A stretch of 64,000 bases of DNA, from positions 248,001-312,000 of the forward strand of contig CBFFRQ010000018.1 in the NCBI GenBank assembly GCA_965644315.1. Direction: 5' to 3'. Source of the stretch: Caecitellus pseudoparvulus (Eukaryota; Protista; Bigyra: Bicosoecida). A program made the translations under genes and the position numbers. The notes beneath the pieces were generated by a model, which made no database searches, was not told the DNA's origin, and saw only the letters and a list, made by a program, of their open reading frames with translations. The stretch's first letter is position 1, and each line of letters opens with the position of its first letter. Below, piece by piece: positions 1 to 64,000 of the stretch.

Positions 1-2
1 AC

Positions 3-455
3 ACGCTGTGGAAGCAAAAGGTGCAGGAGGCAGAGGCTGCCCGTGCAGCGTCTGGTGCAGACGAAGCCGCCCGCCGGGCGCGCATGCTGGATGTGCTCAG
101 CCGGGCGCCAGGGCGGGCTGCGTTGCTGCTCGGCCTGCGGCGCACAGGGCCAGTGGCACTGGCGCGGGTCGCAGCAGCATGCTCAGTCCACGACGACGAC
201 GTTCTTGGCGTTCTTGAAGCCATGCGCAGGGAAGGCGTGGCGGCTGTCGTGGTGAGCGCCGACGGCACAGTGCAGTGTGTAGCCGATGAAGTACTTGACG
301 CGATTGCTGCGGCAGTGCGCGAACGTGGTGCATTGACGGCTGATGCAGCCGCAGGCATCGCCAACGCCGCCGCCGAGGCAGTCGACCATAGCGTACAGGA
401 AAGTGTGCTTGAAGGGCTGGCTGCAGAGATTCTCGAAGCGGGGGGCGCCCGCTGA
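3..455 (+). CDS. DDRGK1/UFBP1-like winged-helix (PCI-like) protein, 3' part only (5' end outside window)
   Basis: LRRTGPVALARVAAACSV...EAMRREGVAAVVVSADGTVQCVADEVLDAIAAAVRERGALTADAAAGIAN follows the spacing of the DDRGK1 C-terminal domain (K.V.LEDLA...GVIDDRGKFIY.S.EEL.AVA.FI.QRGRV). The DDRGK signature itself is replaced by SADGT. Frame open from the window edge to TGA 453-455. Confidence 0.5.
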   Translation, partial: TLWKQKVQEAEAARAASGADEAARRARMLDVLSRAPGRAALLLGLRRTGPVALARVAAACSVHDDDVLGVLEAMRREGVAAVVVSADGTVQCVADEVLDAIAAAVRERGALTADAAAGIANAAAEAVDHSVQESVLEGLAAEILEAGGAR

Positions 456-474
456 GCGCCGCGCCAATGCACGA

Positions 475-2148
475 TCACTGCTTGGCCAGCCACGCGACGG
501 CAGAGCCGACGTCTCGCAGCGGCACTTGCCGCACTTCTTTGCCGACGCCGTTGCCCCGCGAGCCAGAGTGCGGCAGCAATACCTGCTGCATGCCAACCCG
601 TGCCGCAGAATTGCACCGCAGTGGCAGCCCAGCAACCGGGCGCAGTTCGCCACTGAGACCCACCTCCCCCACACAGGCTGTGCCGACGGGAATGGAGGCG
701 TCGTTGATAGAAGAGGCCACTGCCATGGCAATGGCCAGGTCTGCAGCTGGGTCTGAGATCCGCACGCCCCCCACGACGTTCACGTGCACGTCACACTTGC
801 GCAGGTTCAGGCGCCCATGGCGCTGCAGCACCGCTAGCAGCATGTGCAGGCGGTCCAACCCGACGCCAGTCGCACGGTGGCGGGGGTATTCAAAGGACGT
901 CGGCGTCACAAGGGCCTGCACCTCCACGGGCAGTGGCCGCGACCCTTCCATGGCCACGGCCACAGCCGAGCCTGGTGGCCAACTGCTGCCCGGCCCGGCG
1001 TCCCCTGCCGCAGAGCTCAGGAACAGCCCTTCCGCCTCCTCCACAGACCGCAAGCCGCCGTCCCCCATCTCCAGCACCGCCACCTCTGCCGTGCTGCCAA
1101 AACGGTTCTTGCCCGACCGCAGCAGGCGGTGGTGGTGCCCCGCCTCGCCCTCCACATACAGCACGGCGTCCACGAGGTGCTCCAGGACACGGGGGCCCGC
1201 CAGCTCCCCCGCCTTGGTGATGTGCCCCGTCAGGATGACAGGCACGCCGTTGGCCTTGGCGAACTGCAGCAGGCGCAGGGCGCAGTCCCTCACCTGCACC
1301 ACGGAGCCGGCGGCTGCCGCCACCTCCTCCAGAAACATCGTCTGGATGGAGTCCACGATGACGGCTGCAAGGGGCAGGGGGGACACAGTCAGCAGGTCCT
1401 GCAGGCCCTGCAGAATGGTCTCCAAGTTCGTCTCGTTCATGACCAGGGTGCCCCCTGCCGGCAGGCCAAGTCGAGCTGCACGCGCCTTCAACTGCCCAGC
1501 ACTCTCCTCCCCAGAAACATACGCCACAGCAGCGGTGGGTTCAACTGGCTCCCCTGCGCCTGCTGATGGCGCTGCCCCCTTTGCTGTGGGTGCCAAGGAC
1601 GCCTGGCCAGTGGACAACTCGGCAGCGAGCTGCAGCAGCAAGGTGGACTTGCCAATGCCAGGCGCACCGCCCAGCAGCACGATGGACCCCCTCATCAGCC
1701 CGCCGCCCAGAACACGGTTGATTTCGGGGCAGCACAGCTGCACCCGGTCGCCCCCCACGTCTTGTGTGTCGGACAGCAGGGAAAAGCCAGGAGCTGCGGA
1801 AAGGTCACCCTGGCCAGCCTTCCACACACCCTGCCGCGCGGCGCTGGAGTCCCGAGCAGCCTTCATGGAGGTGCGTGAGGACGAAGGGGCAACTGACGCA
1901 GGGGTGAACTGTTTCAGCGTGTTCCACTCCTTGCACGCGAAGCACTGCCCCGACCACTTAGCGTGCTCGGCGCCACACTGGTCACAAACAAACACTGCCT
2001 TGCTTTTCTTGCCTGCCGCGGCGAAGCGTGGACAAGAGGCATGGAGCCCTCGTTGTGCAAGTGAAAAACCAAGCCCGGGGTGCCTTGGTGCAGGCAATCG
2101 TGCTCTGGCGGCCACAGACAGGCAGCCAACAGCCCTGCGCCACGCCAT
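475..2148 (-). CDS. radA: DNA repair protein RadA/Sms, probably mitochondrion-targeted
   Basis: C4 zinc finger FVCDQCG...KWSGQCFACKEWNT, Walker A GGAPGIGKST, YVSGEES, VIVDSIQ, GPRVLEHLVD, KNRFG motif, Lon-like C-terminus with GEVGLSGELRPV. Arg/Ala/Leu-rich, acid-free N-terminal extension. Intronless. Confidence 0.95.
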   Translation of the reverse strand: MAWRRAVGCLSVAARARLPAPRHPGLGFSLAQRGLHASCPRFAAAGKKSKAVFVCDQCGAEHAKWSGQCFACKEWNTLKQFTPASVAPSSSRTSMKAARDSSAARQGVWKAGQGDLSAAPGFSLLSDTQDVGGDRVQLCCPEINRVLGGGLMRGSIVLLGGAPGIGKSTLLLQLAAELSTGQASLAPTAKGAAPSAGAGEPVEPTAAVAYVSGEESAGQLKARAARLGLPAGGTLVMNETNLETILQGLQDLLTVSPLPLAAVIVDSIQTMFLEEVAAAAGSVVQVRDCALRLLQFAKANGVPVILTGHITKAGELAGPRVLEHLVDAVLYVEGEAGHHHRLLRSGKNRFGSTAEVAVLEMGDGGLRSVEEAEGLFLSSAAGDAGPGSSWPPGSAVAVAMEGSRPLPVEVQALVTPTSFEYPRHRATGVGLDRLHMLLAVLQRHGRLNLRKCDVHVNVVGGVRISDPAADLAIAMAVASSINDASIPVGTACVGEVGLSGELRPVAGLPLRCNSAARVGMQQVLLPHSGSRGNGVGKEVRQVPLRDVGSAVAWLAKQ

Positions 2149-2576
2149 GCAGCCCTGAAACGCAACGAAACGCAGGCCGGCAAGGCAGGTCTGCAGAGAC
2201 CAGTTTCAGTGAGCCTGGCAAGGTCTCACGTGGAGCGCGTAGGGGCAGGGGGGATGGGTCTGGATTGGCATCGAATTTTAGCGAAAAGATGACGGCCGTT
2301 GGCTCTGGGCCGCCTGAGTGCGAAGCTTGTCGATGAGCTGCGCAGGATTGCAGCGGAGAGCTGCACAGAGCCCCAGCGACACTGCCAACTGCCTCGCGAA
2401 ACCAAACTGAAAATCACACGAGTGTTGCACAGGGGGGTATTTGCAACGGGGAACCGCTTTCTACCTTGCCCGCGCTGCCCAGGCAAGGTGAGGGCAGCAC
2501 GTAAGGCTCACTTCCGGGCGCCTCAGCCCAGCCTTCGCGGGCACGGCACTCCTCACAACGCCTGGCTGAGGGTGCG

Positions 2577-5500
2577 ATGGCGGCACAGTCAACAGGGAGC
2601 AGCAGTGGAGTGAGGTTTTGCTACCTATTCTCTGCGCCACTGGTGAAGGGGGCGCAGTCAGGCAGCAGCAAGTTTGTCGCGATCGATCGCCCGCTCAACT
2701 TGGCCCGGGAGCTCAAGTCGCTGCAGTCCACGCTGGAACACACCCATCGCCAGGTGGAGTGGAAGCAGGCTGTGGCATCACCCTCAACCTTCTCCAAGGT
2801 GCTTGCTGATTCCCCAGACATCCTGCACTTTTCAGGTGAGCGGGCTCACTGGCGTTGCCTGCGGAAGTAGGCCCAGCTTGCTGTCAATAACCTCGGGACA
2901 ATTGCCGCTTACGCTCGCAGGCCACGGCGAGAAGGGGTACCTGTGCATGGAGGATGACTCTGGTGTCCTCTGCCCCGTGCGATCCTCTGTCATTGACACC
3001 TACCTGCACTGGCACGGAGGGGCTCCTCCAGTGGTGTTTGTAGCAGCCTGCCACTCAGAATCCGTTGCACACGCTTTCGTCAACGCAGGGTGTACGTGTG
3101 GCTTCCTGCACAGCAGCCGATCCTTCCCTGCGCATGCTTGTCCCTCCACCCCCCTGCACAGGCCCCCATGTCATTTGCATCAACCAGCAGGACGAAGTGA
3201 ACGACGTGCGTGGGCCAGCATCACCCCCACAACCACGCAGCACCAGCGCCACATGGCGACCCCCCTCCGTCACAGGAAGCGGCGCTGAAGTTCGCCAGAG
3301 AGTTCTACAGCATGCTCATCGTGCGTCCTCCCGACTGGCCACCCCCGTACCGCTTCGCTGCACCCCCACCCCCTCCCCCGCTATCGTACAGGGGAGCGGA
3401 AGGGATGTGGGGAGCGCCTTCTTCCTGGCAAAGAACACAGTGAGCGTAGAGATGGGTGCCAGGAGCCCCGCTGAAGTCAACAAGTTCCTACTGCTGCCGG
3501 AACCACCACTAGGGCCGGGCCAAACGAAGGACGACCCGGCGTGGCGTGACGCCTTGCGAGGCATGCATCGCCTGGAACTGACGAAGATCTGCACGCCTGG
3601 AAAGTTCGTACAAGCGACAGGCGCCAGGTCCAGCACTCTACCAGACATGCCCCCTACGCTGTATGGGCGGGATTTGCGACTGCAGGAGCTGTACCGGTCC
3701 TTGACGCGGTCGGGGGAGCCGCTGAACTTGGTGACTCTGCACGGGCCTCCGTCGGTCGGCAAGAGTGCCCTTGCCACAGCCCTGGCTGTGTACACAGCAC
3801 AGCGCCTGGACCTTCAGCAGCGCTTTAGCAATGTGTGCCTCGTGGATGCGGCGGCCGTGGAGCTTGACCTGTACACCGACAGGCAGGCTGCTGGCCAGCC
3901 TCGGGTGTGGGGCGCGATCCTGAGTCGCATGGGCCTGCCGCCCAGCCTGGCCGTGGAGCAGCCGCAGACAATCGTCCATGAACTGGCCAGCAAGCTCCCA
4001 CGGGCTCTCTTCGTGCTGACTCGCTTGGACGTGGAGGGCCGCCGCGAAGTGTCTCAAGCTGTGGTGGAGGCTGCTCTCGCCTTCGCCAGCCGAGTGCTGC
4101 AGCCGCTGGTGGGGCACCACTCCTGTGCAGCGGTCCTCACATCGCGTCGTGAGCTGGAACACGGTTGGCGGGTAAGCAACACTCAGAGCAAGAAGCTGGA
4201 GCCCTTGCAGTCGTTCTACGCTGGCCAGATGCTGTGCACGAAGTTCGCGGTGCAGAACGCGCCGCAGAGCACTTGGGCGGGGCTAGTCCCGCGCTCCGCC
4301 CTGAGCACAGCATCCCGCAGGCCGCGCAGGGACATTTACTTTGAAGAGGTGGGCAAGCACCCGCTCCTGCGCATTTGTGGCGGCCTGCCCGGCGTCATCG
4401 AAGCGTTCGTGCAGGCCAGCGGAAATAAGTCCCTCCACGAAACGCTGGACGAATCCAAGGTGCTGGCTGGCATGTGCATGCTAAAGACCGGGCAGCCCAT
4501 CCCCCCCGGCACCATGCGTGCCGAGCTGGAAGCTGAGGCCAAGGCACGGGTGGACAGCGAACGGAGCACGGCCGCTGCGGCAGCTGCTGGTGGGGCGCCC
4601 AGCACGCACCCAGGCCCTGGTCTGAGCCACTTACCGTCAAACCCGCCCCACATGAGCGGGGCTGCCATGTCAGGCTTCCCAGGCATGTCTGCGTTCTCTG
4701 TGGGGTCTAGCTTGAGCCGAGTCCCCTCCATACCCCCCCAGTCCTTCCACTTGACCCAGTCCAAGTCTGATGGTGAACTGCCCAAGAACCAAGTGGAGCA
4801 AGACGTGCCTGAGCTGTGGGCTGCACTCACAACAGCCCTGGGCAGCAGTCCCCAGGCACAGTCTGTGTGCCTCCCACCCGCCAGCGACGCAGGCGTCCTG
4901 TGGAGCCTGGTGCATGCCTATGCCACCGCCCGCCTGCCGCATTGCCTGGGCGTGCGTGCCCTCACAGAGCACGATGTGAGGGTCATGACACTGTGGATAT
5001 ACCAGTGCGCATCGCAGCGTGACAGGGCGGGCAGGGTGTTGCTCTCGCAGCGCGACCTGCGAGCTGCCGTGGAGTCACGCCTCATGGTGTGGGTGTGGAT
5101 GATGAAGATAAAGGTGCGGCACCACTGGACCCGAACAGTGCATGGGACACAGACGCCCTACCTGCACGGTTTCCTGGACAAGAACGAAGCCTGGACCTTG
5201 CTGCAGCAAGCAGGCAGTCAAGACGGCACCTTCCTCCTCCGCTTCTCGGCGAGCGACCCCAAGTCCATCACCATGACGGTGGCCACAGAACACGGACAGC
5301 AGGCCTGGAACTGTCGACTGTCGCTGACAGTGAACACAGACCGCACCAGTGCCCACCGGTGCTACTGGGAGTACACCTGGCGCGGCGCTCACGGAAAGCT
5401 GCACGTGAACACACTGGACGAGTTTGTGGAGCGACACCGCGACCAGCTACGGGAGCAGCTGCACTTTTCACGCAGCACATACGCAGATGACGCGTTGCCT

Positions 5501-5794
5501 GCACACTTGGCCAGTGGCGGCATGCCTGCCTCGCACCACTCCAGGTTTCCGAGTCACGGACCGCACCTGGCCTCGTCCACATCCATGCCAATGGTGCCCG
5601 GCATGCATGGCGGCGTGCCACCAGGCGCACTTGCCACGCCAACCCTGGCGCACTCGGGCTCTGCCATGGCGGGGTTCCCGGGTGGGGCGTTCCAGCCCCC
5701 CGCCATGGAGCGGTTCCCCTCCGGGGACAGTCGGGCCAGCAGCCACGCCGAAGCCGGGCCCCGACACGGCGGCACCGCCCCTCCAAACTTCTAG
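2577..5794 (+). CDS. CHAT (caspase/HetF-like) protease + NB-ARC-type STAND ATPase + STAT-like linker-SH2 protein; exons 2577-2835, 2921-3091, 3162-3205, 3276-3320, 3392-5794
   Basis: Splicing four GT-AG introns keeps frame and rebuilds the CHAT motifs DILHFSG|HG (His 2923-2925), VFVAACHSE (Cys 3049-3051) and AALKFAREFYSML. ATPase motifs: LYGRD, Walker A GPPSVGKS (3743-3766), LTSR, LEPL, CGGLP. SH2 region: YLHGFLDKNEA...DGTFLLRFS (5225-5248). Confidence 0.85.
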
Positions 5795-5954
5795 TGTGCA
5801 GCAGGGTCAGGAACCCCGCGCACACAAATGCAATACACCGAAATAATTGCATCGAATGCTGACTGCCGTGTCCTCCTTGCTGCTTGCACCCTCCGACGGC
5901 TGCACACCGCGCAAACGTCGACGGCGGCGTGGGAGCGTTTCACGAGCACCTGCC

Positions 5955-8180
5955 ATGGGAACCACACCCTCCAAGGCCCTGCACAAGGCCGCCAAGAGTG
6001 GCGACACGGAGGGTATTGAAAGTGCACTGCGAAGTGGTGCATCTCTTGATGCTGTGGAGGATGGGCGCACGCCCCTCATGACGGCAGCCAAGTCAAACAA
6101 GCCTGAGATCCTTTCCCTGCTCCTCGCGAAAGGCGCATCAGACTACCGCGACAGCAACCAGGAGCTCGCCCTGCACCAGTACGTGGGGACCTGTCGCTTT
6201 GTGTCCAAGCTCACCTGGGCTGGGGTTTGCACCTGCCTTGGTGCGCTGTGCTGGCTTTGCATGGCGTGTGAGGAAGTGTCCCAGAAAGTCCCGCTGGCTC
6301 TCGCGGCCGGCATGGCATTCCTTCTTGCACTGGCACACGTCCTGGCGCACTCCCCCCCCCTTCCGCAGCGCTGCAAGGGCGGGATCTGTTGCATGTGCTG
6401 CCGTCCTCATTAACCGCGGCTCAGGTGCGTGGCACTGCGCCAAGAGGCGCCTGCCTGCTTGCGAGGATGATGTGCTTGTTGCCCCCTGGCCTGCGCAGAC
6501 CACTTCGCGAAGAACACGTCAGGGCAGCGGCCCATCCACGTCGCGTCCTCTCGAGGCAAGACCGCCGTCGTGCGGTACCTGGAGGCGGCGACCTGCCCCT
6601 TCTTCCACGAGGTGCAAGTCAAGTTCCCCATCTTCATGTCGCTGTGCACGTGGCACGAGCGGTGGCTGGTGGTGCACCGGGCCTGCCCACACGACAACCC
6701 CATCGTGTCCCGCAATGACACCCTCGTCTACGTCTACACCAGCTACAAGCACTGCACGCACTACATGTCCCTGCGCAACGCCGCCGTACACGTCCTGCGC
6801 ACCAACGAGTCCGGCAGCGTCATCCGCTTCGACCTCCTGAGCAGCGTGACCCCCAACGCCCCAGGCGGCAGCAGGCAAGCAGACCACGCCGTATCACGGG
6901 TGCAGTGCCGCGCCCCCATCCACGTGTTCGAGTGGCTGAGGGATGTCCTGCACCCCGACTTCGGTGCGGGCCGGGGCCCCCGCATCGACCCCAGGACCCA
7001 CCGGGCCATTCTGCCGCCGTGGGCGCTGCGCCACGCCAACGGCAACCGACGGGCCCAGCAGCCGAACCCCATGAACATTGTGCGAGCTCGAGCACGCGCG
7101 GGCAGTGCCGGGCAGGCGGCACAGCCGACGCCGCAGCTGGAGGCAGAGGTGGTGGCGCCACCCCCCCTGGACGCCGGGGCGGGGGGGGCAGCAGCTGGGA
7201 ACGCAGGCGGCGCCATGCGCCCACCAGTGCCCACCTCGCCCGAGGCTGCAGAGCAGGCCTCCGTCGCGGGGTACGCAGCCGTCCTTCCCTCCATGGGCGA
7301 GCGGGGGGCAACGGCGCTCTTCGGCGCAGGTGCCCGGGACAGCTACAACACTGCCGCGCAAGGCAGCACCTCCACACGCTCTGCTGCCGTGGCGCCGGCG
7401 CCTGCCGCCCCTGCCCGCACCAGCAGCCTGTACCCTGCCCTGGACAGCCAGCAACCAGTCCTGGCCCCCATGATCGTGCAGCCGGCCAGCCCACAGGCAC
7501 CGGCGCAGGGGGCTGCCGCGGGGCCCTCCCCACGCGCGAACGTCCTGGATGTGACGGTGCCTGAGGGCTCTGAGGAGCCGCCCCCTGCGCTCTGTTGCGT
7601 CTTGACCATGGATCTGTACCAAGACCCCGTCGTGGCAGCGGATGGGCACACGTACGACCGAGAGGCCATCGAGACATGGCTGGCAACCCATAACACGTCT
7701 CCCAAGACCAACGAGACCCTGCAGCACAAGCACCTCATCCCCAACCATGCCATGCGTGGGCAGGTGCTGGACTGGGTGGATGCTCAGCGGGCAGCGGCGG
7801 CACAGGCAGCCCCGGCTCCCGCCCCTGCCGCCACCCCGGTGCCGGCGCCTGAACCGGAGCCCCTTGTCCCAGACAAGCTCGGGTACGATGCTTCCCACCA
7901 TGCCAGTCCCGTCCCTGTGGCGCCCTCAGCGCCTCCCCCCGTTGCGCTGGACGCGTACGCAGTGGATGAGGGCGCGGCGCAGGGCCACAGCGACGAGGAG
8001 GACCGGCCAGCAGAGCCTTCCCTGGCCGCCCGCGCTGCTGCCGCCCAGCAGTACGACGAACTGGACATCTTGACCATGGACTTTCCCTCGGTGCCGCAGC
8101 ACAGTGTGCAGCCGCCCAGGGAGAGTGCGCAGGCGGCACCCGTCACTCGCTCGCAAGGCACGTACGCAGTGCTGGACTGA
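5955..8180 (+). CDS. N-myristoylated ankyrin-repeat + U-box E3 ubiquitin ligase (3 exons)
   Basis: Start MGTTPSK (myristoylation pattern). Ankyrin repeats ALHKAAKSGD, GRTPLMTAAK, ALHHAARAGS (spliced) and RPIHVASSRG. U-box PPALCCVLTMDLYQDPVVAADGHTYDREAIETWL...SPKTNETL...LIPNHAMRGQV. Confidence 0.85.
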
Positions 8181-8252
8181 ACACTTGTGGCGGCAACACC
8201 CTTGACGCCCCTTTCTTTCTTCGCTTTTTGTTTGAATGCATTCATGTCGACC

Positions 8253-9506
8253 TCACAAATCCCGCATGTGAATCTCCAGCGTGGACAGCTTCACCTGCTT
8301 GGGTGGCGTCGCATTCGGGTCACTGAAGGCCGCTTGCGCCTGGGGCATCAGGCGATTCAGAGCCACCCCCAAGTACAGCTTGCCAGCAGTTCTGTGAGCG
8401 TGGAGGGAGGGGGGCGAGTGTGGCGGCGGGCAGGGCGCGGGCGGTGTGGCGCGGCCAACGCACTGGCTCTGCGCGTTGAACGTGTCTTGGATGAACCCCA
8501 TGCTTTCAAAGTCACTTGCGTCCATGGCTTCCTCCAGCACTGCCTGGGCACGGGGGCCATGCTTGGGGTCTGCGGGCACGTGGAAGGCGAGCAGGTGCCC
8601 CTGTGTGGATGCCTTGAGGGTAGCCTCCAGCACCGCCGCCAGCAGGCCGGGAGTGTGCAGGCGCCCGTCGATGTACATGACATCGCACTTGGACCCCTGC
8701 AAGCGCACACCAAACTCTGGGATGCTCTCCTGGGGCTCCCCCGTCACCCATGCGTTGCGGCGAGGGAAGCGGGCCTCCAGCCAGTCTGCCACAGCCACGC
8801 CGTGCTCCTGCATGCTCACCTGCGCGGCCAGCACCTCGTCATCTGCCAGAGGAGCACTGGCATCAAGGCCCTCCACGCCAATGTCAGCCCCGTCAAAGGT
8901 GAGCACGTGGATGTCTGGCCGTGCCGCCAGGAACATGGCTGAGGTGTGGCCCAGGTGAGCCCCTGCAACACACACATCCACCCACTCAGGGTGGGCGCGG
9001 ATCTCCTCCAGCAACCGTGCAGCTGCGATCGGCTGCTGCTTGATGGTCTCTTTGAGGTGGCGCACGGCCACGCCACGCTTCTGCAGGAACGTGTCCAGAT
9101 CCACCCACGCCTGGTACACACTGCGTCCCACTGCATTGGCTGTGCCACGTTCCAGGTCCACTTCCTCGCGCAACCACTGCCTGCAAGTGCCTCTCCATGA
9201 CCCATCGTCCAACTTTGCAATGGAGGGGTGTTGGTACAGCTGCTCACAGCTCTCGAAAGCCACCTTGGAGGAGCTCCAGCCTGTGTCGAGCAAGCAACCC
9301 ACGAGTACACGCGCCGAACTGGCTTGGGGCTCTGCCAACGCACCTTCAGCGCCATAGAGAATCAGCGTTTGATCGATTCCTTCACCTTCCGTTCCAGGCC
9401 GTGCAGGGATCCGCAGGCGCGGTGTCAACATCACCCTCTGGAGGCTGGAGCCGCTGACAACCACCAGAGCTGCTGCCAGGGCCAGTACGCAGACCACAGC
9501 GCGCAT
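8253..9506 (-). CDS. Secreted/lumenal class I SAM-dependent methyltransferase-like protein (one likely intron near 8390-8462)
   Basis: Signal peptide MRAVVCVLALAAALVVVSG. VCVAGAHLGHTSAMFL...VLTFD and CDVMYIDG resemble Methyltransf_24-type motifs, but motif I is degenerate. Confidence 0.5.
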   Translation of the reverse strand: MRAVVCVLALAAALVVVSGSSLQRVMLTPRLRIPARPGTEGEGIDQTLILYGAEGALAEPQASSARVLVGCLLDTGWSSSKVAFESCEQLYQHPSIAKLDDGSWRGTCRQWLREEVDLERGTANAVGRSVYQAWVDLDTFLQKRGVAVRHLKETIKQQPIAAARLLEEIRAHPEWVDVCVAGAHLGHTSAMFLAARPDIHVLTFDGADIGVEGLDASAPLADDEVLAAQVSMQEHGVAVADWLEARFPRRNAWVTGEPQESIPEFGVRLQGSKCDVMYIDGRLHTPGLLAAVLEATLKASTQGHLLAFHVPADPKHGPRAQAVLEEAMDASDFESMGFIQDTFNAQSQCVGRATPPAPCPPPHSPPSLHAHRTAGKLYLGVALNRLMPQAQAAFSDPNATPPKQVKLSTLEIHMRDL

Positions 9507-9979
9507 TGTGGATTGGATGCAGTCACACCAAGTATAACCTGGGATAGAACAAAGGAAAGCAGGCGTAGTGGTCCTGTCCTAGCGTGGGGTGAGGGCGGCG
9601 AAGCGAGACCGTGCAGCGCACCAATTCCGCGTCGTTTGAGGATGCTTGCAGTGCGCCGCTCACAGAGCAGCCTGCAGCTGCACGCGTCCCAAAGGCAAGC
9701 AAGGTTCGCCATGCATGTGCATTGCTTCGAGGGAGAGTATCGCTTTTGGCAGTTGGAGCTGACTGCCCAATGACACGGCCAAGCGAAAGCTTGTTTGCCG
9801 GCAGCTCCAGCACAGCTCAACAGGCGACACGGGCCGTCGACGCTGGAAGCAGCTCTCAGCAAGTCCACCGCCAAGCAAATAACATCCCGAGATCACAACA
9901 ACTCATACACGCCCCATCCTCAGCCTTGCAAGCCCGTCGAGCTGTTCCTCAGCCAGACCACCGCACACCATCACCCACC

Positions 9980-11213
9980 ATGAAGGTCGTTGCCGCCCTG
10001 CTGGCCGCCGCCGCCACCACCGCGCTTGCTGTGCGCACGCCCGTCTTCCCCCAGCAATGGTATGTGTGCCATGTGCGCCCTCCCTGCAGTGCTGCCGTGG
10101 CGTGGGGGGTGGCGAACGCTGCCCCAGGGCGTCGGCGTGGTGCACTTCCCCCACACACCCCACCATGCACCACCACCTCCGCGCTGCCACCTGCCTCGTG
10201 CACTCCCCCCTTTCCCCGCCATTGCAGGACGAGCGTCGTGACCCAGCACGTCGCCATCAACCAGGGTGGCTCCCCTGGCGCCAACGGCGGTGCGTGCGCT
10301 GCGTGTGCACTCCCGCTGCTCCAAGTTTGCGGCTGCTTCAGGCCCGGCGGCACAGCGTAAGCTCACGTGGCAGGCAAGCACTTCACACGCCCTAACCTCG
10401 CAGAGCTGTGCTGCGACTACACCTCCCCCGAGTGCAAGGTGCAGACCATCTACATGGCCGCTCGCGTACGTTGAGCTGGCCGGCTGCCTTGCCCAAGGCA
10501 CTGCACTTCGACTCGGCCAAACGCCCACGCCACGCCACGCGCCCCCCTGCACAGCAATACTTTGACTTCCCTAACAACCGGTGCGTGGAGGCGGCTGCCG
10601 GTGTCTCCAACCCCTCGTAGCCCGGCACGGCACCTGCCTCCCTCCTCACAGCTCCGCCACCTTCACCTCCGAGGGCACTGGCGTCGTGACCCTGTACAAC
10701 GACGGCAAGGAGTACTCTGTGGATGCCAACGGCGCATGCCAGTCCTACTGCCCCCTGGAAGGCCCCATGGAGGCCTTTGGCTTCGAGGCTTCCGCCGTCA
10801 CCGAGTCTGGCCCCAGCACCTACAACGGCAAGGCTTGCGACAAGTACGTCGTGCCCACCCTGCTGCCCATTGGCAACATCACCATGTCTGTGGACACCTG
10901 GTACGTCACCCTGAACGGCGCTAGCGGCCCCGACACCCCCCTGGCTGACATCACCGACCTGACCCCCTTCGGCGAGCAACTGGGCACTGAGAGCTCCTTC
11001 TACACTGCCTGGACCCCTGGCGCCCCCGACGCCTCCAAGTTCACCGTCACTGGCAAGGCCACTTGCAAGCAGGCCAAGGGCTGCAACGGCTCCTCTTCCT
11101 CTTCTGGCCAGAAGGAGGTCATGGCACGCACCCTCAAGTCCCGCGGTGTCAAGCCCGCCGGCTACCCTCACTTCTCCCCCCTGCACGCTGAGCTGTTCGA
11201 GATGGAGGCGTAA
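9980..11213 (+). CDS. Secreted Cys-containing protein, ependymin-related/LolA-fold-like (5 exons)
   Basis: Signal peptide MKVVAALLAAAATTALA. Spliced product has PVFPQQW...QYFDFPNNR...C.SYCP...CDKY...P.ASKF.V...C, the spacing of ependymin-related proteins. Strongly C-ending codons suggest high expression. Confidence 0.5.
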
Positions 11214-11467
11214 ATGCCCCTGTCCGTGTGCCTGCCAGCCACCACTGCTTGCCCTGAAATGCAGGCTGGGAAGCGTCCGCCACACCGCTTGGCCAGTCCG
11301 CGAGCCGCTTGCAGCTCACGCGGCATTGGCGAGGTGAGCGGTAAAAACGACACTCCACCCATTGCCTCCAGCTCCGCACCGCGCCACTTGTGTCAGGCCA
11401 CCCAAACCCACGCCACTTGGCACCGTTTGCTTGTCCCCCCCACGTGATACAACCCCCCACTGCCACA

Positions 11468-12926
11468 ATGGGCTGTGGAGGCAGCAAGACCGCTGAAGAG
11501 CGCGCAGCAGCGGCACTGGACGCCGAGCTCGCCAAGAAGAGCCAGCGCGACGCAGAAGCCGAGAAACAGAAGATCAAGCTGCTCCTCCTGGGTGCGTGCC
11601 GCCGCCCTGCCGCTGCGCGCCGTCGATGTGCCACTGCAGCGTCCCGGCGACCTCCATGCCTGCAGGCGCTGGCGAGTCGGGGAAGAGCACCATCTTCAAG
11701 CAGATGAAGATTCTGTACGGCACGGGCTTTAAGGACGACGATCGGAAACAGCAAACGCCAGTCATCATGCAGAACATCATCGGCGTGCGTGCGCGGCGCA
11801 GGAAGGCAGCGCCCCCCAAGCTGACAGCAACCAGCGTTGCCGCCGCTCCAAGCTTGCTCCCCCCGCCTCCCTGCACGCAAGCTCCGGCGCTTCCCCTTGC
11901 ACAGCAAGCTAAGGTCCTCATCCAGGCCTGCGAGGACCTGGAAATCGAGGTCGGCGCATCGGTGCGTGGCGTACAGCACAGCGTTTCACGTGCGAGGCCC
12001 AGCGCAACTCCCCAGCAATCCGCGCCCATGCAGGCGGAGCGCGATGCCATTGACGAGCTGAGCGAGGAGGAGCCCATCACTCCTGAGATTGCCACTCAGA
12101 TCAAGACGTTCTGGGAGGACGCTGGTGTGCAGGAGGTGTATGGCCGTCGAAGCGAGTTCCAGCTGAACGACTCTGCCGCTTAGTGAGTGGAGCCAGCCCC
12201 TTTACCGCCGCATCAGGAGCGCTGTGCTGCTGTATTTGCAGCCTTGCAGTGGCCAGTTGATGCAAATGCCCCCCCCACTCCCTGCCCAGCTTCTTCGAGA
12301 AGGTGGAGGCCATCGCCGGCGAGGACTACTGCCCCACCCTCAAGGATGTCCTGCAGATGCGTGTGCGCACGTCAGGCATCGTGGAGGAAGAGTACATCAT
12401 TGACGGTGTCAAGTTCGTCATGTACGACGTGGGTGGCCAGCGCAATGAGCGCAAGAAGTGGATTCACTGCTTCGACGAGGTCACGGCCGTCATCTTCGTC
12501 GCCGCCATCTCCGAGTATGACCAGGTGCTGTACGAAGACGCGACGCAGAACCGCATGTGCGAGAGCCTGAACCTGTTCCAGGAAATCTGCAACAGCAAGT
12601 GGTTCGAGAATACCTCCATCATCCTCTTCCTGAACAAGCGCGACTTGTTCGAGGAGAAGATCAAGGAGGTGGACATCCGCCAGCCGGACCCCGCCGACCC
12701 CTCCCGCATGCTCTTCGACGAGTACGAGGGTGGCTGTGACTACGACGCCGGCGTGGAGTTCATCGTCGCGGAGTACCTGGCCAAGAACGAGAAGCAGGAC
12801 GGCACCAAGGAGATCTTCTGGCACGTCACCTGCGCCACAGACACCAGCAACATCTCCACCGTCTTCAACGCCTGCAAGGAGATTATCCTGCGCAAGAACA
12901 TGGAGGGGTCGGGCTTCATGGACTAA
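11468..12926 (+). CDS. Heterotrimeric G protein alpha subunit (copy 1; 5 exons)
   Basis: MGCGGS (myristoyl/palmitoyl), KLLLLG|[40 protein letters not shown]; canonical introns restore frame. Confidence 0.97.
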
Positions 12927-13447
12927 GGCCTGTGCAGTGCCTTCTCTGCCGGGCAACAGTCCTGTACATACCCCCAGCAGTGTGTGTGATCTGCGCCGTC
13001 TCAAGTTTGGTGCTCTGCCTGCTCTGCCTCTACCACCCACTGGTCTAGACCGGAATCACAATGCATCCATGCAAGGTCCAACCCATCACCTGCCAAGTGC
13101 GTTGGCTGAGTCGTTTGTGGCTCAGCTCAGACCCGCGGCGAGCTGACTTGGAAGGACGACTGCAGACCACTCTGACCTGACAAAAAGCGCGCGCCCAGTG
13201 GTGTGCTTTTGCCACAAGCGCATAGCATTTTGCAGCTTGTCGGCTGGTGCTCGCTCTCTTGCTCTGCAGAGCACCTCGGATGCTGCGGAAATCGTTGGCG
13301 TGTTGAGCTCACCCCGTACTTTGACACCTGCACCCCCCGCTTTCAGTCCCAGCTAGCCAGGGTCTGACCACGGGACTGCGTTTCAAGTCTTTCTGCTCTA
13401 GGAGCTTCGCATTCTTGCACCATTGACGGCTGACTCCACACCCTGGC

Positions 13448-14521
13448 ATGGCCTCACAGACTGCGGAACCCGGCCTGGCCTTTCTGAACGCCTGCTCCAG
13501 TGGAGACCACGCCGCACTCCAGGCACTCCTGAGCAGCAGCACCCTGGAGACTCTGCAACCACATTCAGCAGGGGGGTTCATCAAGGCGTGCAGGAACGGA
13601 CACTTGCCTGTGGTGGAGTCACTGCTCGAAGCGTTCTCCGCGCACTGGGTAGCCACACACAAACCGATGACGGTGGAGGGGATGCCTGAGGGCCTCCCTG
13701 TTTCCTTCATCATCGCTTACATGCGGGATCGTGGGCACGAGAACCCCTTCGAGCACAGGCCTCCATCCGCCATCACGGAAGGCTTCAGTGTTGCTGCCGG
13801 GGCGGGGCACCTCCACATAGTCAGAGCCTTGTTGAAGCTCACAGGACCTCTGCAGGTGAATGTCAACAGCAAGACAGAGGCGTACAACACATCCTTCGCC
13901 CAAGCATGCATGTTCGGGCATGCCGACATCGTGGACCTGCTCTTGACGCTGCAGGGGGACCGAGCCGCCGACCCGAACCGCTGCGACGGCACTGCCTTCG
14001 CCATGGCCTGCATCAACGGGCACATGGACATCGTGCAAAAGCTACTGGCCCTCACCGGGCCCCAGACGGTGGACCCCACCCTGGATCGCTGCCGGGCCTT
14101 CTACGACACGTGCGGCGAGGGTCACCTGGACATCGTCAAACTGCTGCTGTCCCTCACCGGACCTCGCCGCATCGACGTGCACGCGTACACAGAGCGGGGC
14201 CTGCGCAGCGCCGCATGTGGCGGCCACACCGACGTCGTGCGCCTGTTGCTATCCCTGGACGGTGACCGCTTGGCACGCCTGGACCACTTTGACTACGAGG
14301 TGCTGCGGCTGCCAGTCCGGCGGGGGCATGAGGCCATCGTGCGGGAGGTGCTGGGGGTGCCGGGACAGCGGGCAATCCCGCAGGCTGTGATTGACGACGC
14401 GGCGGGGGACACGCCCCTGGACCTGCACGCCGTCCAGCGCAGCGTCAAGTGGAGCGGCACTGTGCACCGGTGGCGGAGGGCTGACATGGTCTTGTTCAGG
14501 GCGGGGTGCAGACGCACCTAG
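13448..14521 (+). CDS. Intronless ankyrin-repeat protein (34-aa repeats; LLxLTG..VD family)
   Basis: Repeats such as TAFAMACINGHMDIVQKLLALTGPQTVDPTLDRC. The C-terminal motif WSGTVHRWRRADMVLFRA is shared with the genes at 47625 and 49724. Confidence 0.85.
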   Translation: MASQTAEPGLAFLNACSSGDHAALQALLSSSTLETLQPHSAGGFIKACRNGHLPVVESLLEAFSAHWVATHKPMTVEGMPEGLPVSFIIAYMRDRGHENPFEHRPPSAITEGFSVAAGAGHLHIVRALLKLTGPLQVNVNSKTEAYNTSFAQACMFGHADIVDLLLTLQGDRAADPNRCDGTAFAMACINGHMDIVQKLLALTGPQTVDPTLDRCRAFYDTCGEGHLDIVKLLLSLTGPRRIDVHAYTERGLRSAACGGHTDVVRLLLSLDGDRLARLDHFDYEVLRLPVRRGHEAIVREVLGVPGQRAIPQAVIDDAAGDTPLDLHAVQRSVKWSGTVHRWRRADMVLFRAGCRRT

Positions 14522-14742
14522 GCGAGCGGCGCCCGTGGCGTGTCCGAGCAAGCGTGAAGTGTCCCGAATGGGGCGCCTTGCCCCTCTCAACTGCAGGTGG
14601 AATTCACATCCACTGCTCCCCTGTATTGCGCAGCACTGCGTTGTCATATTGCTGGTGCGGGACACACCACTGTGCAGCCGCGTGCTCGCAAGGTTCACCG
14701 ACTCGCACATGCACCGGATTCAGTGCTGGCGACTTGGCAGTC

Positions 14743-15915
14743 ATGGAACTCATCACAGCAGTCCGGGCCGACGACGAGGCACTGGTCAAGGAGCTCATCG
14801 CCGACCTTGACACAGACATTAATGCAACTGGAATCGTGGAGGGCACCAAGGTGCGCAAGCTCGTCACGCGAGGCGCTGCGGCCCTGCGGAAATCGCTTCC
14901 CTCCTGGAGCACCTTGCAGGTCACCCTGTATGAGACACATGCCCTGTTCGAAGCGGTTCGCGGAGGGAACGCGTTCATCGTAGAGGAACTTCTGTCCAGA
15001 GAGGACATGAATGTCAACAACCCTGCGGTGCGTGCACGAGGTGTCCAGGGCGCCTTCGCCTGGTGCCCAACGGTAACGCTGCCCTGGCCCGCCGCAGACT
15101 GCCATTCACATCACCACCCTGGCAGACGCATGCAACCGGAGCGACGTGGACATGGTTCGCTTGCTCCTGGGCGACCCTCGCACAGATCCCTTCGCAGGCA
15201 GCGACGAGGTGCCACTGCCGATTCAGTACGCCGTGCGGGCTGGCAGTCTGGACATCGTCCGTCTGTTCGAGGAGGCAGGGCACATCACTGCCGAGCAGGA
15301 GGAGGTCCTCTTGGCCACTGCTCGCAAGCACGACCGTGAAGATATCGCAAGTGCGTGCCGCCCACCTGCAGAGCGTCAAGCTCTGGCTCCAGCGCTCCAC
15401 CCACGGCCCGGCACAGCTTGGTTGGAGTCCCACTTCCTCTCCCAGCGACACCTGGAGGACCTGTCGCCTCGAGACCAAGTGCTGAAGATGTGGCAGGAGT
15501 TCCAGAAGCAAGACCTGGACCACAGCATGTCCATTGACAAAGCAGAGCTGCGAGTCATCGCCGCTGCGCTGGGCACACCCCTGACGGAGCCTGAGCTGGC
15601 CGAGGCGCAGATTGCCCTGGACACCAATGGAGACGGCAGCGTGCGTGTGTTTCTGCGTGCAGTGCTGCGCCGACCGGCCCGGCAGCGGCCTGCCACGCCT
15701 TGCGCTTCTGCGTTGCGCAGGTGGACTTTGAGGAGCTCGTGGCGTTTTGGCTCGGTACGGGGGAGGAGGGAGTCAGCGACGAAGTGCGCCAGGCTGTTGC
15801 AGACGTCGTATCTGAGGCAGCAGCCGCAAAGGCTGCCGCTGGGGCAGTGGGGGAGGTGCTTGCGTTGCCGCCCGGAGAGGGGGAGGGCAAGAACGCCGCC
15901 TGCGTTGACTTGTGA
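14743..15915 (+). CDS. Ankyrin-repeat + EF-hand pair protein (5 exons)
   Basis: Ankyrin segments ALFEAVRGGNAFIVEELL, LADACNRSDVDMVRLLL, PIQYAVRAGSLDIVRL. EF hands DLDHSMSIDKAE and DTNGDGS|VDFEE, the second split by an intron ending at 15720. Confidence 0.8.
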
Positions 15916-16089
15916 CGGCCCAGGCTGGGTAAAACAGCAGGCGGGCAATGCACAGCACTTTCCATTCTCAAATGTGGCACATGTATTGACTTCCAGGGTG
16001 CACTGTGCTTGCCTGTGCATTGGACTGCAGCCCCTCGCTCGCAAGCCAGCCTGCTGTGTGCGCCTCACCCACGCTGCCTGCCTGCCACC

Positions 16090-17433
16090 ATGGACATGCG
16101 CCTGTGGCTGCAGCGCAAGGCCCATCCGTGGGTGCCGCCAGGGGATCATGCCTCAAACCGTTCCCGCAGGGGCCACGACTCGCAGCACCGCCGACGTGCA
16201 CCAGCAGCGCAAGATAAAGGCGCGATGCCCGTTGACCCCGCCAGCAACACGAGCTTCACGCAGCGACAGCAGAGCTTGCTCGAACGAGAGATCGACATGA
16301 GCACATCAAGGGGTAATGCCTTCTCGGCGGGGCACGCCTCAGCAGATGCCTTTCCCCGCGTCGCGGGACAGGCCACTGCTCGCGGGCGGAGGTTGCAGAC
16401 AGGACCGATTTCCGCAAGACAACACAGCCTCCGCTCCCCACACAAGGAACTACAATCCAAGCAGGTAAAGAGAGGAGGGGGCACCATGCATCTGACGCCT
16501 TCACCCGCTGCCCCGCGCCCGCCGCCGCGCTCCAACGGGCCCCAGACCCACACATTGGCAGGCTCCCAGCCTGCTGGTTCTCCAGCCGGTCGCCTATGGC
16601 CAGCCTCCCCTTCAGGGTCCATGCCGCAGCCCTTGGCCCCAGCCCTGCCGCTCCACAGCAGTGCTGCGCCATCTGCCTCTGAAACATCGTGGCTTGACGG
16701 CCCATCGCACCCGGGCCTGCGCAGCACCAGCGCAAGCCAGCCTTCCAGCGCGGCCTGCAACCTGCGTCCAACACAAGGAGACACCCTGGCCGGCGCCCAG
16801 TCCCCTGCCTCCACCATCAGCGCCGACAGTCTGAGCGTGGGCAGCCACGTCGTCCCACGCACTGGAGCTGCCAGCGCCAGGGAGGCCACACCCCAGCAAC
16901 CCGCCGCCTCCACATCGGCGGAGTCACTGCAGGCCCAGGTGGCAGAGCTGCGGCAGACAGTGGAAGCGCAGGGCGCACTGCTGGCACGGCTGGTGGAGGG
17001 TGGGGCCACGCTGCCCTCCGCAGCGTCTGGCCCTGCGTCGGCTGCGGGAGTCACCAGCAGAGCCTTCGGGACACCCACAGTGCCACACATGCCCATGGTG
17101 ACGAAGCACAGCCTTCCTGACGTCGCCTTCGTTCCCAGCAGCGGAGGCGCGTTAGATTCGAGTGCGAACAGTGCCTTTGTGAAGCTGGATGCCGCCCTGG
17201 CTGCGCTGGACCAGGAGTACTTCAGGGGCATCGCGACGGCGCCAGCCCCGGCCAAACCGGCGCGAAGTGGGCTGCCTGCCCGCAAGAAAAAACGACGGGG
17301 AGCTGGGCACGGCAGAATGGGGAAGGGCAAGGCTGCTGTGCCTGCTGGCGGGGCTGGGCGTGCGCGGAGGGCGCCTGCGGCGCGTCGGCAACGTGGTGGG
17401 CGTGGGTCAGCCAAGAAACGCAGCAAGGCCTGA
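16090..17433 (+). CDS. Hypothetical low-complexity protein with short coiled coil and basic C-terminus
   Basis: Long open frame with ccaccATG start; ESLQAQVAELRQTVEAQGALLARL coiled coil; RKKKRR NLS-like segment. No family recognised. Confidence 0.55.
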   Translation: MDMRLWLQRKAHPWVPPGDHASNRSRRGHDSQHRRRAPAAQDKGAMPVDPASNTSFTQRQQSLLEREIDMSTSRGNAFSAGHASADAFPRVAGQATARGRRLQTGPISARQHSLRSPHKELQSKQVKRGGGTMHLTPSPAAPRPPPRSNGPQTHTLAGSQPAGSPAGRLWPASPSGSMPQPLAPALPLHSSAAPSASETSWLDGPSHPGLRSTSASQPSSAACNLRPTQGDTLAGAQSPASTISADSLSVGSHVVPRTGAASAREATPQQPAASTSAESLQAQVAELRQTVEAQGALLARLVEGGATLPSAASGPASAAGVTSRAFGTPTVPHMPMVTKHSLPDVAFVPSSGGALDSSANSAFVKLDAALAALDQEYFRGIATAPAPAKPARSGLPARKKKRRGAGHGRMGKGKAAVPAGGAGRARRAPAARRQRGGRGSAKKRSKA

Positions 17434-17823
17434 GGCCGCGCAACGGTCGCTGCGAAGCATAATTCAAGTGTCTTCACATTTATTTCATTCGACATGTGCC
17501 TGTGTGGCTCTGCTGGTGTAGCCGACACGACGCTGCTTGCCCCTGCTGCCGCAGCAGTGAGACAGCTGCGCCAGGGCAGCACTGCGCTGTCTGCCTGCAG
17601 CAGCGAGAAGGCGCACGGCCAGCACGACGGGCGCGACAGCAGTTCCAGACCATGTTCACCTTGACCAAGGTGCAGCCGCTTGGTGCACCAGCTGTTCAGA
17701 GCATCGCGTCCACGGCCCCAAGCCACACATCCTTCAGGCAAGTTGTCGCAGCGACGCTTGATCGACTTGCCCAGCACACCATGTGCACGCAGGCCACAGC
17801 CACAACCGCACATCACCCTTCCA

Positions 17824-20800
17824 ATGCACAGGAAAGGAGTGCAACTCCCCGAGGTGGACTTTAACCTCAACGAGGAGTGGAAGCACAAGCAGTTGCTGGC
17901 GTTCGTGGGCAGGCATGTGGAGAGCGTTTCAGAGGCAGCCACTGCTGAAGCCGCCAAGCGCATCCCCCTGTTGCCTTTCGCTGGACCAGAGGATCTGGAT
18001 GTGGGGGAAAGGGAAGGCACTATGGAATCCTTGCGCTCCTCACGAAGCGGCTCGCCTCCTGCGGGCGCAGGGGGGCCTGCCGCGGACACGGAGGACGCAG
18101 ACCACGTCTTCACTTCGCCTGGCCTGCTCCGGGCCAGCAGCTCCTCCCACCTGCCCCCCTCCTCCCTCCCCAGCCGCAGCCTCGGCTCGGCAGGCTCGGC
18201 AGACACGGAAGCCAAGGCTGCGCCGGGGGAGGCCCCAGTGCTCCCTGAGAGCATGTCGGCGGCATCTCTCCTCTCAGGCCCGGCCAGCGCTGCGGACCTG
18301 GCACGCAGCCTGCCCCAAGTGCTGCTGCAGGACCACCGGCGCCTGACGGACGACGGCATCACGGGGCGCCGGCAGTACCTGGCCGCTTCCCGGCGCCTGG
18401 GCGTCCCGCCCCGCATGGCTATCCTGCGGCACCTGCCCACAGACCGCATCGCCTTGCCGGAAAGCTCCATGGGCGAAGCCACTGCCGTCGCCCTGGCCGC
18501 TGCTCTGGCCGCCAACTACACCGTCACGCACGTGGACCTGTCCAGCAATGGACTGGGAGACGTCGGCTTTGCCGCCCTGGTCCGGGCGCTGGTGGACCCA
18601 CGCTTGGCTTCCCCCGGCTCCTTCTACCGGCGCCAGCTGCTGGAGCTGAGGCAGGGCCGCAGCGGGGGGCGTGCCTCCCCCGGGTCCAGCCCCGCCCCCC
18701 GTCCTGTGCGGAGGTCCATCTTGGCTGCCATGCAGAGCCACCCTGGCGCGCAGTCTGTGCTGGGGTCCATCACGGGGGGCAGCCACGGGCAGGAGGGGGG
18801 TGCAAGGGGGGGTGGCGTGGGGCACCGGGCAGGCAGCGTCGCGGGCGGCCAGTCTGTGTACCGCTCCAACGTCTCCACCATGGCGGCTGCGGCGTCCCAG
18901 GCCGTGCGGGGGCGGCCCAGGCGGGCGGGGGGTCCGCTCCTCACCTCCTACGTGAAGGGCGCCTACTCCCAAGCCGTGGCTGGCGGTGCAAGCACCTCCT
19001 CTGCAGGCGGGCCAGGCGGCGTGGGGTGGGCGCTGCGCTCGCCCTCCACCGACGTCCTGCACAGTGTCCTGCGCTCTGAACTGGCTGCCGCCGACCAGCG
19101 CGAGGCGGACTTGCTGGAGGCCGACTGCACCTTCTCCACGCGGGATTGGAGTGGCGGGTCAGGCGGGGGTGGAGGGGCCGCCCTGGCTCGTGCAGGTGCC
19201 GTGACCACGGCAGGGCGCAACACAGCCGCCCTGAGCCGTGCGGCAGCCCTGCACTCTGCCGCCGCGCAGGCCACCCAGGCCGTCCTGCGGCAGCAAGAGA
19301 CGGGAAGGGGTGGCCCTGAGACACAGTCATCCCAGCGCAATGGTGGCGCAGTTGGACACCCCACCCTTGCCATCCCGCGGGACACTTCTGTCGCGAGCTT
19401 TGCAGACGGCCCCGCTGATGCCGGTGGGCGGGACACCACCTTGCCTGCCGTGGCAGTGCTATGCCTCGCGAACAACGGCTTGGGGGGCTCCAGTGCCTCC
19501 CTCAGGGGGGGATCCCCCCGCTCCACTGCGCTGGTCCCCCCCTCCTCTGCCAGGTCCGCACAGGGCTTGGGGAAGCCCTCCTTGCGCCTGCTCAAGCCAG
19601 CCATGCTGCATGCGAGTCCCCTGTTCCGGGGAGAGTGTGCCCTGCTGGAGCTGGTGGCGCTGGGCTCGCGTGTGACGACCCTGGACCTGACGGGGAATGC
19701 CTTCGGCATGGATGCCGTGTACGGCCTGGCATACCTCTTCGGGCTGCCGCTGGGCCCACCGGTCCTGGCAGCCCTAGACGTAGCCACGACCTCCCCTGCT
19801 CAGGCCGTGGCGCTGGGCATGCAGCAGTGGACGGCCTTGGAGCTGAAACGCGTGCGGCAAGAGATGATTGACGCCGGGCTCATCCGACCCGGCTCGGAAC
19901 GCAGTGCTCCCCCCCCGCCCCCTGCCAAGGCCGCCTCCTCCACGGGGAAGCCGCCTGAGGAGCCTGGCGTGCACGCGCTCAGTCGCGGGGGCTACTTCAA
20001 GCCCCCTCCCGAACCAAAGCTTGGCGCTGGGAAGGGGGGCGGCTCCAGCCCCCGGACGCCGCGCAGGCAACGCAGCGGGGCAGGGACAGCAGGAGGGGAC
20101 GATGACGTGGCCTCTGTGGGCGGGGCCTCCACCCGCTCCGGCGCCAGCTCCGACACAAAGGCAGGCGGCAAGGGCAAGGCCCCCTCCCAGCCCGTACTGC
20201 CTGCCGTCCTCACTCGCCTCCTGCCCCTCTTCCTTGCCACCCGTGCCCTGCACTTGGCCCTGCGCCGTGCGTATGCCGCCAAAGCTGCAGTGGAGGCTGC
20301 GACGCAGGCTGGGGCGGAGGGGGGTGACGCCTCGCCCCGCCGCCCCAACATCTTGGAGTCCATTCGCAGCCAGGAAGCCACCTCGCGCAAGGCGCAAGTT
20401 GACGCCAAGTTGCAGGCCGCCCAGAAAGGCTTGGTGCCCAAGCCCCACGTGTTCTCCCTCACCCACCTCTCCCTGAGCAAGAACAGCCTGGCCGGTCACG
20501 AAGCTGCCATGGCCCTGGCATGCATGCTGGCCGCCCCCAAGTGCCCCATTACCGTCCTGGACGTGTCTTGGTGCAACTTGGGCCCGGCAGGGGACGCCGT
20601 GCTGGCTGCCTGCGCGGGCATCCCCCTGCCCAAGGCGTACCAGGCTGCCGCAACGGGCGCCCTGCGCCGACCCCGAGTCCTCACTGCGGCTGAGCAGCGC
20701 AAGGTTGACCAGGCTGCTTCCCGGGCCCGGGGCAAGCAGCAGGTCAAGCGGCGGCCCCTTCCTGAAGAAGTGCTCGCGTGCACCTCCCTCGCGCAACGCA

Positions 20801-23800
20801 TCGGCTTCGATGGCTCTTGCCGCCCCGCCCTCGCCACACCCCTGCCCCTGGTCCTGGACACCTCTGCCTCCCTGGCTCCCCGGCGCCTGAAGGAGTTGAA
20901 CTTGGGGTTCTGTGGCCTGGTGGATGCGACCGCGCACGAGCCGCTGGGCGCCCTGCTGCGCAACGCACCACACCTGGAGCGCCTCATCATCGCCCACAAC
21001 CGCCTCAGCGCCCGGTGTGCGACCGCACTGGCCCAGGCCCTGCCTGAAGCCACTTGCCTTTCGGAGTTGGACGTGGGCTTCAACCCACTGGGTGTGGCTG
21101 GCACGGCAGACATCATCGTCGCCCTCGTGCACACCGCCGTTGACACGCTGCACATCGAGAACACGACGGGGGACGGGGCACAGGCGGATGCGCAAGTACA
21201 GTTCGTGTGGGAGCTGGGACAGGCAGTGCTTGAGGCACGCCTGCTGGCCGACCCGGACTTGCAGCCTGAGAACACGCGGCTGTTCGTGGAGTGGCCTGTC
21301 GTGCGGCCGCGGCGCCGTACCCGCCGCCGCCACATCTCCTTCTGGGAGCCCACCCGCAGCATGTGGGGCCAGCTCACCCAGGAATTCCTCGCCGCGGACA
21401 ACAGCAGTGAGGGCACCTCTCTGTGGTCTCTGCAGCGCTCCGTGTTCAAGGAGCGCTGCAAAGTGGCCGACAGCGCGGACTTCCTGGACACGCCCCTGCA
21501 GATGGCCAAGTGCTTCGAGTCTGATTGGGCGGCGGCTAAAATGCCCCGCGTCCTGCCCTCCTCCAAAGCGCAGCTGGAGAGCAAGGGCCTGCTTCGGTCA
21601 GTGTACCCACTGCTGCGGGAGGGGTTCAAGTTCTTCACCACCATTGGCGGGCAGCAAGGCTCCCCCTTCGACATGTCCTTCCAAGGCTTCACAGACTTTC
21701 GCAAGGCGTGCAGCATCGACGACCCCACCCGCATGGCGCACTTGGACAACACCTTTCAGGCCGCCGCCTTCACGGAGAAGCAGCAGCGGGTGAAGCACGC
21801 GCCTGCCAATGCGCTCACCCGAGCGCAGTGGATGGAAGCCTTGGTGCGCTTGGGGCTCGTCATGTACCCCAGCGTGAATGCCAACGAGGCTGCGGCGTCT
21901 CTGGATGCTCTGCTGAAGCTGCATGTCCTCCCCGTCATCCGGCGGATGCTGGGCGTGGAGGGCACTGCGGGGCCGCTCATGAAGGAGGCCCTGCCTGCCA
22001 GTGCCGGCGCCAGCGCGGTGGTGGCAGGGGGGGGCGCCCCCACCACCCCTCGTCGTGGCTGGTTCTTCGACACGCCTGACCCCACCTCGCCTGCACCAGC
22101 ACCTGCGGCACCCAAGCTGGCCATCTCTGCCAGCACGCCAGGTCACAAGGCGACAGACGGCGTGTCACTGACTGGGCAAGTGGAGGTTGCGAACATGGGT
22201 GAGAGTCTGTTGAACGGTTTTCGGACGCACCGCCTGTACAACCAGCACATGGACGTGATGGTGCGCCGGTGCAACGCCGCGTTGCGGGCTGTGTTTGAAG
22301 GCCACGCTGGCACAGCCAAGTCCATCGCAGACAAGAAGGGGTTGAAAATGTCCATTGACGAGTTCCTGGGCCTGTTGGGAAACTCCCAGCTGGTGCGAGA
22401 CGACGCAGCACTACCCACGGTTCGGTGGGGGGTGGCCTGCCCGCCCACCCTCACCCAGCGCCAGGCCATGTTCATCTTCCTCAGCAGCAAGAGCGCCGTG
22501 GACGACGAGCTCTTCCGCACGTTCAAAGACCACTGCCGCTCCTCCACCAGCATGCTGTCCTTCCCAGAGTTCATCGAAGCAGTCGCACGTCTGGCGGACA
22601 CCGCCCAAGTGGCCCCCGCAATCCCCTGGTACCTCTGGCTCCTGCCAGCTGCCGCGTATGGTGGCCGCACGGAGGGTCAGACAGGGCGTGTGGACATGGT
22701 GGTGGGGGAGGGCGGCCCCCTGGACCCCAACGCCTTCACGACTGCCGCTGCTGCAGCCGGCACATCCGTCGGGCAGATGCTGGTGCAGGCTGGAGGGGGG
22801 GGCGAAGCGCGGCAAGGCGAAGGAGACGGCTCGCCCCGCTCTCCACGGGCGTTTGACCCCCGCCTGGCCACTGTTTCCCTCATGGCGTCCAGCCGAGTCC
22901 ACCGCATGGCTCGGGATGTGGAGGCAGGCCAAGGGGATGAAGCCTGCCTCATGCCCACCCCAGCCGCAGCGGCACCCGCCAGCCCCCCTGCCAGCACCTC
23001 CACCACTGCACGCCAGCGCAGGAACAGCTTGGTGCGCTTCGCAGATGAGGAGGGGGGAGGTGAGGCCCAATCACCCACGGCACCGCCCCCCTCCCCTGCT
23101 GCATCCCCAGCTGCGCGTGGCCAAGGGCAGAAGGCGAGGGGTGTCGACCCGCTTGCGGTGTGGCAGCGCCTGCCGCTGCCCAGGCGGTACGGAGCCATCG
23201 TGACGTACCTCCTAGAGTGCATGCGAGAAGGGTGTCACCGCACTGCCCACCTTCGGTTTTCCCGTGCTGGCCCAGCGACATCACCTGCCAGTCAGCACCC
23301 CTGTGGGGCGGGGGTGGATGCCAGCGGACCTGCAGGCGGAAAGGGCATGTCCGTGGACGTGAACAGCTCTCCCCGAGCAGGAGGAGGGGGTGGGGGTGCC
23401 TTTGCCAAGGCCAGCCCACGTGCAGGGAGCGTTCGGGGCTCCAGTGGAGTCACCCCTGCTGGCACCCCCATGAACACTTCGTTCCACCGGCAGCACGAGT
23501 CATACCGCACCGCTGGACTGGCGGAGCAGGAGGCCCCCTACACACCCCTCCCTGTGATCACACCCCCTGCGAGTGAGGTGGCATCCTCCCCGAGTGCCAC
23601 CGTCACGCCTCGGCAGCGCAAAGAGCGCTTTAGCTTGGCTGCTGGGCCGGGCGAATGGGGCGCAGCGGCTCCCTCCGCCTCCCCCACCTCCTCTCGGCCC
23701 CCATCCCCGGCTTCCAGCACCAGCCACTCCATCGCCAGCAGCAGTCCTCGCAGTGGCTTGCCCACGTGGAGGTCACGCCGGTACAGCATGGATTCTGTGG

Positions 23801-24735
23801 AGCTGGGCGTGGCAGTGCCGGTGCCCAGTGTGGTGGGGGGAGATGCCGCCACAGCCCGCCTTCGGGATATGTCCACTGCATCCCACGGCACGGCCTTGGA
23901 CTCCGATGCAGACACTCCAGACCTTCCCGACGACCAGGCAGCAGCCATGCTGCAGGTCTCCACCAGTCCGCCGCCGCTCTCCAGCGATGGGGACAGGCCA
24001 CCCCCGACCCTCATGCCAGCCAGCCCAGTCGATGGCCCACCCACGAGTCCCCTCTCCAGTCCGCAAGGGGCCACCTCAGCCCCGCCCCCCGTGGCGAACA
24101 AGCCTTCCCAGCGCAAGCCGTCCCGCAAGCGAGCCAAGGGGGGGCGGGCTGCACGGAAGAGTGACAAGGGCGGCAGCACCGCAGGGCGCAGGGCTCCAGG
24201 CGCCACGCCAGCCTCGTCAACTCGGCCTGCTCCCACCCAGCCTGTGCCTCGGCGAGGTTCTCAGTCGAGTGCACGTGCTCCTCGGCGCGGGGGAGGGCGC
24301 AGTGCAGCGCGAGCAGCTCCGCCAGCTGCACCATCCGCGCCAAGCCCCCAGCCCGAGGCAGAGGGCGGAAGCAGAGTGCTGTCCCCACTCCGTGGCCCAG
24401 GCAGGCGCCCCACAAGGCCAACGCAGACCCCGCCCATGTCCCCCTTCACTGCAGTGCAGCCGCCACCAAGAACTGCCGGAGGCGTGCGATCTCGGGCCAG
24501 CTCCCCCAGCACGCCCCAGTTGCCGGCCCCCGTGCCAGGGCAGGCGCAGGCCGCAAAGGCCATGGCTGCACTTGCCCGGGCCCAACTTGCCGCGTCCAAG
24601 CAGTTGCAAGATGAACAGAGCGGGCTGGCAATCGGGGGCAGCAGTGGCCCTCGCAAGGGCCGCCGGGGGAGTGCCGAGACGGGCGCTCGCTCTGGGCGCT
24701 CGTCCGTCCCCATGCACGCACGGCTTGTCATGTAA
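17824..24735 (+). CDS. Giant RI-type leucine-rich-repeat protein (LRRC74-like N-terminus, EF-hand-like helical region)
   Basis: Intronless frame of about 2300 codons. YLAASRRLGVPP...VTHVDLSSNGLGDVG, VTTLDLTGNAFG, LTHLSLSKNSL, ITVLDVSWCNLG, LSELDVGFNPLG; later CFESDW...LTRAQWMEALVRL and LSFPEFIEAVARLA. Start uncertain. Confidence 0.75.
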   Translation: MHRKGVQLPEVDFNLNEEWKHKQLLAFVGRHVESVSEAATAEAAKRIPLLPFAGPEDLDVGEREGTMESLRSSRSGSPPAGAGGPAADTEDADHVFTSPGLLRASSSSHLPPSSLPSRSLGSAGSADTEAKAAPGEAPVLPESMSAASLLSGPASAADLARSLPQVLLQDHRRLTDDGITGRRQYLAASRRLGVPPRMAILRHLPTDRIALPESSMGEATAVALAAALAANYTVTHVDLSSNGLGDVGFAALVRALVDPRLASPGSFYRRQLLELRQGRSGGRASPGSSPAPRPVRRSILAAMQSHPGAQSVLGSITGGSHGQEGGARGGGVGHRAGSVAGGQSVYRSNVSTMAAAASQAVRGRPRRAGGPLLTSYVKGAYSQAVAGGASTSSAGGPGGVGWALRSPSTDVLHSVLRSELAAADQREADLLEADCTFSTRDWSGGSGGGGGAALARAGAVTTAGRNTAALSRAAALHSAAAQATQAVLRQQETGRGGPETQSSQRNGGAVGHPTLAIPRDTSVASFADGPADAGGRDTTLPAVAVLCLANNGLGGSSASLRGGSPRSTALVPPSSARSAQGLGKPSLRLLKPAMLHASPLFRGECALLELVALGSRVTTLDLTGNAFGMDAVYGLAYLFGLPLGPPVLAALDVATTSPAQAVALGMQQWTALELKRVRQEMIDAGLIRPGSERSAPPPPPAKAASSTGKPPEEPGVHALSRGGYFKPPPEPKLGAGKGGGSSPRTPRRQRSGAGTAGGDDDVASVGGASTRSGASSDTKAGGKGKAPSQPVLPAVLTRLLPLFLATRALHLALRRAYAAKAAVEAATQAGAEGGDASPRRPNILESIRSQEATSRKAQVDAKLQAAQKGLVPKPHVFSLTHLSLSKNSLAGHEAAMALACMLAAPKCPITVLDVSWCNLGPAGDAVLAACAGIPLPKAYQAAATGALRRPRVLTAAEQRKVDQAASRARGKQQVKRRPLPEEVLACTSLAQRIGFDGSCRPALATPLPLVLDTSASLAPRRLKELNLGFCGLVDATAHEPLGALLRNAPHLERLIIAHNRLSARCATALAQALPEATCLSELDVGFNPLGVAGTADIIVALVHTAVDTLHIENTTGDGAQADAQVQFVWELGQAVLEARLLADPDLQPENTRLFVEWPVVRPRRRTRRRHISFWEPTRSMWGQLTQEFLAADNSSEGTSLWSLQRSVFKERCKVADSADFLDTPLQMAKCFESDWAAAKMPRVLPSSKAQLESKGLLRSVYPLLREGFKFFTTIGGQQGSPFDMSFQGFTDFRKACSIDDPTRMAHLDNTFQAAAFTEKQQRVKHAPANALTRAQWMEALVRLGLVMYPSVNANEAAASLDALLKLHVLPVIRRMLGVEGTAGPLMKEALPASAGASAVVAGGGAPTTPRRGWFFDTPDPTSPAPAPAAPKLAISASTPGHKATDGVSLTGQVEVANMGESLLNGFRTHRLYNQHMDVMVRRCNAALRAVFEGHAGTAKSIADKKGLKMSIDEFLGLLGNSQLVRDDAALPTVRWGVACPPTLTQRQAMFIFLSSKSAVDDELFRTFKDHCRSSTSMLSFPEFIEAVARLADTAQVAPAIPWYLWLLPAAAYGGRTEGQTGRVDMVVGEGGPLDPNAFTTAAAAAGTSVGQMLVQAGGGGEARQGEGDGSPRSPRAFDPRLATVSLMASSRVHRMARDVEAGQGDEACLMPTPAAAAPASPPASTSTTARQRRNSLVRFADEEGGGEAQSPTAPPPSPAASPAARGQGQKARGVDPLAVWQRLPLPRRYGAIVTYLLECMREGCHRTAHLRFSRAGPATSPASQHPCGAGVDASGPAGGKGMSVDVNSSPRAGGGGGGAFAKASPRAGSVRGSSGVTPAGTPMNTSFHRQHESYRTAGLAEQEAPYTPLPVITPPASEVASSPSATVTPRQRKERFSLAAGPGEWGAAAPSASPTSSRPPSPASSTSHSIASSSPRSGLPTWRSRRYSMDSVELGVAVPVPSVVGGDAATARLRDMSTASHGTALDSDADTPDLPDDQAAAMLQVSTSPPPLSSDGDRPPPTLMPASPVDGPPTSPLSSPQGATSAPPPVANKPSQRKPSRKRAKGGRAARKSDKGGSTAGRRAPGATPASSTRPAPTQPVPRRGSQSSARAPRRGGGRSAARAAPPAAPSAPSPQPEAEGGSRVLSPLRGPGRRPTRPTQTPPMSPFTAVQPPPRTAGGVRSRASSPSTPQLPAPVPGQAQAAKAMAALARAQLAASKQLQDEQSGLAIGGSSGPRKGRRGSAETGARSGRSSVPMHARLVM

Positions 24736-24783
24736 GTGGCGCCAGACGGAGCTTTGCATTGTGGTGGGGAGGACCCTGCCACC

Positions 24784-26240
24784 TCAGTCCATGAAGCCTG
24801 AGCCTTGCAAGCTCTGCTTCAGGATGATCTCCTTGCAGGCGTTGAAGACGGTGGAGATGTTGCCGGTGTCAGTGGCGCAGGTAACATGCCAGTAGATCTC
24901 CCGGGCAGAGGCAGTTCCTGTGCCCTTGGTCTGCCCCAAGGCCAAGTACTTCTGCACAATGTATGACACGGCCGCTTCGTAGTCGCACCCGCCAGTGTAG
25001 TCGTCAAAGAGCCACTGGTCCTCATCGGCAGGGTCCCGCTGGCGGATGTCCACCTCCTTGATCTTCTCCTCGAACAAGTCGCGCTTGTTCAGGAAGAGGA
25101 TGATGGAGGTGTTCTCGAACCACCTGCTGTGGCACACCTCATGGAATAGGTTCAGGCTCTCGACCATGCGGTTCTGCGTCGCGTCTTCGAACAGCACCTG
25201 GTCATACTCGGAGATGGCGGCGACGAAGATGACGGCCGTGACAGAATCAAAGGAGTGGATCCACTTCTTGCGCTCATTGCGCTGACCACCCACGTCTACC
25301 ATCCTGCGGAGGGTGGTGTGGCAGGGGCAGGTGCCCTGACTGCACGCTGAGCACAGCAGCCGAGGTTGGCTCTACCACGCACACAAACGTCACACCATCA
25401 ATGATGTACTCTTCTTCCACGATGCCCGACGTGCGGACCCGGACTTTCAGCACGTCCTTGATGTCCGGCACGTAGTCTGGCTTGCAGATCTCCCCCGCTC
25501 TCTCGATGAAGCTGCACAACCGCGGGAAATGTCAGGCAGAAACGTGATGAAGACAAGAACAAGGGCCGCAAGTCGGCAGTGTCACGCACTATGCTGCTGA
25601 ATCGTTCAACTGGAACTCGCTGCGCCGCTGGTACGTCTCCTTGATGCCCTTGTCTGCCCACAGCGTGGCGATGTGCCCTGCCACCTCGGGGGACATGAGT
25701 TCGTCTTCTGTGATTGACTTCATCGCAGCCAAGGCTCCCTGTGGGAAGAGGTGCGTGGAGGTGCCATGCAGAGCCATCGGAAGCCGGCGAGTCACAATCT
25801 CATACCTGCGCCTGAACTGGCAGCTCCAATTCCTCAGCCGCGGCGATGAGCGTGTTCATGGAGGATATCACATTGCTGTGCATGACGGGAACCTGCTGTC
25901 GGCGGTCTTCTTCTTTGAAGCCCGTGCCGTACAGGATCTTCATTTGCTTGAAGATGGTGCTCTTCCCCGATTCGCCGGCACCTGCAGGTGTGAGGAGCGG
26001 CAGTGCACAGGTGCCTCCAGCGCACGCAACAGCGACCCTCGGCAGGAGGGTGGCGGCAGGCTTCCGTCGAAGCATTGCAAGGTCTCGTATGCATCAGTGC
26101 GGGCCCCTTCACGCACCAAGAAGGAGCAGCTTGATCTTTGCTTGGTCTGCCTCGTGGTCAGCTCGTGCTTGGGCGGCAATCTCTGCGTCCAGCTTCGCTG
26201 CCGCCAGGTCCTTCTCAGATTTGGACCCACAGCCCCCCAT
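24784..26240 (-). CDS. Heterotrimeric G protein alpha subunit (copy 2; 5 exons)
   Basis: MGGCGS, KLLLLG|[40 protein letters not shown]. Ends GSGFMD like copy 1. Confidence 0.97.
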
Positions 26241-26898
26241 GGTACTGCAGCTGAGCACCGGTGTCTTGTGGTTCTCGTGCGCTCCCCGCGGCAACTTCTG
26301 CCCTGGAAACGCAAGGGCAGTGACTTCCGGTTTCCGCACTGGCGCACGCTGGCGCTGGCAGCGGCAACTCTATGGCTGCTCGCAGCCGCGAAAGGCAAAC
26401 AGAATGACAACAAGCTGCATGGCTCGGGGGCTTGGAGCAACGGGATGTGCATCGCAGCCGCTCTTGTGCCGAAGAAACCCAGCCGCTTGTGCAGGTGGTG
26501 TCGTCTCCTGGGCGGAGGGGGGATGCGGGGTCCCACTCTCGCCAGCGCTGCTGCTAAGGCATCCCACCAAACTTCAAACCCCCGCCGCCAGCGCGCTCCT
26601 TGCCACTAAGGAGCCTTGCATTGCCGCACACGCACCGGTCGCAGGGTTGGACGCACCTGCCCGCACAGGCTTGTCCCTGCTGCATCGCGGCTCCTGTGGA
26701 ATTGCCTGCGACGCACGCCATCAGTGAGTAGGCTGTGCTGGGTTATTTTGCTGTGATGGTGCTTCCTTGTGTGGCCCCTGCACCAACCGCAGCACTCTGT
26801 CTGCTTGTGCTGGGGGGCTAGCAGGTGCCACCATCGCTGTGCGACCCCCGCCTGCAGGCACTCTCGCCCCTCTGCTCCGCGCAGACGCCGGCGCCGAC

Positions 26899-29247
26899 AT
26901 GGCACCCACCACTTCCACGGCAGAAAAGGTAGGCGTGCATGAACTTCCGGCTCGCAAGCGCACTGGCGGCTTGATCCTGGCCACACCCCTGGAGGATGCT
27001 TGGCTGCTGAGCATCGCCTGCCACACCGTTTGGCTGGATGCTCCTTGGTGGATCACCGCCTGCACGCTGGGCCTGTTCGTGTACCACCTCCTCATGGCCG
27101 CCCTGGATGTGGACTTTGACAACCACCCAGCCTGGTGGCCAGTGGCCGTGTACCCCCGCGTGCCCATGTGGGCGTTGCACGTGCCCTCCTACATCATCGC
27201 CCTGGCCTGCCTGCTGCCCACGGCCTTCCTGCAGGAAGCTGTGGAAGGCCTGGGCCTCTCGCCGTCGGCCACTTGGTGGCTGCATGGCGCTGGCTGGCTG
27301 CTCGTGGTGGTGTACCGCCTGGCCCTGGCAGGGCTGGTTGCCGGGGCAGTGTGGGTCAATCGCCACTTGCCCATGACGGTGCTTCCTACGCCGGCTGGGC
27401 CGTACCGCGTGGCCACTCACGTCACCTTCATGAACATGGACGTGGAGGGGGACCAGCGCCGCTGCCGTGTGCGCACGTGCTTCCCTGCCGACGTCCAGCA
27501 GGAGGATGCGCCTGCACACCCATACTCCTACTGGCCCTCCACTGCCACCATCCGCATGCTGCTGGGCATGAATCCCAACAGCACCAAGTACTTCCCGGCG
27601 GAGCGCTTCTTGTTCCACGTGCACACTCATGGCGTGCTGTTCGCGGCCGGGCAGGCCACACGCGTGTCAGCTGCTGCCCTGCGAGAGGCGTCCCTCTCAG
27701 GCAACGACCGCCTGCCCATTCTGCTGTTCTCCCACGGCCTGGTGGGGTGCCCTGAGTCGGACACAGTGCTGAACACGCAGCTGGCGTCGTGGGGCTTCAT
27801 TTGCATGGAGATCGAGCACCATGACGGCAGCGCGCCGTACACCATCACGCCCTGGGACGGTGACTGCACCGTCACGCTCAGCATGCCCACTGACGAGCTG
27901 CGAGACACGAACCCCCCCATGTACCACGCCAAGGCCGGGGAGCACCTCCTCCAGCGCCTGTCTGAGCTGGGCCTGCTGCTGGAGGTGCTGGCGGCCTGGC
28001 AGGCTGAGGCTGAGGGGCGGGGAGATGGCCCTGTTGGGCTAGTGGGCAAGGACCTCGCCCTGCTGCGGGAGCTTCTGGTGCAGCACGCTGACTTCGGCAT
28101 GGTGTTTGCCGCGGGGCATTCAGCGGGAGCAGGCGCGGTGTTTGCACTGGCAGCGCTGGAGGCCTCCGGGCGCACTGTGCCGCCCTCGGCCCTGGACACG
28201 CCCGTGGCGGGGTGGATGAAGGAGGTCTTCCCGGACCTCGCCGGCACCATCAACGACACAGACCCAGGGGTCGTGTACGCACAGGCCAAGGCCGCCCTGG
28301 ACAAGGCGTGGCCCCCTGCCGCCCCCCGCGTGAAGCTGCAGGGCACGGTGAGCCTGGACCCCTGGATCAACTCCCTGCCCTTTGACTGGGCCCACAAGGG
28401 TCTCTGTGGCGCCCGGATCATGGTGGTGCTGTCGTCCCTGTACGGCGGCGCCGAGGACATGGCCAGGGACAAGGACCACTACCACCGCCGGGACGCCATG
28501 CTGCTGCGGCAGATGGTGCATGTCAAGTCCAGGGTCACTGCGTGGCGTGCCTCGGCCGGACTGTCCCCGTTGAGCCCCCACGTGGCCCGCACACTGTCCA
28601 CGCGCGGACTGCGCAACGGGGTGGACCAGCACGGCAAGCCCCTCTTCCAGCTGCCCCACACGCAGGAGGAGGTGGACACCCTGCCACCTTCAGATGAGCA
28701 CGGCAGCGTGCTGGGCGTGCACCCCATGACCATCGCAGTGCGGAACACGCACTACGAACACTTGAACTTCAACGACGTCGCCGTCGTCATGACTTCCGTG
28801 GCGCGGCTGCTGGACTACCTGGGTGCTTCCAGGGGCGTGGAGCCGTCCTTGGGCAGCGTGCCGGACATGCAGGGGCTGCTGCACCTCGCTGACGTCATCC
28901 GGGTGGGCCTCGTGCAATTTGCCAAGGATGTGAACTGGCAAGCAGGCAACGCCAGCGGCGTGCAGTTCACGCCTGCTGAGCGCACTGCCCGGGAGGCAGC
29001 TGGGCACACCGCCGCCCCAGTGCAAGCCGCCGCATCCCCCACCTGGACCGCCATCCGGGACCTACAGGCGGCCGCCGGCATCGACGAGCGGTGCAAGTTC
29101 CACGTGTGGGCCGAGGACGAGATGGAGCAGTGGTGGGCAGACATGGCAGCGTACGACGCGGCGCACGGCGGCGACGTCTTCGAGCAGTACTTGGCGGATG
29201 TGAAGGCTGGCAAGTCCCACGGCCCGCGCAGCAGCATGCCCACGTGA
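26899..29247 (+). CDS. PAF-acetylhydrolase-like alpha/beta hydrolase with N-terminal transmembrane helices
   Basis: PTPAGPYRVA, LPILLFSHGLVG...LASWGFICMEIEHHDGSA, nucleophile elbow AGHSAGAG, SLDPW, HLNFND; several hydrophobic segments upstream. Confidence 0.85.
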   Translation: MAPTTSTAEKVGVHELPARKRTGGLILATPLEDAWLLSIACHTVWLDAPWWITACTLGLFVYHLLMAALDVDFDNHPAWWPVAVYPRVPMWALHVPSYIIALACLLPTAFLQEAVEGLGLSPSATWWLHGAGWLLVVVYRLALAGLVAGAVWVNRHLPMTVLPTPAGPYRVATHVTFMNMDVEGDQRRCRVRTCFPADVQQEDAPAHPYSYWPSTATIRMLLGMNPNSTKYFPAERFLFHVHTHGVLFAAGQATRVSAAALREASLSGNDRLPILLFSHGLVGCPESDTVLNTQLASWGFICMEIEHHDGSAPYTITPWDGDCTVTLSMPTDELRDTNPPMYHAKAGEHLLQRLSELGLLLEVLAAWQAEAEGRGDGPVGLVGKDLALLRELLVQHADFGMVFAAGHSAGAGAVFALAALEASGRTVPPSALDTPVAGWMKEVFPDLAGTINDTDPGVVYAQAKAALDKAWPPAAPRVKLQGTVSLDPWINSLPFDWAHKGLCGARIMVVLSSLYGGAEDMARDKDHYHRRDAMLLRQMVHVKSRVTAWRASAGLSPLSPHVARTLSTRGLRNGVDQHGKPLFQLPHTQEEVDTLPPSDEHGSVLGVHPMTIAVRNTHYEHLNFNDVAVVMTSVARLLDYLGASRGVEPSLGSVPDMQGLLHLADVIRVGLVQFAKDVNWQAGNASGVQFTPAERTAREAAGHTAAPVQAAASPTWTAIRDLQAAAGIDERCKFHVWAEDEMEQWWADMAAYDAAHGGDVFEQYLADVKAGKSHGPRSSMPT

Positions 29248-29379
29248 GGCGAGTGGCAGAGCAATGCATTGCGCAGCCTGCAGTGTGCATGCCCACACCC
29301 ACAGCCTGCACCAAGAAACACGCAATATGAAGCACTGGGGAGCTTGGCGCCACCCGAGCAGCGAAAGGGGGCACCTCCT

Positions 29380-30564
29380 TTACTCGGCACACGGGTCCTC
29401 TTGCGACTGGGAGTCACCGTCGGCACTGTGAGCTGAGGAAGGCGGCGGCAGGCCCGGCTCGGCGAGGTCGTCCTCCGCGACGTCATCCGTGGGGGGCATG
29501 CCAGGCTCGTCCGAGGGGGTGACGGGGCCCACGGTGGGCGGGGGTGGCTGTCGAGCCTGCCATGCCCGGAGCGCCTCCAGAGACCGCTGGTACCTCCCAT
29601 ACACTGCCAGCACCTCCCGGAGCCACCAAGCCGTGGAGTGAGCTGCCACGCTGGAGGTGAGCTGTGAGCTGGAGCGGGAGCTGGGGGCAGGGGTCCGGTG
29701 CAGGCGGGTGCGGCCCAGGCACAGGTAGCAGTTGAGCATGGCGCCCACGACGACGCAGCACAGGGGCAGGCAGAGCAGGGCGTCCATGCCAGCCTGGGAG
29801 ACGGAGAGGGGCAGGTGCACGGGGGTGCTGGGGGTGGGCGGCAGGTCCAGCAGGGGCGACAGGGCGGCCGTGGCAGTGGAGCCTCCAGCCCCCAGCACCA
29901 GCAGCGCACCAGCCAGCCACACCCCCAGCACTGTCAGGAACTCTGCCCACAGCGCCATGTACCGCACCATGCTGTGGTGGGTGTTGTACACAGCACGTGT
30001 GAGGGTCTCGTTTGGAGAGTCTGCAGGTGCCTCTGGCCTGCCACGTGGGTGCGCGGGGACGGGGGAAGGGCACCACCTGCAGCAGAGCAAGGGGAAGGGC
30101 ACTGCAGGACCCCGCGCCACTTGCGGCGCCGCACTGGTGAGGGAATGCATGGCTGTGTGGAACGACGCCGCGACGGGGTCCTGGCAGGCGTCACCTCCTG
30201 CACAGTGCTGGGCAGGGGGCTGCTGCTGCAACATGAGCAAGCCAGCTCGGCGGGCTGTGATGCCAACTTCCCGGATGGCATCAGCCTTGCGCATGGCAAC
30301 GTGCGTGGGCAGGGACAGGGTGGCTTCGTGGATGATGGCGTCGCGCTCAGTGGACAAGGCCAAGGCCTGCAGGTTGGCCAACAACCTGGCTTTCACCTCG
30401 CCCAGGCGTGCCAACAGTGTCGGCCCGTCCACTTCCCGGCCTGGCGCAGGCAGCCCGTATGGCTGGCTTGCAGCCCAGCGCAAAGGAAGTGTCCCAGCTC
30501 TCCGCCGCGCCACGCGGTTCTCTGGCCGCGGCACAACGAAAAGCGTCTCAGGCTGCATGGCCAT
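29380..30564 (-). CDS. Hypothetical membrane protein (about two hydrophobic helices)
   Basis: 394-codon ORF occupying an otherwise empty interval; hydrophobic segments FLTVLGVWLAGALLVLGA and LLCLPLCCVVVGAMLNCYLCL. No family recognised. Confidence 0.55.
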   Translation of the reverse strand: MAMQPETLFVVPRPENRVARRRAGTLPLRWAASQPYGLPAPGREVDGPTLLARLGEVKARLLANLQALALSTERDAIIHEATLSLPTHVAMRKADAIREVGITARRAGLLMLQQQPPAQHCAGGDACQDPVAASFHTAMHSLTSAAPQVARGPAVPFPLLCCRWCPSPVPAHPRGRPEAPADSPNETLTRAVYNTHHSMVRYMALWAEFLTVLGVWLAGALLVLGAGGSTATAALSPLLDLPPTPSTPVHLPLSVSQAGMDALLCLPLCCVVVGAMLNCYLCLGRTRLHRTPAPSSRSSSQLTSSVAAHSTAWWLREVLAVYGRYQRSLEALRAWQARQPPPPTVGPVTPSDEPGMPPTDDVAEDDLAEPGLPPPSSAHSADGDSQSQEDPCAE

Positions 30565-31045
30565 TGTGGTCGGTGCGCAGGGGGGTCAGAGCGGCCAGTG
30601 CAGGCCCGGACCGGCAGCCTTTAGTGGCTGGGGTGTGCCCGGGACGTTTCTGAGCAACGAGAGCGAAGGCACCAGCCCTGGCATTGGCAGGGAAGCCTCA
30701 CGGACTGGGGATGAGTGCGGAAAACGTGTTTCGGGGAAAGGTTGTGGTCAGGGGTGAGATTTATACTTTTGCCTGCGAGTGCACTGGAGTCAAGTGCCTT
30801 GAGCGTGCGGAATGGGCGTGCACAGCGCACAGCCAGTCCTTGCGCCTTTGCTGCCTCCCGCGAACGTGCTTACCAAGCACCCCCGGCGCCACAACCCAAC
30901 GCCGCGCCATTGCCGTTTGTGTCAGACCGCACCTGCATCTTGCACCCGCTCACTGCATATCGAGCACCGACACACACTGCTGCGCAGGTGCGCCCGGTGC
31001 GGAAATCGCAGGACTTGTTCCCGCAGCGCCACCCCTGCCTCGGCC

Positions 31046-32989
31046 ATGGCGGCAGAGGCCTCGACAGGGCAGGGAAGCCTCCCCCCTGTGCAAGACACTG
31101 ACATCAAGCTGCCCGCAGACTGCGGGGTGCACGAGCGTGACTGGACACCCGCCGCGGCGCAGGATGTGACGGTGGAGGTGCCGGAAGGCTTGTACTTCCT
31201 GGACCCCACGGCGTACTTCCAGCGCGTGGCGCCGCACGCCAACCTGGCCATCCAGTTCTCCACCACCCACGTGAATCGCCTGCGCTCCTACATGCGTGAT
31301 CACATGGACACGCTGCGTGCGACGTTTCTGGGCTCCATGCGGCTGGCAGGGCACACTCGCAAGAATGGCGAGAGCATGGTCATGTACTGCGTGCAGGGCG
31401 GGCAGGCCGCCGCCCTGGCCGTCGCCCGCGCCCTCGTCTCCGACATGCACATCGTGCGGGTGGCACGGCGTGTCTTCGTCGCAGACGGACTGGCCCCCGA
31501 CATGCCCAGCGCAGTGGAGCGTGTCGCCGCAGCGGCGCCCGGGTTTGTGACTCCTGAGCACGCAGCGCTAGCATCCAGCATCCAGGACGGCTCCGCTGCC
31601 CAGGAAGGCGAGACGACAGCCGAGACAGCAGCCCGCCTGGGCCTCAGCACAGTGGTCTTCGACAGCATCGCCGCGGGGCGGGTCCCCGTGCGATTCAACG
31701 TCGCGCCGCGGCAGGACCTGCCCGCGATCATTGATCGCCTGGACGACCACCCCGTCCTCGCCGGCGCCACCAAGGGCTACGTGGCCATGGCCACCTTCTT
31801 CCGCCTGGAGGGCGTGCCCGGCGTGTACTACAGCACCACCCCCCCCGACACCTTCTTTGGGCATCTGGGGGATCTGTACGCGCCTGCCTCCGGCGCTGTC
31901 TCTCGCGCCTACTACAAGCTCCGGGAGGCCTTCGTGCGGGGGGGGCTGGCGCTGCCTGCCTGGTTCACGGCGCGCCTCGCGCAGCCCCAGCGGGACCGCA
32001 GCAAGGCCCAGAAGCGGGCGAACTGGGCGAAGCACCAGGGCCTGACCAGTGCCCCCGTCGGCGCAGCCAGCGCCGGGGAGGCCGAGGCGGGGCCGGAGTC
32101 CAGCCAGGTCCCCCGGGACACGGCGCCGCCTGCTGCTGAGCGCGTGGGTGTGCAGTGGTCGTGCTACGACGCGCAGGGGCCCGCTGTGCTGGAGGGGGCT
32201 GTGAGGGCAGATGCGGCAGCCACACGCGACGCCCGAGCCCCCATGTGCACGGACCCCGTCCTGGTGGGCCTGGACGTCGGCGCCGCCCCGGGCGGCTGGA
32301 CACGCGGCCTGGCCAGCACCCTGGGCGCCAAGCTGGTGCTGGCGGTGGACCCGGCGGAGCTGGCGTCTGATCTGCCCCCCAATGTCGTGCACATCCGCAA
32401 GCGCTTCCAAGACGCCATCTCCGAGCTGAAGGACGTGTATGGGACTCGGGAGGGGGGGTCGCCTCTCCCGCCTGACGCCCCCCTCCCCCGCTACATCGAC
32501 GCGTACGTCTGCGACATGAACGTGCCCATCGACGTCTCGCTGCGCCTGCTGTTCCAGGCCTTGCCGCTGCTCACTGGCAACGCCCGCCTGGCGCTGACAG
32601 TGAAGAACTTCAACGGCAATGCGTCGGCGTGGCGGGACGGCGTGCGGCACTGCGAGGAAGCGCTGGCGCTGGTGTGCCGCCCCGGTACTGCCCGCCGCTT
32701 CCACCTCTTCTCCAACGGCAGGGAGGAACAAACACTCACGGGCTTGCTGCGCAGCGCCAGTGAGCTGGACGGTGTGACGCAGGAAGCTCTGGAGGCCATC
32801 CTGGCCACTCGGTGGGTGGGCGACCGCATGAGCGCAGACCCCGCTGAAATCGAAGCGTACACGGCAGCCCAGGTGGCTGCACGGAAGGAGCGCGACGCGA
32901 GGCGGAAGAAGATCACCAAGGAAAGCCGGAAGGCCAAGGTGGCCCGCACGTCTGCCGCAGATGCGGCGTCGGCTGCCTCCCAAGCCTGA
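31046..32989 (+). CDS. RlmM/FtsJ-like 2'-O-ribose RNA methyltransferase
   Basis: VSRAYYKLREAF, GLDVGAAPGGWT, AVDPAEL, YVCDMN, LTVK and REEQT give the K-D-K-E tetrad context. Confidence 0.85.
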   Translation: MAAEASTGQGSLPPVQDTDIKLPADCGVHERDWTPAAAQDVTVEVPEGLYFLDPTAYFQRVAPHANLAIQFSTTHVNRLRSYMRDHMDTLRATFLGSMRLAGHTRKNGESMVMYCVQGGQAAALAVARALVSDMHIVRVARRVFVADGLAPDMPSAVERVAAAAPGFVTPEHAALASSIQDGSAAQEGETTAETAARLGLSTVVFDSIAAGRVPVRFNVAPRQDLPAIIDRLDDHPVLAGATKGYVAMATFFRLEGVPGVYYSTTPPDTFFGHLGDLYAPASGAVSRAYYKLREAFVRGGLALPAWFTARLAQPQRDRSKAQKRANWAKHQGLTSAPVGAASAGEAEAGPESSQVPRDTAPPAAERVGVQWSCYDAQGPAVLEGAVRADAAATRDARAPMCTDPVLVGLDVGAAPGGWTRGLASTLGAKLVLAVDPAELASDLPPNVVHIRKRFQDAISELKDVYGTREGGSPLPPDAPLPRYIDAYVCDMNVPIDVSLRLLFQALPLLTGNARLALTVKNFNGNASAWRDGVRHCEEALALVCRPGTARRFHLFSNGREEQTLTGLLRSASELDGVTQEALEAILATRWVGDRMSADPAEIEAYTAAQVAARKERDARRKKITKESRKAKVARTSAADAASAASQA

Positions 32990-33110
32990 ATGCAATGCGC
33001 CGCTCAGGTCAAAGCCAAGCACACCGTCAGCCTGTGCCGGAATGCAGCAGCGCTGAGATGGCAGCAGCACCATTGTTGTCGTGGCAAGCCCGAATAGCCA
33101 ACGCAGCAGC

Positions 33111-35222
33111 ATGGCATCAGACAACAAGTATGACAGGCAAGAACGCCTGTGGGGCTCCCATGGCCAGGTGAGAGGAGGCGCCGGCGCTGCGTGCCCAGCG
33201 AGCCCACCACGCCAACCCAAACCCCGCCCGCAGAAAGCGCTGATGGAGGCGCGCATTTGCCTCCTCGGCTCCACAGCCGTGGGAACTGAGACCCTGAAAA
33301 ACTTGGTACTCCCTGGCTGTGGGCAGGTGACCATCGTGGACGATGCCATCGTGGCAGAGGGCGACTTGGGCAACAACTTCTTCGTCACGGCCGAGGACGT
33401 CGGCACGCCCCGCGCCGAGGCAGTGTGCAAGTGGCTGGTGGAGATGAACGACGACGTCAAGGGGGAAGCCCGCGTCGCCAACGCCGCTGAACTGGCAGAG
33501 ACCGAACCCGACTTCTTCACCTCCTTCTCCCTCATCATCGCCACCCAACTGCCCCGCGCGGCCCTACGCAAGGTGGCTGCCATTGCCTGGGCTGCAGGCA
33601 TCCCCTTCATGGTGCGTGGTCCCCGCCCGCTGGCCACCCTGTGCGATCCGCCGTGCGGCACCCTGCCTGGCTGCCCCCGCCCCCCACGCGCAGGCTGTGC
33701 GGTCTGTCGGCATGCTGGGCTCCGTGCGCATCGCACTGCCCCACCACGCCGTGTACGAGAGCAAGCCAGATGGGCAGGAGCTGAAGACAGACCTGCGCCT
33801 GGCAGCGCCCTTTCCTGAGCTGCTGGAGGTGGCTGAGGAGTTCCCGTTTGAGGGCGAGGGCGAGGAGGCCCGCAAGCGCCGCCACGACCTGCCCTGGCCC
33901 CTCCTCCTCCTGCACGCGGCGAAGCTGTGGAAAGCCCAGCATGACGGTGCGGCGCCCAGCGGCATCCGGGGCAAGAAGGAGTTCCGTGCATTGATTAAGG
34001 TGCGTGCGCGCCGGCACTTCACGCCGCGCCTGTGAGCACGCGCCTGCGCACACACCACGCCCCCCGCCGCGCCGCAGTCACTCCTCCCCCCCACCGATGA
34101 GGACGAGCCGGAACCAGAGAACGTGGCAGAGGCCGTGGAGCACGCGCCGGCTGCCTTCGCTGGGCCCGAGACAGCTGCTGTGAAGAAGGTCATGGAGTCA
34201 GTGCCCGCCGTGCTGGAGGCAGCCAAAGCCTCTGGGGGCTGCAAGGAGCCGTACTGGTACTTTGGTGTGTACCCATGCACTGCGTGCGCCCGCTGGCTGC
34301 TTTGCACGTGTGGCCCTCCCGCCGCCCCGCTGCAGTGCAAGCCATTGCGGAGTTCATGGAGGGGGAGGGTGCTGGGCGGCCGCCGCTGTCTGGCTTCTTG
34401 CCAGACATGACCGCGTCCACAGCCATGTTCATCCGGCTGCAAAGCGCGTACAAGGCGCGGGCCGACACAGAGGCCGCCTCAGTGCGCGCTCGCATGGACG
34501 CCTTGCTCGTGCAGGCAGGACTGAAGCCGGAGGACGTGCCCCAGGGCCAGTTCAGCACTTGGGTCAAGGCGGTTCAGTTCGCAGATGTCATTCAGTGCGT
34601 TCTGCAGAGACGGGCACGCAAGCCTGTTGTGCACCCGGTGTCATTTCCCTCCGCCCTGTCACAGTTACCGCTCCATCGAGGATGAGTACACGACGCCCAA
34701 CGCGGAGTGCTTGGACGAGACGCTGTACAAGCTCAGCACGCCCCCTGCTCCCGAGCATGCGCCGCTGAAGTGGTACATCATGATGCGCGCAGCTGATGCG
34801 TTCTTCGAGAAGCACGGGCGCTGGCCGGGGGACACAGATGCAACGGTGAGTTGACACTGGCACTGGGGCGGTCCCTGACACCCGAGCTACACTCAACTCG
34901 ACCCCGCACCTCTGCACAGCTGAGTCAAGATGCAGAGGAGCTGCTGACTCTTGGCCAAGCTGAAGCTGGCGTCATGGGGCTGCCTGCCGAGCACGTGTGG
35001 ACGGACGCGGAGTATGAGTCCAGCACCGTGCCGCTGCTCACGCCAGCCCACGCGCAGGAAATGGCACGGTACGGAGGGTGTGAGCTGCACACCGTGTCGG
35101 GCATTGTCGGGGGCTTGGCGTCCCAGGAAGCGGTGAAGCTGCTCACGCATCAGTTTGTCCCGGTGGACAACACTTTCATCTTTAACGGCATCGCAAGTGT
35201 GGCCGAGTCAGTGGCCGTGTGA
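33111..35222 (+). CDS. NAE1: NEDD8-activating enzyme E1 regulatory subunit (APPBP1/ULA1/AXR1), multi-exon
   Basis: KYDRQERLWG.HGQ, GTETLKNLVLPG, DLGNNFF, DLRLAAPFPEL, PPLSGFLPDMTAST, EMARYGGCELHTVSGIVGGLASQEAVKLLTHQFVPVDNTFIFNG. Confidence 0.95.
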
Positions 35223-35227
35223 GTCCT

Positions 35228-35819
35228 CTACGCACCCCACAGAATCAGCAGGAAGAGCACAACGACAGTGCAGGACATGCACGTCAGCAATGCACACCAG
35301 CCAGGCCCGCCGTTGGCTCGGATGAGCGCCTGCACCCGCTCGTTCGTGGCTTGCACGGCGTCGGTCACATCCTGCACCTCTTCCTCGGCTTCCCGCAACA
35401 TTCGCTCTTGCTCAGCCAGCTCCCCGTGGATGTTGCGCGACATCTCGCTCAGTCGATGAGCCGACGCGTGCAGGGCATCCAGGTGCTCGTCTTGCTGCTG
35501 CTCCAGCCGCTGCAGGTCAGGCGAGAGGGTGGCAGCGTGAGCAGAGCCAGCGCTTGCTGCCCCGTGCGGCGTGACATCGCGTCACCGGGCTCTTCCACGC
35601 ACCTGCCGTTCCAGCAGCAGCATTGCATGGCTACTTGTAGGCCCGACGCGGGTTCCACCTGGGCAAAGCCGAGCGGGGGTGCGTTCGTCAGGGTCGCCGG
35701 CACTGAGTGCGGGATTTGACCTCACCTTCGTCGCTGCTGCTCCCACCCAGGCCGTCGACACCCCCGGACAAAAGGGCAGCCCTTTCCTCGTCCCACCTAT
35801 CCTGTTCATGCCTTGCCAT
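35228..35819 (-). CDS. Tail-anchored Qc-SNARE (syntaxin-6/8/Bet1-like), 3 exons
   Basis: Spliced MARHEQDRWDEERAALL...LLERQ|RLEQQQDEHLDALHASAHRLSEMSRNIHGELAEQERML (0-layer Q), then C-terminal TM CALLTCMSCTVVVLFLLILW. Confidence 0.85.
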
Positions 35820-35940
35820 GCCTCCCTAGTGAAGCTCACTCCCGTTGCCAAGCGTGGGACGTGTTGAGCGCCTTGTCAATTTGCGCCCCCTGCCCGTCTG
35901 CACAACCACGCCACGTGACAGAGCAGGCGAGTGCCACAGC

Positions 35941-36222
35941 AAAAAGGATACCTTCCTCGGGCTCCATCCCGTTTGATCCTACACCTTTCTCGCACGTGAT
36001 CTGCTCACTGACACAGGTGGAACGGCCTTCTGCTCGGTTGCCCGCCTGAAAGATACCGCCCTCATTATACAGGCTTTCACCACCAACCTTCGAAGGTGGC
36101 TAGACCCGACCGATGCCTTGAGCTAGGCGCGCGATCTGCAAGAGTGCAGGCGGGAGAAGAGGCTCCGTAGGGTACCCCAAGCCCGGCATGCAACCGTCAC
36201 AGGAGCGCGCTACACTCCCGGC
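35941..36222 (-). ncRNA. Signal recognition particle RNA (7SL)
   Basis: Minus strand begins GCCGGGAGUG-UAGCG-CGCUCC-UGUGA-CGGU..GCCG-GGC (Alu domain with UGUNR). Helix 8 CUUU-CAGG-CGG-GCAA-CCG-AGCA-GAAG (36052-36027) has a GNRA loop and the SRP54-binding loop. The 3' GGUAUCC pairs with GGGUACC of helix 5, followed by a T5 Pol III terminator. About 282 nt. Confidence 0.9.
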
Positions 36223-36249
36223 CTGAAAGTTTTGTCGAAACGTGGAAGC

Positions 36250-36254
36250 TATAA
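36250..36254 (-). promoter_or_regulatory. TATA-like element for the SRP RNA gene
   Basis: TTATA on the minus strand at about -28 to -32 from the predicted 5' end, in an otherwise GC-rich genome. Confidence 0.45.
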
Positions 36255-36342
36255 GGACCACAAGTGCATGCCGACACGCCGCCTTCGCAGTGGGCGACGG
36301 CACTCCGCACGACTCGAGCGACACGCTGCATTGCAAGGCACA

Positions 36343-37807
36343 TCAAGACCCGGATGAACTTGGGAAAACTTCACCAAACACCTTGTTCAACACCTGCTCC
36401 TGTCGCAACAAGCGCAGCAAAATGTTGCCCCGCTGCTCTGGCGCCATGGACTCCAGTACCATCGTGTCCAGCTCGTCCGCCACCTTGCCGCCCATGCCGC
36501 TCTGACTGTCGCCGCCAGCCGAGCTGCCCCGCAAAATACTGCTGCCTGCCGAAGCAAGGGCTCGCCCAGGGCCCCCCCCCTCTGCCCGCTTGCGCCGTGC
36601 CTCTACTTCCGCCTTGACTTCCTCCACTGCACCGCGCAGAAACGTCTCCAGCGCAGAGCGCGCCTGCAGATCAGCGGTGTACGCCGCGCGAACCTGACGC
36701 AGCGAGCGCCGTTCCGTGTCCAACACCCGTTTCAAGCGTTTGATCACCTCCCTATACCTTGCCTCGCTCTCGCTCGCACCGCCAGCGCCCTGCTCAGCCG
36801 TGGAGCCTGCACTGGCACCAAACGCAGCAGGAACAGCTGCCTCTGCACGGCGCTGCTCTGCCTCCTGCCGAGCTGTGTCCAGCTCACCCTTCAGCGCTTC
36901 GTTGTCCTGCCGCAAGCGAGCGTTGTCCTTCTTCGCTGCGACCAGCTGCCGAATGAGGTACTCGCGGTCGTCTTGCTCCGTCTTGAACTGGGTCTTGATG
37001 CGGCTGTTCTCAGCAGCCAGCGTCTGGTTGTGGCGGTCCAGGCGGTCAGCCATGTCCTTGGCCCACTCAAGCTCCTTCTCCAGCTGCCGGTTCTTCTCAA
37101 TCCACACGGCTGCGCCGTCCTCAGCGCGAGCTCGCTCCTTCTCCAGCTCAGTCTGCACGTCAAACAGCCTCGCGCGAAAGGCGCGCAGCAGGTCGCGCTC
37201 TTGCTCCTGGAGAATGCGTGACGTCTGCTCTTGCACGTGCTCGATATTCCGCAAGATCGTGTCTGGGGTGCGCGGCAGTGACGAGCCAGTGCAAACTAGG
37301 CAGCGTTTCTCGCACGCCGAAGCCCGCCACCCGGCCGTGCGGGACCATTCACGTACCGTGCACGCTCCTCAGGCCTCCCATGCGCTTTTCTGCCAGCTGC
37401 TCCGTCACAGAGTGCATGCGAGTTGTCTGGGGAGCAGGGGGCGGAGACGGGTGCTACGACGACGCAGTGCCGCAGCGACGAGCCGAAAGCCGTCTTCGAG
37501 CGCTACTGCAGAACGGCATTGGCGCACCTCCTCAAGGAGGGATCTCACCTTGTCAATGTCACGTTGGAGGGTCTGGATCTTCGTCTGTGCGTCCCGCTGC
37601 TCCCGGATGTGTGCTTTCTGCGGCATCCAAAAGGAAGCCAGGGTTTCACATGAAACTCTCCCGAGGCGCAGACGCGCCACTCACCTGGCGGCGCCCAACA
37701 TCTTCCCGCAACGCATCGATAGTGTCCTGATAGCTGTGTACCTTGGAGGAACTGCCGCCCTCCAGAGTCACCTGGCCAGGGCGTGCCCTGCCACTTGCGC
37801 TGGCCAT
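36343..37807 (-). CDS. Coiled-coil protein (cilium/centrosome-type), multi-exon
   Basis: Exons MASASG...DALREDVGRRQ|KAHIREQ...QRDIDK|LTEQLAEKRMGGLRS|TILRNIEHVQEQTSRILQEQERDLLRAFRARLFDVQ...; continuous heptad-rich helix. Function is inferred. Confidence 0.75.
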
Positions 37808-38182
37808 GCTGCCCGCTCCCTCCCCGCGGCAAGCGGAGCAGTGCACAGACGAGCGTGTCCGGTATCGAGTTCAAGTCCAGGGGCAAGAGGGCGCAGATGC
37901 TGTGAGTGGCGTGCAGTGGTGGAGAAGTTGCTGCAAATGCTCAAATTGTGGGAATTTAGCACATACTGCGAAAGGATACCCGTAGTGTTGCTAAAAAGTC
38001 GGCTGGCAGACAGCTTGGGGGCCTCCGGATGAGATTCGTGGATTACCAGCACCCAAAGATGCTCCACGGCATAATACACATCCGGGTGTCCCACCAAGGG
38101 GCTACTCCTGCACAACGAAACCCAAGCGTGGGTTAACCTGCCTGCACAGTGCGTCCGGTGCTGGGGAGTTGCGGGTGGCGAG

Positions 38183-41100
38183 ATGGATGCAGCAGGGCCA
38201 GGCCAGGCAGCAGGCGAGCGAGGCGCTGGCGGGGCCAAGCAGCGACGCACTCAGGACGGTGCAGGCGATGTGATCTCTCCGTATGCCGGGATGCAGGCTT
38301 GGTTGAGTGCGGATGTTCCGCCATCGCAAGGAGAGCTGTGGCTGGCACAGCACCTCCAGGGCAGAAAGGCAGCAAGCACGAATGCCGCAGCCGTTGGAGG
38401 CTCCCCACTGCGCCCGTCGATGGAGGTGAAAGAGTCCCGGAGCACTGACGAGCTCCAAGACGTCAGTGGAACCTCTAAGCAGGGCACGAACGGAGTAGGC
38501 TCGTCGTGCGAAGGAGGGGAAGCACTCAAACTAGGAGGGCGTGAGGCATCAAAATCCGCACCTTTGCCGGTGGGAGGCAACACTGGCACAGCTTCAGATC
38601 AACAGCGAGATGCAGATTCTGCCAGTGAGGCAGCAGTCAGAACGGATGCCCATGCAGTGCTGGACGGACAGTCTGCGCCCCAATCGTTGGCTGGGGGCCT
38701 GTTTGACGCTGAATCATCAGACTCGGATGACGAGCTGGCGTTGGCAGACGTGGCCTTGGCCGGCCATGGCGGCGCCCCTGCGCCACCAACACCCAAGGCA
38801 CACCCCACCACCCCACCATTAGCCACTTCGTCCCCTCCACGAAGACGTGGACGTCGTCGCGTGGGCGGTGGGGCCACAGGGTACCGGCACCGCGAAGTGC
38901 TGCCGATGTTTGAGGAAGTGTGGGGCGTCATTGCAGCAAAAGACAGCACGCTGGCGGACCTGCAGGCGGCGTGGAAGGACATGCACTGTCCAGTGGAGTG
39001 CTGCGCTGCTCTGGGCCCGCAGGAAACCAGCCATCCCCTCCTGCATGCGGTGCACCAGGGGCGGCCGGAGATGGTGCATTGGCTGCTGCTGCAGGGCCTG
39101 CGACCCGACTGCACGGGGGCAGTGCGGCCGTACTCGGGTGACAACTTGCTAGGCCAGGGCATGGACAACGAGCACCGACAGCCCCTGGACCTGGCACGCC
39201 AGCTGCGCTCGCTGGGCACGAAGCCTGCCGCCATGCTGCAGGTGCTGGATATGTTAGAGACTGCACTGGCTGCACAAGACCTGGGCAAGAGCTACGCGGA
39301 CATGGTGGGGGAGGATGACACGCGTGAAGTGGTGGACACGCCTGTGGAAAGCGCAGAGGCGACGCCGCCTGAGGGGGGCGCGCCTTCCCTCCTGCAACTC
39401 GTGTCTGCTGCTGATGCGCAGCCGGCTGATCCCGCACCCCCCCTCAGCGAGCACGAGCGGGCCCTGCTGGACGCAAACAGTGCCCATCACGAGCACGGCG
39501 AGTTCTACCACCCACCAGAGGTGTCTGAGCGCTTCGCAGAGGTGGTCGCTGCAGCACAGGAAGATGACGCGGCAGGTGTCCGTGCGGCGCTGGTGGCTGA
39601 CACTGGCCTGGCAGCTGCCGCTTGGGACCAGGACGCCGATGGGACGAATCACCCCGTGCTTCACGCTGTCCAGCACTGCAGCGAAGACGCGCTCGCTGCC
39701 TTGCTCCAGGCAAGGTTGCCTGTGCATGTTCGGGGCACGGTGCACCCGTTGCCCAGTGACGACTGCCGGCCGGGAGAGCTGAAACGCATCACTCCCGAGG
39801 GGCTTGCTCGCCTCATGATAGGCAAACTCCGCGTCGCGTGCAACACCAAGGCCCGCCTCCGGTTCGAGCGTGTGCTGGGCCTCATCCTGCGTGCAGCCAG
39901 CGAGCAAGCCTCCCCCGACTTCCAAGCACCCACGCCGACGCCGCTCCAGACTGCCAAGGCCGTTGAACCAGTTGCAGCACCTCCCCCACAAGCAACAGGA
40001 CAAAGCCCTGTTGACGCACTGGCGCAGCTACGGCAGCAGGTCGCGGCGCTGGATGCTACTGAGGGTGCGCCTGCTGTGGCGCCTGTGCGCTCTCGCAGCA
40101 GCGGGGCTGTGGACAAACTGCAAAAGCGGCGGCAGGCAAAGGAGGCACGGCGCGCACGCCGCGCCGAGAAGCGCAGGCGGGAGGCAGCATCTGACTCAGA
40201 CGAGGAGGTGGTGGAGAGTCACAGGCTCCAGCCCCAGCGCCGCCGTCTTCCGTCCTCTGGGAGCAGCCAGGCCTCTGAGGAGTCAAGTGGCGGGGAAGAG
40301 TACACCGGGCTAGGTGGGCGTGTCGTGCAGGCCGATGCGCACCCAGAGTATGCCATGCGAGTGGGATCTCCCGTGCCGCGGCGCCCCGCGGAGGGTGCTG
40401 CCTCGGACGCTGGTTCCAGCGGCGACAGCAGCGCCATGGAGGGGGGTATCTATGACGAAGTCGCCCCAGATGACCTGTTCTCGGAGGAGGAGGAAGACTT
40501 CGTTCCAGCGCCCCAGCAGCCACTTCGGCACATTCAAACACAGCTGCCCCTGCAGCCCAGTGCCGCAGACTCGCACGGTACCTCCCGGCCTCCTGCACTG
40601 GCGTTGGGTGACTCGCGTGACTCCGAGAGCCCACGCACTGAGGGGACCAGCTCGCGACGAGTGCAGGGCTCCATTCTCAGGGTGCCTGCTGCACGAAAAC
40701 GCAGCAGAGCGAAGGTCCGGCACCCCGCTCCAACTCCAAGGCGCCACCTCACCGCCAGGTCTCTGCGCCACCCCGCTCCCCGCCAAGGTGGCCCCCCCGC
40801 AAAACGCCGCCCCCGCCCACCAGCAAGTGGTCCAGGCTCAGCGCCGTTCTCTGGAGGGGTGGGCATTTCAATTGCCGCCTTGCCCGATGTCGGCGCCACA
40901 GCGACGGCAGCCGTGGCGCAGCATGCACAGAGAGTTGTGGCGAGCAAATCTGCGGCAGGTGGCGCTCAGACTCCACCCTCGCTTGACGTGCGCGACTCCC
41001 CAGGACGAGGGGCGGGCCTTGTCTGGGACGATGAAGTGTCTGCGGCGTTGAGGCACCAGAGCTCTGTGCGGCAGACAGCCCTCCTGTCCCAGCTTCAGCA

Positions 41101-44100
41101 ACAGGAGGCTGACAGCGCCACCGCCACTGTGGCCGTTACCGCTGCCCTGGCCGTCTCAGCGCCTGGCCCCTCAGCAACACCAAGCGGCCAGCTCCGGTCA
41201 GACCAGACGACAACGAAAGTGCTGCACACGCAGGGTCCCGTGCCAGATGTTGTGGGCGCCCTGCTCGAGCGCCACAACCTGCTGTGGGAGCGTCGGCGAA
41301 GTTTCTCCAGCAGGCTGGCCGCAGAGGTGAAACGGGCCGCGGACACACGCCAGAATCCGACACCGGCGCAGCAGCTCGTGACTGCCTCTGAAAGTGGCGC
41401 ACCTGCGGCGACCACTCCCTTGCATCGGACCGGGGTGGCCAGCTCGCCCATTCCACGGGTAGTGTCGCTCGCGGACCCGCGGTCCAGCGTGGTGCTGGCC
41501 TTGCTCGCGCAGCAGGGGGCACCCACGGGGCAGGCTGCGCCTGCTCTGCACCCCCACCTCCTGCGTGTGCTGGCTGGCAGGGCGTCCCACAGGGAGCTGC
41601 TTGCCCTCGTGACCGCACCGCGATCAGAAGCAGCCTCCACCCTGTCCACCACGTCCGAAGTGCCCCTTGCTGAGGTGGAGGCCAGCACTCAGACCCCGTC
41701 GGTGCCGCCTCCCGTGGCAGCTGCTCCACGTGGAGAACGCGACACGGGCGCCACGCAACCTGCCGCCAAGGCTGCTGCTGCTGCTGCTGCCCCCGACACC
41801 ATGGCGAAAGCCATCGCCTTGTTGTCTACGCCGCCACCAGTGCTGCCTTCGACAGGCTTGGCTTTCCCACGACCCATGGTCGTGCTTCCCCACCCCCGTG
41901 TTCCTGTCGGCGCAGTGTCACTGCAGCCCCACAGCAGCTGGTGTGCGAGGGCGTCTCTTGCTCGGGCAGCCTTCGCCTCGCCCACAGACCTGGCTGCCTG
42001 GGCTGAGGCCTCCGGAGTTGCCCTGCAGGGTGCTGTGTCTGTGGATGGCGATTCCACCGGCCGCTTGGACCTCCATGTTGACAAGCGCTGCCTGAGCGTG
42101 TACGGCAGGGAGCTGCCGGTGCAAGGGCTCTCGGCTGCAGATGCCAGCGCCGCTGGAGTGCACTTGGTGGCCACCCTGCACAAGTGCTGCCGTCAGGCAC
42201 GTGAAGCTGAGTGCTGCGCTGGGCTAGGCATCGCTGCTTGCCGAGCGACAGCCGATCCCCGTGCTTGGACTCAGGCTGCGACTGCCAGCGGTGTGCCTCC
42301 TCTTGGTTTGCTTTGCAGCCAGGAGATTGGCGTGCCATCTGAGCTCGCAAATGCCATTGCAGCAGCTGCCCAGCGAGGTGCCGCGGCACTGGACGCACTG
42401 CGAGTGGCGGTGGACTTGCTGGCGGCTTTGGTATGGAGCCAGCGTCGCAGCCGCAGTGCGGTCAGCGCCGAAGAGTTCGTGACTGACCTCGCGGCGGCCC
42501 TGCACGACATGGTGCTAGAGCAAGGCCTCGTTGCCCCCCTGTGTCTCCTGCCGGCGAGCCCGGAGGCTGCCGCGGCCGGGTCCCAACTGCACTCATACTC
42601 CGCCCACGCTGGTGCAGCCTTGCTGGCAGGCTGGTTGGCATGTCTTCAGGACTGGGAGGGTGGGCCTATTTTGCGCCAGGCAAGCACTTGGTGCTTGCAC
42701 TTTCTCCTCACAGCCGCCCGGACAGAGCCGGGCAGCCTGGGCACCTCCCCGGAGCTGGCCCTCACACTGCGCCACGCGACTCTCGATGCGCCTTGCACTG
42801 TGTGGTCGCCCCTCCTCAGTCTCGTGGCGACCAGCGGGGTAGTGGCAGGCGACGAGCTGGTTTCCTCTCTGCATGCGGCAGCCACCGCAGCACAGCCACT
42901 GCCGCTCACTGCCACAGCAAGCACCGCGACTTTCTGGTCTGCAGGCGTTGCTGAAGCGTCCGAGTCCGCGCAGAGCGACAAGGAAGACGCACCAGAAGCC
43001 CGAGAGCTCCTGTGGGAAGTGGCCTCTGGACTCTTCCTGACCCGGGCGTGTGGCATTGAGTGCCTGTCCCCCCCCTCCACCCTGCTCCTGCTGTCCGCTT
43101 GGGCTGAAGCGCACAGAGGCTGCATTGTCACAGAGCGCTGGACAGGCCAGCAGCCCATGCCACAGGAGGTTTTGCGCCTGGATGCTGCCAGGCGTGGTGC
43201 AGACACTCCCCTGCCTGACATCGCTACCTCCACCGCCGCTGTGCTTACTGCCCGGCGTCTGCACGCAGTGCGGGCCCTGCTGCATGGGACCCTGCACTTC
43301 CTGGCCGCTTCTGCGCTGCAAAGGGAACTGCGAGGCGAAGGCACCTCCCTTGGCAGCGCACAAGACGCCAGCGCGCGGGAGCTGGCAGAGCAAAGCGAGC
43401 CCTCACAGCTGACGGAGGCAGGCGGGGAGGATGCACTGGGGGGCATCAAGCACGCAGGGCTGGCCTTGCTCCTGGCAGCCCACATGCAGCGCGAGGATGT
43501 CTGCACTGACGTGGCAGGGCACCTTCTGGACACGCCAGGCGGCACCCTGCTTCTTGCGGGTGGGCTGGCCGTTGCAGAGTACGACCCGTTTCTGGCCGAG
43601 TGCATCGAAGCCACGCGCCAAGCCCTCGCAGCAGAATGGGGCGAGGCAGAGGCACGCTCAGACGCTGCCTTTGCGACAAACCCCATGTGGGGAGTACTGC
43701 AAGGTACTCAGGGTGCGCTCAAGCGTCCCCTGTCCAGGGTGTGGTCCGAGCACCGTGCTGCACTGCAAGCGGCGTCCCAGCTGCAGGTGGCCAGGTTTTC
43801 CCCTGAAGAACTGCTCGCCCTGTGGACCACCCGAGCGCTGCAGGGCACCCTTGAGCTGACGCTGCACGCGGTGGCTGCCGCCGCCACTGTCGCCCTTCCG
43901 GCCTCAGCTGTGGTGCGGGCAGGCAGGCAAGTGCTGTCCACCTTGGCGTCGTTCCTCGTTGGGTGCCAGGCAGCCGAGGTGGACATCGCCTTCTGCATGC
44001 GGGTCACTGCTCTGCCCAGGGGGCGTGGTGAGGCGCGTGAGTGGGGCTGCCTGCCCAGTGTCGCCCCCATGCCCCTGACTGGTGCCCAGTCAGTGCGCTA

Positions 44101-47100
44101 CGCCAGCCAGCTCCCCGTGCACCTGGGCTCCCCCGACTCTATGCAAGTGCTCCAGGCGGGATCCGTCGCTCACGCAACTGAGGTGCTCGGACACCAGCGT
44201 GATGTCCTGCCAGAAGCCCTGAGCCTCGGTCAGTGGTGTGCACTGCTCATGGCGGGCTGTGTGGATGCGCTGGGAAGCCTGGCGGCGGCGACGGGTGCCT
44301 CGCCCGGCCTGCGCCGCCAAGTGACTGGACGCCTGCAGACCCTTCTGTCCACCTGGAACGGAAAGAGTCTGGTGTGTGGTGGGAGCCTGTTCAAGGACGG
44401 CGCAGTGCTGCCCCACGACGCCATGTCCAGCCGCCTTTCCACCCCCAGCCTGTGGCTCACGCACTTGCTTCGTTGCAGCCCGCCAGTGCCCATGCCCCGT
44501 CTCGTGCCCGGCTTGTGTGCCATTCGCATCTCAGGGGGCGCCCTCTGCGCCCTCGCCCCCCTGGCTGGCTGCTTGGGGTGCGCCGGGCGCGCAGCCTTCC
44601 AGGAGCTGTGCAGCTGGACCGGTGCGAAGTGTGCAGAGTTGGCCGCGTCGTCTTTGCAAGAGGCAGTGGCGCACTGCCGCCAGGAGGGCCCGCCGACACC
44701 CCTGGGGTTCCTGGCGGATGGTATTTTGCCCGCTCTGCAGCGTGTGTGGGAGGAGGGTCAGACCCAGGTGGACGGGGCTTGGGCAGCCTTCTACAAGGCG
44801 GCTCAGCGGATGCTGGTGCTTCTCGTTGACGGCTCCAACATCAGCCTGGGCGCATTTACATCTCTCGCAGCGACACTGCACGGCGCCCAATCGACCCTGG
44901 ACCGCATGCCAGGCCACGCCGACGCCTGTGTGCAGGCCACGCTGCAGTGGCTCCGCTCTGCGTCGGTGTGTGACGCACGGGGAGAAATCACCAAGGCTGG
45001 CCTGGCACGCACAGCCCCCCGCACGCAGCTGTTTGCGAATCCTGGGGCCTCCGATGACGCAGCGGTGGCAAAGCTGAACGGCGTGGCCAGCTCCAGTCGA
45101 CTGCTGAAGGGGCATGGCGTCGTTCCGGTCTTGTCACCTTTGCTCCTGACGGAAGCTGCCGGTAGTAAGCTGCTGCTTGCTCTACGTGCGCTGCAACTGG
45201 CGGTGCGTACACTGCGAGTAGTGCTGGACGGTGCCAACGCATGCATGCTGACTGTCACCCAGGCGTTGGCGGGAATGTGGTGTGCCCCGCTCCCGGATGT
45301 GGCACAGCCCCATCAGGCACAGTTTCTGGCCAGCGCCTTGATCCAAGCTGCTGGGAGTAGCCCCACCTTGTTTCCCGACGTCTGGCCGCGCCCGGTGCCT
45401 CAGGGCGGCGAGGAGGCTGGAACGCTGCTGCACTGTGCAGTTTCCGGCTCGGCGCTGGACCTGGCCACCCTGCGCTGCCCCCCCGGCTTGAGTGGGACGG
45501 CCGGACAGGCTCCCTTTGCGACTTCCATTTTACCCACGCCAGCGCTCCTCGCGCCTCGGTGCAGGGAGGTCGACGCAGTTTTTCCCTGCCGCATGGCAGC
45601 GCGCATGCTGCGTTTCAGTGCTGGGCTGGCCAGTCGACTGCACGGACAAGGCCGCGTGCGGGATGCAAGCGGACGGGCCATGCGGCGCCTGGTCACGGAC
45701 GAGATGTGGTTGCAGCCCAAAGACCCGGAAGCCCGCAAGGCCATTCAGGTGTTGGTGGATGGCCTCCGCACGCGCTTTCGCCACCGCTCTGCAACGGTCC
45801 ACAACGCTCGCCTGTGGACGCGCAGCTTGGTCCTACTCCCCCGCGTCAGCCTGCGCTGTGAGCGACTGCGTCACGCGGCTTGGTCTGCGGCTGTGTCCAG
45901 TTTGAAGCCGCTGGCAAGCCTCCTTTGCACTGCTGACCTAACTTGCGCAGGGGCCAGCTCACAGCATCTGAGTGTGCGTGAAGCCGTTCTGGCGACTTGG
46001 CCAGAGCCAGCACCAGCGCCAGACTCGGAGGAGTTCGACGCTGGCCTGCTCGCTCTGCTGGAGCAGGTGGAGGGCGGCGAAGAGCAGCACACCCCAGCCT
46101 CTGCGCTGTCCCACAGCCTGACCTTCGCCGCCCAGTCAAGGGCGGCTGCCGTCTTTGCGGGGGGTGGCGTATTTGCCCGCTCCCTGCGCGTGCGGCCCCA
46201 CGTGCTGGGGTTCCTGTCCACCCTCCCCATTCCCCCCCTAGACCCCGCCTGTGGCCCGACTGACACGCCTTGCCAGGCGGCCGGCGCTGCCCTGGACAGT
46301 GCTGTCAAGGCTGGTACACCTGTCCTGTGCCTTCTGGAGGGGCCGCTTGTGCAGGCAGCGTGGTACATCGGTCGTGCACAGCGCCGCTGGCTGAGCCGCC
46401 AAGAAGGCCCCGCTCCGGCACACACCTTTGCGGCTGCTGTGCAGCAGGGCGTGTCCCTGTCGCCCGCCGTGGGCCTGTCCCCCATGGACACGGCTGAGCG
46501 TCTTCGTCTTGCGCTTCCTGGCTTGGATCGGCAACCAGTGCTGTGCAAAGCTGCGGTGTCGGCGGTGTGCAGCCTCCACGCCGTGGCTGCGGCGTGGGCG
46601 GCCATGTGGCGGGGAAAGGAAGAAGTGACCGTCGCGCACTTCATGACGCGGTATGCCGTGCTACCCAACAATCCCCAGAACCTCGCCCAGCGCCTGGGCC
46701 CTTCATGTGCGCAGGACGGGCCCGCATCCCCGCCTCCTCAGCCCTCGGCGCGAAGTGTTTGGCGCTGCATCCAGCACTGTGCGCAGTGGGAGTGGTGCCG
46801 CGGCCAAGGCGAACACCTCACACGGGAGGGCGCCTATTTGCATGCAGCCCCCACCATGCAGTCTCTGGCCCTGCCCCAGGCCATTGCACAGTCAGTGGCT
46901 GGAGGCGTGCTCTGGCCTGCGCTCCTTTCGCTCTCTCTCGCCTACCTCCCTCAGCCAGGCAGCCCCAACCGCATGGCAGGCAAGTGGAAGCAAGTTGCTG
47001 ACAGGCAGCAGGGTCTGGACTCCGTGCTCAGCACTTTGCGCCTGACCTGGACCGTGCAACAGACTGGCATTCCAGCGTGCTTCCCCAGCCTCATGCAAGC

Positions 47101-47200
47101 TCTGCAGACGTTGCTGCCCGAGGCCCAGTACGGGCAGAGGGTTCGGGAATGGGCACACGCCAGCTGTCCACCAAGCTTCGATGCCAGCCTGGCCTTGTAG
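38183..47200 (+). CDS. Giant (3005 aa) intronless protein with two N-terminal ankyrin-like modules and a long Ala/Leu-rich helical C-terminus
   Basis: 9-kb uninterrupted frame; HPLLHAVHQGRPEMVHWLL and HPVLHAVQHCSEDALAALL ankyrin-like segments; basic NLS-like stretches. Confidence 0.7.
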   Translation: MDAAGPGQAAGERGAGGAKQRRTQDGAGDVISPYAGMQAWLSADVPPSQGELWLAQHLQGRKAASTNAAAVGGSPLRPSMEVKESRSTDELQDVSGTSKQGTNGVGSSCEGGEALKLGGREASKSAPLPVGGNTGTASDQQRDADSASEAAVRTDAHAVLDGQSAPQSLAGGLFDAESSDSDDELALADVALAGHGGAPAPPTPKAHPTTPPLATSSPPRRRGRRRVGGGATGYRHREVLPMFEEVWGVIAAKDSTLADLQAAWKDMHCPVECCAALGPQETSHPLLHAVHQGRPEMVHWLLLQGLRPDCTGAVRPYSGDNLLGQGMDNEHRQPLDLARQLRSLGTKPAAMLQVLDMLETALAAQDLGKSYADMVGEDDTREVVDTPVESAEATPPEGGAPSLLQLVSAADAQPADPAPPLSEHERALLDANSAHHEHGEFYHPPEVSERFAEVVAAAQEDDAAGVRAALVADTGLAAAAWDQDADGTNHPVLHAVQHCSEDALAALLQARLPVHVRGTVHPLPSDDCRPGELKRITPEGLARLMIGKLRVACNTKARLRFERVLGLILRAASEQASPDFQAPTPTPLQTAKAVEPVAAPPPQATGQSPVDALAQLRQQVAALDATEGAPAVAPVRSRSSGAVDKLQKRRQAKEARRARRAEKRRREAASDSDEEVVESHRLQPQRRRLPSSGSSQASEESSGGEEYTGLGGRVVQADAHPEYAMRVGSPVPRRPAEGAASDAGSSGDSSAMEGGIYDEVAPDDLFSEEEEDFVPAPQQPLRHIQTQLPLQPSAADSHGTSRPPALALGDSRDSESPRTEGTSSRRVQGSILRVPAARKRSRAKVRHPAPTPRRHLTARSLRHPAPRQGGPPAKRRPRPPASGPGSAPFSGGVGISIAALPDVGATATAAVAQHAQRVVASKSAAGGAQTPPSLDVRDSPGRGAGLVWDDEVSAALRHQSSVRQTALLSQLQQQEADSATATVAVTAALAVSAPGPSATPSGQLRSDQTTTKVLHTQGPVPDVVGALLERHNLLWERRRSFSSRLAAEVKRAADTRQNPTPAQQLVTASESGAPAATTPLHRTGVASSPIPRVVSLADPRSSVVLALLAQQGAPTGQAAPALHPHLLRVLAGRASHRELLALVTAPRSEAASTLSTTSEVPLAEVEASTQTPSVPPPVAAAPRGERDTGATQPAAKAAAAAAAPDTMAKAIALLSTPPPVLPSTGLAFPRPMVVLPHPRVPVGAVSLQPHSSWCARASLARAAFASPTDLAAWAEASGVALQGAVSVDGDSTGRLDLHVDKRCLSVYGRELPVQGLSAADASAAGVHLVATLHKCCRQAREAECCAGLGIAACRATADPRAWTQAATASGVPPLGLLCSQEIGVPSELANAIAAAAQRGAAALDALRVAVDLLAALVWSQRRSRSAVSAEEFVTDLAAALHDMVLEQGLVAPLCLLPASPEAAAAGSQLHSYSAHAGAALLAGWLACLQDWEGGPILRQASTWCLHFLLTAARTEPGSLGTSPELALTLRHATLDAPCTVWSPLLSLVATSGVVAGDELVSSLHAAATAAQPLPLTATASTATFWSAGVAEASESAQSDKEDAPEARELLWEVASGLFLTRACGIECLSPPSTLLLLSAWAEAHRGCIVTERWTGQQPMPQEVLRLDAARRGADTPLPDIATSTAAVLTARRLHAVRALLHGTLHFLAASALQRELRGEGTSLGSAQDASARELAEQSEPSQLTEAGGEDALGGIKHAGLALLLAAHMQREDVCTDVAGHLLDTPGGTLLLAGGLAVAEYDPFLAECIEATRQALAAEWGEAEARSDAAFATNPMWGVLQGTQGALKRPLSRVWSEHRAALQAASQLQVARFSPEELLALWTTRALQGTLELTLHAVAAAATVALPASAVVRAGRQVLSTLASFLVGCQAAEVDIAFCMRVTALPRGRGEAREWGCLPSVAPMPLTGAQSVRYASQLPVHLGSPDSMQVLQAGSVAHATEVLGHQRDVLPEALSLGQWCALLMAGCVDALGSLAAATGASPGLRRQVTGRLQTLLSTWNGKSLVCGGSLFKDGAVLPHDAMSSRLSTPSLWLTHLLRCSPPVPMPRLVPGLCAIRISGGALCALAPLAGCLGCAGRAAFQELCSWTGAKCAELAASSLQEAVAHCRQEGPPTPLGFLADGILPALQRVWEEGQTQVDGAWAAFYKAAQRMLVLLVDGSNISLGAFTSLAATLHGAQSTLDRMPGHADACVQATLQWLRSASVCDARGEITKAGLARTAPRTQLFANPGASDDAAVAKLNGVASSSRLLKGHGVVPVLSPLLLTEAAGSKLLLALRALQLAVRTLRVVLDGANACMLTVTQALAGMWCAPLPDVAQPHQAQFLASALIQAAGSSPTLFPDVWPRPVPQGGEEAGTLLHCAVSGSALDLATLRCPPGLSGTAGQAPFATSILPTPALLAPRCREVDAVFPCRMAARMLRFSAGLASRLHGQGRVRDASGRAMRRLVTDEMWLQPKDPEARKAIQVLVDGLRTRFRHRSATVHNARLWTRSLVLLPRVSLRCERLRHAAWSAAVSSLKPLASLLCTADLTCAGASSQHLSVREAVLATWPEPAPAPDSEEFDAGLLALLEQVEGGEEQHTPASALSHSLTFAAQSRAAAVFAGGGVFARSLRVRPHVLGFLSTLPIPPLDPACGPTDTPCQAAGAALDSAVKAGTPVLCLLEGPLVQAAWYIGRAQRRWLSRQEGPAPAHTFAAAVQQGVSLSPAVGLSPMDTAERLRLALPGLDRQPVLCKAAVSAVCSLHAVAAAWAAMWRGKEEVTVAHFMTRYAVLPNNPQNLAQRLGPSCAQDGPASPPPQPSARSVWRCIQHCAQWEWCRGQGEHLTREGAYLHAAPTMQSLALPQAIAQSVAGGVLWPALLSLSLAYLPQPGSPNRMAGKWKQVADRQQGLDSVLSTLRLTWTVQQTGIPACFPSLMQALQTLLPEAQYGQRVREWAHASCPPSFDASLAL

Positions 47201-47624
47201 AGCCATGGGCTGAAACGAGGCACTTTGCATGCAGCATGTCTTTGCACTGGTTGGTTGACGCAAGGCTCGCAGCAAGCGTGCTGAACAAGGGGTCGCTTTG
47301 GGAGGCTTGTCGGCTTCACGCCGTGCCGAAGTGCGCCAGTGCCTTGGCTTGGGCGGGACTGGTCGTGACTGCACTGCGCCTTGCGCGCGTCGGAGGATGC
47401 ATACAGTGCTCAGCTGGCCAGTGCAGACTTGTGGGAGGAAGAGATAGGACCCAGGCAAGCATGGCATTGTGCTGGCTGTGACAAACTCAAAACCCACACT
47501 TTCAGCGTGCAGTAGATATTAGAATACAAGATCACTTAGGGCACTGTCCAGTGCCGTTCTGTGGCGCTGTGCCGGTGAGTTGATCGGTGACGGTGAGAAG
47601 TGCGGAATCTGGACCCACCACGCC

Positions 47625-49010
47625 ATGGCAGTTGAGAGCAGTGGGGTATCCGTGGTGGGTCGGTGGAAGGCCGCATGTGACGCAGGTGATGCGGATGCAC
47701 TGATGGGCACCCTAGACGGGTGTGGTGGTGGCGTTGGGCCGGGGTTGGGGGGATTGTCGAGTGGTGAGACAACGGCTGGCTTTTTGGTTGCGTGTAAGTC
47801 CGGGCATGTTGGATTGTTGCGTGGGCTGTTGGAGCTGGAGGGGGAGGTTGCGGTGGACGTGCACGAGGGGGATCCATTTGGGCCTGAGAAGGGATTTCGA
47901 CATGCTTGTGCGCGCGGTCATGTTGATGTGGTACGTGTCTTGTTGGCGCTGTCTGGCGATCGACAAGTGGACGTACATGCGGAGTATATGGGTGCCCCTG
48001 AGGGTGGCTTTCGACTTGCGTGTGCCATTGGTCGCATTGGTGTGGTGCGCGAGTTGCTGGCTCTGACGGGCGGCCGGGAGGTGGATGTGCATGCAAGGGA
48101 CGGGTTCAGTCCTGAGGCTGGCTTTCGACTTGCATGTGAGAATGGACATCTAGCTGTGGTGCGCGAGCTGCTGGCGCTGACTGGTGACCGAGCCGTGGAT
48201 GTGCATGCTGGGCCTCCTGGCGACGCTGAGTATGGCTTCCGACTCGCCTGTCGCAATGGGCATTTTGACATTGTTCGGGAGCTGCTGGCGCTAACAGGTC
48301 AGCGCGAGGTGGACGTGCATGCTGGGCCGGAGGGGAGGCCTGAAGCTGGCTTCCGATGGGCGTGTGTAAATGGGCATGTGGAGGTGCTACGTTTGTTGCT
48401 GGCCCTGGGTGGGCATCGTGAGGTGGATGTGCACGCTGAAGATTTGTATGGACCCGAAGTCGGCTTTCGAGATGCCTGCGAGAATGGGCACGTGGAGGTT
48501 GTGAGGGAGCTGCTGGCTCTGAGCGGACATCGTGAGGTGGACGTGCATTCGGGGGTTGGCTTCAGGGCTGAGTATGGGTTTCAACTTGCCTGTCAGAACG
48601 GGCATGCTGATGTGGTTCGTGAGCTGCTGGCTCTGACCGGGCATCGCGAGGTGGATGTGCATGCTGGGTTTGTGAATGAACCTGAGTTTGGTTTTCAGGC
48701 TGCCTGTGAGTTTGGGCATGTGGATGTGGTGCGCGAGCTGCTCGCTTTGTTCGGGCGTCGTGAGGTTGACGTTCATGCGGGGCCTGAGGGGGATCCTGAG
48801 TACGGCTTCCAGGCCGCCTGTGAGAACGGTCATATTGATGTCATCCGCGAGGTCCTTGGCCTCACTGGCCATCGAGCCATTCCCCTCCAGGCACGACTTG
48901 CCGCTGGACAAGTAGCTGTGCAGCCGGCCAAGGATGCTGTCTGGGCCGGCACCAGCACTCGACGTGGCCGAAAGGCGTCAGTGCTGCTGCGGGCAGTGCG
49001 GGGAGTATAG
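47625..49010 (+). CDS. Ankyrin-repeat protein, ten repeats of about 38 aa (tandem copy A)
   Basis: Consensus ExGFxxACxNGHxxVVRELLALxGxRxVDVHAxxxxxP; C-terminal VWAGTSTRRGRKASVLLRA; intronless. Confidence 0.9.
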   Translation: MAVESSGVSVVGRWKAACDAGDADALMGTLDGCGGGVGPGLGGLSSGETTAGFLVACKSGHVGLLRGLLELEGEVAVDVHEGDPFGPEKGFRHACARGHVDVVRVLLALSGDRQVDVHAEYMGAPEGGFRLACAIGRIGVVRELLALTGGREVDVHARDGFSPEAGFRLACENGHLAVVRELLALTGDRAVDVHAGPPGDAEYGFRLACRNGHFDIVRELLALTGQREVDVHAGPEGRPEAGFRWACVNGHVEVLRLLLALGGHREVDVHAEDLYGPEVGFRDACENGHVEVVRELLALSGHREVDVHSGVGFRAEYGFQLACQNGHADVVRELLALTGHREVDVHAGFVNEPEFGFQAACEFGHVDVVRELLALFGRREVDVHAGPEGDPEYGFQAACENGHIDVIREVLGLTGHRAIPLQARLAAGQVAVQPAKDAVWAGTSTRRGRKASVLLRAVRGV

Positions 49011-49723
49011 AAGCAGGTGTGGTCTCCATCCGACGTAGGAAGAGATTGTCCAGCAATGGGGGCGTCAGGCTTTATGTGAGTGGAGGGGCGGGTGTGGGCT
49101 GCGCATTGGGCAGTGTGGAGGATGTGTCGGCAGCACTGGGTGGATCAGATGGAAGGTGGGTGTGTTGATGAGTGAGCTGGTGCGGTAGGGAGTGCGGATG
49201 GGATGAGCGGTGCGTGGGTGAGAGGTGTGAGGATGGGGTAGGCACTGCGCGATGAGAGGGTGCATGAAGCCCCGTGAAGATGTGAAGTACAGGTGCTGGG
49301 TTTGTGCTGGCGAGGCATGGCGGCACGCGCACTGTGAGTGGTGTGGCCGGCGCAGGGTTGTGCTGGATCGGCTTGAACTGCGTCATGCTGTGTGTGCGTG
49401 GGCGAAGAGGTGAATGAAGTGCACCTCAGATTGAGGCAGTGGCGCTGCCGTGTGTGTCGGCGCACCGAGATGGCTGTTGTGAGGGCTGTTGTGTTGGGGC
49501 GTGGCATCGAAGTCGGCCCGGCACCCATTCAGAGCGCCTTGCCTGGGCTGTTTGCATTGTGTGGCATTGTGCTGGGGGTGACAAAATCATCACCCACACC
49601 AACAGCATACTTGGTGCACCTCAATGCATGCGCTATTTCGGCACGGTATTGTGTCGCCTGTGTCGCTGTGCCGGTGAGTTGATCGGTGACGGTGAGAAGT
49701 GCGGAATCTGGACCCACCACGCC

Positions 49724-50836
49724 ATGGCAGATGAGAGCAGTGGGGGATCCGTGGTGGGTCGGTGGAAGGCCGCATGTGACGCAGGTGATGCGGATGCACT
49801 GATGGGCACCCTAGACGGGTGTGGTGGTGGCATTGGGCCGGGGTTGGGGGGATTGTCGAGTGGTGAGACAACGGCTGGCTTTTTGGTTGCGTGCAAGACT
49901 GGGCACGTTGGACTGTTGCGCGAGCTGTTGGAGCTGGAGGGGGAGCTTGCCGTGGATGTCCATGCAGGCGATTGGAGTGGGCGGGAGAAGGGATTTCGAT
50001 ATGCTTGTGCGAATGGGCATTCAGATGTTGTGCGTGAGCTGCTGGCGCTGAGCGGCGATCGCGAGGTAGACGTGCATGCTTGTCCGGAGGGCGACCCTGA
50101 GGCAGGCTTCCGATGGGCGTGTACCAATGGGCATGTGGAGGTGTTACGGTTGTTGCTGGCGCTGACCGGGCATCGTGAGGTGGATGTGCATGTTGCAGAT
50201 TTGTATGGACCCGAAGTTGGCTTTCGAGATGCTTGTGAGAATGGGCACTTGGAGGTTGTGAGGGAGCTGCTGGCTTTGTCTGGACATCGTGAGGTGGATG
50301 TACATGCTGGGATTGGCTTCAGGGCTGAGTATGGGTTTCAACTTGCGTGCATGAATGGGCACGTGCACGTGGTGCGGGAACTTCTGGCGTTGACTGGACA
50401 TCGCGAGGTTGATGTGCACTCTGGGTTCGTGGGTGAACCCGAGTTCGGTTTTCAGGGTGCCTGTGAGAGTGGACATGTTGACGTGGTGCGCGAGCTGCTA
50501 GCTCTGTCTGGGCATCGTGAGGTTGACGTGCATGCGGGGCCTGAGGGGGATCCTGAGTACGGCTTCCAGGCCGCTTGTGCGAACGGGCATATTGGTGTGG
50601 TCCGCGAGCTGCTGGGCCTCACCGGCCATCGAGCCATTCCCCTCCAGGCCTGGCTTGCCGCTGGCGAGGTAGCTGTGCAGCCTGCCAAGGATGCCGTCTG
50701 GGCCGGCACCAGCACTCGGCAGGGTCGGTGGGCGATGGTGCTGCTGCGGGCAGTGCGGGGTTCTAGGAAGCGGCCACGGTCTGCGTCCGACGCTGGAAGG
50801 GAGACTCCAGCGGTGAGGGTGCCACGGCGTTCGTGA
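49724..50836 (+). CDS. Ankyrin-repeat protein, seven repeats of about 38 aa (tandem copy B)
   Basis: Near-identical upstream sequence and N-terminus to copy A at an offset of 2099 nt; three fewer repeats; C-terminal VWAGTSTRQGRWAMVLLRA. Confidence 0.9.
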   Translation: MADESSGGSVVGRWKAACDAGDADALMGTLDGCGGGIGPGLGGLSSGETTAGFLVACKTGHVGLLRELLELEGELAVDVHAGDWSGREKGFRYACANGHSDVVRELLALSGDREVDVHACPEGDPEAGFRWACTNGHVEVLRLLLALTGHREVDVHVADLYGPEVGFRDACENGHLEVVRELLALSGHREVDVHAGIGFRAEYGFQLACMNGHVHVVRELLALTGHREVDVHSGFVGEPEFGFQGACESGHVDVVRELLALSGHREVDVHAGPEGDPEYGFQAACANGHIGVVRELLGLTGHRAIPLQAWLAAGEVAVQPAKDAVWAGTSTRQGRWAMVLLRAVRGSRKRPRSASDAGRETPAVRVPRRS

Positions 50837-51119
50837 GTGGAGGTGTGGGTGCGGGGCCACACATTGGGAAGTGTGGAGGCTTCGGGAATGAGGGGGAGGT
50901 CGTCTGCTTTTCGCCATCGGTATATGGTGGGGAGTGCGGGTAGCGGGTGTCATGCTTCGGGAAGTGTCCACGGGGTCGGGAATGTGTGGTGGAGTGCATG
51001 AGCAGACCGTGGAGTGAACGAGCTCCTGAGCAGCCCTTTCCTGCAAGCATCTTCATCCCAAGTGGGACCCTCTCAGTGCTCTAGACGCATCCTTTGCAGT
51101 ACCAATGCATTGACAGCGC

Positions 51120-52578
51120 TCATGATCCGTGAGTTGCGCGGGCAATGGCTGCGCCAAAGGCTCCGCCTTCTTCCTCGTCTTCGAGCGGCTCGGGATCAGG
51201 CACGCCCAGCTTGATTTGGGTGCCTGGGCTGAGCAAGAAGACTGGCGTGAGTGGCCACGCACCCAGCATGCCCAAGGCAAAGCCCACCGGGCTCGTGCCG
51301 GATTTCACTTGCAAGACGGAAGAGTTGGTGATCGCCAGGGTGCGGAAGCTGCCCTCTGCACTCCAGTTGGAATCCGGCTTCACGTTGTGGAAGGGGTGCT
51401 CGTCCCCGTCTTTCTTCCACCTCAGTGTGCCGTCTGAGCCCCAGAACACCCACGTGCGGGTCCTGTCCAGGTTGAAAATGCGCCGAGCCACGGCTTCCAT
51501 GCCTTCATGCACCACTTGCCCAGCCTCGGCAATGCGCTCCACTGCGGAGGTCAAGGCGTCCATGGGCACCAGCACGACGGCTGCCTTTTCCTTTCCCACG
51601 CTGGAGAGGATGAAGTTGAGGGTTTCCACTTCGCGGTATTCCAAGGGGTGGTTCAAGGGGGCCACCATGACTGCATCTGAGTCCTGCTCCACCATGGACA
51701 CAGTGGTCTGGCCATCTTCAAAGAAATGCAGGGGCAGGTCGGGAGCGTCTTGGGGTCCGCAGCACATGAGCATGTCCAGGAACTTCAAGTCGGGCAGGCC
51801 GCCTCTCCCACCCCCACTCACTGGCGCGTGGCTGCGTGTGCTGGGCAGTTCGATGCCTGCGTCGCCAATGGTGCTGCTGGTGCTCCCTTCGCTCCTGATA
51901 CTAGTCGCGTCATTCCCGGCGCTGTCCGAGACGACGGGGATGGCGACCGCCGAGTCCGGGACGTCAGAGCTGGTCGCAGGGGCTGGTGTAGTCGAGCGCG
52001 AAGGCGTGCTGGACCCCCCTTGGCAGCAGGAGCAGAGGGACAGCAGCTCCTTGCCCAGGCGGTCAATGTCGGTGTCATTCTCTTGCTGTGGGGTGGGTCA
52101 GCGTTGAGCCAGTGCAGTCCAGGAGCCGCGGCCAGCGCGCGGAAAGCGCACTCACGTAGAAGGCAAACGTAACAAGACCACAGCATGCCAAGTATGGCAG
52201 GAGTGTGATGAGGCCTGCGTCACGGGGGCAGGCGCAAAAGCCCGTTGCACGTGAAGTGCAGGTGGTCGCGCGCGACGCTGAGTTGTGTGTGAAACGGAAG
52301 GCCTCCAACGCACCCACTGCAGCGAAGAACTCGCCAGGGTTGACAGGGCGGCAATCGTTCGCCCCATCGTGCCCACAGAACTCTGCAGGGCAATGAGGGC
52401 GGGGTGAAGGTGCTGGCTGAAGGGGCTGGCGCTGGTGTGCAGGGCAACGCGGTGAGGGTGCCGTACCAATGTTTGTGGAGTTTCCTTGAGCGGCCGCAAG
52501 GGCCAGGCTGCACAGCAGTACGACGAGGGCTGACAGGGCGTGCTGATTCACGCCGACATAGGGCGTGTGTGCACCCAT
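51120..52578 (-). CDS. Single-pass membrane protein, GEFF family copy 1 (signal peptide, Cys-pair micro-ectodomain, long cytoplasmic domain); 4 exons
   Basis: MGAH...LVVLLCSLALAAAQGNSTNI|EFCGHDGANDCRPVNPGEFFAAV|GLITLLPYLACCGLVTFAFY|QENDTDIDRLG...; last exon 52085-51120 stays in frame. Confidence 0.7.
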
Positions 52579-52879
52579 CTCTGCAGGGCTTCCACAACCG
52601 GCAGAGCGAGGTGCGTTGTCTGCTCTCAGCTGCCTGGAGTGCTGGCGCATGCACGCAGCACAAGGGCCGGTCAGGGTCAAGGAGACCCACGCACTGACAC
52701 AGGCTACACAGCTGTGCGGTGTTCATTTTTGTTCTTCAGATGCTTTTGCTGTGAGGAACTGCAGGTGTGCTGGAGCGGATCGGCGCCGTGGAGGAGCGCA
52801 GCATCCTGTGGAACTGCTCTCAGGTGGACAAGGTTGAGATCCCCCACCTTCCAGTCAAGGATCATCGTGGGACACCAGT

Positions 52880-53831
52880 CTACTCAGCAGCAAGGCCCGG
52901 GACCGAGCCGGACCTTGCAGCCGCGGCAGAAAGCAGGGGGTTTGTGCGTGCGTGGCGTGCGCCAGAGAGCGATGGGCTGCTGCCCCTTCGGTGTTGCGAG
53001 GCTGAGGCTGGCTGGCCTCCGGAGCTTGGGCGGCGACTTCGAGCGGTGGGGGCATGGCTCTGCCGCCTCTGCTTGGCTGGGGCACCGACAGGAGTCACAA
53101 GCCTGGCCGTGCCGTTGGAGCCTCCTTGCAGAACTGAGCTTTGTGCGGCACCACGTGCGACGGATGTTGGTCGGCTGGGACGGCGCCCGCCTGGCGATGC
53201 GCTTGTCATTTCCACCCCACTCCCACTGGCTCGGCGGCTATCGCTGCTCCAGCGGAAACTGCTGCTTTGCTCTGGAGGCCTTTCGTCCTCATCCTGGCCG
53301 CGACTTGCGGGGGCGCCCCAGCTGGTGCGTCTTCGACGAGGCACGCGCCCTGCGGAGTTTCGCACACACCCCACACGAGTGCATGCTGTGGACACCCAAC
53401 TTGAGCAGGTCCGACAGTGCTGAGTGAAGCGAGCCTGCTAGTGAATCGGCGTGGTGTTGCTCGAGTGAGATAGGGGGGCGGCGTGGCACCCATGCAAGTT
53501 TGACGACGCACTCGCATTATCCACACCAAGGCTGTGATGGATGCGAGGTAGGGGAGCAACACGATTGGACCTGCGCAGCACGGGGGCGATGCCGAAGGGC
53601 TGTCTTGTGCGGTGAAAGTGGAGAGTCGATGCGACTTCAGCATCACACACCGACAGCCAAGAAGAACTCGCCCGGAGTGATAGGAGAACAGTTGGAGTTC
53701 TCATGGCCGCATATTTCTGTGCAGTTGGGGCTCCTGGTGGGTGTTTCAGCGAGGAGCGTGCAAGGGGCGTGAGTGGCTCGGTTCTCACCTGCCCCTGGCG
53801 TGGATGTGGTGTTTGGGTCGGCTGCAGACAT
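52880..53831 (-). CDS. Single-pass membrane protein, GEFF family copy 2; 4 exons (alternative start 53891)
   Basis: MSAADPNTTSTPGA|EICGHENSNCSPITPGEFFLAV|GPIVLLPYLASITALVWIMR|(Q)ARFTQHC...; last exon 53437-52880 in frame. Confidence 0.6.
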
Positions 53832-54342
53832 GCCGGGGTGTTGGACGCCACGTGAAGCAGCGGGCACAGGTTCATGTGCAATGCTGTGCATTTGCTGACA
53901 TGTTGAGTTCGGGCAATCAGGGCTTTGCCCCAATCATCCGAAAATTGACGAGGAAGGTGGAGTGTGAGTGGCTTGCCAAAGCCATCACTGTGGCAGCACG
54001 GCGCATCGGGAGCGCTGCTTCGGCCAACTCCCATCACTGACGCCGTCCAGAAACAGGGATCCTTATGGGCGCACACTGATTGGCAGCCTTCCTGCTGCAG
54101 ATGCAGTCTTCGTGATCACACCGGCGCTGTGCAAAGTTCCCTCAGAGTCAGCGTGGCGGGACTGGTCGGCAGCTGGCGAGCACAAAGCAAAGCATGCTAA
54201 GCACTCACTCATACTGGGAATCAACAACACCCCCGCTTGGCCGTCATGCCGCAAGCTGTAGCGCAGCTCCGCTTGGAGCTTGGCCTGAGCAGGCTGCCAA
54301 GTTTGGTGCTGTTGAAGCAGCGGGGATGCGGGCCCTGCGAGG

Positions 54343-54837
54343 CTACTCTGTGGTGATTGTGTCGCCAGGAGCAGGGGCGACACTTGGGCGATGGTTTGAT
54401 GCTGAACAGCAGTTGGGAGCGTTGAGGTCTGCAAACCACCCTCGAACTGCTCGGACAAGCCTCGGGTTGTTGTCCTGCGGAGTGTCGGAGAGATGTGGCG
54501 TCTGTGAAGCCACCTGTTGTGAAGCACGCCAGGGCACTCACGAGAAAAGCATACGTTGCCGCCGCGAAGAGGGTGAGGAACGGGATGAGCACGATTAGTC
54601 CTGCGCAAAGCAAGCCAGTCGCAGCGATGGTGCTTGCTGGGCGACCAGTCTCGTTTCCCTTGACTGCCTCAAACGCACCCACAGCAGCGAAGAATTCACC
54701 TCCCGTCACAGGCCGACACCCATCAGGCCCTCCGTGTGCACAGAAATCTGTGTGCGGTGGTGGCTCGCGTGCCAGCGCCGCTGCGGTGTGGAAGGCACAG
54801 AAACCGCACCTGACACGCCAGTGGAGTTCTGCGCCAT
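54343..54837 (-). CDS. Small single-pass membrane protein, GEFF family copy 3; 4 exons
   Basis: MAQNSTGVS|DFCAHGGPDGCRPVTGGEFFAAV|GLIVLIPFLTLFAAATYAFL|DNNPRLVRAVRGWFADLNAPNCC...; last exon 54474-54343 in frame. Confidence 0.65.
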
Positions 54838-55123
54838 GACGTAGCAGCGCTGCCGCTCGGTGAATCGCCACAAGAAAGAAAGGCAAGGCAACGGCCCTCG
54901 GGGTGTACCTGCTTTCGACAAGTCACCCCTACTTCAGGGAGCATGCGAGAAGGGGCCGCCTGAAGGTTGCAGTGAGCTGGGCGACGGAGTGCACAAGCAG
55001 TGCTGGTGGTGATGGGCTCAGGGTAGGCGAGGCCCATGAACCACGAGTTTTAGTTGGCGAGCCCAAATAAGAGATTTTGGGTGCATTCGGGCCACTGCTC
55101 AGGCCAGTCTTCTTGGTCAGGGG

Positions 55124-57319
55124 CTACTCCTGCCGGGCAGCCTTTGCGCTGGGTGGCTGCGCAGCTTCGCAGTCTGGCACCGGGCGTTTGGTGCCTCCCA
55201 CCGAGGCAGTGGGCGGAGCTGGCGCGCTGCCGGAGCCTTGTGCGACGGCTTCAAAGGCCGCCCCCTTTCGAACCAGCTTCGGGTCCAGGGCCTGTCCCTG
55301 CTGCAGCAAGACGAAGCCTGCGGGTACGAGCTCCTCATCAAGTCGCTCCTCGTGCTGGATGACGAGGGTAAACTCCATGTCCTGCGAGAAGTCCATGACC
55401 TCTGCCGTGCAGCCGTCACCCAGACCTCCACCAGGGGCCCCTGCGAGGGTCATGCCTGCATGTCGTGCTCTTCGTGCCTGAGGCGTAGGAGAGACGGGCA
55501 GAGTGTGTGTGAGCTGGCCGGCAGGCGGATAGCACCGAGGCAGGCTCTGCGCACCTGGAACTCCTCAGGGGTCTCGTCTTCCTCCTGCGCATCCAGCTCT
55601 GCCAGGCCCTCTCCATTGTCGATGTTAGGCTCGTGCAGGGCCAGGCGCCCTCGCAGGACGGCGCTGAACAGCTCAGCAAGTGTCATTCTGTGCGTGTCAG
55701 TCACCAGCGTCAGCACTGCGGAGCCGCACACCATGCACGACGGGTTCGGCCCCTCCACAGCCACAGCCGCCGTCAAGGCACCCCCTCCTGCAGGTGCATG
55801 TTTCAACTCCAGGCGCTGGGCCGGCGGCGGGGGTGCTGAGTCCGACGCTAGACCCGCCTTTACCAGCCGCATCGCCGCTGCCACCTGCCCTGCAGCCACA
55901 ATGGCGTTGCTCGTGGCGACGGCAGGGATGATGTTCCCAGCTATGCTGGCGACTGTCCACTGTGACTGCAGGGGAATGCCAAAGATATGGCTGCGCAGGT
56001 TGCTGGCCGCCGTGACAAAGGCCAGGTCCAGTGGGCGGTCTTTGGAGAACTCAGCACTGCCAAGGAGTCCTGCCTGCTCTGGCTCCGAGAAGAACCGTGC
56101 AAGGGAAGAGCAGAACTGCTGTGCGCTCTGGGACAGCGAGGGGACTGTCTGTGCTGGCAAAGCGGCAACTGGGAGGGCAGTGGGTGCTACGGCTTGCCCT
56201 GCGTTGGCGCTGCCGAGCGCAGTGTCCAGACTCAAGGGCACTGGTATGCGCCCAGCTCGCTCGTAGGCCTCCAGGCGCATGGACAGCTTCTTTTCAATCT
56301 CGTCGTGGAAGACTGCTTCAAACACCGCCTTCGCGTGTGCCGCGAGCGCGTCTGGGGCCGTGTCTGTGGGGTGCGCCGCCGCCTTCATGAAGGCGCTGGT
56401 GTCCCCTCCCTCCTCATCCTCCCACAGCATGGACTGCTGCGCGGCCCCGATCAGCAACTTGTACAACTCCTTGGCCCACACGATGCAGTGCACGGGCTTG
56501 TCGGGGGTGGAGCGAATGGTGCAAATGGGGTACGTTTTCTGCGCCGTCCCCCGAGGCTGGCAATCATAGCACTCCGTGACGCCTCGCCGAAAGCACTCCA
56601 CCTGCCCGATGTGCCCTGTTGTGCCTGCGTCGATCAGGGGCACATCAACAGACATGCACATGCGATTCACGTGCCGCCGAGCAGACATGTTGTCCAGTGC
56701 GTTGATGACCTGCGAGTGAAGGTCAAGGGGCATGCGTCTGCTTTGGCTCGCGCTCGTCCCCTGGTCTGCTGCCGCACCAGTTGGAACGTTTTGAAGAAAG
56801 AAGCGCCAAACTTGGCATCCTTGATGTTGCCATGGTGCGCTTGGACCTTTGCTTCGGGGTTGAACTCTTGCACGGCATCGGCAGCGACCTGAGCAGGGCG
56901 GGCGTCGCCGTTTCGGCGGCGTTTCGTGGCGAGAGCCAGAGCCCCACGTACCAGGGCCTTGCTCATGCCCACGTGATGTTTTCGGAAGAGAAACTGCCTG
57001 TTCAGATTTGAGACGTCAATTGTGTCCAGGTCAACCACCTGGATGTTGTGGAAGCCTCCCATGACGAGACATTTCAACAGCTCGCAGCCTGTGTTTGAGC
57101 GGCAGACGAGCTGCATCGACGCTCGACATTAGGCGAGGCCTCACGTACCGATCCCTCCTGCTCCGACGACGAGCACGGGAAGGGTGTGAATCTTGTCAAT
57201 CACATCGTCTCCCTGCGCAGGCAGCAGCGCTTAGTGCGTCTCACAACGCAAGGGGCACACCTGGGAAGCTGTGCGGGGCATACATGCAGCGCTCGCAAGC
57301 CGGTCCAACGTCCGGCCAT
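55124..57319 (-). CDS. UBA2: SUMO-activating enzyme subunit 2, multi-exon
   Basis: VLVVGAGGI|GCELLK, DLDTIDVSNLNRQFLF, NALDNMSARRHVNRMC, TECYDC, catalytic TYPICTIRSTPDKPVHCIVWAK, AGNIIPAVATSNA, PNPSCMVC. Confidence 0.95.
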
Positions 57320-57594
57320 CCTTGGGGGATCTGCACCTCGCGAGACAGCTCACTGGTGCAAAGGAACCAAGAAGCGTGTTGCGCTTGAAGGCTGCACTGG
57401 CTCTGTCCTTGACCCGAGCAGTGTAGTTTGACGCAGAGCGAAAGCGGCGCATGGATCTTGGCGAAACCTCCCTCTCTGACCCGGCTGCAGTCATCGCTGG
57501 TGGCAGACGGCAGTCGTGTTCAAAATTGGAACTTAGAGTCCCTGGCACCCCAGCACATGTATTTTGATTCCTCGCACCCAAGACAGCCACCGCC

Positions 57595-60303
57595 ATGCCG
57601 GGCCGCCGGGGATCCAAACGCTCACGTTCGGTGGCAGCCCAAGCGGCTGCAGCCACTGACCTCGGTGCGCCGCGTCTGGTGGATGTGAAAGACTACGTCC
57701 ACAAGCACAAGCAAGATGTGGCCACACTGCAGTCAGCCCTGGCCGTGCACTCCTTCATGCGGGCGCCGTCTGTGGACCCGCGCATCGCGCTGCCTCCGGC
57801 GCCGCAGCTCAGGCGGCGAACAGGCTCACATATGCGCAGATGCATTCCGGTTCAGCGGAGACTAAACACCGATGCTGCGCTGAAGGCGGATGGCGGAGTG
57901 AAGTATAGAGACACAGCTAGATCGAACAAGCGGCAGCGGGTCGCTTGGGCGGTGCAGTACGATGCAGCGGAGGCGGAGGAAGGAGGAAGCGAGAGTGCGG
58001 AAATCGCTTCCTCCGGCGCAGCCTTCCAGTCAACCCCGGCGCAACCAGTGGCCCTGCATCTGCCCCTGCACCACTGGCATGCGAAACGCATGCATATGAA
58101 GCAGATATGGGGGTACCACGTGCCATGGAGTCGACAGGGCCGCGGTTCGAAAGCAGCCATGGCAGACGCTGTGTCCGATGTTACTGTGCAGGATGTGTCC
58201 TGGACTGCGGGCGTGTTCCTCACAGGCACCTTGGCAGCCCTGATCGACGTTTTGGCACGTGTATCTGAGACAGAGCCGATAGAGCCAGGCGTGCCGCACA
58301 TCGCGGCTGGCCCAGCCCAGCTGCAGGGGGCGGAGGCAGGGCACTTGTTGCTGTCCGCTGGCGGTCGTGCCATCGCGCCGGTGCGCTGCTTGTGGCGGGG
58401 GAGGTACGCTCCCTGCGGCGCCGAGGCCAGCAAGGGCCCGGCAGGCGCCTTCTTCTCTGAGTCTGCGCAGCGACCTGGCAGCACGGCTGAGCTCCCTGGC
58501 CTTGCACAGCACATTACGTCCCTGGCTTTGTTCCTTCACCCAAGCGCATTGCAAACTGCCCACAGCTCCGTCTCGGCTGCATGCCAAGGGGGTGTGGAGC
58601 TGCCAGCCGCTCTCGCGGGCAATGGTGTGCATGTGGCTGTCAGGCGCAGTCCCTGGGCGCTGTTTCGGCTGCACGGACGCCGAGCAACGCAAGCATTGCA
58701 AGCAGCGTTTGAGCGGCAAGCGGGCGCCAGCAGCGACACACATGAGCACGAATGGAGCAAGCTCTCAGGTTTGACCAACACCTCTTTCGCACAGGGGGCT
58801 GCTGTGCTGTACTGCTGCCTGGGGCTGCGCCACCCGTCCTCATTTTCTGCTGATGTTGCGGCAGGGGGCGGAACGCCACGCAGCACTGCCGAGTCACAGC
58901 CGCTGGTCACGGGAGGGACACGCTCTGCATCAGACCTGGTGACGTTGGAAATGGACGCTGTGCAGGTGCTGCGCAGCGCAGGCCCGAGTGGTGGCACAGA
59001 GGCGGTGTCAGCCTCAGCACAGGGTGCCCTGCCAGCCTTGGCAGCTGCCGCCCTCACAGCCGCTGACGGCTCTGTGCAGTGTCTGGCCAAATCTGGGCGG
59101 GCCATGCACGTGCTCCCTGGCCCTGACGCCAAGCGTGGCAGCGTGCGGGGTGCCAAGGCCCGTGCACGGCGGCAGGCTGCCCTGCCAGCTGACGCAGCAA
59201 GCAACGCAGCAGCAGCTGTGCTGGTGTCCACTTTGGCCGACTCCGAGCCCGCCACTGCGGCAGAGGAAGCTTTCTGGCACCCGCCCCGCCGGGAGCCTGA
59301 AGGAGAAGTGGCGCCACCTTGTGCAGCAGGCCAAGACACCACAGTGCCCGTGGTGCTTCAGTGCCAGCCTGCAACCGCCAAAGCCGGTGCCGGAGGTGGC
59401 TGGTGGGTGGCACTGCCCCACAGGCATGCCCCGGCTCTGTGGGCGACACTGCAGGCAGCTGGTGCCAAGGCAGTGGGTTCACAGGAAGCAGCAGCACAGG
59501 CGCTGCAAGCGCGTGTCCCAGCGTTTCCACAAGACTTCCCCGATGCCCCAGCTGGGCAGGCGTGGTGGGAGGAGGAGGGCAGGAAGGCGTGCGCCAAGTG
59601 GACACGCACCCCTCCTCAGCACAAGCCCAACTGGACCACCCTCCGACAGCCGTCCCCGTACACCCCTTGGGCTCCCCCGGCAGAGAACGGGCACGAGGGT
59701 TGGAGCCACGTCATGGTGCTGCGTGGCCTGGAGGCGGAGGAGGCCGCGGAGGACTGGACCTCAGCGCCACCCGGCGCCTTCGTCCAGGTGGCGCTCAAGC
59801 TGCAGTGTGGTCAGGGGGGTGCGCTGTCGCTGCCTGGCACGCTGGCCTTGCCGCTGCCCCATGAGTGGGAGGATTGGCGCGCACGCCCCGCAGCCCAAGG
59901 TCCAAGCGAACCGAGGGGCACGAAGGGGGGCTGCAGGCCTTCGCACGCTGCTGTAGGGGCTGTCACATCCAGTGTGTATGTCCACTCGCAATGTGCCACT
60001 TTGGGCATGGGGATTATCAGCGTCTCCGCGTTGCAGGCGTCGGCGGCAGCCAGCGCGGCATTCAAACCAGAGTCGAGTTCCGCGCCGGCATCGTCGCCAC
60101 GTGCGCCCGCTAAAGGGCTTTCAAAGTCTCAGCGCAGGAAGCAGCGCCGCCAGGGCAGCCAATCAGGGTCAAGGGCTGGGCGACCCTTCCAGGTGGCTTG
60201 GCGCGTGCTGGTGCGGGGCTGTCAGGACCAGCACTGGCGCAAGGCGTGGGCGTTCCTGCCTTCCTCGCCGCCAGAAGGCAAGCAGCGCCCCGCACTGCAG
60301 TGA
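57595..60303 (+). CDS. POP1: RNase P/MRP protein subunit POP1
   Basis: LRRRTGSH, LPLHHWHAKRMHMKQIWG, VQDVSW; POPLD-type GGGWWVALP, FPQDFPD and W.RTPPQHKPNW. Confidence 0.9.
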   Translation: MPGRRGSKRSRSVAAQAAAATDLGAPRLVDVKDYVHKHKQDVATLQSALAVHSFMRAPSVDPRIALPPAPQLRRRTGSHMRRCIPVQRRLNTDAALKADGGVKYRDTARSNKRQRVAWAVQYDAAEAEEGGSESAEIASSGAAFQSTPAQPVALHLPLHHWHAKRMHMKQIWGYHVPWSRQGRGSKAAMADAVSDVTVQDVSWTAGVFLTGTLAALIDVLARVSETEPIEPGVPHIAAGPAQLQGAEAGHLLLSAGGRAIAPVRCLWRGRYAPCGAEASKGPAGAFFSESAQRPGSTAELPGLAQHITSLALFLHPSALQTAHSSVSAACQGGVELPAALAGNGVHVAVRRSPWALFRLHGRRATQALQAAFERQAGASSDTHEHEWSKLSGLTNTSFAQGAAVLYCCLGLRHPSSFSADVAAGGGTPRSTAESQPLVTGGTRSASDLVTLEMDAVQVLRSAGPSGGTEAVSASAQGALPALAAAALTAADGSVQCLAKSGRAMHVLPGPDAKRGSVRGAKARARRQAALPADAASNAAAAVLVSTLADSEPATAAEEAFWHPPRREPEGEVAPPCAAGQDTTVPVVLQCQPATAKAGAGGGWWVALPHRHAPALWATLQAAGAKAVGSQEAAAQALQARVPAFPQDFPDAPAGQAWWEEEGRKACAKWTRTPPQHKPNWTTLRQPSPYTPWAPPAENGHEGWSHVMVLRGLEAEEAAEDWTSAPPGAFVQVALKLQCGQGGALSLPGTLALPLPHEWEDWRARPAAQGPSEPRGTKGGCRPSHAAVGAVTSSVYVHSQCATLGMGIISVSALQASAAASAAFKPESSSAPASSPRAPAKGLSKSQRRKQRRQGSQSGSRAGRPFQVAWRVLVRGCQDQHWRKAWAFLPSSPPEGKQRPALQ

Positions 60304-60316
60304 CTCATCTCAAACA

Positions 60317-60498
60317 GGGATCGCAGGGGTGTCCGGGAAGCTACTTACGCACCTTTCTTGCTGAGATGCCGGACACCCCAACGGGGGGGGGGGGTGCCCC
60401 CCGCATGGACCCCCCCTTCCCCACGCCGCCCGTGTCCAAGGTCCCAAGAAGGCTGCGAGGTCGGAAGGGGCTGAGAGCCCCTCGAACCAGATACCCGG
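60317..60498. repeat. 182-bp direct repeat, left copy
   Basis: Matches 62156-62337 except one base (GGAAGGGG vs GGAAAGGG); includes a G12 run and an 11-bp inverted repeat (60326-60336 / 60369-60379). Confidence 0.97.
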
Positions 60499-60891
60499 AC
60501 ACATTGGAGAGACCTCTGGACACAGGGCACTATTTTATCCCCTTTGCCTCGTTGAGCATGACCCTCCGGTGAAAACTGACCTAGCACCACAGTTGCCTCA
60601 CTTGCACACACGCTGACGCACGTGAAAGACTTGAGTGCTGCTGTTGTTTGGCGTTGCCGGAGAATCGTGGAAGAGCATCTGCAGCACGCTGCCACGCGCG
60701 GAACCGAAGCCAAGGCCTTGCCAATGCTTTTGTCAGTCATGGCAGCAAAAGACCCTGGTGCGCACTGTCTGCCTGTGCTGGTGTTGCTGAGCGATTGGAC
60801 AAAGCGAGCGGCATGCAAGCTCAATTTCCGCAGCTGTGTGACTCGTGGCCATGTGGCCTTCACGCGAAGCACGTGGCGTTCTTGAAACTTG

Positions 60892-61896
60892 ATGCACTTT
60901 CGCGCAGGTGTACATGAGCTACTAGGCACACAGAAAGTTACGGCACCGTGGCTCACGGATGTCATGATTGAAGCCCACAAGAGGGAGCTGACTGAGTTCT
61001 TCACAGACAGTAGCTGGCTCTCTGACATTGGTGAAGAGACTTTGAAGCGATTCCGTGCCCGGAGAATCGCTTCCTTTGTCATGTCATCAAACGTGTTAGA
61101 GCGCACCTCATGTTCTGGCACCGACAGCCAATTTGCCGAGCTGATCACGTTCATTCAACAGCCAGACACTGAAAGAACGCTTCCTGCTGAGCTGGCATCG
61201 ACGGTGTGGGACTGGGAGGGTGAAAGAACAGTCTGTGACTCCCCCCAGGCACGAGCACAAGCATTGAGCCATGTTGCTGCCACTTGCAAGGTGTTCACTG
61301 ATGCAGGCCCATGCGCTGTGTCGTCTCTGTCCGTTGAGCTGCTGTGCGATGTGCATGGCACGATGTTTCACGGCAGCTTACCCAGCGGTGATGAATCAGT
61401 GGCAGTGGGTGAATGGACACCCGGAGAACTTCGATGCAAGCCTCTTTTCGCCGGAGCAATGGAGTTTGTCAATGTCTCCAGTCAGGAGGAGATGCGTGAG
61501 AACCTCGGGATGTTCGTTCAGCGATTGAAGAGCCTACTGACGGATCCCAGTCGTAAGCACGAGAACATACACAAATACTCCATTGCAGTGTGGGCCTTGA
61601 ATGCGTTTCTGATGCTTCATCCGTTCCGGAATGGAAATGGCCGCATGGCTCGGCTCATCTTCGCGTGGGCATGTGCCCATTTGTATGGGTTGGACTTTCC
61701 TGTGGTCTTCTCATCTGGAGGCAGCAAGCCTCGGAAAAAGTACTTCCAGGCCCTCAGGAGACTGCAGCAGCAGGGCAGTGGTGTGTGGATGATGGCAACT
61801 GCTCTACAGTCTCTGGGCGTAGCTATCAGACAGCTCAAGTCTTTCTGTGGCGTGGAGCCTGTTTCCGACCCAGAACTTCATGTAGAGTGGGAGTAA
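60892..61896 (+). CDS. Fic/DOC-domain protein (possible extra 5' exon 60739-60757 with intron 60758-60907)
   Basis: Fic motif HPFRNGNGRMAR; upstream SSNVLER resembles the inhibitory (S/T)xxxE(G/N) helix; LCDVHGTM, PGELR and KKYFQALR are typical Fic segments. Confidence 0.9.
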   Translation: MHFRAGVHELLGTQKVTAPWLTDVMIEAHKRELTEFFTDSSWLSDIGEETLKRFRARRIASFVMSSNVLERTSCSGTDSQFAELITFIQQPDTERTLPAELASTVWDWEGERTVCDSPQARAQALSHVAATCKVFTDAGPCAVSSLSVELLCDVHGTMFHGSLPSGDESVAVGEWTPGELRCKPLFAGAMEFVNVSSQEEMRENLGMFVQRLKSLLTDPSRKHENIHKYSIAVWALNAFLMLHPFRNGNGRMARLIFAWACAHLYGLDFPVVFSSGGSKPRKKYFQALRRLQQQGSGVWMMATALQSLGVAIRQLKSFCGVEPVSDPELHVEWE

Positions 61897-62155
61897 CCCT
61901 CTTCAGGCTTGCATCGCTCAAGGCCAAGGCCACGGCTGCTGAAGACGAACACCTGCAGTCATGAGAATTTCTGGGGGGGGTCAGGGGCGCCGATTTGCAA
62001 CCCAGCGGGGGATCATTCTTCGCGACCTTGCTTGGCGGGTCGAGGCGGCGATTTCCCCAACTTTGCGTGGTGGCCAGCGCACCCGTCAACTGAACTGGGG
62101 CTATGCGTTGCTGGGGGGCTGCGGTACCTTCCAGCTTGCGCTGGCTCTCAAGTAT

Positions 62156-62337
62156 GGGATCGCAGGGGTGTCCGGGAAGCTACTTACGCACCTTTCTTGC
62201 TGAGATGCCGGACACCCCAACGGGGGGGGGGGGTGCCCCCCGCATGGACCCCCCCTTCCCCACGCCGCCCGTGTCCAAGGTCCCAAGAAGGCTGCGAGGT
62301 CGGAAAGGGCTGAGAGCCCCTCGAACCAGATACCCGG
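62156..62337. repeat. 182-bp direct repeat, right copy
   Basis: Matches 60317-60498 with one mismatch. Confidence 0.97.
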
Positions 62338-62521
62338 GTAAGGCTGAGACGGACACTTGAGACCCTTGATATAAAATCCAACGAAACATGCCAACGATGA
62401 GTGGAGACTGTTTTGTCCTGACTCTTCCTGCCGACTGCTTGCGCTGATTGCCCGAGGGAGCCGAGCCACATTGCAGCTCAGAGAGCGCTCAGCGTCTGCC
62501 CGACTAACCAGCAGCAGCAGC

Positions 62522-63947
62522 ATGAGTTACTCCAAGGACCATGTGTCTTCGGTGCGGCTGGATGCCACACCCTCGATGCAGTTTAACAACCTATCAGTCA
62601 GCGGCGGCAGCAAGGGCTGCTTGGTGCGTGCAGGCGCCAATCTTGGGCTGAGCCAGAGCCAGCCACGCATCCCTGTCGGGCCGTTCTGCGCAGGCGTTCA
62701 CGCATAAGCAGGAAGTTTGCATCTTGCCCATCGCAAGCACCCAAAGCGAAGCGTGTGTGTCCCCCACCAAGTTGCAAATTGCCACCGCGGGGCCTGAAGT
62801 GAAGGTACGGCCGCTGCCTGGCGTGTTGGGCTGCAAACCGCCATGCAGCACTGCTGGCCGCCTGGCCGCGAACTGCTGCCTTGCAGGCAGTTCTGTGTGA
62901 GGTTCCCGAGGCATACTTAGTAGTACTTTTGTTCAATGGCTTTCAGGTGCGTGAAAATGCCACATCCAGAGCAGGACGCTCGCACAGCGTGTGTGGTAAG
63001 CGTTTCACGCTGGTGTTGCTGCCGCCTGTGCAGGTGTGGGACGCAGAGGGACAGAGCATGCTGCTCACGCACACTTTGCACGACGATAGTGAAGGCCCCA
63101 TCAAGTCGCCCCAAGCCGCGGCAGCTGAGGAGGTGGCAGGTGCGGCCCGGGCCAAGGCTGGGTCGGCCGCAGTGAACGCTCTGCTCAGCCCAGCACGTGC
63201 GAACTGCGCCGTGGGCATCCCCTCTTCCTCCAGCATTCTCGTGGGCACATCCACTGGCTCCATCATCGTCTTGGATTGTGTGGGCTCGAAGGTGACGGTC
63301 AGCCAGTCGCTGACTGCGCACTCGGAGCCCATCTCTCACATGGCTGCCCGGGGCGACATTGTCATCACGGCAGACGAAGGAGGCGCAGCGACTGTGTGGG
63401 ACGCCAAGTCTCTCAGCGCCACCTGCACCCTTCCTCAGCAAGAGTGCGTGATTGGCTTCAGCGTTCCGCAGTCTTCCCCGCTGCATCCTGCACCCCGCAA
63501 CCCCCCTCGTCCACAGCGACTTTTGCACAAGTGTGGCGCTGCTGCCGCTGTTCATCATTGCAGGCTATGCTTCCGGCATTGTGCGCTTGTTCAGCGTGTC
63601 GGAAGGCCTATTGCTGGCTGAAGTGGCTGGGCATCCAAGGTGCATCACAGCTGTGGATGCGCACCCTGCCGCCGACGTGGTGCGTGCGACCGCCTTCCAC
63701 ACCAACAACCGCTCGCTGAACTGCTTTGCTGCGCGTCTCGCAGTTTTCTAGTGTGAGCGAAGATGGCACGTTGAATGTGTGGAGTGTTTCCGGCACGGCG
63801 GACTCCTGCAGCAAGGTCGGCCTCGTCACGACAGCGTCCGTGACGGACCACAGCCTGACAGGGGTGCAGTTCTTGAAAAGTGCCCCTCACCACATCATCA
63901 CTTCTGCCTACGATGTTCATAATCTCCGCATTCTCCTCAGTGTGTGA
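62522..63947 (+). CDS. WDR54: WD40-repeat protein, WDR54-like, multi-exon
   Basis: N-terminal VRLDATPSMQFNNLSV; ILVGTSTGSI, AHSEPISHM...ITADEGGAATVWD, AGYASGIVRLF, AGHPRCITAVD, SVSEDGTLNVW, TSAYD. Confidence 0.75.
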
Positions 63948-64000
63948 GGAAGGCGATGCTACCACGTGGATACCATTCATCCACCTTGCGCCATCCAATG

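Follow-up and report, generated by a model that had tools for sequence, protein, structure and literature searches.

The window, a stretch of 64,000 nucleotides of the genome of Caecitellus pseudoparvulus, contains a five-exon gene at positions 2577-5794 of the + strand, on which all the features described below are located. The gene has four introns and was modelled as 973 codons. Its product consists, from the N-terminus to the C-terminus, of a CHAT domain, a STAND NTPase, a spacer, a STAT-like linker-SH2 module, a Ser-Thr-Tyr-x-Asp motif and a disordered tail. This is a single nuclear gene, expressed and under selective constraint, in a marine protist with a GC-rich genome, and the product is a cytosolic NLR-like protein.

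The first in-frame start is the ATG at 2577, which aligns with the MAAL.. start of a homologue, L008. The 5' untranslated region comprises at least 2419..2576 and is covered by the RNA contigs X10 (2419-2648) and X1 (2440-2836). The RNA evidence is provided by contigs of environmental metatranscriptome runs, in two of which (X1 and X2) introns 2-4 are seen. Exon 1 (2577..2835) encodes the N-terminal part of the CHAT domain and ends with ..ILHFS and the first base of a Gly codon. Exon 2 (2921..3091) encodes the CHAT core with the catalytic His (GHG, codon 2923-2925) and Cys (AACHS, codon 3049-3051). The short exons 3 (3162..3205, ..PHVICINQQDEVND) and 4 (3276..3320, EAALKFAREFYSMLI) encode a CHAT strand and loop and a CHAT helix, respectively. 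Exon 5 (3392..5794) is an uninterrupted frame of 800 codons and a stop, which contains the end of the CHAT domain, the STAND NTPase, the spacer, the linker-SH2 module and the tail. An X1 contig spans 3806-5795 of this exon and other contigs tile the remainder.

The split of the CHAT domain over four introns, proposed originally from the DNA letters, is confirmed. All four introns have GT..AG ends. Intron 2 (3092..3161, 70 nt), the position of which is kept in L008, intron 3 (3206..3275, 70 nt) and intron 4 (3321..3391, 71 nt) appear in both X1 and X2 as the joints 3091>3162, 3205>3276 and 3320>3392. Intron 1 (2836..2920, 85 nt) is supported by an X1 contig which stops at 2836 with a 10-nt spliced overhang, CCACGGCGAG, corresponding to the start of exon 2, and by L008, where exons 1 and 2 are contiguous without this intron and read ..LHYSGHGEP.. 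All the motifs quoted in the original prediction are present where it had placed them: HFSG|HG straddles the junction of exons 1 and 2, AACHS is within exon 2, and YGR, GPPSVGKS, TSR, GGLP, VRALTEHD, WVW, HW, YLHGF and GTFLLRFS are all within the last exon. An arrangement as two separate genes is ruled out, as exons 2-5 are connected in spliced contigs and the reading frame is open up to the stop. The gene is found in the neighbourhood of RadA and a U-box gene, which do not point to defence.

The CHAT family (Pfam PF12770, curated cut-off 24 bits) has the caspase fold of clan CD. Its identification in the window gene is supported indirectly, through comparison with paralogues. No Pfam family matched exon 1 or exon 2 when each was searched singly, and the scan of the whole genome with PF12770 did not pick up the locus. 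Searches of the PDB sequences with exon 2 alone and with the contiguous exon 1+2 piece of the homologue gave chance-level matches only. In Pfam, that piece of the homologue has CHAT as its best family at 20.9 bits (E 2.8e-4; cut-off 24), followed by Peptidase_C25 and caspase. The exon peptides, however, match colinearly the Pfam-certified CHAT domains of two paralogues, L006 and L007. All five, searched singly, are colinear on residues 866-1067 of L006, a region that scores 44.3 bits as CHAT. Exon 1 matches L006 residues 866-930 and L008 1058-1309 (E 8e-17), exon 2 matches L008 with E 8e-11, exon 3 matches L006 999-1011 and L008 1546-1587, and exon 4 matches L006 1012-1025, L007 111-123 and L008 1654-1698. 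A CHAT profile built from the two paralogues only was run against all six-frame fragments of the 64-kb window, 1,528 in number. Exon 2 ranked first (E 2.9e-5) and exon 1 second (8.6e-4), followed by the start of exon 5, where the C-terminal end of the domain (3392..3502, ..AEVNKFLLLPE) aligns with profile positions 175-210 (E 3.1e-3). The three stand in profile order, and the result is well beyond chance. The alignment profile A6 also finds the solved CHAT protein 8tl0 (E 7.5e-14). In this alignment the His/Cys dyad of the window gene (LHFSGHG and VFVAACHS) has as its counterparts LHFSGHG/VFVSACQS in L007, LHLCCHA/VYLAACSS in L006, LHYSGHG/VFVSACHS in L008 and LHFIGHG/NAC in 8tl0. The retention of both catalytic residues in a CHAT domain, as originally claimed, is borne out by the dyad and by the exon-by-exon homology to the paralogues.

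The CHAT domain is followed by a STAND-class P-loop NTPase (3659..4420), which was also anticipated correctly. It scores 33.2 bits as AAA_16 (cut-off 32.6) and its nearest language-model clusters are NB-ARC/NACHT/nSTAND1 (0.97). Walker A, the sensor-1 Arg and the GxP motif are all present and are shared with the homologous protein P0002 and with the paralogue STAND domains. The P-loop GPPSVGKS is at 3743-3766 (Lys 3761-3763), sensor-1 TSR at 4139-4147, as part of an LTSR common to P0002 and the paralogues, and the GxP motif GGLP, common to the same proteins, at about 4379-4390. The narrower label NB-ARC did not hold: Pfam NB-ARC (PF00931) reaches 14.3 bits against a cut-off of 23.5, in the P-loop region only, and membership in that family was rejected since AAA_16 alone passes. 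A canonical Walker B (hhhhD) is absent from the NTPase. The Walker B-like FVLTRLD (4010-4030) carries Thr where Asp is usual; the full stretch reads ALFVLTRLD, and LFVLTHCD in P0002, whereas the paralogues have Asp at this position (VLD/VLDD). An invariant Asp is located three residues after the Thr. With Thr instead of Asp in Walker B, the NTPase may cycle differently from a classical STAND switch. No solved NTPase chain in the PDB was matched by A3, a profile of two sequences made from the complete last exon together with its homologue, and the PADLOC search with the NTPase gave P-loop-level noise only.

An Ala/Ser/Pro/Gly-rich low-complexity spacer (4544..4789) of about 80 flexible residues separates the NTPase from the linker-SH2 module. 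Its sequence is poorly conserved, yet it is present in P0002. The STAT-like helical linker (4790..5119), which directly precedes the SH2 and packs with it, corresponds to residues 1-110 of the AlphaFold model of the module (pLDDT 73-92); the model required an alignment of 36 sequences, the single-sequence prediction being unusable at pLDDT 45. The SH2 domain itself (5120..5467) scores 30.3 bits with Pfam SH2 (PF00017; cut-off 21), and its PDB sequence matches are Grb14 and Grb10 (E 4e-5). The assignment is solid. The predicted SH2 fold (pLDDT 87) is matched with Z 13.3 and rmsd 1.8 A over 95 of the 103 residues and superposes almost fully on Src-type SH2 domains. The phosphotyrosine-binding Arg at beta-B5 (FLLRFS, codon 5240-5242) is invariant in the 36 linker-SH2 sequences, as are, entirely or nearly so, the next Ser and the G-T-F-L and R-F of GTFLLRFS. 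The basic residue of alpha-A is not conserved, being Lys in the window protein and His in P0002.

When the whole linker-SH2 model (residues 1-230) was compared with 48,161 PDB chains, only two aligned over the entire module: Dictyostelium STATa (1uus, Z 12.3, 175 residues) and human STAT6 (4y5u, Z 11.5, 179 residues). The profile of the linker-SH2 family, A1, matches the linker and SH2 of STAT5B (348-513) with E 7.7e-16. A profile made from just the window protein and its orthologue extends no further than the SH2 of STAT5A (E 0.006), and the homology of the linker is therefore transitive and structural. The best whole-module match in the ESM Atlas is a plant SHB cluster (TM 0.57, 181 residues), and the nearest language-model cluster is also a plant SH2. 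STAT-type SH2 domains are said to lack beta-E and beta-F and to have a split alpha-B (PMC12470777). Unlike the STAT-type SH2 so described, the predicted model of the window protein has two extra strands, residues 191-196 and 203-206, after beta-D and before alpha-B, a lineage-specific insertion. The Pfam match, the fold and the alignments to STATa and STAT6 agree with the original reading of this region as a STAT-like linker and SH2 following a low-complexity spacer, with the phosphotyrosine-binding Arg intact.

Ser-Thr-Tyr-x-Asp (5474..5488) follows just after the SH2 domain, and its Tyr (codon 5480-5482) is a candidate phosphorylation site. S695, T696, Y697 and D699 are invariant between the window protein and P0002 within an otherwise poorly conserved tail, a conservation that suggests phosphorylation of the Tyr. 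The remainder of the tail (5489..5791) is of low complexity, rich in Pro, Gly, Ser and His, and ends with PPNF, of which the terminal PPxF is kept in P0002.

Compared with the strain contig L001, the gene has 34 coding differences, 31 of which are in third positions (30 of 33 in exon 5). The introns differ by 8 substitutions and an 11-nt indel in 296 nt. The differences in the low-complexity spacer are also in third positions. Judged by this pattern, purifying selection is strong along the whole frame.

The family has only two members among 1.84 billion representative proteins. The one relative, from another organism, has the same architecture at 36-41% identity and keeps the catalytic dyad, the P-loop, the SH2 Arg and the tail Tyr. 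Homologue searches with the 800 residues of exon 5 and with the linker-SH2 region each found only a near-identical metagenome ORF, P0001, and two metagenome scans (profiles A3 and A2) found no relative. Searches of the Caecitellus genome with the SH2 region, the NTPase region and P0002 each returned the window locus only. No description of a STAND protein with an SH2 domain was found in the literature searched, nor one of this architecture, in agreement with the earlier suggestion that it lacks a functional description.

The closest comparison within the genome is with the CHAT-STAND-TPR proteins, a type widespread in bacteria. The paralogue L007 (G000:C43) resembles the window gene in the CHAT-to-NTPase unit and in the GxP motif. 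The junction of the two domains aligns with these paralogues as ..AExxKFxLL.., followed by LPxxPxxLxGR and the P-loop. The window gene differs from them in the Thr that replaces the Walker B Asp, and in having the spacer, the STAT-like linker-SH2 and the Tyr-containing tail where they have the TPR array. Since the TPRs of the paralogues occupy the same C-terminal position as the SH2 does here, the description of the latter as an SH2 in the sensor slot is fair. Another gene, L003 (G000:C73), encodes TIR-NACHT-SH2 and is similar to the window gene in joining a STAND NTPase to an N-terminal effector of the death or defence type and to a C-terminal SH2-like region. Unlike the window gene, it has a TIR effector, a clear NACHT and a weak SH2 (16.7 bits) of another subtype, which the linker-SH2 profile does not match. 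These two kinds of paralogues in the same genome show that effector and C-terminal modules have been swapped around a STAND core.

In the apoptosomes of Apaf-1 with caspase-9 and of CED-4 with CED-3, the assembly of a STAND NTPase activates a caspase-fold protease by proximity. The window protein combines the same two elements and would be alike in logic. In the apoptosome, however, the protease is recruited via CARD, whereas here it is fused to the NTPase and the proposed trigger domain is an SH2. Pfam found neither repeats nor death-fold domains in exon 5 or exons 1-2, and without LRR or WD40 sensor repeats and a CARD, PYD or TIR adaptor the protein is neither an NLR sensu stricto nor an Apaf-1 apoptosome. 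With STATs it shares the linker-SH2 unit, the GTFLLRFS motif and a Tyr a short distance beyond the SH2. Unlike STATs it has no coiled-coil and DNA-binding domains, and its Tyr is closer to the SH2. The possibility of a STAT transcription factor was rejected, as neither STAT_alpha nor STAT_bind of Pfam matches and the upstream region is an NTPase and a spacer. SHA and SHB of Arabidopsis are plant STAT-type linker-SH2 proteins according to Gao et al. 2004, as cited in PMC3670131. They too are linker-SH2 proteins from outside the opisthokonts, in an organism that lacks classical tyrosine kinases, but contain neither the protease nor the NTPase, both of which are present in the window protein.

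The domain composition suggests a protease switch controlled by phosphorylation. The best explanation, to which we give about even chances, is that the locus is one fused gene whose product activates its CHAT protease through docking or pairing of SH2 with phosphotyrosine and oligomerisation of the NTPase. The phosphotyrosine read by the SH2 module would either belong to a partner or be the conserved tail Tyr of another copy of the protein, the latter amounting to reciprocal SH2-phosphotyrosine pairing as in STATs. Docking or pairing, together with oligomerisation of the NTPase domains, would bring the CHAT domains together, which would then be activated by induced proximity like caspases on the apoptosome. 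The outcome would be limited proteolysis, and perhaps cell death or defence. We infer each of these steps, from the phosphorylation of the Tyr and its recognition by the SH2 to oligomerisation and proteolysis. The length of the spacer argues against direct autoinhibition of the NOD by the sensor. The spacer of about 80 residues and the conserved Tyr after the SH2 suggest that STAT-like dimerisation or docking is at least as likely as classical sensor autoinhibition. The likely writers would be TKL or dual-specificity kinases, which are numerous in this genome: it has at least 143 matches to PK_Tyr_Ser-Thr (PF07714), a family in which true tyrosine kinases are not distinguished from those of the TKL type; many TKL-type kinases are in large multidomain frames. 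In Dictyostelium, STATc is phosphorylated by TKL kinases (PMC4196871). The more specific proposal of a phosphotyrosine-gated 'fused apoptosome', in which phosphorylation of the tail Tyr or a partner by a TKL kinase drives SH2-phosphotyrosine pairing and thereby switches on the CHAT protease, is put forward tentatively, as less probable than not.

The same modules might be connected differently. The SH2 could be a docking adaptor that does no more than hold a constitutively regulated protease-NTPase at a scaffold carrying phosphotyrosine, for instance a receptor kinase or a site on the cytoskeleton. We consider this unlikely, and equally unlikely its corollary that phosphorylation determines where the protease acts rather than its assembly, in ordinary signalling proteolysis and not in immunity or death. 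A flexible spacer of this length suits a tether more than it does a sensor with an autoinhibitory role, TKL-type kinases in large multidomain frames are numerous in the genome, and the gene neighbourhood gives no defence pointer. Self-pairing, however, is what the conserved Tyr right after the SH2 and the STAT-like linker fit, and STAND cores whose N- and C-terminal modules have been exchanged are a typical feature of systems of conflict or death. A second alternative concerns the ligand. SH2 domains may have other ligands, as in Spt6, whose SH2 binds pSer/pThr, and we know of no established phosphotyrosine ligand for the related plant STAT-type SH2 proteins. The SH2 of the window protein might read pSer/pThr or an unphosphorylated or acidic motif, or be a pure dimerisation surface, which we judge to have a low probability, similar to that of the adaptor. 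The protein would then be, with the same low probability, an NLR-like protease that has an unusual C-terminus for protein binding and is unconnected with tyrosine phosphorylation. The tyrosine-phosphatase search of the genome gave weak, partial matches of 23-30 bits and no clear classical enzyme, which favours such a ligand, as do the variable alpha-A position and the plant relatives. Against it, the Arg and Ser of GTFLLRFS are near-invariant, as in the phosphotyrosine-binding STATs, and the fold superposes on SH2 domains that bind phosphotyrosine.

The gene could, finally, be an evolutionary one-off, a lineage-restricted product of shuffling in which the protease or the NTPase is catalytically dead or irrelevant and only a scaffold role is left. 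The extreme rarity of the family and the degenerate Walker B of both members would agree with this. It is nevertheless improbable, the least probable of the readings considered here: the whole frame is under strong purifying selection, environmental RNA shows transcription and correct splicing of the gene, and the His, Cys, P-loop Lys, SH2 Arg and tail Tyr are all kept at an overall identity as low as that of the two members.

STAND and NLR-like proteins are known with repeat sensors (LRR, WD40 or TPR), and SH2 domains as readers of phosphotyrosine in kinase signalling and STATs. If the activation of the CHAT protease through the SH2 is correct, the window protein would provide the first example of an NLR-like protein of death or defence that receives its input through an SH2 reader, and phosphotyrosine signalling would be wired to regulated proteolysis in a marine protist that is neither animal nor amoebozoan. 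The TIR-NACHT-SH2 gene would represent a second effector arm of the same phosphotyrosine input. The fusion would tie the origin of phosphotyrosine/SH2 signalling to that of the NLR/apoptosome type of death machinery, which are usually separate fields. With the protease, the switch and the reader in one polypeptide, and a candidate phosphorylation site beside the reader, the protein is a simple testable system. For the STAT-type linker-SH2, an ancient module considered until now in connection with STATs, plants and yeast Spt6, the marine protist would add a new functional context.

The gene at 2577-5794 on the forward strand is transcribed and spliced, and the predicted product belongs to the NLR-like STAND proteins and carries an input or adaptor module that is new among them. 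The surrounding assembly comprises 30.6 Mb in 215 contigs and the window has a GC content of about 65%. The five exons, all on the forward strand (2577-2835, 2921-3091, 3162-3205, 3276-3320 and 3392-5794), are separated by canonical GT..AG introns of 70-85 nt and have a coding total of 2,919 bases, or 973 codons. This stretch of DNA is present in seawater and marine metatranscriptome and metagenome runs. Two metatranscriptome runs, X1 and X2, have contigs with the joints 3091>3162, 3205>3276 and 3320>3392, all GT..AG, which confirms introns 2-4; intron 1 is supported by an X1 contig that ends at 2836 and runs on with 10 letters of the exon 2 start. Both runs are labeled 'RNA? (probably DNA)', yet their contigs of this gene are correctly spliced, and the runs therefore contain RNA. 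The RNA-run contigs tile the entire gene, and a single contig (3806-5795) extends from the NTPase through the SH2 domain to the stop. All motifs quoted in the original prediction of a CHAT protease, an NB-ARC ATPase and a STAT-type SH2 domain were located in this sequence.

The gene is under purifying selection over its full length, the low-complexity parts included. In a contig of a near-identical strain (98.3% identity), 31 of the 34 exon differences fall at third codon positions; the introns differ by 8 substitutions and one 11-nt indel in 296 bases. The X1 and X2 contigs, compared with the window over 2400-5900, likewise differ almost only at third positions, which indicates natural strain variation.

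The CHAT part was examined exon by exon. Pfam found nothing in exons 1 and 2, nor did a PDB sequence search with exon 2 or with the homologue's exon 1+2 piece. Two ORFs of the genome have CHAT domains certified by Pfam (44.3 and 38.3 bits). On the paralogue L006 the five exon peptides align in perfect order and contiguity, at residues 866-930, 947-996, 999-1011, 1012-1025 and 1027-1067. A CHAT profile built from no sequences but these two paralogues was searched against the 64-kb window in six frames (1,528 fragments in all): exon 2 ranked first (E 2.9e-5), exon 1 second (8.6e-4), the exon 5 start third (3.1e-3) and exon 4 sixth, and the matches follow the profile order. For the piece of the homologue in which exons 1 and 2 are contiguous, Pfam reports three hits and no others: CHAT (20.9 bits), gingipain C25 and caspase C14. 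The CHAT family alignment matches 8tl0, the sole solved 'CHAT domain-containing protein' (E 7.5e-14), with LHF.GHG and ..AC.. aligned. Support is thus strong, if transitive, for a predicted CHAT-type caspase-fold domain with an intact dyad, formed by His of the GHG motif (codon 2923-2925) and Cys (codon 3049-3051), both in exon 2. The mapping, the ranking and the 8tl0 match bear out the claim that the domain is split over four introns and keeps both catalytic residues.

By its motifs the NTPase is assigned to the STAND class, as had been claimed, though to no clade within it, and the narrower NB-ARC label did not hold in Pfam (14.3 against a cut-off of 23.5). Only AAA_16 exceeds its cut-off (33.2 vs 32.6), a sequence search with an exon 5 profile covering the NTPase matched no solved NTPase chain, and PADLOC gave noise. 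The language-model neighbors are NB-ARC/NACHT/nSTAND1 clusters (0.97). The CHAT end, the pre-P-loop LPxxPxxL.GR, the P-loop and the G.P motif can be aligned with the CHAT-STAND-TPR paralogue, and sensor-1 T-S-R is common to the window gene, its homologue P0002 and the paralogues. Nucleotide binding is plausible. The Walker B Asp of the paralogues (..VLD..) is replaced by Thr in LFVLTRLD of the window protein and LFVLTHCD of P0002, with an unchanging Asp three residues further on, and the hydrolysis step may be altered.

The C-terminal region passes Pfam as SH2 (30.3 vs 21) and matches the SH2 domains of Grb14, Grb10 and SHP2 in the PDB (E 4e-5). As predicted, it also models as SH2: AlphaFold of the linker-SH2 with a 36-sequence alignment gives pLDDT 87 and pTM 0.83, and the domain superposes on Grb7 and Grb10 with Z 13.3/13.2 and rmsd 1.8/1.9 A over 95/93 residues. 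In a Foldseek-independent structure search over 48,161 chains all top matches are SH2 domains, and just two chains align over the full length of the model, Dictyostelium STATa (Z 12.3, 175 residues, chain 485-672) and human STAT6 (Z 11.5, 179 residues). A nine-sequence family profile matches first the linker+SH2 of STAT5B, STAT5A and STAT6 (E 7.7e-16); a two-sequence profile of the window protein and P0002 reaches the STAT5A SH2 only (E 0.006). The best whole-module match among Atlas clusters is the plant SHB cluster (TM 0.57, 181 residues), in agreement with the plant SH2 cluster from language-model features. The Arg of GTFLLRFS is unchanged across the 36 sequences. By definition STAT-type SH2 domains lack beta-E/beta-F (PMC12470777), whereas here two strands are modeled between beta-D and alpha-B; the label 'STAT-like linker-SH2' is therefore justified, with the phosphotyrosine-binding Arg kept as claimed, but a STAT-type domain in the strict sense is only a possibility. 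A STAT transcription factor is ruled out, there being no coiled-coil or DNA-binding domain. The linker-SH2 is seen as the ancient core out of which STATs grew (PMC3670131, citing Gao et al. 2004). The metagenomic protein P0004 (909 aa) contains three linker-SH2 modules in tandem, each with GTFLLRFSE, and no other domain, an uncommon case in which the STAT-like unit is repeated.

Public data contain very few members of the family. When the linker-SH2 region was searched exhaustively with HMMER against 1.84 billion representatives, one true relative emerged, P0002 (750 aa, 41% identity, E 3.9e-29), and two metagenome profile scans found no further one. P0002 lies on L008, a metagenome contig from another organism. 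The CHAT exon peptides, searched singly, match L008 colinearly upstream of P0002 (exons 1 to 4, E 8e-17, 8e-11, 9e-5 and 5e-4; exon 5 start, 1e-6), and the entire architecture is thus conserved at 36-41% identity. L008 has no intron 1, so that ..VLHYSGHGEP.. is continuous in one frame; its introns 2-4 are at matching positions, and there is one additional intron. The catalytic His and Cys, the P-loop GPPxVGK, LFVLT..D, LLTSR, G.P, the SH2 core GTFL.RFSAS and S-T-Y-x-D directly after the SH2 are unchanged. Searched against the window's genome, P0002 matches only the 2577-5794 locus and therefore behaves as an orthologue. The flanks are not syntenic, the downstream neighbor being different. Directly downstream of P0002 a very long open frame (L008:4704-10294, +; >4,500 aa) runs off the locus.

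In the same genome (G000) one CHAT paralogue (L007:319-5913, -, contig C43) combines CHAT, AAA_16/NACHT and TPR_MalT in a 1,865-aa frame, and the other (L006:5480-9952, -, C56) has CHAT and AAA_16/NACHT/NB-ARC within a 3,298-aa frame. Unlike the SH2-bearing gene, both paralogues retain the canonical Walker B Asp; in that gene the SH2 occupies the place of the TPRs of the CHAT-STAND-TPR paralogue. The other SH2 genes are Spt6, a small EF-hand/SH2 protein and a 1,587-aa TIR_2-NACHT open frame (L003:3087-7847, +; C73:37086-41846). The latter contains TIR_2 (64 bits), NACHT/NPHP3_N and a weak C-terminal SH2 (16.7 bits at the protein level, 22.1 in the genome scan), which around EGSFLMRNTS matches the SOCS4/6 SH2 (E 0.03); it is the genome's second STAND protein with an SH2-like C-terminus. 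In this genome, STAND cores thus carry shuffled effector and C-terminal modules. At L005:3740-5347 (+, C68) a 536-aa protein is encoded that has an EF-hand-like linker and two SH2 domains, of which the first has lost the Arg (GTFAVTF) and the second is canonical (FLFRLSES).

Caspases are activated by proximity on apoptosomes. For this protein the architecture, its expression and conservation, and the key residues are observed; a comparable mechanism is a proposal. The SH2 would read a phosphotyrosine; the conserved S-T-Y-x-D beside it (candidate Tyr, codon 5480-5482) suggests that, once phosphorylated, it would support STAT-like reciprocal pairing or head-to-tail chaining, and pairing together with NTPase-domain assembly would gather the CHAT domains and activate them by proximity. 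Compared with docking or pairing, the classical model, in which the sensor autoinhibits the NOD, is made less likely by a flexible spacer some 80 residues long and by the change in Walker B.

There are three rival readings. The SH2 may serve docking only, which fits the spacer but has the conserved neighboring Tyr against it; or it may not read phosphotyrosine, against which stands the invariant Arg. PK_Tyr_Ser-Thr matches in the genome number at least 143 (best about 210 bits), but for the classical tyrosine phosphatase family there are just eight, all weak and partial (23-30 bits); in Dictyostelium, which is without classical tyrosine kinases, STATc is phosphorylated by TKL kinases (PMC4196871). 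The protein may also be a scaffold with dead enzymes, as the Walker B Thr might suggest, against which stand the conserved dyad and P-loop.

Full-text searches found no paper that has 'CHAT domain' and SH2 together, and literature searches no description of a STAND NTPase fused to SH2; the closest passage names SH2 as one of the C-terminal domains that vary in metazoan Death/TRADD-N proteins (PMC8195603). The flanking genes give no functional hint: a bacterial-type RadA/Sms ORF (475-2148, -; Zn ribbon, AAA_25, Lon_C) lies directly upstream on the opposite strand, and an ankyrin/U-box gene (5955-8180, +), about 160 bp downstream, has a U-box (PF04564) ORF at 6570-8180 after an N-terminal ORF that is ankyrin-like.
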